This document shows, piece after piece, positions 1 through 64,000 of a DNA stretch of 64,000 bases. Origin of the DNA: Octopus vulgaris (taxonomy: Eukaryota); NCBI GenBank assembly GCA_951406725.2, contig OX597836.1, forward strand, positions 24,428,001 to 24,492,000. The letters are read 5' to 3'. The translations under genes and the position numbers were made by a program. A model generated the notes under the pieces. It searched no databases. It was not told the DNA's origin and saw only the letters and a list, made by a program, of their open reading frames with translations. Position 1 is the stretch's first letter, and each line of letters starts with the position of its first letter.

Positions 1-495
1 ATTTCCCTTCAGGGCCTGCAGATATTTCAGAGCCCAAGCTCCTAGCTAGAGATAAACAAGAAATGACTGAATGAAAGCAAAAATATTCCGCAAAAGTGAA
101 GGCTAAAGGTAATAACTTCATAAATAGCAATATATCCTTTTCATTTGAAGCATAAAATTGTTGTTGCTGGGACATTTTTAAAAAAGAAATCCACAAGAAA
201 AATATCAATATAGACGAATACATTGAGTCCGACTGGCCTCTGAACTGTTTGTGGAATCTGAAGATTAGGAGAAAATACTAGCCGTAAACTCAAACATAAC
301 CTGAAGGAATTTGTTGTCTTATAAAGCAAGTTAAGGACATGTCTGTTTGTGGCAGATATAACTACAATCGATGTGTCAAAAAAAAAAAAAGAAGCAATAT
401 AAGAAGAGAATACATCTAAGAGTCAGTGATGAGATGTTTACAGCCTGTATACATAAACTACAAACTTACTCTTCTTTTAGTCATTAATGGATCAC
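1..495 (+). mobile_element. Highly decayed R4/Dong-like LINE endonuclease-region remnant
   Basis: Broken frames give RKLKHN...VVL...TCLFV and VY.NYKL...VINGS, resembling the C-terminus seen at 16260-16330. Confidence 0.35.
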
Positions 496-1191
496 GATGT
501 GACAGGCGCTTTTCGTTTCCGACAATGTGAAACGACGGGACGACGATAATCTTAGTCAAGAGAAATTTAAGCCACCATGGGTGGTCCTCGCATTTATCAA
601 GGGACTTCTCTCGTTCGGATCATCCTAGGTTAGCGGAAAGATAAGACCACTTCTCAGCCTGAGAGAGACAGTCGGGTGCAGTGAGTGCACCAAGAGTCGA
701 CAATGGATACTCAAAAGCTTGATGGGGACCCGGTCCATTTGTAGGTTTAGTGGTTGGCTGCTGCCATCTTATTATGTTCATCCATCCTAGTAAATAGGTA
801 TTGTTAGGTTCTTAGATTGTCTATCAAGCCTCCACACACCAGGGTGCGACCCTTCAAGGGTGTTACCGGCTTACTTGCCAAAGGACCGACCTTGGAACAG
901 CTAACGCTTGCTTACGTGACCATCAGTAGAAGATAGTATTTCATATGTGAGCTAACGGATGGATCTTCAACAGCTATAGATGAACAAGAGATTGTGGGTG
1001 TATGGGAGATATGGATGGTCAAGTCGTATAACTATCCTTCGGGAATATTATATGATTGAATTTAGATAAACAACATCGTAACATCTCATAAATCTGAGAT
1101 AACAACAATTGTATTGACGATAAAATTGTATCGCATTTTCCGAAATTTATAGAATGAAAATTTGTGGGAATGACGACCAAGTGTACGTACA

Positions 1192-1285
<94 letters not shown>

Positions 1286-1551
1286 TGCGTGTAAGTGCGT
1301 GTGTGAATACATACACAAGCAGACACAGACACGTATATATAAGAACACATGAACACATTCATAGATATTTACGTTTACACATCTATACATCTATCCCACA
1401 CAACACCACACACATACATACACATACATACGCACATGCACACACACATACATATTCATCCATATTCATACATACATATATACATGTACGTATGTATGTA
1501 TGTATATATATGTGTATATATATATATATATATATTATGTATGTATGTATG

Positions 1552-1651
<100 letters not shown>

Positions 1652-2230
1652 GATTTATACGCATATGTGTATGTGTGTGTATATGGAGTGTAAGTATATA
1701 TATGTGCGTATATTCACGTCTATACACTGACTAATATATACACCTACAAAGCAATACTACAGAATAAATGCCATCAGGTATTCAGGATGATATTTGTTCC
1801 AACGGTAGTTTAGTCTTTACACCAAACACAGATCTTTTCAACATCCGGTGGATTAAGTCCCTTCGACTTTAACGGATTAAACCTGACCAAAGCAACCAAA
1901 CTCACTACTCCCCCCTCCCTCCACTCCCACACTACATTCCTATAAAAGCTACATTATTGCAGGGTCTTCATTATCGTTCATTCACTTTAACACTTGTATT
2001 GTTTGTTGTATTTGTTGGTCTTGTTGCTACTGTTGTTGTTGTTATTGTTGTTGTTGTTATTGTTGTTGTTGTTGTTGTCTTTGCTCTTGACTTTTAAAAA
2101 CGTTTCTTACTGAAGTTGTTCAGTAAAAGGAGGCAAGGAAAGGGACAATAAGAACATGAAATAGTACAAATATACATATATATACATATATACATATATA
2201 TATACATATATATATATATATACATATACA

Positions 2231-2391
2231 GCGCAGGAGTGGCTGTGTAGTAAGTAGCTTGTTTACCAACCACATGGTTCCGGGTTCAGTCCCACTGTGT
2301 GGCACCTTGGGCAAGTGTCTTCTAATATAGCCTCGGGCCGACAAAAGCCTTGTGAGTGGATTTTGTTGACAGAAACTGAAAGAAGTCCGTC

Positions 2392-2456
<65 letters not shown>

Positions 2457-2661
2457 GCGTGTGTGTGTTTGTGTGTCTGTGTTTGTCCCCCTAGCATTGC
2501 TTGTGTTTATGTCCCCGTTACTTAGCGGTTCGGCAAAAGAGACCGATAGAATAAGTACTGGGCTTACAAAAGAATAAGTCCCGGGTTCGAGTTGCTCGAT
2601 TAAAGGCGGTGCTCCAGCATGGCCGCAGTCAGGTGACTGAAACAAGTAAAAGAGTAAAGAG
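2231..2661 (+). mobile_element. SINE family A (tRNA-derived head, CORE-like segment, internal microsatellite), near full length
   Basis: A-box-like TGGCTGTGTAG, B-box-like GGTTCAGTCCC, then CACCTTGGGCAAGTG, internal (TA)n and a GTAAAAGA-type tail. About 16 related copies occur in the window. Confidence 0.85.
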
Positions 2662-2690
2662 TATATATACATGTGTGTGTGTATGTGTGT

Positions 2691-2734
<44 letters not shown>

Positions 2735-3240
2735 ATGTTTATAAGATCCAAGGATCAAAGTGTAGGAAGAATGTTAGCTTCAAGCAATGCGTAGTAAATA
2801 TAAAAACACAACTTTCAGGGACAATAGTGGTTTACTGAGATGGAAGGTTGTGGATTTTTTTATTATCGAAGTACGATAAATTGAAAAATGTTCTTTATAT
2901 TTCACGGTAGGCAACCAGGGTTGCCGGGTATGCGAATAAGAGAACAAGAATTAAGGAATGAAGTAGATAAGATCCAAGCTACATATGTTTCATAGCGAGC
3001 GGAACCTCTGAAGTGGCAAATATCCAAGCGAGGTGTATACCACAGGCTAACACCGCCGGTCAACTAGTCATTTTCCCCACTTATTATTCCATTCATCTAA
3101 TTGAAAAAACGTACACACACGTGGAACCCAAAAAGATCACAAAAATGCAAGCCTAAAGACTTAACGAACTTTTTCCCTTTTTCCGTTTTCTTTTCGTTTC
3201 CCCTTTTCTCCTATCTATATTCCCCCGATAAACTCTAAGT

Positions 3241-3319
3241 CATTCTGACGATGTTTGTTAGATGGAACGAGATAAATGCAAATTTATTTCGAGATAACAA
3301 ACTGAAACAGCTGTAAATG
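3241..3319 (+). ncRNA. Type I minimal hammerhead ribozyme (Penelope-like element type)
   Basis: CATT-CTGACGA-T-GTTTGTTA...TAACAAAC-T-GAAAC-AGCT-GTA-AATG. The core is complete, stem I is CATT/AATG, stem II is 8 bp plus an inner 10-bp hairpin with a GCAA loop, and the stem III loop is palindromic. Confidence 0.8.
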
Positions 3320-3548
3320 TTCTTGAACTACAATTAAACTAAGACCTTTTAATACCAATGATCAACTACTAATTGTTAATTGTTTCTCCATTGCTTTTCT
3401 TAGCTGAATATATATATGTGTGTGTGTGTGTGTATACATATACGTATATATGTATATCTATATGCATGTACGTATGTACGTATGTCTGTATGTATATATA
3501 TATATATACATGGGGGTTTGTGTGTGTGAGTGCTTGCGTACGTAGTAA

Positions 3549-3656
<108 letters not shown>

Positions 3657-3943
3657 GTGTATCTCAAAACAAATGTAAATTTCCCAACGCAAACATCGAC
3701 ATACTCGTTTACAATGGCGAAAGTATATAACGTTTCGAAACTGTTCTCACACAATATACTTAACTTTCTATAAACATGTTAGAGGAAACAGCCCATAGGA
3801 CAACTGAGATATGAAAGCGTAAGGTACATCTTAAATTTTTAAAGGACTTTAGGTCTACCAGAACGGTCAGTAAAATTACCACCTGTAACAAATTGGGAAC
3901 AATACGTGCCTCCGTGAGCAATGATTAAGGTGATTTATATATA

Positions 3944-3994
<51 letters not shown>

Positions 3995-4019
3995 TTATGT
4001 ATATTAAATATATATACAT

Positions 4020-4107
<88 letters not shown>

Positions 4108-4563
4108 GATTCATGAGATGGGACATGATGATTGGGTGATGAAATTGTGATAGAAAATGAAGGAAAAGAAGAAGAAAAAGAAGAATATAACAAATAAGAA
4201 GTAAAGCAATAAGTGTAACTTTTCTGGATCGTAAATTGCAGGAGGACGCCGCTTTTACATCAGTTTCTACTTACGAAAGACAACAATATGTGACAAAACT
4301 CGCAAAGTATACAAAAAGTGAATGCCAAACCTGATACAAACCTCACCACCAGGGCAACCTTGATACATAACCGTTTCACAGGCATTTTCAATCCATAGTT
4401 TCATCCTTCCTCCTTACCTTTAGCATTTACATGTCTTTTTCTCATTCATTTCGTTTTTAAGTTTCCAATCATTCTTCAGGCTCATATCGTACGGATTTCC
4501 ATAGCTAAAACACCAGCAGACTTTTCACTTGGCTTTCAAAAAATTCAACTAATATTTTAGAGT

Positions 4564-4596
<33 letters not shown>

Positions 4597-4633
4597 ATCT
4601 CTATCTATCTCTCTATCTATCTATCTATCTCTA

Positions 4634-4688
<55 letters not shown>

Positions 4689-4757
4689 ACCTGTCTCTCT
4701 GTCTGTCTGTCTATCTATCTATCTACACGCACACACATACACAGACATAAACATTAT

Positions 4758-4859
<102 letters not shown>

Positions 4860-5121
4860 AGAGAGAGAGACTTCATATTAGACTTTACACTAAAACGTGA
4901 ATACAAACTGTTAATCCCCAATTTTTTTATCTTTGACTTCCCCAAAAATTCTTTTTGATATTTCTTAAGATGGATACATCAAAACTGGTTATATTTTCAA
5001 TCACTCACTCTAACAAAAATATTAAACATTTTCTAGAATATACTTTTGTGCTTATCCAAATTTTCTACCATAATCTTTGATTATGGACACTTAACCCCAC
5101 TTTTCAACTATATATATGTAC

Positions 5122-5153
<32 letters not shown>

Positions 5154-5270
5154 GTACATACATGCATGCATACATGCATACATGCATACATACATACATA
5201 CATACATACATACATACATGCATACATACATACATACATACATACATACATACATACATACATACATACA

Positions 5271-5302
<32 letters not shown>

Positions 5303-5724
5303 GAAATGTTGAGATGTTGTCTGAAGAAATGCATAGGCTTTCCATTGACATGAATTCATTTTTATTAGTATTGTTATTAATATTTATCTTCTTGAAATGC
5401 ATGTCCCACCGTCTGTTGTAATCAGCGTCATTAAAAGAATTGACGCTTCGGACCAACAGCTTTGCAATATTTTATCGGGTTTTCTAGGTTTTGCAATATC
5501 ATCTCACCGATGTTAGCTTTGTCTTTCGCCCTTTAGAGGAAATACGAATGAATGATATACCAACCCAGGTTGGTGTATTGACAGAGCCTTTAGTGTCGGA
5601 AGCAATGTTTTGGCTGTTCCGGTTCAGTACGTTCTGAGTTCAAATTCCGTCTGAGAGTTCAGATTTCATTCATGGACATGTCAGTATTCTTCATGTAATC
5701 AAGCAAAATTAATAACATTGAATA

Positions 5725-5900
5725 ATTAATTACGTCGTTGAAATGGACTTTGGTTAGACATGTTCAGAGAGCATGTGACAGTGAATGGATGAAATCAAGT
5801 GACATATTGGATTTTAACGGATTAGAAAAGAAAGGGAGGACACCATGGAATAAGATGGAGGATTAATAAGCCCAGTGGATAAAGATTAAAGATTGGACGG
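5725..5900 (+). mobile_element. LINE (RTE-like) C-terminal remnant
   Basis: LKWTLVRHVQR..D.EW.K...KKGRT.W resembles the KW.W.GHV.R...GRP...W motif. Confidence 0.4.
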
Positions 5901-6888
5901 CCAAAGAAGGGATTGATTTGATTCAATTATATTCAGTTGCCAAAATTGTTGGATTGTTGGAAATATGTTTTGTGATGTGTCTTCTGGATTCCTGTGTTCT
6001 GATTTTAAATCACGCCGGGGTCAACCTTGTCTTCCTTCTCTCCGGGGTCTATAAGTGACGTAACTGATTATCGTCTTCCTCTCAAATTTACTGGTCTTCT
6101 ACCAAAATTAGAAACCATTATAAATAGATAATTATAATTAAAACAATATTACTGCTCTAACCAAAATTTAACTTAAAGTCATAAATCATATATCATAGAT
6201 ATATGACTTAGATATATCATAGAATATATGATTTAAAGTCTGAAAAACAGTAAGTAGGAAATGTAACCAAAATATAAAGCAGTCCATGAAATTTTGCAAC
6301 AGAAGATGTAAATAAATTATGCTAATGCAATAAATGTAAATAAATTATGATAATGCATTTTGGTAATGGTGTTGATGGTGATTGGGGCAAGTAGAGCAGG
6401 AACGGTATTGTAGTGAATACAGAAAAGGTGTAGCAATGAAGGCTACAACTATGGACAACTTTAGAGTGGTAAGAGATGTTGCAGGAACAGTGATTAGCCA
6501 AGATGTGGGGATGGATGGGTTAATGACGTTCATTTTAATAGCTTTGAAGATACTATGGTGTGCGTTTGCGCCTCTGTGCATGTGTGTGTATGTGTGTGTT
6601 CTTTGAGGAGCGGTCAACAAATTGCGAAACGGTCCGTTTAGACGCTTTCATCTACCTTTTCTTACTGGCGATGCTCCACGATAGCCACAGCTTGTTGGAT
6701 GAAACAGGTAAAGGAGTAAGATAGTGTGTGTGTGTGTGTGTGCGTGTATTCATATATCTATATATATTTATAAATGAATATATGTGTGTGTATGTATGTA
6801 TTTATATATACATATATATATTATATGTATGTATTATACATATAATATGTATTATATGAGTGTGTATATATATATTTATATATATATA

Positions 6889-7108
<220 letters not shown>

Positions 7109-7814
7109 GCAAGTAAGCACATACACAAACATTAATATTTAGGGAATTTGTGAGGGGTGATGGTAGGAAGGAGTGGAAATACCGATGCGGTGGAGGTGTG
7201 GAGTTGTGGAGGTGTGTAGGGGTAGAGGTGTGTGTATAATCGTAGTAGCAATAGTACAAGTAGTACCACCATCCACATCATCATCATCATCATCATCATC
7301 GCCATCATCATCATCGTCGTCATCATCACCATCATTATCATTATAACTGCTGCTACCACCGCAGTCAGCATCACTAAAACTGCCACCATCACTCTCCTCA
7401 TACCCCCCATATCCCAACTAATACCTTCACAACAACCACCACAACCCTCAAGAAGCATCACCACGACCATTACTACCGCCACAACAACAACAACAGCAAC
7501 TGTGAAAGGAGCAACAGGAGCACCACCCCCGCCGCCCCCAGCTGATGTAGAGGAGAGTGAGTGACCACACCACACCACACCCATCCACATACACAGGGGC
7601 AGGGCTAACAAACCTCTCTGTCAGGCATATATACCCTCCCTACTATCAAGCGACACCTCTGGAATTTTTAGGAGCTCAAATGGGTGTGAGAGAGAAGGGA
7701 GGGGGGAGAAAGGTGAGAGAAAGAGAAAGGGAAAGAGAGAGAAGATGACGAAAACAAGGATAGGAGAATGTGGTGACGACAGAGAGAGAGAGAGAGAGAT
7801 GATGATGATGATGG

Positions 7815-7867
<53 letters not shown>

Positions 7868-8033
7868 GTGGTGGTGATGATGATGATGATGATGATGATG
7901 AAACGTGGTGAGAGAGGGAAGGAAGTAAGGAAGGAGGGAAGAGAAAACATGAAGAAAGTACAAAAGATAACGAGAGAGAAACTGGAAAAGGGCAGAAAGA
8001 AAAGTACAGTAACACGTACAAGTACATGCACGA

Positions 8034-8124
<91 letters not shown>

Positions 8125-8226
8125 GTGGTTATGGGTGCAGAGGTTAGTGTGGAAGTTAGAGAAAATCGGATACAGGAGAAGAATCCCGGACGTCCAGGAC
8201 CGATCAAACACCCTTCATACACACCA

Positions 8227-8271
<45 letters not shown>

Positions 8272-8405
8272 TACATATACTTATAAACATACAAATATAT
8301 ACTCGCATATATACATACATACATATGCATAAATACACGCACATATATACATGTATACATATGTATGTGTATATATGTATATATATGTATATATATATAT
8401 ATATA

Positions 8406-8519
<114 letters not shown>

Positions 8520-8956
8520 ATTTATATATAGGCATATATGTGTATATATTTTCATGTATGTATACATGTATGTATGTTTATATATATATATATATCTACA
8601 TATATGTATGTGTGTGTACAGATATACATGTATACCCATCAACACGTGTGTGTGTCTATGTGTGTGTGTGTGTATGTGTGTGTGTTCATGGGTTCTCCCA
8701 ACTAGTTTTGTTTTTGTTGTCTTCAGACGGGGGCGGGTTCTTTCCCCCTGATATTCTTTTGTTAACGTCTTGGTCTAGTTCTTCCTCTCTCTCTTACGTT
8801 TTAACCTCGTCTTCTTCACGATTCCCTTTCTAATACACACACACACACACACACACACACATACGCACACACATACCAATAAATATACAGGCAACTGCGA
8901 CCAGCACACACATACATACACACACACAGACAGAGTAAAACACTCTATTTCCCAGC

Positions 8957-9010
8957 ATGGAAGATGAATCTGTTCGCCTTATACCTGTTGCCTCTCGTGC
9001 CGATCTTCGG
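8957..9010 (+). promoter_or_regulatory. Overlapping upstream ORF (first part) in Wnt10 exon 1
   Basis: ATG at 8957 in context AGC-ATG-G, out of frame with the Wnt10 ATG. It reads MEDESVRLIPVASRADLR and, after splicing, AFK* (stop at 41717-41719). Confidence 0.5.
8964..9010 (+). CDS. Wnt10: Wnt10 coding exon 1 (signal peptide MNLFALYLLPLVPIF-G)
   Basis: ATG at 8964 with an in-frame TAA upstream at 8880-8882. It encodes a hydrophobic 15-aa stretch and ends at a canonical donor GG|GTGAGT at 9010/9011. The phase-2 end matches the acceptor at 41708, giving ...PIFG-HLSNDIL. Linkage across 32.7 kb is inferred. Confidence 0.75.
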
Positions 9011-9455
9011 GTGAGTACAAAATACAATTACAATAACAATATTAACCATCATAATATTAATAATATTTATAATACTGTAATGATAAAAATAATTGGAGCC
9101 AAAGGATAATCATTATAATAATGATAATAATGGCAGAATGTTATACGACGACCATGGTAGATAATCATTCTAATGTCAATTAATAAAGAATATGAATAAT
9201 ACGAATGATGATGATGATGATGATGATGATGTACAAAATATTAATGATGATGATGATGGTGGTGGTGGTCATAAAGATAATTATATTTATAATTGTTGCT
9301 AGAGGAACGACTGTAACATTCATAAACAACCGACAATACAAGCCACAACCATAAGTAACACATACACACACATTTTATACATACTCATATATGAATACAT
9401 ACATACATATATATATATATATTTATACAAAGACACGCACACATACATACACATA

Positions 9456-9666
<211 letters not shown>

Positions 9667-9703
9667 TGATTGATAGATTGATATACATGTGTGTGTGTGT
9701 GTG

Positions 9704-9829
9704 TGTGGTAAGAAGTTTGTTGCCCAACTACATGGTTCCGGGTTCAGACCCACTGCATGACACGTTGGGCAAACCTGGTGACGGGAACTGAAAGTAGCTC
9801 GTCGTGTATATATATGTGTGTGTGTGTTA

Positions 9830-9861
<32 letters not shown>

Positions 9862-10110
9862 ATGTATGTATGTATGTATGTATGTATGTATGTATGTATG
9901 TATGTATGTGCATTTATGTGTGTGTCTTGGTGTCTGTGTAAGTCCTACCACCATCGCTTGACACAGCGGTTCGGCAACAGAGGGCGATGGAATAAGTACT
10001 AGGCTTACAAAGAATAAGTGATGGGGTCGATTTCGTCGACTAAAGGTGGTGCTCCAGCATGGACACAGTCGAATGAGTGAAACATGAAAAAGAGTAAAAG
10101 CGTAAAAGAA
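9704..10110 (+). mobile_element. SINE family A, diverged copy
   Basis: Same head, body and tail with deletions; internal (GTAT)n. Confidence 0.75.
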
Positions 10111-10695
10111 TTTGTGTGTGTGTGTGTGTAATATACATATATATATATATATTTACGTGTATGGGTGTGTTCATGCTTACATGTATGTATATCGATAGAT
10201 ACATAGAAAGGTAGGAAGGTAGCTCGTCAGTTCACCAGAATATCATGGTGATACATATATATATATAGATATACATATATATTTGTATATAAATATAAAT
10301 ATATATAAAAAAATAAAAACATATATATATACATATTATGTATGTATATATACATATACAAATATATATACGTATTTATATGTGTGTGTATAGATAGATA
10401 TACTCGCATGTATGCATACCTATGTATATATGTATGCATGTCAATGGATATTAATATTTCAGTAAATCACATACTTATATGAATATGTAGATTTCACACG
10501 TACATATATATGCATTTGTATAACGTTGTTTGTGTATATATCCGTAGTCATGTGTATGTGCGTGTGTGTGTATACAATATATACTTTTTATATGTTTGTA
10601 AATATATGCATATGCATATACATGCATACATACACACAAACTCACACAAACATACATATATATGCATATACACATTCGTGTAAATTTGTGTATAT

Positions 10696-10762
<67 letters not shown>

Positions 10763-11065
10763 ATATATATATATACATATATATATCTACTCCTGTGCAT
10801 TTGTATATTCCTCTATACTTAAATGTCTGTATATATGGAAGGATGTATATATGCATGAATACGTACATTACTTATATATAGGCATAATATAGATATATGT
10901 ATATAAATATGTATATATATCTATATATATATATGTGTGTGTGTGTGTGTACATATATATATATATAGGTATGTATATATATGAATGTATGTACCTATGG
11001 ATATATATATATATATATATATATAGCATGGATGGATTGTTTGATATATATGTATATAGACAGAC

Positions 11066-11146
<81 letters not shown>

Positions 11147-11245
11147 TAAGTATGTATATATGTGTAAATATATACGATTTATGTTTATTTGCATGTATAA
11201 TATCAATATGCATATAACTCTCCCAGTAAGCATAGAAATATATGC

Positions 11246-11298
<53 letters not shown>

Positions 11299-11370
11299 CA
11301 TGTGTGTGTGTGTGTGTGTGTGCATATATATGTATATGTATATATATATGTGTGTGTGTATGTATATATG

Positions 11371-11483
<113 letters not shown>

Positions 11484-11699
11484 CTACTAGCAGAGATGCC
11501 CGACATAGTTTCTTTTTATTGTTTTACTTGTTTCAGTCTTGTGACTGCGGCCATGTGTGAACATCGCCTTTCGACCACAGGATTTATTCTTTGTAAACCT
11601 AGTATTTTTTCTATCATTGTCTTTTGCCAAACCCTTAACTTATGGGAACGTAAACACACCAACATCGTTTATCACCTAATGGTGGTGGTACAAACACAG

Positions 11700-12226
<527 letters not shown>

Positions 12227-13757
12227 TTCGGCCGTCACCTCTTTTATATATATATGTACATATATATATAAATACATATGTATACATACAGATACATTCA
12301 TATACATACATAAATATGTATATATATATATATAGATAGATAGATAGATACATATACACATATATTTATACATACATATATATATACACACACACACACA
12401 CCTATATATATACACATACATATAAATATTTACAAATGGGTATAGAAGATATAATGAAGCTACATAATGAAAGTAATTGAAATTGAAACCATATAATAGT
12501 GAGAGACATTATTGTTTCACTTTTGACACGTAATACTGAAATAGTGTAAGAGATAAGTAATTGCTCCGGGCTCGCATTAGGCAAGAAGTTGAGAGGTTTT
12601 TTTTAGCCCATGACACTTCATGGACCCTAAGTAAGCCACATGAGAAATTTTAATGAAATCGATTTGGCAGCTCTCGAGTTTTAGTGATACACACACAGAC
12701 AGACACATATTCTCAGTTTCATTTCTATGCACATGTATATAAATACCCTCGATTATCATCGGTGGACTAATTCCTATAATTATCGAGATAGCTATGCAAA
12801 AAGTAGCCAACCTGACATTAACATAAAATATCTACATACATGGGACCCTTCACGGTTGATTTACGGTCTAGAAATAGTAGCTTAATCGTCCTCAAATCAT
12901 ACTCTACTGTCATAAAAAGTGAGAGAGACGCTGAATAATACTTGCCTAGTTCATACTGCCTCGCCCTAATCACTACTTGAAGGCCAATGATCACAGCTCA
13001 ACAGAGTCGGATCTATTTAGCGGATTAACAAGAGCAACGACATCGTTACAAGGGGTTCTCTAACTTTTCACTTGGCCTGTACGAAACAACAGAATCCCCT
13101 TCAATTTACACCAACCATCTTTAAAAGAAAACGAAGGACATCGTGAAAAATGTATTCTCGGATATTCTACATTTGGATAATAAACCAGAGTAGTCACGAC
13201 TGGAAATATAAGTCGCTTGGTGACTACCATCTCAATAATATAGGCCCATAGAGAAAGTAAAACTTTGACGCATATAGCATTTATTGATAGTAAAAGTACA
13301 GTATATATAAACGAACATTTGTCCCTAAACCTCTGGGGCTCCCAATCAACTGTCCAGTATTACAATGTCTGAGGACGACAGTGATTTTTGCCAATATAAA
13401 TCCACTTTTACATCGCTAGCTACATACATATATTCATAAATTTATACACATTAATATATACAATACATGTACACTTATGATGAACATAACTGATCTCGAC
13501 GGTTCCAAATGTTGATGGAAAGATGTAAATCCATCCGTACTTTGATGTACATAGATATATTTACACAACATATGTCTCAGCTCATATCAACTATACTTAC
13601 AGACATTCTTATCTCAATATATTGACATTCCTTTAAACATCCGTTTTTTCTATAGCATTGCCATTGGACAGGTGCCTGCTCAGAATATACTCATAAGCTC
13701 TACAACTCCAATCACACAATATACATACATGCATTCACAAAAACATAGAAAGGAACA

Positions 13758-13797
<40 letters not shown>

Positions 13798-13874
13798 ATA
13801 TATATATATGTTTGTGTGTGTGTGCCTATATATATGTATGTATATATGCATATGTATATCTAAACACACACATA

Positions 13875-13944
<70 letters not shown>

Positions 13945-13948
<4 letters not shown>

Positions 13949-14510
13949 GGATGCAGTGAATAAACTATCGTCTAAATTACACAAAAATGAAAATAACACT
14001 GACATCTTATTTTAACTGATATATTTACCAAAATTACATAAATATATCTTAAAATACCAAAGAGCAAATTTATTCAACAAAATCTCCATTGGCTTCAACC
14101 ACGGTCTCCAGACGACTTCGGAATCTCCTGCAACTCTTCTGTTTAAGTTGGCGAATGCTACCATAATCCTTGCCTTCACCTCATCTTTAGTGTTACAAGG
14201 AGTTTTGTTGCTCTCTCACTCAGCTGCGCCCCACACATAATAATCAAGGGGGTTGTAGTCTGGGGAGTTAGCTGGCTAGATGTTTGGAGCGATGTGGTCA
14301 CAGAAATTGTTTGACAATCACGACTGGGTTCTCCTGCTTGTGTGGCATGGTGCAGAGTCCTGTTGCCAGATATAGGTGTTCCATGCCACCCTCTTAACCC
14401 AAAGTGATGTAGGCTTCCGTGTTGAGGAGGCCGTGTTGGAAGATGAATGGAGGCATAGCGTCACCACCACTACTGATCACTCCAAACGTCATCCTGTTGA
14501 CCAGATATAT
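13945..14510 (-). mobile_element. Tc1/mariner maT (DD37D) transposon 3' fragment
   Basis: Minus strand reads MTFGVISSGGDAMPPFIF..., WQQDSAPCHTS...NSPDYNPLDYYVWG..., RLETVVEANGDFVE*, with 37 residues between D2 and D3. The terminus TA|CAGAGG abuts a (TA)n tract. Confidence 0.85.
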
Positions 14511-14549
14511 ACTGGTAGTCGATGTGCGCTGGCGCTTAAAGATATAAAA

Positions 14550-14609
<60 letters not shown>

Positions 14610-15249
14610 GCAAAACTAGATACATATAGTCACTGATGATCAAAGGCGTGGATTGAAAGGAGTATAGGGATGAATCGAACTTCAGGAAATAAAGCTAATG
14701 CTGTAGAAACCTTGTGACATTATGGCTTGATTAAAAACAGTCATTCGATTCCATCCGCAACACAGTTTAAGATTTCATTACAGCTGGCAACAGTATCTGC
14801 TGTTTTAGTTGCCGCTGTTGAAAATCTCAAGAATACCTAGGCTACAATTTTCACACTTGTAGCTAAAAGTGAAAAATGCCAAGGTAACACACTGTCAGTG
14901 CTTTCTGTTTATTTTGGGTCTAAATCCACTGTCGTTCTTTTTCCGAAAATTCATTGGTCGTGTCCCAGATTCTATAACAGTAAGAGACAGTGACATAATT
15001 TCTTTATATGTGATCTAAAGATCTTTGATTGAAATATTTACAATGCTGAGAATTAACTGTTGCCAAAAGAGTGGTGGAGTTTGAACAAATGAAATGTTCA
15101 TATTTAACAACTGGGCATTGAAATACTATTCCCAAACCCCAAATAATTTGAATCAGTTGTCTATCTTTCCTGTTCACTGGGCGAGGGCTATACATATCAA
15201 ATAAAGACAGAGTAACCTAAGAATAATATACCAGATTGAAAATGATATG

Positions 15250-16560
15250 AACGGTGAGAACTTTCCTCCTGTAACAAAACAATATCTCACAATGCAATAT
15301 TGCAACAGTGAGATATCGATAAGTGGGATACTTGACTGGACTATACAGGAAATCCACTCCATATACTGAAAAATCCTCAAGATTCTGATTTTAACAACTA
15401 AGCTTCCATAGAAACAATGATATTGACCGACTCTATCTCAGAAGAAAAGAGGGAAGAAGATGCTTAAGATCAGTTCAGACAGCCTTCGAGTGCCGCATTA
15501 TATCACTCAGTATCTGTTAAATAACGGCATCGGAAGTACATACATAGACCAGATGCTCAAAAAGGAATTAAATAACATTCTGCGGGCCAACAGTAAACTC
15601 CTCCAGAAGCAATCATTTTCTGATGTCTCAATCACAATCCCACACGAAGCCAGAAGAGCAAAGCTTACATATCTCAGTAAAGACCTAGAAGAGAAACCGT
15701 CTACATACCACAAAAGGGTTATACATGGATCTTGATGATGATAATAACATGATATCTAACCTCTCTTGGAACTGTAACCATCAATCTCGAAAGTTACTCT
15801 TTTGCAATCCAAGAGCAGGAGACAACTATGTGATACCGAATGGACAAGCAAGAGAGAGCAACCTTTAAAATCCCCAGAAGTTGATTATGTCACTCTGCTG
15901 TGGATGACATAACATGTATTATCAGCAGCAGCTGTTTCAAAGTATCATCGAGGTATTAACTCCCAATGCTGTATGATGTTGATGCTAAACCAATATACAA
16001 CGCTATCCGCAGAGAAAAAGATTGCCCTGGGATAAATATAAGCACCGCCTCTATTAAGGAAGACACACTTATCAGAACAAGGAATATTGACAGAACATTT
16101 CCATCAAAACTGCTATCTAGTGCAAAAATAACGAACCTCACATAATGACTTGGGACGGAGGAAAATGTCATATACAGTCATAGATGCTAGTTACCCTGAA
16201 AATGTGAATATCTCTTCCAAAAATCAACCAGAAGAGTGATATTTACGGAAAAGTACTTCGAAACCAGCGCCTTCTCTACACTGGTTATAAATTCAAAGTT
16301 ATACCAATAGTTACTGGAGCACTTGATTATGTTAGTAAATGTCTAAGTCATAATCAAGAACGGCTAGAATTTTCAAGCAAAGAAGAGACCAGGAAGCACG
16401 CACTTACGAATATAGAGCGGTATATAGAACAGTAAAAATATGCAAGATTTTTCTAAAGTTCAACATGGAAGAATTCGTTGTTGTTATCCGAATTCCAGCG
16501 ATGGAACTTCTGTTTCTTTGTTAGAAACCAGCTTCTTTCAACAAAGAATTCTCATAAATA
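15250..16560 (+). mobile_element. Decayed R4/Dong-clade (RLE) LINE, 3' part
   Basis: Broken frames give ESYSFAIQEQE, DDITCIISS.C.KVSSRY*LP..DV.AK (zinc-knuckle region) and YKFKVIPIVTGAL. An A-rich tail lies near 16558-16575. Confidence 0.65.
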
Positions 16561-16588
16561 AAAAAAAAGCAAAATATACATATTCATT

Positions 16589-17000
16589 AGGCACAGGTGT
16601 TGCTCTGTGGTAAAAAGCTTGCTTCCCAATTACAAGGTTCCGAGTTCAGTCCCACTGCATGGCACCTTGGGCAAGTGTCTTCTCCTCTAGTCTCGCGCCG
16701 ACAAAAGCCTTGCGAGTGGGTTTGGTAGACGGAAACTGAAAGAAGCCCATCGTATGTATGTATATACGTGTGTGTGTGTATCCCCTTGTGTTTGTGTTTG
16801 TCCCTCACCGACTCTTGACAACCGGTGTTGGTGTGTTTACGTTCCCGTAACTTAATCTTTCGACAAAAGAGACCGATAGTATAAGTAGTAAGCGTTAAAA
16901 ATGATAAGTTCTGGGATTAATTTGCTGGACTAAAACCCTTCAATGCGATGCCCCGACATGGCCGCAGTCTGATAACTGAAACAAGTAAAAGATAAAAGAT
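16589..17000 (+). mobile_element. SINE family A, full length
   Basis: Head, CORE-like segment, short internal microsatellite and tail are all present. Confidence 0.8.
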
Positions 17001-17261
17001 ATAAAGACATACATACATACACAAAGTCGCACATTTATAAGAGCAGGAGCCAGACGGTTAAATCACCCTTATTACAGACAAAGTAACGATAATAATGATT
17101 TCTTTCATTGGCACAAGGCCACAAATTTACAGTGAAGGTAAACAGAAGGAAAGATCAGCTTCCGGTACATCAGAGAATCTAAAACTACGACAGAGAACAG
17201 TGAAACACAGCGTCAACATTGGCTGGATTTTAATTCAACAAGTAATAGCGGGAGGGTGACA

Positions 17262-17425
17262 GTCGATTACATCGATCCCAGTACGCAACTGGTACTTAAT
17301 TTATCGACGCCGAATGTATGAGAGGTAAAGTCGACCTCGATAGAATTTGAACTCAGAACGTAGTAGTGGACGAAATACCGCAAAGCATTTCGCCTGGCGT
17401 GCAAACCATTCTGCCAGCACACCGC
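17262..17425 (-). mobile_element. SINE family B copy
   Basis: Reverse complement of the family B head and central domain. Confidence 0.75.
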
Positions 17426-17588
<163 letters not shown>

Positions 17589-17589
17589 G

Positions 17590-18575
17590 AAAGAAATAAG
17601 AGCGAGCTTGAGGAAATGGAGAGAGAAAAACCGGGGAAGAGATGACAATTAAGGAACTGCACCCAAAAAGCGATATTGATAGACTGTATGTGCCTAGGAA
17701 CAAGGGAGGAAGAGACCTCATAGGATGCAAGATCTGTGTTGCTAACGAGAACTGTCTGGGATGGTACATCAAACATCAAGATGCTATTAGAAATAATAAC
17801 ACGATACCTACCGAAAATGTGACGCACCCAAAAACATTTAAGAAACAAAATGAAGAACAACGAATAAACAACTGGAAATGAAAATAATGCAAGGGCAATA
17901 CCTCAGAGAAATCGAAGGGAAAGACAAGGCCAACAGCTTGGGGTGGCTAAGAAAAAGTGATCTGAAAGGATGCACTGAGGCATTGATATGCAGCGCCCAG
18001 GAACAAGCTCTAAGAATTAATTACACTAAGTTCCAAAGAGATAAGAGCAATGAGTTGCGACTTTGTAGAATGTGTGGCAGCAAAAACGAGACAATCCTAC
18101 ATATTGTGAGTGAGTGCAGAAAGCTGGCCCAAAAATAAGCACGATGACTGGCTAAGTTTGTTCACTGGAGACTATGTAAAAAGTACTGACTGAACAGAGC
18201 ACGGAAATGGTACAAACATGAACCAAATAGCGTCACTGAGACCAACGAATATAAGATCCTGTGGGATTATATAAGGCGGCGAGCTGGCAGAACCGTTAGC
18301 ACGCCGGGAGAAATGCGTAGCCGTATTTCGTCTGCCGCTACGTTCTGAGTTCAAATTCCGCCGAGGTCGACTTTGCCTTTCATCCTTTCGGGGTCGGTTA
18401 AATAAGTACCAGTTCCGCATTGGGGTCGATATAATCGTCTTAATCCGTTTGTCTGTCCTTGTTTGTCCCCTCTGTGTTTAGCCCCTTGTGGGTAGTAAAG
18501 AAATAGGGATTATATAATCCAATATGACTTCCTAATCGACGCTCGGAGATCAGACATTGCTGTGGTAGATGAACT
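17590..18575 (+). mobile_element. R4/Dong-clade LINE fragment following (TAA)n, interrupted by a SINE
   Basis: LHPKSDIDRLYVPRNKGGR, WLRKSDLKGCTEALICSAQEQAL, zinc knuckle CRMCGSKNETILHIVSEC, and RLE motif KILWDYIIQYD..I.ARRSDIAVVD split by the SINE at 18275-18505. Confidence 0.88.
18275..18505 (+). mobile_element. SINE family B (Meta-domain-like), full length with 12-bp TSD
   Basis: TSD GGGATTATATAA at 18263-18274 and 18506-18517, and a B-box-like GAGTTCAAATTCC. The central GCCTTTCATCCTTTCGGGGTCG.TAAA...GTACCAG resembles the MetaSINE domain as I recall it. Confidence 0.85.
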
Positions 18576-18582
18576 AAAATAA

Positions 18583-19722
18583 TGTAGGAATGGAATTAGG
18601 GATTGAAAAGCGCGCTGTATTGTTAATAAAACGAGGAAGATTTGAAGGAAGCCATGGAATTGAAATGCCAACTAGGCAAACGATGAAATCAGCTGAGAAA
18701 GGACAGTGGTATAAGTATTTGGGAAAACTGAAGGCAGACGAAATAAAACACGAGGAAATGAAGTAAATTACAAGTAGGTAGTATATACAAGTAAGGAGTA
18801 TATAAGGAGAGAAAAGAAAATATTACAATTAAGGCTGAATTTAAAAAATGTTATTGAAGCAATAAAATCAGGAGCAGTATCACTTACCAGGTATGGAGCT
18901 GGAAATGTGGATTAAACAAAAAGCGAAATGCAGAAGCTTGACTGAAAAACTAGAAAGCTGTTGACTAAGTATGGAGCCTAACACTGAAAAGCTGACACCG
19001 GTTGTACATGAAGAGAGACTAGGAAGGAAGAGGCTTAATTGCTGTGGAAGACTGTGTGCAGATGGAACGAAATAGCTTACTTGGTTATTTGTAGAACATC
19101 ACAGAAAAGTCACTGAAGGCAGTGAATAATGAACAGATGATGAAGACTGGAAAATGAGAAAGGGACAAGAATGAAATTAAAAACGAACATGTTGAAAAGT
19201 AACCTTTCCATACTCGATATTGGAAACCCACTGAGTATGTGTGTGGAACAAAATCCTGGACTTGGTTGAAAAAAGGGCGATTTTAAAAAAAGAAAGTGAA
19301 AGCCTTATTGTAGCAGCTTAAGATCAAGCGCTGAAAACTAACATCTTGAGAAAATATGTATATGGGAAGAAGGTAGCTGGAAAAGGTAGAGTATGTGGAA
19401 TTCGTGATGAAACAATGGCACACGTTGCGGAATGTCGTAAGTTGGCTTAGGAAGAATATGAGAAATGGAAGTATAATTACGTTGTGAAAGTTTTACACTG
19501 GAAGTTTTGTCAGAAATGGGAGTATGATGCAGAAAGCACATGGTACGATCATGGGGTAGAAAGAGTACTTGAATCGGAAACATGCAAGACTTCGTGGCAT
19601 TTTTCCACTCAAACGAATAAGATGGGACATAACAAACCAGATATTATTATGGTAATAGACAAGAAAAATCGAATTTGCATACTGATTGATCCATCATGTC
19701 AATTCGATTCCAGGATTGTGTA
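18583..19722 (+). mobile_element. Second R4/Dong-clade LINE fragment (RT C-terminus to endonuclease)
   Basis: GMELGIEK, YKYLG, KTRKLLT.YGA, GRGLI.VEDC, then LHWKFCQKW...HNKPDII.VIDKKNRICILIDPSC.FD, with many stops. Followed by (TAG)n. Confidence 0.85.
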
Positions 19723-19731
19723 GTAGTTAGT

Positions 19732-19801
<70 letters not shown>

Positions 19802-19831
19802 TATTATGGTGGTGGTGGTGGTGGTGGTGGT

Positions 19832-19902
<71 letters not shown>
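19720..19902. repeat. (TAG)n/(GGT)n microsatellite
   Basis: Direct reading. Confidence 0.95.
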
Positions 19903-20049
19903 CAAGAACAAGAAGAAAAAGAGGAAGTGGATAAGGAGACGGAAGAGGAGATAAATCACAAAACTTGGCATAACACCTGCAGAATCAGCCAAATAATTGC
20001 ATTGTAGAACGTCGTCTGCCGAATACTGGCCAACATTAGAATATCGGCG

Positions 20050-21750
20050 GAAAATATCTCTCGATCCTTACTGAAAACTAACAAAGAAACGACACAACTA
20101 AAGGAAAACAAAGAAAAAAGATTGAGAAATGACACAGAAATGTCACAAAATTTGAAGTATCCGAACTTAAAGAATTCCAGGAGAAAGTGACCCTCGCCAA
20201 AACGCACGGAATTTGTCGGAATGAAAAGTAACAGTGATTCTTTGAACAAAACAGATCGTTAAATACAACAAAAAGTTCTTTCACGAAAAATTAGTAGAAA
20301 TAAAAAAGTAAAATAGAAATTTAGAGAGTCGAATGGGGAATGTAGGTGATTCCATAAAAATTGTGGGTGTCAATAACAAGAGATGAAATAGCTCAGACCA
20401 ATTGGATGTAATCACTACACGATGTGATCACAAGTTTCTGATTAAAAGATTTCAGTGGCATTCATAAGGAATTGGTAGAAACTTTTACTAAAGCACTGAC
20501 TGAGCCAAAGGTAAAACAGGCTTAGCTCAAAAGTCAGGTATTATCAATTAAGTTAATAGCTCCAGGTGTCTTCCTTGAAGGGACAATCATCTTAATGTAT
20601 GTGACTAAAAGAACGTCAAACCTTGAAAACTATAAACTCATAATCATCTTTTCTGGGGACTTACAAAGCTTTCACTGCAATAATATCGCAAGGAGTAAAA
20701 AACGGGAAGAGAACAACCTATTTCTAGAAAAGCAGATGAGAGTTTGCAGAGGGTCATGTGACTGCAAAGGTCAACAACTGAGGAATAAAATCATAACCGA
20801 AGACTGATGGAGAAAGAAATTATTTGATTACAGCTTGGATTGACAACCAGGAAGATTGACAACCGGGAGATTGGATGTAGATGAAAGGACACAAAACTGA
20901 GATTGGCGGATTCTTGCTTCCCACTAGAAACCACAAAAAATTGTGTTATATTGCATTATACTTTGTTATAATGCAGGCAATGTGAAGACTAAAAACTAAG
21001 TTAATATAGGACTACAAAAACAAAACGACATAGCAAATTGGTAAGACATAAAGCCGCTAAATGGCCAATATATGATGAAACTGAAGAGATTTGACAGAGG
21101 CAGAAAAAAAATTGCAAGACTTAAACTCGCGATTAAGAGATTAGTGGTTGCAGTTCAGGATGAAAGCCTCTTAACCAGAATCCACAAAAGCATAGAATGA
21201 AGATTTAACCCATGATGTTACTGCAGAATACAGAGAGGGAAAGGAATCATTTAAATGAATTGTCTCTGTTTGTGCAGTTAAAATCAAGACGGAATGCATC
21301 TACGGAATGATAGATTAAGTGATTGCGTATTCTGGAAGTTATGCGAGCATTATGAAATAAGTATAGACATAGACCAGAGAAAAGTTTCAGAGAATGAGAA
21401 AGAGACCATATTCTGGGATATGATAATCCACATCAACGAAAAAACCAATCCACACTAACTGGATAACCTTATCGACTAATCATTCCCAACAAATGAGGCA
21501 TTTTGAGATATATTATCATGCATCTCCATAAAGAAAATGGAGGAATTATTCAGACATAAAGATCTAGAAATAGAGATAACCAGTCTGTATAGACTGACTA
21601 CAGAATCAATCCTCGGCAATAAATAAAATATCATGCTCACAAGAACATAATCAAAATCCTTGAATGGACAGAGAAATTACCACAAGCACTGCCCACATCT
21701 CGAACAATGCATTCAACAGAAAGGAAAATAAGAAACCAAAGCAAAAGACT
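20050..21750 (+). mobile_element. Heavily decayed R4/Dong-like LINE
   Basis: Fragments AWID, LVVAVQDESLLTR, ILWDM.IH and K.DLEIEIT occur in the expected order on a purine-rich + strand. Confidence 0.55.
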
Positions 21751-22029
21751 TCATACAACCAAGGTCTGCCGAGCTGTAGATGGCAAAGCAGTGGAGTATG
21801 CAATGCAAATAAGACCACGGAATAATTCAAATCAGAGTAATGATAATGAAAGACAAAGAGAACCATATATTCCAGGTTTCGTGAAGTGTCCAGGAATGGT
21901 TTGCATGGGAAAGTGGGGAGAGTTATCAGCATACTTTTATGTTGTCGAAACAGAATATTCTTCATGCAACTTTGATCGATTTGAATATATTTTGAGAAAT
22001 ACATTAAGAAATATTAAGCTGTTCGTATA

Positions 22030-22245
22030 TTCTTTTATTCTGTTCTTTCATTTACTTGTTTCATCCATTAGACTGCGACCATGCTGGAGCAGCGCCTTGA
22101 CGACAAATCCACCTCAGTATGTTTGTTTATTTTAAGACTGGTACTTATTCTATCGGTCTCTTTTTGTCGAACTGATAAGCTACGGGGGCAGATATAACCA
22201 AACCAACACCAGTTGTCAAGTGGTGGCGAAGGACAAACACATAGA
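22030..22245 (-). mobile_element. SINE family A, 3' half
   Basis: Reverse-complement tail and body up to the internal microsatellite. Confidence 0.7.
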
Positions 22246-22296
22246 TATATAGTTAAATTCACACACACACACACACTCAAACTCGCATATAGATAT

Positions 22297-22329
<33 letters not shown>

Positions 22330-22331
22330 TC

Positions 22332-22421
<90 letters not shown>

Positions 22422-22434
22422 CAGAGAGACGGAC

Positions 22435-22516
<82 letters not shown>

Positions 22517-22555
22517 ACACTTGTCTTCATCATTTGTTTTTTAGTAAATTTCAAC

Positions 22556-22596
<41 letters not shown>

Positions 22597-22664
22597 TACC
22601 TTGAGGAAAATGTATAATGCATGAGGGAGCCACGGTCTACACAAGATAATGTAATAATGTAGGT

Positions 22665-22737
22665 GGCCGCGTAGACTAATGGATAAGGCGTCTGTCTGCG
22701 AATCAGAAGATACCGAGTTCATATCTTCTCGTGGTCT
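22665..22737 (+). pseudogene. tRNA-Arg-derived pseudogene (anticodon position reads GCG)
   Basis: 73 nt collinear with metazoan tRNA-Arg(TCG): GGCCGCG TA GACT AATGGATA AGGC G TCTGT CTGCGAA TCAGA AGATA CCGAG TTCATAT CTTCT CGTGGTC T. The acceptor stem pairs fully. The D and anticodon stems each have one mismatch. The T stem and B box are damaged. Confidence 0.8.
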
Positions 22738-22749
22738 CAGACTTTCCAT

Positions 22750-22923
22750 AGGCGCAGGAGTGGCTGTGTGGTAAGTAGCTTGTTTACTAGCCACATGGTT
22801 CCGGGTTCAGTCCCTCTGCGTGACAACTGTGGCTAGTATCTTCTACTATAGCCTCGGGCCGGCCAAAGCCTTGTGAGCGGATTCGGTAGACGGAAACTAA
22901 AAGAAGCCCGTCGTATATATATG

Positions 22924-22954
<31 letters not shown>

Positions 22955-23145
22955 TTGTGCGTCTGTGTTTGTCCCCCTACCATCGCTTAACAACCGATGC
23001 TGGTGTGTTTACGTACCCGTAACATATCGGTTCGGCAAAAGACCGATAGAATAAGTACTAAGCTTACAAAGAACAAGTTCTGGGGTCTATTTGTTCGACT
23101 AAATGCGATGCTCCAGCAAGGCCGCAGTCAAATGACGAATAAAGG
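22750..23145 (+). mobile_element. SINE family A, full length
   Basis: Starts AGGCGCAGGAGTGGCTGTGTGG about 12 nt after the tRNA-Arg pseudogene. Confidence 0.85.
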
Positions 23146-24378
23146 AATATATCGCTGTAAAGGAAAGTGTTGTAGTGAATCAGCGTTAAACGAGGAAACA
23201 GTTTCGTTGAGATAAAATGGGATTGTACTGAGTTACGGGATATGAGATATGACTTTGAGGATGAGTGGGGCAGTTGATTGGCTGGATTTTCAGAGCGTGG
23301 GACTAGATACTTTGCAGTATTTATTCCGTCTCTTTGAGTTCCGTGGTTTTGGGGATGGCTGATTTGATCCATCATTTGGTTTAAAATTACAAATTAGCAG
23401 CCACTGCGCCTGTAGCAAGAGTCTTTTCTGTTGCAGAGCATGCGCACTGGGCTTCTGGTTTGCGGATAACCACCGCCTTCTTACCACCAATCTTGAAGGC
23501 GGTGAAAATATAAAAAATGAGAGCCACCCTTTCCAGCATAGTTAAAGCTGTACGAAAATGCCATTATGTAAACTACGGAATACACCTATTTGTCTACAGC
23601 GAGAAATGTTCTTCCTGACAAAATACAGTGAATGATCTTGTTACGGGTTCGAACGCATATTTGTTATTATATAAACGGTGTTCTATTACGTACAAATCAT
23701 CTGTTGTTTGTTAAGAAACAAAAACAGTTCATTTGTAATTACCTTATATGTTATTTAGACGAATTAAATGAAATAGGATATTGTCACCGGTGACTGGTTT
23801 TGGCGATTTGATTTCCTTCACTGAATTTAATATCACATGTACCCCACTCCGGCGACACACGCACACAATCGCGTATGCATGCACGCACACACACACGTGC
23901 ATGCATTTATTTATGTGTGTGTGCCCAAAAAGATTTGCGTTCCTCGCAGACATATATATATATATGAGTGTAAAGATGTGTATAAATATGTGTTGTGTGT
24001 AATAATGTGTGTGTATATATGTGTGTGTGTGTGTACGCGTGCGTGTGTAAATAATTGTATACATATTTGTGGGTATGTATGTTTTATTTTATTTTATGTT
24101 ATCTAGTTTCAGCTCACGAGCTGTGGCCATGCTGGGGCACCACCATATGCAGACACAAACGCACGGCGCGCACGCACACACATGCACACACACACACATA
24201 CAAACGCGCGTGTACACACATATGCATGTATGTGTTATTGTTTTTATAAGTCTATGTATATAAGTGTGTATATATATATATATATGTATGAGTTCATGTG
24301 TACTCACAGACATATATATTTGTGTACGTGTGTACATGTATGCGACTTTGTATGAATGTACACACACACACACACACG

Positions 24379-24417
<39 letters not shown>

Positions 24418-24715
24418 CCCCGCGGACATCGCACACACCTACTGAGAGAATGATAACAGCGAATGGAAAGTGAGCGAGAGAGGGAGATCTCTGTTGAGAC
24501 GTCAATGACTGCCTAAGTGTGTGTAAGCTGATAGCTAAGTACACATAAGTGGTAATGTATGAGACAGTATGATCTATACGACACTGCACGTGGAGGAGAT
24601 CATTGCCCAAATGTTTATATTGTGTGTTTGTATATGGGGTGTGTGTCTGAATGTGCGCGCGTGTGTGTGTGTGTGTGGACACATGTAGAGGTAGATAGAA
24701 ATATGTGTGTGTCTG

Positions 24716-24756
<41 letters not shown>

Positions 24757-24860
24757 ATATATACATATATATATATATATATATACAAATATATACACGT
24801 ATATATACATATATATATACATATATATATACATATATATATATGTATATATATATATAC

Positions 24861-24911
<51 letters not shown>

Positions 24912-25112
24912 CATATATACATACATGCATACATACATACGTACATAAATACATACATGCATACATAATACATACATACATACATACATACATACATACA
25001 TACATACATACATGCATACATACATACATACATACATACATACATACATACATACATACATGCATACATACATACATACATACATACATACATACATACA
25101 TACATACATACA

Positions 25113-25144
<32 letters not shown>

Positions 25145-25387
25145 CACATACAAAGGCATGGAAAATGGGAGGTGAGCTATAAAGCCGCTGTACAGCAAAG
25201 CCGTTTGGTATTTCTTTTACAGTGGTTGTTTTTTCTGTTAAACAACCATATCATAATCAAATCGAATACTTTGTAAAGTTTGATAATAAAGAAGTCGAGT
25301 GCTTGACGAGGGGATCCCTTGCGATACTGCATTAAAAATAGAACTATGCAAGGCCAATCAAGGTGGGGTTTTATATTCTGTGAATTA

Positions 25388-26218
25388 TTTTGTTTTTACT
25401 TGGTTTAGTCATTTTGGATGGCAACTATGCTGAGACACCACCTTGAGATGGGTTTTAGAGCCTGATATTTATTCTACCGGCTTCTTTTGCCGAACCGCTA
25501 AATAACGTGGACGTAAACAAACCAGCACCGCTTATCACGCAGCGGAGGGGAAAAAACACAGGCACACACCCATGCACGCATACGTACATACATACATACA
25601 TACATACATACATACATACATACATACATACATACATACATACATACACACTACGGCCTTCTTTCGGTTTCCATTTACTAAATCCACCCTCAAGGTTTTG
25701 GTACATTGGATCTTTTCGGTTTGAACGGTAGTTTTTAACATAATTTCTAGGTAACTAAAAAATATTAAACTTTGTATACTGGTAAAATGTGTTTATAAAA
25801 CATCTTTTTCTCTTGGCTTTATTGAGAAAATTCTATAGTTTGTAAGATATTTGTTGTTTTTTTTTCTTCAATTTCTGCAATTTCAATCAATCATTAACGT
25901 CCATTGAGGTAAAAAAAAAAGCATTCTGTGCGGTATGAAAATCTCCCTCGTTTAAGAAACAGATTGGGTTTATTTACATTTGTGAAGAAAAAAAGATACC
26001 CTTCCCCCCACCTCTAACCCTAAAACAGATTGAAATGCAATAGATCGATACTAGGGTTATAATTATGGGTGACAATTTCATATGACACCGCTAGAAAAAA
26101 CTGCCGTTCAAACCGAAAAGATCCGGTACATTTACTAAATTCACCCACAAGGTATCGTGTAGTGGGGCTGAACGCAAGACCACATGAATAGGAAGCATGC
26201 TTCTTAACCACACAGTCA
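25388..26218 (-). mobile_element. SINE family A, diverged, interrupted by the MITE
   Basis: Body lies at 25388-25707 and a head remnant at 26133-26218, either side of the TSD. Confidence 0.7.
25708..26124. mobile_element. Non-autonomous DNA transposon (MITE), Merlin-like
   Basis: About 29-bp TIRs, GGATCTTTTCGGTTTGAACGG(T/C)AGTTTTT, with one mismatch. Perfect 8-bp TSD GGTACATT at 25700-25707 and 26125-26132. GG...CC termini with an 8-bp TSD fit Merlin; the superfamily call is inferred. Confidence 0.85.
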
Positions 26219-26915
26219 GGCCAATTTATTATTAATTGTTTGAATTGACAAAAAAAAAATGAGAGAAAAAATTAGATTTAAAAAATCTTTCTCTTTCGTT
26301 TAAATATGAAAATTGTCTGAGAATATTTTCTTGTACTCAATGCTTCATGATTGAAAACACAAATTAATGTTAAATGGTAGCATTAAAGTTACGTTCGAAG
26401 CATTCCAATGTGTTTATATTGTATATTTTTCACACAAGATATAGCGAAATTTATCTTATTGATAAGTCAACATAACGCACATGAATCCCAGGGGTGAAAC
26501 CCAGTTGGTTGTTCAAATTTCTACTCGCCTTCCACCATGCAGATAAATATATATCGATTCTAATCATCTCGCAATTTGATTTCAACATCGAACAGTCTTT
26601 GTTTTCCGTTCATATATACTCTCCAACAATGAACAACACTTCCCTTTTATATTAACACGGTTTGGGGTTTTGCTTTTGTAATATATCGTATTTAGAAAGG
26701 TTATTTTTATTGTGAAACATTATAAAAATACCGTTTCGATAAATTAGATTTAGGAAATTAATATCGTATATAGGAAATGAAAAGAACGAAACTTTCATTT
26801 GATGACCAACATTAAAGCGGGCTTTATTGAAGTAGCCGTTGCTATTTTACCTCAGCACTTCCGGTTTCTGGAAACATTTGTAATTCTGGAACACACGCGT
26901 GCTCACAGCCACCCA

Positions 26916-26985
<70 letters not shown>

Positions 26986-27036
26986 CACGCATGCTCACAG
27001 CCACCCACGCTCACACCCGCACGCACGCATGCACGT

Positions 27037-27068
<32 letters not shown>

Positions 27069-27294
27069 GCGAGCTGGCAGAACCGTTAGCACGCCGGGCG
27101 AAATGCGTAGCCGTATTTCGTCTACCGTTACGTTCCGAGTTCAAATTCCGCCAAGGTCGACTTTGCCTTTCATCCTTTCGGGGTCGATAAATTAAGTACC
27201 AGTTACACACTGGGGTCGATATAATCGACTTAAATTCGTTTGTCTGTCCTTGTTTGTCCCCTTTATGTTTAGCCCCTTGTGGGTAGTAAAGAAA
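27069..27294 (+). mobile_element. SINE family B copy
   Basis: Near-identical to 18275-18505. Confidence 0.85.
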
Positions 27295-27575
27295 CATATA
27301 TATATGCATACTCTCTTATGTTTTTACAGTTTTATTCAATGGCGTGCGGCCATGCTAGCTCGCTGATTGGAAAGGGGTTTTCTCAGTCGATCAAACTGAC
27401 GCCAGTTGTTACCTTATAAGTCTGGTTAGGGGATGTAAAGAAACCTACACCGATCCTCAAGTTCTAAGGGACGGACATAACTGCACCCACATACGTACAC
27501 ATACACTCCGCTACCCACCCCCACCCACACATATATATATACAGACATAAAAATACGTATGTATATATACATCGA

Positions 27576-27682
<107 letters not shown>

Positions 27683-29711
27683 TGAATGAGAAAAGGAAGA
27701 AAATAGGAAAATATGTACCTGTTTGCGTGAAAGAGTTAAAACCTTCCAAAACCATTCATCTCTCAATAGACGCAAACACGCACGGAGAATATAGCAAATA
27801 GATTTCTCCGAAACAGTCGTCGCACTTGTAAAATACATTTAGTAAAATACAAATAGGATAAACATAAACATCCTAGTATCTTAATACCTTCTCCCAAAAG
27901 GTTGTTTAAACATAGGTTAAATTCTTCAAGGAAATAAAACTAATTGTTGCAACAATAACAGCTTCGTCAAATGTTTATTACGTTTTTGAAACATCGGTAA
28001 CCTCTTTTAATCATCAACAGAATTACGTTGTGAAATAGCAGCTTACTTGTATTAAATAGTAGACCACGGTGGTTAAGAATTCTATGAAGATAATAACAGT
28101 CTACTATAACAGACTAATATAAATTAGTACGGACTCATACCCAGTGAAGTGAAGCAAATGTAATTTTTAACCTATTGAAACTACAGCCATTAGTGTTAAT
28201 AACAATGTTTTGCAGGAAAGGCAAGGGAGAACATTCTGGCTTTTAGATTAATTAAATGGATAATGTAGTGTAAAATGAGTCTAATATCTTGTGTGATGAC
28301 AAATCAGGAATCAAGGTATGTTCCGGTGTTATTAGACCTCATCAACGAAGTATAGTCGACTTCAAAGCTATCAAATAAAAGACAACTTTTAGAGTATATA
28401 GATTTTGTGTGAAAATTATTCCCTGGTTAGATTGTTTGAGATTATGACACTGGACATTTTCCCAGAGGCTCCTTCCTTGTGAAGAATATATAGTTAAGGA
28501 CTAACCCACATACTTAGACTAGTGAGCCAAAAATAATATTGTTAACAAATGAAATTACACCCATAATGAAAAGGAAAGTCATCCGTTTTAATGATAATTC
28601 TTGGTAAGAGGGTAAGGGAGAGGATTAGATTATAGACAAACTTGCAGCATAAAACGCACCAGTATTGTACGTTAAGGACAGAAATAACCAATTGCATTTA
28701 AGAAAAAGTAAAAACAGAAGTACTGCTTGATTGCCAGAGGTTGAGTCTTTGATTTCACTCGTACTTCTAATGTACAAGGAGAAAATAAAATGAGAACGCT
28801 CAAACGAAAAGCGAAACTTCATTGCACACACTTCACTTTGTTTTCCAAGAACATACACTCGCCCTACGATGCACACTTAACGAATACTAAAGAAAACTGT
28901 CGTCAATTTGTGTTTAAAGAAATAAAAGTATTCTACGTACATGGGTGCAACTTTAAATTAAACATTTATGCCTCCCTTCCTATGGTTGCAATATTTTAAA
29001 CGCGCAATTTTTTTTTATTTGAAAATCCTTGCAACGTTAATCAATGTTTTCTCAAAGAATTTTTCTTGTGAGAAACATTTCTGAAGCATCCTAGATAGTT
29101 AGTCATAGTACTTCCTTGCTATATATTCCGTATTACAGAACACAGGAGACATTTGAGACGGGCTCAGATTTGGTTTTCTGTTATTATTCCTTTCATTTTT
29201 AGGATGCTTTAAAGAAATCTTAAACAGACCCAGTTACTTGACTGGCATTTTGTCGACCTTGGAAGAGATGAAGGTAATGGTGATCTTGGCAGGGTTTGAA
29301 CAACACAAAATTTAAAGGATCGTACCTAACACTGGAGGTAATTTTCCGACGCTCTACTGATTCTGCCAACAAATCCACTTGTAAAAATTCACTCGGATTA
29401 TTCGGCAATATACTAGATTGAAATGTGTTTTACAAACCTGGGAACGAAGGAAGACAAGGCTGGTACTGGTGAGATTTGAACTCGGAAAGTAATGGGATGT
29501 GACTAAATAACCACCAGGCATTGTGAAGGATGCTCTACTGATTCGTTCCCCCACCTTTTTACAAAATACAAGTAGCGCGGCAAATAGAAAGAGCTGGGGA
29601 ATAAGAGAATGAATTGGGGAGAGAGAGAGAAAGATAGTGATGTGGATGAAGACGTTGAAAGACAGAATCCCACGATGTATTTTACCAAATTTAATATGCA
29701 GTTATATTCCG

Positions 29712-29793
<82 letters not shown>

Positions 29794-30906
29794 TGTGTGT
29801 GTGTGAAAGAGAGAGAGAGTAGTGGGGCCTGCAAATAAGGTGATATCTTTAGGATACCCTCCTTGAAAACCAAAGGAAAAAAGAAACGTTAGGGAGATGA
29901 CATTTTATCAACTTCCACCTCCCTTTTGACTTGACTCCAGTATCTCTAAGATTATAAGATTGGATAGAAAGAAAGCGAAAATGACTGAAATGACTTCTAC
30001 TCCACCCAGCGAGTCGATTGCTTCTCACCAACTAAAGCACGGTTCCTTCCGCCTAACAAGTCAACCGATGACCTACTATCATAAATCACAACGAAATTGG
30101 CTCACATTCACGAAGAATCACGGTGTAAGAGGATCAGCTGCACGTGACATTAAAGTCTAGTGAAATATGACCAGGAATTTTTTCCCCGAATAAACTATAT
30201 TCTTGGCGAATTATGTCTCAAACCTCACGAACTTTGGGTTTGCTTCACTGAGCTTTTGATTCAACGCTGTTATATATGACAGCAGACGGCGCTAGTGGAC
30301 TGATTGCTGCGTATGTATACATGAGTGTGTATGAGTTTGTAGGAATGCTGTGATGTGTGCGTTGGACTATTTCTAATATTTTACTTTCTATCTATAACCT
30401 TCCGCCCGGTCATTATTTGTTTCATAGTCTTATTCAGGTGCTTATCATTCGAAGTCTTCTGCCAGGAATGGAACTCTTAAACTTTAATGCGCAGATGACA
30501 AACAAAAAAGGGTATCAATGAGTACCCCAACGACCAATAAAACAGATAACATTTGTACAAAACGTGACGGGAGAGTTGAAAATATTATTGGCCAGACCGA
30601 CAGACACTCTGTTATCGATAATATTCTAGAAAACCTGATCGTTCTGACGAAATATCGTTTACAATGAATATGAACAACTCATGGTCCTTAAACTAGTCGT
30701 TCAAGCCCTTATCCACATCATTTCAACTCTGAAGGTGTCACGTCAAATTCCGCAAGCAAGATATTGGGCGATGGCATTTAAAAAGGAGTTGGAGAGATGA
30801 GCTAAATTTAGATAATTGACAGAGTTTAGTACTGTGTCAAAGAGTGCTTTTCTTTTGGCTTTTCATCTGTGTGCGTGTGTGTGTTTGTGTATACATACAT
30901 ACAAAG

Positions 30907-30980
<74 letters not shown>

Positions 30981-31664
30981 ATCGTTAGTCCGACAAAATA
31001 TATTTTGTAGGATTAACGATTATGGATTAGATAATAATGTTATCTTTGAGTACTTTAATCTACGTAGCTGGGCATAGCACATTTTGAACCTGTCACCCCA
31101 TGTTTCGATGCACTGCCCTGATACCATACACCACCGATCATACAAACAAGCAACACGGCCATGAACACAGAACTGTACGGGTGTCCAAACGGGCATTTAG
31201 GAGCGTTGACGGCCGGCAGTGAGAACAAACGACGAAGTTGGCCAATGTGTGATTTTATTACTCTGCGGATTCAGTGATGAGTATAAACGCTGCTTGTTAA
31301 TGAGTCGCAAAGCCTCATCGATGTTACCTAGAAATACCCGTATGATCTAATATGATCTAATATATAACAAAAGGAAGATATGGCTTGTACGGCACAACGC
31401 TAACTTGCTTTACCATTCATAATATCACCCAAAGCAAAATAAATATTAAGATAATTGAGTATTACAATTGGTTACGGGTCAAAGAATTTATTAGCTTTAC
31501 GTTTCAAGATTTTATGCAGAGCCACATTCTACAGATAAGATTCTTCCACAATCCCAGGAGTTTTGATAAATCTACTCATCACTACCTTCAAGAATTGGTA
31601 TCTCGGGTGCCTCTTATATTTTTACACGCTATTGTCAAATAGCCGTTGGACGTATGCACTGCCA

Positions 31665-31770
<106 letters not shown>

Positions 31771-31809
31771 TAACCTATCTATATATCTATCTATCTATTA
31801 TCTATCTAT

Positions 31810-31861
<52 letters not shown>

Positions 31862-31959
31862 ATATTTCTATGTATATATGCATGAGTGTGCATGTATGTT
31901 TTTATGTATGTATGGGTGTATGTATATATTACACGCACATTCATGCAAATTCTTTTTCT

Positions 31960-32162
31960 TCTGTTCTTTTATTTTGTTTCAGTCATTTGACTGCGGCCAT
32001 GCTGGAGCACTTCATTTAGTCGAATAAATCGACCCCATGACTTATTCTTTGTAAGCCTAATATTTATTCCGTCGGTTCCTCTTGCCGAACCACTAGATTT
32101 CGGAGACGTGAACATAGCAGCATCGGTTGACAAGCAATGGCGGGGAGACAAACACAGACATA
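31960..32162 (-). mobile_element. SINE family A, 3' half
   Basis: TTGTTTCAGTCATTTGACTGCGGCCATGCTGGAGCAC plus body. Confidence 0.75.
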
Positions 32163-32351
32163 TATATATATCGTTTTGGGATTTGATTTGCAAGATTCTT
32201 CATGTGAGTTCGTGTGTTGAAGCATATTCTATTGTCTGAGGAGAGTCATTTTCGTTGTGTCTTGCAACCTTTTCAATAGTCTTGACCGTCCGTTATTTAA
32301 GTGGAATTTTTACCGATAAGTGTGTTAAATTTTAAGACACAAAAAGAAAAT

Positions 32352-32705
32352 GACTGAGTTCAAATTCCGCTGAGGTCGACTTTACCTTTCTTCCTTTCGG
32401 GGTCGATAAATTAAGTATCAGTTACGCACTGGGGTCCATATAATCGACTTATTCCGTTTGTCTGTCCATGTTTGTCCCCTTTGTGTTTAGCCCCTTGTGG
32501 GTAGTAAAGAAATATGTATTTCGTCTGTCTTTACGTTCTGAGTTCAAATTCAGGAGAAGGGGTGGTCAATGGGTATTTATTTTATCGATCGCGAAAGAAT
32601 GAACGGCAAAGTCGACCTCGTCGGAATTTGAACTCAGAATGTAAGGACGGACGAAATGCTGTTTGGCACTGCCCGGCGTGCTAATGATTCTGCCAGCTCA
32701 CTGTC
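32352..32705. mobile_element. Two SINE family B copies in opposite orientation (+ 32352-32550, - 32575-32705)
   Basis: CTGAGTTCAAATTCCGCTGAGGTCGACTTT on +, and AAAGTCGACCTCGTCGGAATTTGAACTCAG about 250 nt later. Confidence 0.75.
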
Positions 32706-32712
32706 TTAATTA

Positions 32713-32755
<43 letters not shown>

Positions 32756-32761
32756 AATAAC

Positions 32762-32792
<31 letters not shown>

Positions 32793-32901
32793 TACTCATG
32801 TATTGAGCTGTATTTGTTGCATTTGTTCTACCAAAGCTATATGTTTGTGTGTATGTGTATGTGTGTGTGTGTATGTGTGTATGTGTGTGTATGTGTGTGT
32901 G

Positions 32902-32951
<50 letters not shown>

Positions 32952-33220
32952 TGTAATTAGATGAAGATGGGGAAGAAAACATGAATGGAATGATATTAAA
33001 AGTAACGTAGGAGAGGAAGAGGATGAGGAGATGGAGAAAAGAAGTGGGGTGGGAGCGGGTGTAAAATATTTGGAAATAGGAGTATACCTGATGTCTCTTG
33101 ACTTTAAAACACTCTCGTGATAACCCGACACGTTTATGTCACGTGATTTGTATCTTCTTCTCCCCCCCCCCCCTCCGCACAAAACACACCCACACACGCC
33201 TTCTACCTTGTTTTCGAGAA

Positions 33221-33650
33221 GGCGGCGGCGGCGTGTCGGTGGTGGTGTCGGTGGTTGTGGTGGTGGTGGTGATGGTGGTGGTGGTGGTGGTAGTGGTGTC
33301 GGTGGTGGTGTCGGTGGTGGTGGTGGTGTCGGTGGTGGTGTCGGTGGTGGTGGTGATGGTGGTGGTGGTGGTGGTAGTGGTGTCGGTGGTGGTGTCGGTG
33401 GTGGTGGTGGTGTCGGTGGTGGTGTCGGTGGTGGTGGTGGTTGTGGTTTTGGTGGTGTCGGTGGTGGTGGTGGTGGTGGTGGTGGTGTGGTGGCAGCGGC
33501 GGAGGTGGCGGTAGTGGAGGCGGCGGTGGTCGCGGCGGCAGCGGTGGTGGTGGTGGTGGTGGTGGTGGTGGCGGCGGCAGCGGTGGTGGTGGTGGTGGTG
33601 CTGCTGCTGCTGGTGCTGGTGACGGTGGTGGTGGCGGCGGTGGTGTCGGT
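33221..33650. repeat. (GGT/GGC)n compound microsatellite with an 84-bp higher-order duplication
   Basis: The GAT interruption at 33271 recurs at 33355 with the same pattern of AGT/GTC interruptions. Confidence 0.85.
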
Positions 33651-33900
33651 GCTTCTCGGCCTCTATATCGGAACGAACTGGTCAACGCAGGGCATGCATA
33701 TATAATTGCAATACAGTGTGGACTGGAAGTTCGGGAGATTCTTCTTTTTTTTCCTCCCCTTTGTTCTTAGTTTCATCAAGTTAATATATTTCCCATCGTA
33801 CAACATTTCCTGTCTTCTTTAACTTTACTTCCTGTCATACATACACACGCGCGCAAACACACACACTGATTTATGTGTGTCTATGTGTGTATATATGTCT

Positions 33901-33951
<51 letters not shown>

Positions 33952-34239
33952 CACACGCACATATATACATGTATGTATATGTGCCTATATATCGTTTAAT
34001 TTCCTTCTCACGCTTTTTACTTTGTATTTATGTTCTGTTTGTATTGTGTTTTTTTTTTTTGTTTTGTTTTGTTCCCAATCCATAATTCTCTCTTTCATCT
34101 ACCATAGTCACTGAAATACCTCTGCCTTTTACTCATATATACATATATGTATGTGTATTTGTGTGTGTTTGTGTATATGGTGAGTGAGTGTTTGTGCGTG
34201 TGTGTGTGAGTTATATATATATATATATATATATCGAGG

Positions 34240-34615
34240 CTCTTCGTCGGTTACGACGACGAGGGTTCCAGTTGATCCGATCAACAGAACTGCCTGCTCG
34301 TGAAATTAACGTGCAAGTGGATGAGCATTCCACAGACACGTGTACCCTTAACATAGTTCTCGGGGAGATTCTGCATGACACAGAGTGTGTCAAGGTCGGT
34401 TCTTTGAAATACAGGTACAACAGAAACAGGAAGAAAGAGTGAGAGAAAGTTGTGGTGAAAGAGTACAGCAGGGTTCGCCACCACTCTCTGCCGGAGTCAC
34501 GTGCAGCTTTAGGTGTTCTTGCAAAATAAACACTCACAACGCCGGGTCTGGGAATCGAAACCGCAATCTTACGACCGCGAGTCTGCTGCCCTAACCACTG
34601 GGCCATTGCGCCTCA
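34240..34615 (-). mobile_element. SINE family C copy
   Basis: Reverse complement of 53173-53560 along its whole length. Confidence 0.85.
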
Positions 34616-35514
34616 CACACACACACGGAAAAATCTGGGTTTCACAGCAACGAACTTTGTTTCGTGTTGTTTTTTTCTTTTCCAGGTTATTTCGCATGCT
34701 TTCAACGACTGTGACATCGAAATCACGCGTGACATCAACGACTGTGACATCGAAATCACGAATAAACGGCTCCTTTCCTCACAAAAGGAAAGACCTGCCT
34801 GTTATATCTTGCATGCCCTGCTACCATGTAACAGGTATTTCGGGTCCTTTATCGCAAATATATGTTACGTGGTGGTATGACGTGCTAGAAATATCTTTGG
34901 AAGTGAGATCCGTTGGATACACTCGAAAAGAACCTATGGAATAAAACTACTTCACACTGAGGTTATGAATGAGTCTTTTACGAAATATTTACCGTATTTT
35001 TAAAATCATTTTCACTTTAGAATATTCCTTAAATACGCCAAAAAATTTGTAACTGTATTCACTTAAAAATAATTGACAAAATCATTTAAATATTGTCTGT
35101 TCAAAGAAAGTTAAATTATAAATACTTACTGTACAAACAACTAACATTTATGAAATCACATTCGCTTAGAAATATTTCTAAAGGATTAAAAATATTGTGT
35201 TTAACAAAAGCGAAAATAAAAACATTTACTGTAAAAAAGTTGTATATTTTCGTTGTCAACTCACTGTGCCTCATAAGACAAGAGTTTCTTCCTTTTCAGG
35301 ATGAAGATTATTTTCGGGACATTTTCCCATTATTCACCGTTTTGGGTATTTATACCCCTAAAACCTCTAATATCTCGAAAACCACTTTACCGATTTACGC
35401 GTAACTTGCTTCGTTTCGTCCGTATTAACATTTCAGGGTAAACTTAATTCATAGTATTTTCCCCATTATGCGCCCGTTTGGCTGAGTAACATTGCAAGCA
35501 AGATTCAATCTGAC

Positions 35515-36095
<581 letters not shown>

Positions 36096-36171
36096 TGTGT
36101 GTGCGTGTGTGTGTAAGAAATAAAAATGACCATCCTGAAATATAACAATAACAATATATATGTATATATGT

Positions 36172-36232
<61 letters not shown>

Positions 36233-37339
36233 GAGTAAGAAAGAAAGAAAGAAGAAAAGAAAGAACGAAAGAAAGGGAAGGAGAGAAGGGGAGAGAGAGG
36301 GAGAGAGAGAGCAGGTGTCCAGAATGTTGCCATGAGGTTAAATCTCTAATAATGCTTCGCTATCTTAATTAACGTTGATTGAATTAAAATAGCAAACCCT
36401 TGCTTGTCTCCCACTTTTATCAATTTAAACAGTCTCTTCTCTCTTTCCACACACGAACCTTTCTTCTTTTCTTATATTTTTCTCTCTTCTCTTTCTCCCT
36501 CATTCTGTGTATCTTTCATCCCCATCGCCCCTCTCTCTCTCTGTCTTCATCATTCTGTTACTTTTTCAATTTATACCACCATCTCTTCTCTCTTCGTTTG
36601 TTTCCTCCCTTTTTTTTTATCATTCGCCATTGCCCCGTTCTTCTTGCTTCTCGGTCACATTTTCTCATTACACTTTCTTTCGTACTAGTGATTCATTCAA
36701 GCTTCATTTACCCATCCTTCTGGCTTTACATCCTACTTTACTTCTGGCTTTATTAGCTCATTCACTTCCGGTTTAATATCAGTGACGTCATAAATAATGA
36801 CGGAACTCATTTGTGAATGTAGCTTGCCTTTAATCTTTTCGGGGTCGATTAGGTTTATTCACTAGCTGGTGTCAGGCAGTGACGTACCCTACCCACCACC
36901 GATCGTTTTACTTCTCGTACCATTAAAAAAACACAAACTTCATTTATATATTGCCGACTCAGATCGACAGACAACATAATTTGCACCGTTTATTAATGTG
37001 CTTTTAGATTCTGGGATCGAATCCTGCTAAGATCTAGATTAATATTTCTCTTTCTATACGATAAAATAGGAACCGGTTAATCCTGGCCTGGCTATGATCA
37101 ACATCTCGCTACTCTCAAATTTCTAAACTTGTGTCTCTGTAAACAATCGTTATTATTTATTTTCATGTGGTTAAAGAGTTTTCTTTTAAAAAAATGTAGA
37201 TATGTTTAAACAGGTTCTTACTAGCATAAAGAATTGGGAAATCCATTCTTTACTCGCACATGTACATATGTAAATGTGTATATATGTACGTCATCTCTTT
37301 CTCCCTATCTCTCTCTCTCTCCACACACACACACACACG

Positions 37340-37388
<49 letters not shown>

Positions 37389-37391
<3 letters not shown>

Positions 37392-37797
37392 TGGCTGTGT
37401 GGTAAGTAGCTTGCTAACCAACCACATGGTTCCAGGTTCAGTCCCACTGCGTGGCACCTTGGGCAAGTGTCTTCTACTATAGCCTCGGGCCGACCAAAGC
37501 CTTGTGAGTGGATTTGGTAGACGGAAACTGAAAGAAGCCCGTCGTATATATGTATATATATATATATATATGTGTGTATGTTTGCGTGTTGTGTTTGTCC
37601 CCCCCCCCCCCAACATCGCTTGGCAACCGATGCTGGTGTGTTTACGTCTCCGTAACTTAGCGGTTCGGCAAAAGAGACCGATAGAATAAGTACTAGGCTT
37701 ACAAAGAATAAGTCCTGGGGTCGGTTTCCTCGACTAAAGGCGGTGCTCCACCATGGCCACAGTCAAGTGACTGAAACAAGTAAATGAGTAAATGAGA
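37389..37797 (+). mobile_element. SINE family A, near full length, low divergence
   Basis: Close match to the copies at 43763, 46101 and 49068. Confidence 0.85.
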
Positions 37798-39286
37798 TAT
37801 ATAAGCGTATATATCTATGTATGTATACATTCCTTTATATATATGGGTGGATTTATAGATGGATATATATGCATGTACATAGAGCGAGAGAGAGAGAGAG
37901 AAAGAGAAAGAAGGAATGCATGCGTGTGAAAGGTTAGAGGGTTCGGTGGATGCATGGCTGTGTAAATGTTTGTAAGTGTAAGTGTTGGCCTATATGTGAG
38001 TTAGATATGCATGTATATTTGTATACCTGGATATGTGTATATGCATATATGTATGTATACAGGTATGTGTGTGTATGTAAGTAAATATATACATATACAC
38101 ATCTACATAGATATAATTGTGCAGGTGTGTATGTATACATATGTATGTGTATGCACGTATGTATATATGTTTGTATGTGGATACACGTACATTTGTAAAT
38201 TTATATATTTGTATATCTTTATATGTGCCTAGAGACGTCCATCTCTATGGAAATTGCTTTATCCTGACGCATTTATTTGGATGCATACCTAACAAAATGC
38301 AGTTGCATACATTTGTCTTCAGTTGTATAGGATGTAAGCGGATTTAAACCTAATAAATATCTTACTGTAACATGGTCTTATTAATCCAAACCTGTCTGAA
38401 ATACCCAGTTCAAAATTTGTTAAAAAAAGCTACTAACACAAATATCATCTACAGGCTCCTGTCAGGCGCTACTGTGTGACAGATTGAATTGAATTATAAA
38501 CGTTCTTTCATGGACCCTAAACCAAACACAAATGACAAACTTGTTTACGAAGAATCTTGATTAGTCACAAGAAAACATATATCGTAACTTGAAAATGATA
38601 CATCTTTATTTCCATGCCTGATTAAACCTTTAACAATCAACCACTATCAAACCAGATTAACTCTCTCTACCACACCTTTCCCCGACCCTAGAAAAATAGA
38701 CATTTCTTCTATAATTCTCTTTCCTCACCTTCCTACACAGCCATTTCCCTTGTCTGCATTCACCACACGTAATTCTCATTGACATTACTTCACCTACTAA
38801 AGGTATATATCTATATATTGACAGGGAGAGACAGACAGATACAGAGAGAGGGATGGAGGGAGAGAGAGAAATGATGGTGTTTACAAAGCGTGTGGAAATG
38901 TTGACTTCTATAATCTGGACCAATCAAACGTCACCAAACCAAGAATTCCATTATTGGATTTCTGTGGAACTTCTGGCAATGAGTTTGAATTCCGTCGACG
39001 GCACCAACTGCTAGATTTACAGCAATTTACCCAAGAAGTATTTGGCCAAAAATTAGGCCAAGAACGTCGATTTTGTATTTTGAAACATTTTAGCATGCTT
39101 CTGATACTGATTTCAACTTAGTTAAAAATTAAGAGATTGTGGTAATTCGATTTATTTTCGAGAGAATTCCACTGGTATTTTTTACAGCAAAGTCAGCCTC
39201 ATTAAACTCTGTTTCTGGTAGAGTATTACAGTATACAATAGCTATAATGACGTTAATGAATTGTAAATATAAATAACGTAGTTAAT

Positions 39287-39412
39287 ACTTATGTGTAAGA
39301 CTGTAAGTGACAAGTCGTCAAATGTGAAAGACTTACGTGAAAGACTGTAAGTGACAAGTCGTCAAATGTGAAAGACTTATGTGAAAGACTGTAAGTGACA
39401 AGTCGTCAAATG
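39287..39412. repeat. 44-bp minisatellite, about 2.9 copies
   Basis: Unit ACTTATGTGAAAGACTGTAAGTGACAAGTCGTCAAATGTGAAAG starts at 39287, 39331 and 39375. Confidence 0.9.
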
Positions 39413-39989
39413 ACCATAAATAATCATAAGGTAACAAATTAATGACTTGATAATTCACACAACTAACAGATCATATACAGATAACTTGTGACCCAGACAA
39501 ATCATAGACAGTCAAATCATAAACAAATATGCCATGGTACTGTAACAAATCATTAAATGGACAATTATATCATATCACACATAGATAAATCATAAATTGA
39601 CAAATACGTGGTGAAACGAACTCCTTTTTTTCTTTCTATAAGCCCGGTACCTGGGCTTTCGTTGATTGTTTTAGCTACCTATGCTGTCACGAGCAGATAC
39701 AGACACAATGCCGGCCCTCCCACTTCTCCTGAAATTGTGGAACGTCGAAGATGTGACAGCTACAAAGAAAGAGAACTGTACCAGCATTAGGCTGATATAA
39801 ATTCTGTCTGAATAAACTGACGCGACGCAAAGAGGAGTATCTTGCCAACACAGCATACTGCCTCTTCCAGCGACTGAATTCGCAACCGTTCGTCAGTTCA
39901 ACATTCTCACCGATAGGCTAAGCGTCTTCACCAAATAGATATTTACTTATATGTATATGGGAGCATCAGCAGGGCCTCTAGCTAAAACC

Positions 39990-40215
<226 letters not shown>

Positions 40216-40610
40216 GGAAAAGTAAAGACTATTAAAAGACGAAATTGCAAAAATGTGGACTATGAGGAGAGTGTCTATCATACCAGTAGTTGCAGGGTCA
40301 CTCGGAGCACTAACAACCAAGTTCGAGAAATATGTAAGAGAAATAGGAATTGATACGAGAGCAGAGCAAGCCCCCAAAACTGCTCTGCTGAGGACAGCTA
40401 GGATTTTGAGATTGGAACATGGATGTTGAATATCTCTCACGATAATTAACCGAGTATCAAAGCTCATGATGTGCGGAAAAAGGCCCTGTAATATCTCTGG
40501 CAGCAGGTTGCCTGTCCGCTCTCACAGAATCTACCAGAATAAACAAGACCGAACATTCTGAGAAGTAAAACAACAACTACAATAATAATAATGATAATAA
40601 TAATAATAAT
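40216..40610 (+). mobile_element. 5'-truncated R4/Dong LINE 3' end inside (AAT)n
   Basis: LKDEIAKMWTMRRVSIIPVVAGSLGA...KTALLRTARILR...*, then a short 3' UTR and an (AAC/AAT)n tail. An (AAT)n/(GAT)n array lies immediately upstream. Confidence 0.8.
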
Positions 40611-40682
40611 ACATATTCATATGTATATATATATACACATACATATATATACACACACATATACATATATATGTATATATCC

Positions 40683-40747
<65 letters not shown>

Positions 40748-40887
40748 TATATTAAATTAGAGATAAAACCACTATTAGACAAATCAAAGAATGAAAAACT
40801 TAAACCAATACATAAAATTAATTAATTTATATTATTTTAAATATATATCAAAAGTATTAAAAGTTTAATAAAAGATAAAGAGTAAAA

Positions 40888-40956
40888 CACTACGATCGTT
40901 TCATGGCTGTCCAATTCGTAATAATTCGAGTTATGGTTACAGTCAATCTTCAGGTA
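40888..40956 (-). ncRNA. Type I minimal hammerhead ribozyme (Penelope-like element type), antisense to Wnt10
   Basis: Minus strand reads TAC-CTGAAGA-T-TGACTGT...ACAGCCA-T-GAAAC-GATC-GTA-GTG. The core is intact, stem II pairs 6 of 7, the stem III loop GATC is palindromic, and stem I is a short 3 bp. Confidence 0.7.
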
Positions 40957-40975
40957 ATTCAAATATTTATCTTAG

Positions 40976-41705
40976 CGATATATATATATGTATACTATTT
41001 CTCTCTCCCCTTCTGTGTTCCTTAAACACTTATACCCCCCCCCCCCCCACACACACACACTCATAATATATATATATATATATATATATATACATTTATT
41101 CCTTTTTAAAACGTTTTCTTTATTTTCTGCTTTCTCATTTTATTACTGGTTTTTCATTTTATTTTCATATTTCCCACACGGCAATACACTGACAACTGTT
41201 TGTTGATGACGGAATATCAACATTTACATTTGGTCTTAAATCAACTGAAATTCTATACCAACTTCCGCGTGATTCAAAAATTACCCACACTGGAACTCTT
41301 GGTCACGATGATCTACATGGAACTGTTATAAATTCTTGGAATGAAACAATTTCTTATTCTGAAATGCTATCTTTCATGTCCACAACAACATCAAAATATT
41401 CTGCGTTTTACATTCATAAAAAATGCCAACATTGAATGTACCAAATTCTCCGAATTATTCTTATAAACATTTACACGCCTATAACATTTTATACCACAAA
41501 CATATTTGTAAAATTGAAAATGCATAACTGCAATCGCATATCTTACCTACGAATATATCACGCATGCTCACACTTGCACACATATCTTTACGCATAAACA
41601 CATCCACTATATATGAATATATGTGTTTACACACGAATGTAAACGAATATATAAACGCATGTCTATCTTTATATCTTTGCACTGGGGATATGGTGGGGGT
41701 GAAAC
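40976..41705 (+). promoter_or_regulatory. 730-nt AG-exclusion zone before the exon-2 acceptor (putative distant branch point region)
   Basis: The last upstream AG is at 40974-40975 and the next AG is the acceptor at 41706-41707 (checked line by line). Pyrimidine tracts lie at about 40998-41022 and 41098-41175. There is no pyrimidine tract next to the acceptor. Confidence 0.8.
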
Positions 41706-41707
41706 AG

Positions 41708-41973
41708 GCATTTAAGTAACGATATTCTACGCCTTCACTTAGCCACTGATCCACCAAATCTCGATACGAACACTGTCTGCATGAACTACCCGTATCTATC
41801 AACAGCCCAACTAGAACTCTGTAAGTTATACCCCGATGTCACAGCTTCGGCCATACAAGGCGTCCAAGTCGCCGTCCATGAATGCCAACACCAGTTGAAA
41901 ACACATCGATGGAATTGTTCCACTTTGGAGACTAAAAATAAAAATCCAGAATTTAGTCCTGTCTTTAAACGAG
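41708..41973 (+). CDS. Wnt10: Wnt10 coding exon 2
   Basis: Translates HLSNDILRLHLATDPPNLDTNTVCMNYPYLSTAQLELCKLYPDVTASAIQGVQVAVHECQHQLKTHRWNCSTLETKNKNPEFSPVFKRG. The NDIL..L, NTVC, PDV.ASAIQG.Q.A.HECQHQ and RWNCS.LET.NK motifs are those of Wnt10a/b. Acceptor is AAACAG|G, with an in-frame TGA at 41700-41702 limiting the 5' extent. Donor is G|GTAAGT, phase 1. Confidence 0.95.
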
Positions 41974-43762
41974 GTAAGTGCCATACATAATTGCTTGTTT
42001 GCTTCTTCTAATAATCTCCAATAACAATATTATTTAACATAAACAGGTTCCTCCTGTGTGCTTCTCCAAAAGGGATTGCGTAAGAAAGAACTGCCACGGA
42101 CAGAAAGATTTCAATGGAATCATCTCCTCGTCTTTAAATTTGGAATATTTCGGCCGAGTGCTATACAAACCGATCAACCAAAAACATTAGCCTGGAAGTG
42201 AGGAATACAATCTCTTATTTATAGATTATGAGTGGTCTTGATCTCGGTACAAATCATCGTAGAGAAGTTTAGAGCAAAGATTTCGATTAACATAAAGTCA
42301 TGTTTTATTTGGCAATTGAGGGGACAGTTTCACGTAGTATTTTATGGGTGGGGGTCAATATGTTTCGATGTTGTGAGTTATGATATTGATATAGCGATAT
42401 AAGGGTTAATGATGGTAGGAGTGAGAATATATGAATTGTGACAGTAGGTCAAAAGGAAGAAGTGCCTGTTGGGTGGAAGACTCTGGAATGTGGATTACGG
42501 TACCGTTTGGTAGAAGTTATATAGAGAGAGAAACCTACGATGTGTTTCATTCGCTGACATCGTTAATGTGTGTGAAGTCGAAACTGTTAAAACGACCGAT
42601 GTGAATTAAAACAACGTGTAGCAAGAAAAAAATTTAGAAAATTTCAAGTGAAAGCGGAACTACTGAAATAACTTTCTTCTGAATGTGTTCTTTGCATGGA
42701 TAGAATTCGGTTTGTTATCGCAGATTTATGCCAAAGATCCCAAAGATTCCAAACAAATTAATGTGAGAGTCACAGCTGGTCACAGAGTTAATAAAATGTT
42801 GAACTTTCAAGAGAAAGGTCTTTGGTTTATGTCACATCACCATATGACTATGGTCGAGACATTTGATTAGCCATCACAAGAGTCCACTCCACTGCAAATT
42901 GGTATCACAACGAAATTCAATTCACTGCTGTAAGTAGTGAAATATCTGTGTAGTTAGCTCCGGGTACTTGATGTTTTGAACTCACGAATATGTTCCAAGC
43001 TATGGTGAGTTTAAGCTTGTGTAGTGAGAGAAATCGGTGAAGTTGAGAACTGCTATGAAGAAGTAGATGTGGTTAGGCGGGTCTTCTATAAATTAAAAAA
43101 AAAATGTTTGAGTTGAGGTGAAGCAGAGTCGTTCATTTCTATATATGAGGCTTTCAGATTTCAATTCAGAAATGTGTCGTTTCAATGCAATCTCTGTGTT
43201 GTCTCTGCTAGTCTGTTTCTGTTCAGATTGATATTTCATAATTTATTTCGAGTTTTGCATAGTATAGATGAAATTTGTTTACTCTCTGCGCCTGGTTAAT
43301 TAAAACTGGCTTCGTCAGCTGCTGTTCTCTTAGTTTCCGAATAGTAAACGTTAACAGTGGATGCTTTGATTCAAAGAATCAAGGTGAACAATAAAATTAA
43401 CGTAAACTATGTTTAAGAAGAGCAACAAACTCAAGACTTGGGGCCATCAATGGTCAGGACTTCCTTGTACGCGATATTGTCTTAACAACTAACTAATAAA
43501 TGGTGCGCAATAGTTTCGTGAATAAGAACTATATTCTACCAGGCTACAAGAGAGGCTCTGTACAGTCGCAGGACCTGCTTTTGAAAAGCAGGCAATCTCC
43601 ATCAAATTACACCCTACCATCTGAAAGAAAGCAAACATCGCCCTCTGGAAGTATCTGTGATAAAATCAAGAAAATATGACATTAACAGATTGAGTCATTT
43701 GTTGAGAGCTTCTCAACCAGGTTCCCTTAGGGGTTCATAAAAGATTTTGTCGTTAAAATGTA

Positions 43763-44160
43763 TACTCTTTTACTCTTTTACTTGTTTCAGTCATTTGACT
43801 GCGGCCATGCTGGAGCACCGCCTTTAATCGAGCAACTCGACCCCGGGACTTATTCTTTTGTAAGCCCAGTACTTATTCTATCGGTCTCTTTTTACCGAAC
43901 CGCTAAGTAACGGGAACGTAAACACACCAGCATCGGTTGTCAAGCAATGCTAGGGGAACAAACGCAGACACACAAACACACACACGTACATATATATACA
44001 TATATACGACAGGCTTCTTTCAGTTTCCGTCTACCAAATACACTCACAAGGCATTGGTCGGCCCGGGGCTATAGCAGAAGACACTTGCCCAAGATGCCAC
44101 GCAGTGGGACTGAACCCGGAACCATGTGGTTGGTTAGCAAGCTACTTACCACACAGCCAC
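43763..44160 (-). mobile_element. SINE family A, near full length, low divergence
   Basis: Nearly identical to the copy at 49068-49516. Confidence 0.85.
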
Positions 44161-45018
44161 ATTGCTGAAAATGTTACAATACACAAGATATATTAACGAT
44201 GTTTTAATACAATTTCTTATAATATTTAGATATAAAACTACGACAGGATTTTTTTCAACATCAAATGGCTCGAGCAGAACAGTAATCAAAGGGGTTCATA
44301 GATAAGGAAAAACAGTTGAGAAACACTGAGTTAAACTAGCAGCCGCAATTAACATTGAAGGGCGTTTGTTAATGTTTACATGCAAGAGCATAGATTAATT
44401 GCTTCCTCAACAAACTATAGCTAGTCAGCTTGATGCAAGAATTATTTCAGGGAAGCAAAGGCATCTACAGCCAGAATAAATGTGTTTTATATATGCATTG
44501 ATCCTTGTTTAAGAACAATTACGATTCAAAATTAAACTGTAATTTATTATCCGCTAGATAAAGACAACGGAAATATAGCTTTGATGGCATAATTTAATTA
44601 TTTGATTAGAAAAATAGGTATTTCATTTGTTTCAAGAATATTTTAATTTGTTTCGAGATTATTTTAATTTGCTTTGTGATTATGTTAATTTATTTCATGT
44701 TTATTATAATTTGCTTTGAGACTCTTTTAGCTTGTACATGAAAAGGTGTGCACTACCGTTTGCGATTGACCGAGGACAGAAGCACATCTCTACACTGGTC
44801 GTAGCTCTGAGTGCGCGTGTGTGTTAGTGTGTGTGTGCTCGCGCGTGTGTTTTGTATATGTGTGTGTGTTTGTGCATTTTTTGTGTGTGCATGTATGTGT
44901 GTGTCTTTATGCATTTGTTTGTGTGTGTGTTTGTGTTTGTGTGTGTGTGTATGTGCATGTGTGTACGTATGTGTGTGTATGTGTGTGCGTTGATTTATAC
45001 ACAATATGTACATAAAGT

Positions 45019-45054
<36 letters not shown>

Positions 45055-45059
45055 TAACG

Positions 45060-45275
45060 CCACCACGTATACTCACTGACTCACAGACCTAGTCCCACAA
45101 TTTCCTGTCCATCCCCACTCAGCGAACGTGTTGGGGTGTGGGGGCTGCCCCACCCTTCCCGCCGCACACCCAACCCCCCAACACCTCTACAACCAATGCC
45201 CCACTTTTATAAACAATTAATTTGATAAATCAGTTATATTGTCAAGTCATACTTCCGCCTATAAAATATACCATT
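45060..45275 (+). promoter_or_regulatory. Candidate intronic enhancer or promoter island
   Basis: Unique GC-richer island between CA repeats with TGACTCA (45077), GGGGTGTGGGG and CCCCACCC, CCAAT (45193), ACTTCCG (45251) and TATAAAA (45260). Confidence 0.35.
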
Positions 45276-46100
45276 TTTCTTCTTGCTTTTGTTGACGATG
45301 TTCTTCTTTTTTCTCTCTCATCTTTCGTCTTATCTCAACCCTAATATACAAACACCGGTACGTACACACGCTCACACACACTCACAGACACACACGCTCA
45401 CACACACACACACTCACAGACACACACACGCATACACACACGCACACACATACACACACACACACGCACACACGCCCGCACGCACAGACACATACATACA
45501 CAGACATACATATGTTCCTACACCCAAACACAAGCGTACCCCACTACACCCTTCACTTTCTCTTTACCTTTCCTTCTCTTTCAGCGCATGTTTGTGTGTA
45601 TGTATGTGTGTGTGTGTGTGTATGTGTGTGTGTGTGTGTGTGTATGTGCGTGCGTGCGTGTGTGTGTATGTGCGTGTTCAGATGTGCAAGCTGTATATGT
45701 ATGTGTGGCCGTTTGTAAGGAGTATTTAACTGACCCGTGGCGAGACAAGAAAGCCAATATCAAGGGGGAAATAATGTTAACGGATGAAAGTAAGAGTGAG
45801 AGTAAAAGAGAGAGAGAGAGAGAGAGAAAGGGAGAGAGAAAGAGGGGGAGATGGAGACAGGTCGGGGGAGTAAGAGGTAAGATGGGAGAGCGGGAAATAG
45901 AGAGTAAGCAAACGAAGATGTTTGGGAGCTGCAAGATTATACAAGGGTGACTATATGGACGTGTGTGTATGTATGTATGTATGTATGTATGTATGTATGT
46001 ATGTATGTATGTATGTGTGTATGTATGTATGTATCTATGTATGTATGTGTGTATGTATGTATGTATCTATGTATGTATGTGTGTATGTATGTATGTATGT

Positions 46101-46505
46101 CTTTAGTCTTTTAGTCTTTTACTTGTTTCAGTCATTTGACTGCGGCCATGCTGGAGCACCGCCTTTAGTCGAGCAAATCGACCCCGGGACTTATTCTTTG
46201 TAAGCCCAGTAATTATTCTATCGGTGTCTTTTGCCGAACCGCTAAGTGACGGGGACGTAAACACACCAGCATCGGTTGTCAAGCAATGCTAGGGGGACAA
46301 ACACAGACACACAAACATATACACACACATACATATATATATATATACATATATACGACAGGCTTCTTTCAGTTTCCGTCTACCAAATCCACTCACAAGG
46401 GGCTATAGCAGAAGACACTTGCCCAAGATGCTACGCAGTGGGACTGAACCCGGAACCATGTGGTTGGTTTGCAAGCTACTTACCACATAGCCACTCCTGC
46501 GCCTA
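46101..46505 (-). mobile_element. SINE family A, full length
   Basis: Tail-to-head match with a small internal deletion. Confidence 0.85.
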
Positions 46506-46591
46506 TGTATGTATGTATGTATGTATGTATGTATGTATGTATGTATGTATGTATGTATGTATGTATGTATGTATGTATGTATGTATGTATG

Positions 46592-46644
<53 letters not shown>

Positions 46645-47559
46645 GCATGTGTGTGTGTCTGTCTATCTGTCTGGAGGAAGTACATGAATGTTTGTAATGC
46701 CAGAGGAGGGAGAAAAAAAAGAAAGAGTGAGAAATTAAGAGGAAGTAGAACGACAGACTGGGTGGGGATTGAGGTAAGAAAATAAGAACTACAAAGTGGA
46801 TGTAGAGATATTGTTGTTGAAATTATATCACCTTAAGTCATTCAAAAGTTTGATAGCCACTTGGTAGACTATGCTTTCCTTGATGAGGGTTAATAAGACT
46901 GAAATATACACAGAGTTGTCACTGTATCTCCCAAACATCAGCTTTACTATTCACTACTTGTCTTTTTAATCAATTTCAATATAGAACTTATCTCCCCTTT
47001 GATCTCCTTCACCAAACTTATCATTTATGCAATGAATTTCATTTCAATTGAACAAAATTTATATGAACTTTACTGATTTGACAGTATAGTGGGTATTTGA
47101 GATGCTGAAGTGATAAGGCGTGAAATGGTGTCACATAGGACTTTCACATGGAAATGTAGAAGTTGAATGAAGCTGGCAGTATTAGCCCGGCAAATTTTCC
47201 AGAAACTAGGTTTACTAGAGAGGGATGACCTCCCTTTGCAAATATCATAAGAGCTCAGAATGTGTGCCTAAAGCCAGCTGGAGACGATGATCTCCTGGGG
47301 CTAAAAGCTACAGTAACACCCACCCTTAGTGGTTAGCCATATTGAGATGGCTAGTATACTTTACGTTGTCGAGCGGTTACTGTTTACATCTCGTTCAGAG
47401 ATTTATTATTACTGGTAATATTTGTATACATGAATTTCACCTTCTTAAACTAAATACAAATTTATAGAGAAGAAGGCCAGTTATTTGAACAATACCGCTT
47501 TATCCAAATTATTCCTCCATTGCTTGCATCCGGGAGGAGAGATTTTCTGGTGTATTTCT

Positions 47560-49060
47560 CGAGCGCCTTAAAACTGAAAGTTGTCTCAGGAGAAAATTGT
47601 AAATTGCCTTCAAAAGAAGAGAACGTGTCTTCAGAACAAAAAAGATGCTGAGAAGACTCATATGGTGGTGAAGACCAGTTATTTCATCAACAAAGCCATA
47701 ATCAAAAACTGTTGAATTGAATAAAAAAAAAAAAACAGTCTAAGCACGGCATGGATTGACTACCTGAAGGCTTTTGACATTATTCCACATTCGTGGATTC
47801 TGGAAACACTAGAGATGCGTAAGAAAACACCAAGGAATACATAAGACATGTCATAACTAAAAGGTAAACAGTTTTGCAGTTACGTACGTAGAAGAGGGAA
47901 TTATAAAACTAAACTCATATCCGTTAAAAGAGGGATATTTCAAGGGATCTCACTCTCTCGACTCCTTTTGTGTCTGGCATTGACACCTTTCACTGACATA
48001 TTAAACTAAAATGGGCGTGGAGACAACTGCTTTGGTAAAAAAAAAAATTCAGTCAATATTTTTATAGGGTGATCTCTGATTTCAAGTTATATGATGCAAA
48101 TTATTAACAACCGGACACTTTATTACAGATAGTACGCAGATATACCAAAAATGGTATTCGTCTTGTAAAATTAAACCAAAGCGACTTTGAAGAGAGGAAA
48201 ATTAAATAAGAACACGTGTTAAATATACTGAGATAAGATAACGAAACCAAACACAAGCATATAATAGTTTTCGAATCAATGGATTCTGCAAACACAAAGT
48301 GAAGAGAATATTAGGAAGAAATATTATAGACGAATTAGGTTAATATTTAAAACGGAGGTAAGTGCATAAAGTAAGGTAACAGGCATCAATAATTTAACTG
48401 TCCCAGTCATAGCTACAGTTATAATAACCTTATCTAGACTAGCGAGACTAGGCGGGAAGACAAGGAATTTAGAATACGACATTCAAGATCTGACATAGAG
48501 GATGGGTTATACATAAAGACAAGGTGGTGGCGGCCTTACATAACAAGAAAACTGTTATGAAATATCTATCGTTGGGCAACGAAAACACCTAGCGCAGAAT
48601 CATAGAAAAATTAATAGAAATAGCTATGACAAATGGATGAAACAATAAGCTCTTCTCTGTTTTCAAGGAAGTCAATAAATATAAGTTAGAGATTGCAATA
48701 ACTAATAGCGATAAAGAAAGAGGTGAAACAGCAAAAGTCATGAAACAGCGAAAATCTAAACTAAAATTGGTGCCATGATTAAACAATAACTACAACAGCT
48801 ACTACATGGAGAGAAAAATCACAACACTGGCTTAGAAGCGTGGGACTCAAAAAAAAGAGATTAGAAAGTTGTTGATTGCAGCACGGGATCACAGCTTCAA
48901 CACACGCGCGCTCGCACCAGAAACTGTCAAAAGCATCCATTGAAGCAGAAGCCAGTAGCTGCAGAATATGTGGAGATGAAGAAACAATCGACCGCATTAT
49001 CTCTGCCCAGTCTCAGCCACTGAAGAATACATTAACATGTACGACAGAATTGTGACATAT
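47560..49060 (+). mobile_element. Decayed R4/Dong-clade LINE (RT to zinc knuckle)
   Basis: EQK.C...SYG..DQL, LSTAWIDYLKAFDIIPHSWILETL, KRGIFQG, and CRICGDEETID.IIS, with frameshifts. Confidence 0.85.
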
Positions 49061-49067
49061 ATATATA

Positions 49068-49291
49068 TACTCTCTTTTTACTCTTTTACTTGTTTCAGTC
49101 ATTTGACTGCGGCCATGCTGGAGCACCGCCTTTAATCGAGCAACTCGACCCCGGGACTTATTCTTTTGTAAGCCCAGTACTTATTCTATCGGTCTCTTTT
49201 GCCGAACCGCTAAGTAACGGAGACATAAACACACCAGCATCGGTTGTCAAGCAATGCTAGGGGGACAAACACAGACACACAAACACGCACA

Positions 49292-49349
<58 letters not shown>

Positions 49350-49512
49350 TACGACAGGCTTCTTTCAGTTTCCGTCTACCAAATCCACTCACAAGGCTTT
49401 GGTCGGCCCGAGGCTATAGCAGAAGACACTTGCCCAAGATGCCACGCAGTGGGACTGAACCCGGAACCATGTGGTTGGTTAGCAAGCTACTTACCACACA
49501 GCCACTCCTGCG

Positions 49513-49516
<4 letters not shown>
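49068..49516 (-). mobile_element. SINE family A, full length, low divergence
   Basis: Tail-to-head match, embedded in (TA)n at the end of the R4 fragment. Confidence 0.85.
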
Positions 49517-49559
<43 letters not shown>

Positions 49560-49560
<1 letters not shown>

Positions 49561-50022
49561 CGTTACCCACCATCCGTGTCTTTTTGGCCCTGAGGTAATA
49601 TTTTGCTCGTTTCTTATTTGCTTCGTCCTTTTCCTTCGTCCATCGTCTTGAATTACATTCATTCACTTTCGTATGTCCCCTTCTGCATCGCTTGTTATAT
49701 CCATGTATTGTTTGTTCTCGGTCCGATATTCTCCGCAACTTATGCCTCGGTCTTATCATTAATAGTGTGAAACTGAGTAATGAAGAATTAGGGACCTTCT
49801 GTCTTTGTGCACTCAATATACCGTATTTTAAAGTGTATAAGGAACTTTTTTTTGTTTTTGTCAAAAATTAGGTTTAAAAAATACTTGGATATAACAAGCA
49901 ATGCAGAAGTGGACATAGGACAGTGAATAAATGTAATTGAAAACGATGGACGAAGGACAAAGGCGAAATAAGAAACGAACAGAAAACAGCGTTAGGGCCA
50001 AAAGAAGGAATTGTGAATAACG
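49560..50022. mobile_element. Foldback/MITE-like element with about 150-bp imperfect inverted arms
   Basis: 49635-49709 is the near reverse complement of 49880-49954, and pairing extends outward to about 49560 and 50022. The spacer is about 170 bp. Confidence 0.75.
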
Positions 50023-50429
50023 TTTGCATGAAGAGCGACAGCGATTCTAACCCTAAACGATTTTCTTCAATATTTATGCGGTACCAATAGCAACAACTCT
50101 CTTCAAACTACAAAAATTCAAAATATGAGCGACGTAATCTCTTCGAGGTCGTTCTGTTTGCTAGAAATAGACGAAAATTTCCCTCAAATCACACGCATAC
50201 CCGTTTTCGAAAATGTGATTCATTAGGTCAAACAATTCTACATAAACGAATTAAGATGTGATGGTCCAATCTAGAGCGTCTTCGATCATAGTTCTGCTAA
50301 ACTCGGGCTAAACAACGTCCACTACACCGAACTAACATCGAAACTACCAACCACTACCACCCAAACAACTCACACTTCACCAGTCAACCACCACGTTGTA
50401 TACGTTGTATAATTGCGTATTTTTGTATG

Positions 50430-50665
<236 letters not shown>

Positions 50666-51001
50666 CTTCGTTCCTCTCCTCTCTATTTGTGTAAGATAGA
50701 GGTATTTATTATTATATTCCTATCTCACTTTCTCTCATACTCTCCCTCTCCTTCTCCCCCCCCCACTCTCTCTCTCTCCACCCTTAAGGTCACATCATTC
50801 CATCTATGTATTTTCCTTTCTGCTTCTGTCTGTCTCTTACTCATTTCCATCTTAATCTCCTCCAACATTTCTTAACTTGTCTCTCATTTCTACACACACG
50901 CATATATGTGTGTGTGCATATCTCTCTCTCTCCCTTTCTTTCTCTCTCTCTCACTCTCTCCCTTTCTTTCTCTGTCTCTGTCATTCACTCTCTCTCTCTC
51001 T

Positions 51002-51109
<108 letters not shown>

Positions 51110-51380
51110 CGAGAGAGAGTATAGACAGAGGGCAGACACATTATTGTCACCGTCCCCTTTCACATCCCTGTTCCCTTCATCGGCCCCACTTTCCTGTCTT
51201 CCCCCGACCTTCTCTATACCCGTCTGACCAGTGACCCGTGCAATGTATTATTTCAAGGCTACTTCAAGTGTACTGGGTACACATTTAACAGAACCTTTAT
51301 GGGAGTCCGACAACATATGTGATTAGAAGAGAGGGCCTGTAGTGTGCGTGTTACATACAATAGCAGTTATATGTACGTGC

Positions 51381-51444
<64 letters not shown>

Positions 51445-51446
<2 letters not shown>

Positions 51447-51601
51447 AGTGGCTGTGTGGTAAGAAGCTTGCTTCCCAACCACATAGTTCCAGCTTCAGTC
51501 CCACTGCGTGGCACCTTAGGCAAGTATCTTCTACTCTAAGCCTCGGGCCCATCAAAGCCTTGTGAGTGGATTTGGTAGATGGAAACTGAAAGAAACTCGT
51601 C

Positions 51602-51688
<87 letters not shown>

Positions 51689-52003
51689 TGTATGTATGTA
51701 CGTATGTATGTATGTATGTATGTATGTATGTATGTATGTATGTATGCATGTTTTATGTATGTATGAATGTATGTATGTATGTATGTGTGTATGTATGTAT
51801 GTATGTATGTATTTTGTGTGTCTGTGTTTGTTTCCTCCCACCTCCACAACCGATGCTGGTGTGTTTACGAACTTAGCGGTTCGGTAAAAGAGCCCGATAG
51901 AATAAGTACTAGCCTTACAAAGAATAAGTCCTTGGGTCGGTTTGTTCGACTAAAGGCGGTGCTCCAGCATGGCCGCATTGAAATAACTGAAACACGTAAA
52001 AAG
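51445..52003 (+). mobile_element. SINE family A with an expanded (about 210 nt) internal microsatellite
   Basis: Head 51445-51603, (TA)n/(GTAT)n 51604-51812, body and tail to 52003. Confidence 0.8.
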
Positions 52004-52031
52004 ATTTTAATAATATTTATATACATTTATA

Positions 52032-52080
<49 letters not shown>

Positions 52081-52687
52081 TGTTTGTATTCCCTCGTGAC
52101 CATCGGCCATCTTTCTTTCTTTTCCTAACTTGTGTTTCTTTTTTTTCCGATTCAGCTGGACGAAGCAGACGCATTCTTGTCTGTCTCTTGACCAAGCTTG
52201 CTTGTTCGCGTTCGCCACCTTACCTCACCTCATTTAGGCTTAACAGCCCTTCATGTTTGTTTTCACTGTCCTGTTTTTGTTAGCAATTTTGACCCTCCGA
52301 AAAATCCCAAATTTTATTTAATTTGCTTTGCGGGAGCAACTGCTTTATCAAAGGCTGTTTTATCAGCCGACAACTGATGAAGGGTCATTCGTTATGTTAC
52401 TTGTCTTGTTTTCCATTTGTTTCTTTCGTTGTTGCAAAAAAAAAGTTCATATTCCATGTATTCGTATTTCGTATCTTATGTTTTCGTCTTTCATGTTGTT
52501 TACGCTCCGTAACGTTCTGTGTCCACATATGAATATGTATATACGTATAGATGTAAGTATGTATATATACGTATGTATATATATGCATATATATTATTTA
52601 TATTATATTATATTATATTATATGTATATATATATGTGTGTGTGCGTGAGTGCGTGTATGTATCTATATATATATATATATATATTA

Positions 52688-52762
<75 letters not shown>

Positions 52763-52771
52763 ATACATTCA

Positions 52772-52815
<44 letters not shown>

Positions 52816-53172
52816 TGAATGTATGTTCAGTTTAACCAAATCATAATTTAACCGACAAAGAATTTTACCATTGTTTCACTCTTTGTCAAATTCTAAAGCA
52901 ATATTGTTGTAAGTAGATATAAGTAATGAACGAAATCTCGAACGCAGGAGAATAACTATGAAAGCAGTAGACAACAAGCTGGTACAGAGAATCGAACTCT
53001 TTGATTCTACTTATTTTAAAAATAGATGTTGCTTCGCGATTCTGAAACTCTACAAGTCGAACATTCCTACAAAACAACCACCGTAATGAATTCAAAAATT
53101 TGCTATCTTTTACTAGAACGGAACAATATTGAATGAATTCGAACGATTCCACGACAAGTCTCATCCTTCTGG

Positions 53173-53560
53173 CTCGTGGAGGCGCAATGGCCCAGTGGTT
53201 AGGGCAGCGGACTCGCGGTCATAGGATCGCGGTTTCGATTCCCAGACCGGGCGTTGTGAGTGTTTATTGAGCGAAAACACCTAAAAGCTCCACGAGGCTC
53301 CGGCAGGGGATGGTGGTGATCCCTGCTGTACTCTTTCACCACAACTTTTTCTCACTCTTACTTCCTGTTTCTGTTGTACCTGCATTTCAAAGGGCCGGCC
53401 TTGTCACTCTCTGTGTCACGCTGAATATCCCCGAGAACTACGTTAAGGGTACACGTGTCTGTGGAGTGCTCAGCCACTTACACGTTAATTTCACGAGCAG
53501 GCTGTTCCGTTGATTCGGATCAACCGGAACCCTGGTCGTCGTAACCGACGGAGTGCTTCC
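53173..53560 (+). mobile_element. SINE family C (tRNA-derived), full length with 11-bp TSD
   Basis: TSD CATCCTTCTGG at 53162-53172 and 53561-53571. A box TGGCCCAGTGG and B box GGTTTCGATTCCC. Confidence 0.88.
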
Positions 53561-53592
53561 CATCCTTCTGGTTAACGACACTAGTTAAATTG

Positions 53593-53780
53593 AAGGCGAC
53601 GAACCGTCAGATTCGTTGGCACGCCCGGCAAAATGCTTAGCGGCATTTCGCCCGTATTGACGTTCTGAGTACAAATTCCGAGTTCAAATCGATAAAATGA
53701 ATACCAGTTGATGTAATCGACTTAGCACCTTCCCCCAAAATTACTGCTGGCCTTGTTCCAGAATTTGAAACCAATAATAC
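53593..53780 (+). mobile_element. SINE family B-related diverged copy
   Basis: AAGGCGACGAACCGTCAGATTCGTTGGCACGCCCGGCAAAATGC...CGTTCTGAGT matches the family B head. Confidence 0.6.
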
Positions 53781-54074
53781 TTGTTAAATTTCCTTTCCTT
53801 CACCAGGATAATAAACCGACCCTACAAATTCTCCTGTCTCCTTTTTTTTTTTTTTTTTTTTTCTCCCACTGCTGTCTGAATATACTTGAAACCTGTAAAA
53901 CTTCATCAAAGAGATTAAACACCAGAACAAAGTGATTCAACGTTCCTCTTTGTCTCTGCCATAAAAAATCAAAAAAATCAGGTGTGGCATCATCGGGCTT
54001 TGTTTCTCAAACAGACATTTTTTTTCTTCTTTTTTGTTCTTTCCTCCACTCTTTTCCGTCTGATGTATATAACT

Positions 54075-54310
<236 letters not shown>

Positions 54311-54485
54311 CGGACGCATGTATAATATTACGCACGGCTTCCTTTGAAAGTAAGTGCTGTTGTCTTTTGAAGTTAATTACACACGCGAACGCTCACATAT
54401 ACATTCATAGATGTGCCCATACACATAAACATGCATACACACATACAGCCCCCTCATACACATGCACACACACAAACAAATATAG

Positions 54486-54527
<42 letters not shown>

Positions 54528-55420
54528 GTGTGTAGGCAGACATAAGTTGTATGAATGAGTCGTCTTTGAAAGAATATCCATTAAAACAACAACAAAAATT
54601 CTTTTAAAAAACCTGCACAAATACAAACATACATACACCCAACCATTAGAAACGTATATACGCACAACAAACAGTAACAACAAACCGAAATAAATCAATT
54701 GATATACCTGTGCACACCTGTTTGTCCACAGGTGATACAGACTTTCAAATCGTTTGATCCTGCTAACATGCAATCGAAACAGCATGAAAGCTTCTATTGA
54801 ATGGGATATTTTCACAACTCATTAAATAAATTTACAAATAATTAAGATTGTTAGTTGAGATTAGGGGGCTATGTCTACTGTCTGAATTAGTATTAGGTAG
54901 TTTTAGCGGCTAGGGATAAAATTAGGGTTGAATTTCGGTTAGATTTTGTTTGGAGGTCGGGGTAAGTATTAGCAATATGCATTGGGTTAGTGTTTGGTTT
55001 AGACTTAATGATAGAGTTTGATTTGGTTTGGTTCAAGGATTGGTAATTAAGTTTAGTACGAAGGGTTTAACAGCTAGCGTTATGGCTTTGGGTTAAAAAT
55101 AGAAGTAGCTTTATTGTTAGGGATGGTGTAAGGGTTCGGTTAAGAGGTAAGCTGGTGGGTTTAATTTAGGGGTATGTTAAAGGATTTGATTGAGGGATGT
55201 ATTTGAGAGTTACGTTTAGTTTTTGAATATAGAAAACAAAAACTGCACGAAGTTTTGTCGTGGACTCAAAGCGACGAAACTATTTTGACAAATTAAATTT
55301 AAATGTTGAATTGAATCTAACGGTTTTGTGTGTTTCTTATAAACACCTTCCACGCTGCAATTGTTTTCGTTCCAGCACACGATCTCAGATCAAGTCACTC
55401 GCTATGCAAGTACATCTCCG

Positions 55421-55461
<41 letters not shown>

Positions 55462-55662
55462 GCAAAATTTAGATTCAGATGAATATGGTACTTAAGTTAA
55501 AGGCACCAGAATTGTGTATGGTATTATCCATATAAATAAAATTGGGTGATTATAATCAAAATATAATTTAAAACTGATGTAATACTTACAGTGTTTAATA
55601 AAATGAAGTAGCATGAAACAATTGTACTACACTACCTTGGATATCCTTGTTGCTTATTTTGA

Positions 55663-55706
<44 letters not shown>

Positions 55707-57875
55707 TTTATTTTAAGCAGCAGAAAATTCAACAAAATCTGTTACTCTGAGTTTCTCGTTGCCGTTATATACATATATACATAAATACACACACACGTTT
55801 GTGTATACATTTTATATTACGCTGTGTGTGTGTGTGTGTGTTTGTGTGTGTGTGTATAAAGTATTAAGACAAATTCGCTCCCTTGTTGCTAGACGACGAT
55901 AAACAATCCAACTGAACGCAGTGTGTAACATTTTAACTGTAATTGTCTCCTTCCTCAGACGGGGTGAGATAATCAAGTGAGAAAAGAAGTAAAGAGTTCT
56001 ATGTGAAAAAGAAAATGTTCTCCGGTGAATCTTTTAATAAATAATAAAGCCATAGGAACGAAACATTCGCTAACCTCTTCCTTTATTAGTCTTCTGTTGT
56101 TCGTTGATTAAACGTGTTTATTCTCATCAGGTAACCGTGATAAAGGATTTCCATAGGTTTCAAGTCAGAATTTGATATCAAACGAAACATCATAATTAGA
56201 CCGGAAAGCAAAACTTACGATTTGTTCAAAGTGTTTCACCTGAAAAAATCAGACGAAACCCTGCTGCCTTTTTATGGATTATTAGAATACAGTTTAGGTA
56301 GTCTCAGTTGTCTGAAAATGTTTCAGGAAAAGTTTAGTCAGATTTATTTATTGTCTCTCAATCAGTTTGTATTTTATACTTTTCCATGAAGTAATCTCAG
56401 AATGATATACAACTGAACCATCCCTTGCATCACGCCATTATCAATGTTGTGTTGTTGTCATGTTATGACATAACGTCCAATCACAGGTCAAGGTGACCCA
56501 AACTACGAGTATCTACTCTTATCATTAACTTATCGGTTTAACAAGCAGTTTCAACTAAATATTTAACCTTGTTTTCTGATACATTTATTTTACAATGTTC
56601 CCCAATCTATACCCATTCAAGTGTTAGCTGTGTACATCTGACTAACTTTGAAAACATGTAGGTTTCAAAAACTGGCAGCATGAGCTTTCTTCGCGACCTC
56701 CATAGGCGTTGGCCTCAACTAGTTCAAACACGAATTTATACATTCTTGAGGAGATATACAACTTCAAAAGACTTTGGCTTGATTTTTTTTTAACAATTTG
56801 TTAACAAGCACATATGGTATCTGGAAGTAAAAGGCACGCTTACATCATCGGCTATGAAGTGCAAGTAATTAAATATCTCAAACAGCTTGAATAACAGGAC
56901 TACAGAAGGGTATTTTGGACCACCACAAACTGGAAATTATCACACGCTACTAAAGGAAGCATAGGAATTTGTTGAAGCCTTCATTAAGAAGTAAAAATAA
57001 GCAGAATGCGTCTGCTGTGGACTGAATTACTGAAAGAGATGAAGGTTGGATAACTACAAAAAGAAATTTGAGGCTTAGAATTACAGCAAAAATTATTTTA
57101 ATTTTTCGTATTAATACCCGTCCAATACTAATGTTGGTGTAATCGATTAACCCCACCACTCAAAACTACTGATTTCGTGTTTAAATTAGGAAGCTTTTAT
57201 GAATCCCTGTTAAGATCTGAATGACGAGACACAGACAGGGAGTGAGAACAAAAACAAGAAAAGCACAAATGCCAGATTCTGAGAACAAATAATTGAACTT
57301 CACATTTTATTTGAACTAGAACTTCACATCTTTCTAATTATTCCGAGGAACGTTCGATGAGGTGTCATATAAGTGGATGTTAAACGAATCAACAGAGTAA
57401 CAGCGAAGACATTTGGTCTCAAGCAAACTATTTAAACTATAGTTCTGTCATGTTGTACTAACGGGGGAAAAACTGCTGCTAGGGCCGGTCTTTTAAAGAA
57501 AAACTTTACCAAACCACAAAATTCCTTGTCTAATTTTTGTTCATATTCACCTAAGGATTTGAGAACCGGGTTTGGGTTCACAAAACAAAGACTATTAAAG
57601 AAAAGGCGCATAGATTAAAAACGTTAGTGATTCATCAAGTCTTTAGAGCATGAGTGAAATCACTGGATGAAGGACGTAAGACTTGTAACGATACAGACGT
57701 CTAGTTCCTTTCAAGATATCTACTTCCACCTTATGCAAATTTCTGCAGGTATTGAACAAGAGTCTTTTTTTTAACATGGCCCAGAAGATATTACACCAGC
57801 TGACATGGATGCACATGATGCAAACTCAAAGCCATGCATTCCAATGCACATACCACCTCAGGTGACGAGCCCAGC

Positions 57876-58962
57876 ATGGAAGTATCCAAAGAGTATTTGA
57901 GGCACATAATGCTTTATGAGTACAACAGAAGGAAACTCTGCAGCCGAAGCGACTTGAAACACACTCAGTTTATGGGAAAGAATGCTTGAATGAAAGAATT
58001 TGCAGAAGATGGGTTGCAAAATTCAGAAGTGGAAATTTCAGCCTTGAAGATGAAGATCGAACAGGACATCCAGTTGAGTTTGATGATAAGCTCCTTGAAG
58101 AAATCCTACATTTTCAGTTGAAGAATTGGCAATAAAGCATAGTTCAAACAAACTGTTCATCGTCATCTTCAACAACTTGGAAAGGTTCCAAAATTTGGAA
58201 AATGGGTGTCTCATGAATTGTCTGAAAGTAACCGCAAATCTCGAGTTGACATCTGCTCTTCTCTCCATTCTCGCGAACTCATTTCACCCTTTTTGGATAG
58301 ACTTGTGACTGGTGACGAAAAATGGATCTTTTATCGAAATGTTAACGTCGTAAACAGTGGCTTGGTAAAAGGGAAAAAGCTCAACCACAACCGAGAAGGG
58401 AAATTCATGGGAAAAAGTTTCTTCTCTCTACCTGGTTGGATTGCAAAGGAGTAATTCACTTTGAATTATTACCACCTAATGCAACAATCAATGCTCAAGT
58501 CTATTGTCAGCAATTAGAGCGTTTGAACCAAGCTTTGAAGAAAAAAAGACCCGCTTTAGTGAATCGAAAAGGAGTGGTGTTTCATCAGGACAATGCGTGA
58601 CCCCACACTACAAAGATCACATCACAGAAGATCGAAGAGCTTGACTGGGAAAAAATTCTTCATCCACCTTATTCTCCCGACCTTGCTCCTTCAGACTACC
58701 ATTTGTTTCATAGTTTACAGAATCATTTGGGGGACATAACTTTCGCAAGCCAGGAGGAGGTTGCAACTGACATTTCAGAGTTCTTCGCTTTGAAACCAAA
58801 AGAGTTTTACATTGATGGGATTAAAAAGCTTGTAAATAGATGGAAGGAAGTCGTACATAATCAGGGAAAGTACATTGATGATTAAATTTCAATTAAATGT
58901 AACATTTGATCACTTATTTTCTTTATTCAAGATTCGGACAGAACTTATGGGATGACCTGATA
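57876..58962 (+). mobile_element. Decayed mariner transposon (DD34D transposase pseudogene with 3' TIR)
   Basis: MEVSKEYLRHIMLYEY..., WVSHEL, LVTGDEKW, HQDNA*PH and HPPYSPDLAPSDYHLF, with 34 residues between catalytic D2 and D3. It has frameshifts and stops. The 3' end is ...GAACTTATGGGATGACCTGA-TA; no 5' TIR was found. Confidence 0.92.
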
Positions 58963-59295
58963 TTTTATTATTATTATATATAGCAGCACCGAAGTTTTAT
59001 TTTTAGTCTTGTTTAAATAGAGATGACTCCAAGAACAATAACACATTACAAAATGATTAATAATACGAGACCTATGTAATTCTAGCGTCTTTTTAGTTTT
59101 TACAATGAGCTACTGACCAGTGCTTTCTGAAAACTCAGTTTCTTAAATATGAATTTCTTGTCTTTCTCTATGAAACAATTGTAGAGCTACATGAATTAAA
59201 AAATTATCATCCATTTTAACATCTAATCTCTTCTATTTACGTAAATATGAAGGAATTTGCTGAACAATGTTTAATAAGTTAAGTCATATACTTAA

Positions 59296-59356
<61 letters not shown>

Positions 59357-59897
59357 ATGTATATGTATGTATGTGTATGTATGTATGTATGTATGTATAT
59401 ACGTATGCATATATATGTTTGTGTCCCTCCCTAATTCTTCTATCCCTCTGCCTCTATCTCTCTCCTCTCCTTCCACGTGACCGCTGTTCAGCCAAGCCTG
59501 ACCCTTTTTCCTTGGTTCAACTACCATCCGTGCAGCATCTATATTCCTCCCCATGCCTGCCATCTCTTATGTCCCTGCCGTAAGGCTTCACTTCCACACC
59601 TCCCAGCTTAATTTAATTCGTCCTTAGTCGAAAGACATCTGTTGTTAATGTCCTGTCGTTTACATTTGTATTTGTGTAACATTTCTCCGTTTTTTCCATC
59701 CTTGTTTTCGTATACATTCGCTGCTTTCTTCCAAGGAATCCAATGCTCTTAGCTTAGTTTTTGCTTGGAGCAACCAGGAAAGAAAAACTCCGAATGACCC
59801 GTCCTTGTTTTTTTCATGTCCCTTTTTGTATCATCCAACTGTCTGGATGTTTTGTGGCCCCTGTTGCGTTCTTATCCCATTTTTTGTATTCTTTATA

Positions 59898-60002
<105 letters not shown>

Positions 60003-60424
60003 TTATATATTTATATAAATATATATATATACATGCATACTTATATGTATGTATTTTATATTATGTATGTATGTATGTATGTATGTGTGTATGTATGTGT
60101 ATATATATCTATATATATACATATATACATATACATGTATATATATATACGTGTGAGTGTGTATACATTGAAACATATATGCATACACATACACACACAC
60201 ATATATATGTACACATATGCACATATATAACATGTACATGTAAATGTGATGCATGTATGTAGCGAAGCGCATTTTGTGTATGTATGTGAGTTTGTGCGTA
60301 CGTGCATGTGTGTGTGTGTGTGTGTGTGTGTGTGAGTTTGTGCGTACGTGCATGTGTGTGTGTGTGTGTGTGTGAGTTTGTGCGTACGTGCATGTATGTG
60401 TGTGTGTGTGTGTGTGTGTACGTG

Positions 60425-60487
<63 letters not shown>

Positions 60488-61258
60488 TATGTGTGTGTGT
60501 CTACGCGTTACAAGTGTTGTTGACGTAAACCAATTGGCTCCCTTTATTGGAGAGAGCGATGGCCAGAGATTCTGTACAATGGTTCGTTAAGAGAACTGTC
60601 AAAATAAGTCAGTGCACAGCACCCAATTTGGTCGGTGCAAAGCACTAATAGACGTTCGGGGTTTTACACCGTTATTGTTGTTGTTGTGATAAGAGTGGCG
60701 AGCGCTGTGATGGTGATGGTGGTGGTGATGGTGGTGGTAGTGGTGGTGGTGGTGATGGCGGCGATGATGCCAAGGATGGCGGTGACGGCGCTAATGAGAG
60801 ACCTTATGATGACATTGCTGATGATGTTAGTTGTAGTAATGATAGTGCTGGTTTATTGATAGTGTTTATGGTGGTGGTGGTGGTGGTGGTGGTGGCGGCG
60901 GCGGCGGCGGCGGCGGTGGTGGTGGTGGTGGTTGTGGTAGTGGTGGTAGTGGTGGTGGTGGTAGTGGTGGTGGTGGTGGTGGTGGTGGTGGTGGCGGCGG
61001 CGGTTGCGGCGGCGGCGGTGGTGGTCGTTATGGTTATGACAACAGTTTTGACAAGAAGAGAAACAATTTCGCTCCGATGGATGATTGACTGCCGGAGCCA
61101 TTTCTCAGTACAGATTTGATTGTTATCAAGACTGTTAATAACTGAGGCAAACAAACACACCACTAACGCCATCTACATGTCTTTTTTATTGCAGCGTTGA
61201 TTAATCCGTACACACACATACATACATACATACATGCATACATACATACATACATACA

Positions 61259-61293
<35 letters not shown>

Positions 61294-61309
61294 GTGTGTG
61301 TGTGTGTGT

Positions 61310-61360
<51 letters not shown>

Positions 61361-61478
61361 ACATACGGAATTATACGCACTTTTGTGGTTTGCTGTATAT
61401 GTATGTATGGACCTGCACATAGAAGCGCATAAAGATATGTGTGCGTGTATGTATATATGTCTGTATGTGTGTGTCTAC

Positions 61479-61511
<33 letters not shown>

Positions 61512-61535
61512 TGTATGTATGTGTGTGTGTTTATG

Positions 61536-61636
<101 letters not shown>

Positions 61637-61659
61637 GTGTGTGTGCGTGAGCGCGCGAG

Positions 61660-61858
61660 TGTTTTGTGTATGTGTTTCTCCACCACCACAGTTTGTTTAC
61701 GTCCCCGTAACTTAATGGTTCGGTACAAAAAAAAGACATAGTTTGAGTACCAAGCTTAAAAACGATATATACTAGAGACGATTTATTCGACTGAAGGCGG
61801 TGTTCTAGCATGGCCACAGTCAAATGATTGAAACAAGGGAAAGATAAAGGCTAAAAGA
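61660..61858 (+). mobile_element. SINE family A, 3' half
   Basis: GTTTACGTCCCCGTAACTTA...GCATGGCCACAGTCAAATGA...GAAACAAG. Confidence 0.7.
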
Positions 61859-61895
61859 TTATACATACAGACATAAATACATACATATATATATA

Positions 61896-61930
<35 letters not shown>

Positions 61931-62799
61931 ATGTATGTATGTATGTATGTATGTATGTATGTATGTATGCATGTATATATACACACATATATACAGGTGC
62001 GTGTAATCTTTATAGTTTTAACAGGGCAAAGTTCAGCTTGCAGTTATGCAGTTCCCTTTTATCATATACAGATAAGGTATTGACAAGAGTCAATTCAGAA
62101 AATCGTTGATCTATTTTCCACGTTTACTCTTTCATTGCAGTTAGTGTCTCGTGTGGACGAAGTGGTGTACATACACACCACTATGCTTATATTCGTAGAT
62201 GTTAGGTTCTGATTCTTTTAACGTATTAAGTCTTTCCTCTCCCTGCCTAAAAGAATCCCTTTAATATTGCCTGGTGTAGCTAAGTTATTGTCCCCGTAAA
62301 ACCCAATACCTTTGATTTTAAGTTTTACTTTGAATATATCTAAGCTCCGAAATCCGATGAACTCACAATTTCTACACTGCCCATAGAACCCATACTGATA
62401 TCAAAGCACATATACTATCTTTCACCTTGTGGAAATAAGAGAGATTGGCGTGGTGCATCATAACACTACGTTGCTGTAATTTATGGTACAATATATTCTT
62501 TTAAATTTCGCCGCCTTTTAAAGTTTTAAATGGATAGGTACAGTGTTGAAGTGAGTAATAGTAGTGGACATTGTATTTGAGGAATGTGAACCATTTCACT
62601 AGACTAATTAATGGTATTTAAAAATACTCTTACAATACTTGACTAAATTTACAACACTCATTCCTACTTTCTCTCTTTTGCTCCCTCCTCCTACTCTGCT
62701 TCATCATCCCTCTCTCATCATCATCTTCATTCTCTGCTTTCCCCTTTCTTTCTTTGTTATTTTCTGAACCTACATTTTTTTTTGTTCTGTCTTCTACAG

Positions 62800-63062
62800 G
62801 TTACAGAGAGACAGCCTTCGCCCATGCAATTAGTGCTGCCGGTGTAACGCATCAAGTCTCCACAGCCTGCAGTCTGGGTAAGCTTCGGTCATGCGGTTGT
62901 GACATGACATCACACGGTCCAGCTCTCAGCTGGGAATGGGGTGGCTGTAGTCACAACATCGAATTCGGTGACCACTTCGCCCGAAAGTTCCTCGATGCTA
63001 AAGACACGGCGAAAGATATCCAAGCACAGATCAACCTACACAACCATAGAGCTGGACGACTG
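62800..63062 (+). CDS. Wnt10: Wnt10 coding exon 3 (gene continues beyond the window)
   Basis: Translates (G)[87 protein letters not shown]. The acceptor has a long pyrimidine tract and CTACAG|GT, phase 1 matching exon 2. Donor is CTG|GTTTGT, phase 0. The exon with the CKCHG motif is not in this window. Confidence 0.95.
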
Positions 63063-63116
63063 GTTTGTTATCAACATTTTGTCTCTCCTCAACACCTCCT
63101 GTCTGCTATTCACACA

Positions 63117-63192
<76 letters not shown>

Positions 63193-63195
63193 ATC

Positions 63196-63269
<74 letters not shown>

Positions 63270-63312
63270 ATTATTCTTGTTCGTTCCCTCTGTAGATACG
63301 AGTGTGCGTAAA

Positions 63313-63516
63313 TATGTGTGTTTTTGTGTGTGTTGTCCTCCGCCATCGCTTGTTAACCGATGTTGGTATATTTACGTCCCTGTAATATAGCGGTTCGGCA
63401 AAATAGACCGATAGAATAAGGACTAGGCTTGCAAAGAATAAGTCCTGGGGTCGATTCGTTCGACTAAAGGTGGTGCTCCAGCATGGCCAGAGTCAAATGA
63501 GTGAAACAAATAAAAG
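63313..63516 (+). mobile_element. SINE family A, 3' half
   Basis: GCGGTTCGGCAAAA.AGACCGATAGAATAAG...GCTCCAGCATGGCC. Confidence 0.75.
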
Positions 63517-63827
63517 AACATATATATATAACATACATGCATACATAGAGACATACATGTGTATATATATATATATATATATATATTTATGGATGGATGG
63601 ATGGATGCATGTATGTATGTACGTACGTAAAAAATATATACATATATACAGAAAAATTGCTATGCACATAATACACAATATTATTCATAAAAATTCATAA
63701 AAATTTCACCCAAGAATACACACACACACAATACAAAATACATCCACACAACTTTACATACTTTACTGGATGGCCATTGATTCTTCTGAGTTCTTCCACC
63801 CTTAGACGGGCCGTGTTTTTTTTATCT

Positions 63828-64000
63828 CCGGTAAAGTTTCTCACTATTCTAAAACAGTTTCATGATGGCATGGAAGTAAGGATCGACATTGGTGGGATGC
63901 TCTCGGAGCCTATCGCTGTCATGGATGGGGTAAAACAAGGTGACATAATAGCACCCACTCTCTTCACCTTCTATTTTAATATAGTTTTTGTCTTTTTTTC
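63828..64000 (+). mobile_element. RTE-clade LINE reverse transcriptase fragment
   Basis: PVKFLTILKQFHDGMEVRIDIGGMLSEPIAVMDGVKQGDIIAPTLFTFYF; the FHDGM and GVKQG..APTLF motifs are typical of RTE/BovB-like RT. Confidence 0.85.

Follow-up and report, generated by a model that had tools for sequence, protein, structure and literature searches.

A 730-nt AG-free zone before a used Wnt10 acceptor in Octopus vulgaris points to a probable distant branch point

Vertebrate acceptors with an AG-exclusion zone have been described in which the branch point and its pyrimidine tract lie 100-400 nt upstream; the second step of splicing takes the first AG downstream of the branch point, and AGs inserted into the zone capture splicing (PMC1431707, here and below as excerpts of that report describe them). 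Among them are PTB exon 11 (zone of 381 nt, branch point at -351), nPTB (zone of 438 nt), GABBR1 exon 23 (zone of 288 nt, branch point at -275, the distant branch point tested there being the heptamer CACTGAC) and alpha-tropomyosin exon 3 (branch point at -175) (PMC1431707). In human, 165 of 67,334 zones reach 150 nt or more, and in the human tyrosine phosphatase sigma gene (PTP-sigma) a zone of 1126 nt fills an intron of 1132 nt, against 229 nt in mouse (PMC1431707). For exons of HTR4, MBNL1 and CLK, mapping placed the branch points close to where the zone begins on its 5' side, as we propose here (excerpts of Corvelo et al. 2010, PMC2991248), and the same holds for OGDH exon 4b, where transposon insertions can add or remove competing branch points (excerpts of PMC7969005). 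Human minigenes have also been described in which distal branch points beside a near one have modest effects (Taggart et al. 2017, PMC5378181, in excerpt).

This layout has been known since at least 2006, and the zone that we describe here, at the end of an octopus Wnt10 intron, is an extreme test case of it and not a new mechanism. The zone lies in a 64-kb stretch of Octopus vulgaris DNA, which we call the window and in whose numbering all positions are given (Table 1). Our search of the literature on cephalopod and octopus branch points, lariats, introns and splice sites turned up neither branch-point studies in these molluscs nor a description of this case, and the matches listed for Wnt10 combined with branch terms made no mention of Wnt10.

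Table 1. Features of the Wnt10 locus referred to in the text; negative numbers are distances from the first base of the exon at 41708
Feature	Position	Strand	Basis
Upstream Wnt10 exon, start codon at 8964, donor GT 9011-9012	8956..9010	+	sequence; junction contigs
Dispersed repeat of recent origin within an AT run	40755..40978	+	genome matches, aligned copies
AG-exclusion zone, 730 nt	40976..41705	+	AG counts, shuffles, context model
Distal pyrimidine tract 1, 89% pyrimidine	40996..41022	+	composition
Putative branch point CTCAT, A at 41063 (-645)	41060..41064	+	motif scan
Distal U-rich pyrimidine tract 2, 77% pyrimidine	41098..41178	+	composition, motif scan
Single-copy spacer of ordinary composition, 520 nt	41186..41705	+	copy search, composition
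Putative branch point CACTGAC, A at 41192 (-516)	41187..41193	+	motif scan
Near pyrimidine tract, 21 nt, 76% pyrimidine, -46 to -26	41662..41682	+	composition, scoring
Acceptor rich in G and poor in pyrimidines, with the used AG at 41706-41707	41684..41707	+	scoring; RNA-type contigs
Coding exon of Wnt10, length of 266 nt not divisible by 3, donor GT 41974-41975	41708..41973	+	sequence; contigs

Like PTB, nPTB, GABBR1 and alpha-tropomyosin, the octopus locus has an AG-free stretch running up to the acceptor, tracts and branch point candidates placed toward its 5' end and normal AG density upstream, and like GABBR1 it contains a CACTGAC candidate (PMC1431707). It differs from exons of the PTB/GABBR1 type in its mollusc host, in a zone made mostly of sequence of ordinary composition, in a branch point that is a candidate, and in a predicted distance beyond the mapped 100-400 nt, for which we claim no length record. 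With PTP-sigma it shares a very long zone and several candidate, unverified branch points, but the human zone takes up nearly the whole intron, whereas the octopus zone is the end of one of 32.7 kb. The zones of HTR4, MBNL1, CLK and OGDH differ in being 101-291 nt long and largely pyrimidine tract (PMC2991248, PMC7969005), and the OGDH layout serves mutually exclusive exons, while we found no partner exon for the octopus Wnt10 exon. The distal branch points described as a holding state (PMC5378181) are alike in that a distal and a near candidate occur in one intron; they rest on vertebrate lariat reads, and the octopus case on sequence and contigs.

The original prediction was that the + strand carries no AG between the one at 40974-40975 and that of the acceptor, and this proved correct: none is present in 730 nt, the longest AG gap of the window, where base composition predicts ~24.7. 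When the zone was compared with 20,000 shuffles of itself, as had been proposed, no shuffle contained fewer than 11 AGs. Masking of tandem repeats leaves 655 nt, in which 24.2 AGs are expected; with the same masking, and with all 16 dinucleotides considered on both strands, no other gap in the window corresponds to more than 10.3 expected occurrences. A context model conditioned on flanking bases, for which 190 other loci from this genome served as training data, expects 23.6 AGs in the zone (log10 P of -12.5 for none). The depletion concerns sense-strand AG specifically: the zone contains 23 GA and 46 CT, the latter being AG on the other strand.

Most of the zone had also been described as ordinary, non-repetitive sequence with ample A and G. 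That description fits the single-copy spacer; the first 210 nt (40976-41185) are G-poor (10 G, ~3 AG expected), so that the significance comes from 41186-41705. Within this spacer there are 66 G, 22 GA and no AG against 23 expected, and the loss is even, with 5.9, 4.4, 3.1 and 6.8 AGs expected in four successive 130-nt blocks. With the 88 nt nearest the acceptor left aside, the rest of the zone yields by itself a log10 P of -9.4, a depletion that a near branch point cannot explain. In the flanking intron the regular AGs that had been reported were measured at one every 15-17 nt; there is one per 17 nt both in 38500-40560 and in the dispersed repeat that borders the zone, these two being separated by a 193-nt low-complexity AG gap. 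At the level of sequence, the locus has three of the attributes by which the class is recognized: an AG-free stretch at a used acceptor that goes beyond repeats and composition, with normal AG density upstream.

By raw length alone the zone is unexceptional in our genome sample, which contains AG gaps of 1820, 904, 878 and 859 nt, each of them almost entirely tandem repeat. It is the content that sets it apart: none of 140,890 sampled AG gaps has 40 or more unmasked G, against 73 in the zone, and the number of such gaps extrapolated genome-wide is ~0.013, a rough figure whose tail estimate reaches far past the data. The long reach of that extrapolation, together with the ~3e8 AG gaps of the genome, is what can be said for chance, mutation bias or assembly error as the source of the AG absence, which we nonetheless regard as highly improbable. 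Against chance, the extrapolated number is far below one and the zone ends at a used acceptor; against assembly error, 466 of the 730 nt (41183-41399 and 41431-41679) recur with no substitutions in two independent intronic contigs of other samples, and DNA-type runs under three organism labels contain 0.91-1.00 of the sampled words. Those intronic contigs (X8, X9) came from a word-ranked run search and are uninformative on lariat build-up. Spacer length can vary, as one contig of another sample has a 4-nt insertion at 41621, which creates no AG.

The sequence of the exon that follows the zone identifies the gene as Wnt10: it encodes a Wnt domain (Pfam PF00110, E 5e-14), each of its 52 protein hits that names a subfamily names Wnt10, and it is 95% identical to O. 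bimaculoides Wnt-10b. The upstream exon, which encodes a signal-peptide-like N-terminus, is in frame with it, and O. bimaculoides isoform X1 has an identical N-terminus and junction. RNA-type contigs in which 41708 directly follows the donor exon ending at 9010 show that the acceptor is genuine and in use. These contigs come from three of four runs (X8, X12 and X19, representing three studies and two organism labels), whose RNA nature is deduced from the exon-exon joins, and two of them run on into the exon at 62800, onto which the 266-nt exon is spliced. The contig pieces listed have neither joints nor loose ends within the zone; contigs drop rare forms. An acceptor-like tract with AG is present at 8945-8955 and one contig extends 166 nt upstream of the junction, so there may be an extra 5' exon ahead of 8956, and the numbering of the Wnt10 exon after the zone as exon 2 is uncertain. 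The next Wnt10 acceptor is itself preceded by 195 AG-free nt (62603-62797), which are pyrimidine-rich and in which ~3 AGs are expected.

The acceptor itself is weak. Its pyrimidine fraction of 0.21 is below that of all 89 comparison acceptors and its score is above just one of them, a contrast that is inflated because the 89 were chosen by a self-trained score. Within 40990-41700, a single change would create an AG at 302 sites, and 137 of these would then score higher than the acceptor. The statement that it has no adjacent pyrimidine tract was accurate for the last 24 nt, which are pyrimidine-poor, but overlooked the near tract, which is 76% pyrimidine and spans -46 to -26. Upstream of it there are weak candidates for a branch point at about -54, -66 and -79, the first two read directly from the sequence. 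We could not learn a branch point motif from the 89 acceptors (YTRAY enrichment 1.08).

The near tract raises an alternative in which there are two branch points, a distal one that acts part-time or as a holding state and purges the AGs, and a near one (-54 to -79) that is mostly productive. This arrangement, which we consider unlikely, draws on a tract that, given a terminal AG, would reach a near-median score of 6.6. Distal branch points coexist with ones in the expected zone in human introns, where the near one mattered more in three minigenes (PMC5378181, in excerpt), and MBNL1 exon 9 has branch points at -31, -41 and -229 (PMC2991248, in excerpt). The octopus near candidates are weak, however, with one YTNAY at -79 and the rest ending in A, and between the tract and the AG there is a G-rich run of 25 nt. 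A comparable candidate at -51 was dispensable in PTB exon 11 (PMC1431707).

Two segments of the zone look like acceptors that are one base short of an AG. One is 41155-41179, a tract followed by GG at 41178-41179, and the other is the near tract, which ends in AC at 41681-41682. The former would score 7.3 with an AG in place and the latter as given above, and both are possibly dead or forbidden acceptors.

The features expected of a distant branch point are found in the 5' part of the zone. The two strong upstream pyrimidine tracts of the original prediction are both present, with short runs of C, CA and AT between them; the CTCAT candidate is followed by an AT run and then by the second tract, inside which there are several YTNAY candidates, for example A41137 (-571). 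The CTGAC predicted at 41189-41193 is also in place, and belongs to a CACTGAC that is the sole YTRAC of the zone and among its best U2-type matches. Downstream of its A there is just a short U/G-rich run and no strong tract. The YTNAY candidates at -645 to -541 have a tract downstream, whereas the best U2-type match at -516 does not. Past CACTGAC, 470 nt of ordinary sequence extend to the near tract.

The reading that best accounts for these data is a branch point about 515-650 nt upstream with selection of the first AG, and on the sequence evidence we consider it probable. U2 snRNP and U2AF would assemble at or near the second tract, with A41063, A41137 and A41192 as candidate branch points; the first step would proceed without the AG, and the second would find the AG at 41706-41707 through a first-AG search. 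Any AG arising in the spacer would become the splice site and leave intron sequence at the beginning of the Wnt10 coding region, so that selection would remove it. The zone most likely grew gradually or through slippage that added no AG, since 520 nt inserted at once would have carried ~23 AGs. Human exons with distant branch points are often skipped, alternative splicing being typical of them and not obligatory.

Several observations favor such a branch point. AG loss across the whole spacer is explicable solely by a branch point upstream of about -500, the zone ends exactly at the used acceptor, and the local acceptor is weak. The placement of tracts and candidates below intron of normal AG density is that of the verified cases (PMC1431707). 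The spacer folds no better than its shuffles (z of +1.0 to -1.5 in four windows), which speaks against looping-out that would shorten the distance. Other observations count against it, or against the distal site as the only one: A41192, the best match of U2 type, is not followed by a strong tract; the near tract has weak branch candidates of its own; beside a near branch point, distal ones had modest effects in human minigenes (PMC5378181, in excerpt); and, to judge from the different lengths of the PTP-sigma zone in human and mouse (PMC1431707), zone length need not equal branch distance. A41192, as far as motifs can tell, is one candidate among several and is downstream of both strong tracts. 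The original prediction of a branch point 500-730 nt upstream with a purge of AGs was supported in part: the acceptor is used and the AG loss is significant, while the position of the branch point is a matter of inference.

Two more specific forms of the distant branch point can be distinguished. In one, there would be a single branch point at a distance of more than 500 nt, from which the spliceosome would cross unstructured, ordinary RNA to the first AG; we advance this tentatively, as a possibility that falls a little short of an even chance. In the other, which strikes us as very doubtful, a branch point at more than 500 nt would be combined with AA-to-AI editing of the spacer as an off-switch for Wnt10. 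Editing of A to I is heavy in cephalopods, and acceptors made by editing exist. Under the editing reading the 63 AA pairs of the spacer would be latent acceptors, AI being read as AG; AA is barely depleted there (0.99 against a background of 1.09), the spacer shows no excess folding, and two low-depth contigs covering 466 nt have no changed letters that would point to editing.

The composition of the spacer bears on a further alternative, in which there is a near branch point alone and the AGs were lost through slippage of AG-free CA/AT units or through selection for protein-binding elements. We judge this improbable. It is favored by the 3' half of the spacer (41446-41705), which is mildly self-repetitive, with 18 repeated 7-mers against 6.8 in shuffles (a count reached by none of 500), and by CAC, ACAT and TCTT, which are about 2-3 times more frequent in the spacer than in the background. 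Yet 41186-41445 is not self-repetitive, its count being reached by 165 of 500 shuffles, and it contains 14 GA and no AG; decayed CA/AT repeats should, we reason, drop GA and AG alike.

Other candidate functions for the zone were tried and set aside. A hidden coding exon was rejected, as proteins from the two open frames (80 and 73 aa) gave no Pfam match, and so was a structured RNA, as an Rfam search gave no match at E <= 1 and folding showed no excess. A 113-nt periodicity was unconvincing, its scores being reached by 162, 16, 57 and 431 of 500 shuffles. The inverted repeats, among the 25 of 46 that were listed, were AT runs alone.

The upstream border of the zone is set by a young dispersed repeat with at least 52 matches at 94-100% identity (1541 candidates, 40 scored); its ends and a common motif recur in 11 of 11 aligned copies, two of which have an extra T. 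The repeat carries 13 AGs, including the one at 40974-40975 that is the last before the zone. These AGs, at -733 to -950, are apparently tolerated, which would place the branch point downstream of ~40960 if the insertion is viable and fixed. Elsewhere in the genome this AT-rich repeat often occurs in AT runs as back-to-back inverted pairs (e.g. G000:C4:128685240-128685633; L195).

The same repeat contains a donor-like CAG|GTAATT at 40951-40959, 20 nt upstream of the last AG, and the AG|GT that it supplies allows a recursive scheme in which the donor at 9011 is joined to the AG at 40952-40953, a donor is re-created and a 754-nt AG-free sub-intron is then removed. We think this scarcely likely. 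The motif comes with the repeat, which is young and present in many copies, while an AG purge would presumably need a long time; the tract at the site is weak (score 2.2); and no contig among those listed ends at 40952-40953 with exon sequence, contigs being prone to drop rare forms. The site does not match a recursive splice site, which would combine a strong tract with an AG|GT junction seen in intermediate reads. Recursive splicing would, moreover, itself still require a distant branch point to explain the absence of AG.

To return to the distant branch point, the original prediction had also proposed that such zones are a general way in which this genome tolerates repeat expansion between branch point and exon. 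This was not supported, as the spacer is single-copy and nothing comparable was found elsewhere in the sample; such zones appear to be rare in this genome. When AG-exclusion length was sampled at other acceptors, the upper-bound zone stayed below 300 nt at all of 90 other exon loci (Wnt, myosin and kinesin); eight had a zone of at least 150 nt, with a maximum of 269, and none of the 90 expects more than 4.1 AGs. At the 89 score-picked acceptors the median zone was 43 nt and the maximum 261. A scan of both strands of 190 partly overlapping loci, 1.27 Mb in total, gave 8.9 as the highest number of AGs expected in any gap outside repeats. A genome-general strategy is thereby ruled out as a common habit (upper bound near 3%), and a rare class at the human rate may still be compatible with the sample of 90.

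For comparison with other animals we scanned metagenomes for Wnt10-like loci. A first scan found none and a further one found seven, of which five start mid-exon and were set aside. The two that span the orthologous acceptor belong to distant animals (61-62% identity) and have zones of about 45 and 33 nt, so that deep conservation gives no support to the distant branch point; going by these sequences, the long zone is not ancestral to all animals.

Should lariats map at -515 to -650, the locus would offer a naturally occurring test of the distance that the spliceosome can cover from branch point to acceptor, with a spacer that is ordinary sequence and not pyrimidine tract, ahead of an exon on which the reading frame of a molluscan developmental gene depends. 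If the reading is true, 313 single-base changes deep in the intron could disrupt Wnt10.

Three named octopod Wnt10 proteins (P0003, P0004 and P0061) begin at an internal Met of the 266-nt exon and lack the signal-peptide exon; an internal-Met start is annotated for O. bimaculoides isoform X2. Either the alternative 5' end of these short proteins is real, or their gene models miss this weak acceptor or the small upstream exon. Four Wnt genes are present within ~1 Mb (G000:C23:23.5-24.5 Mb), a neighbourhood that we take to be in keeping with a Wnt9-Wnt1-Wnt6-Wnt10 cluster. Within the window, broken reading frames at 57920-58885 and 15427-19723 presumably derive, to judge by their motifs, from mariner-type transposase and LINE-type proteins, respectively.
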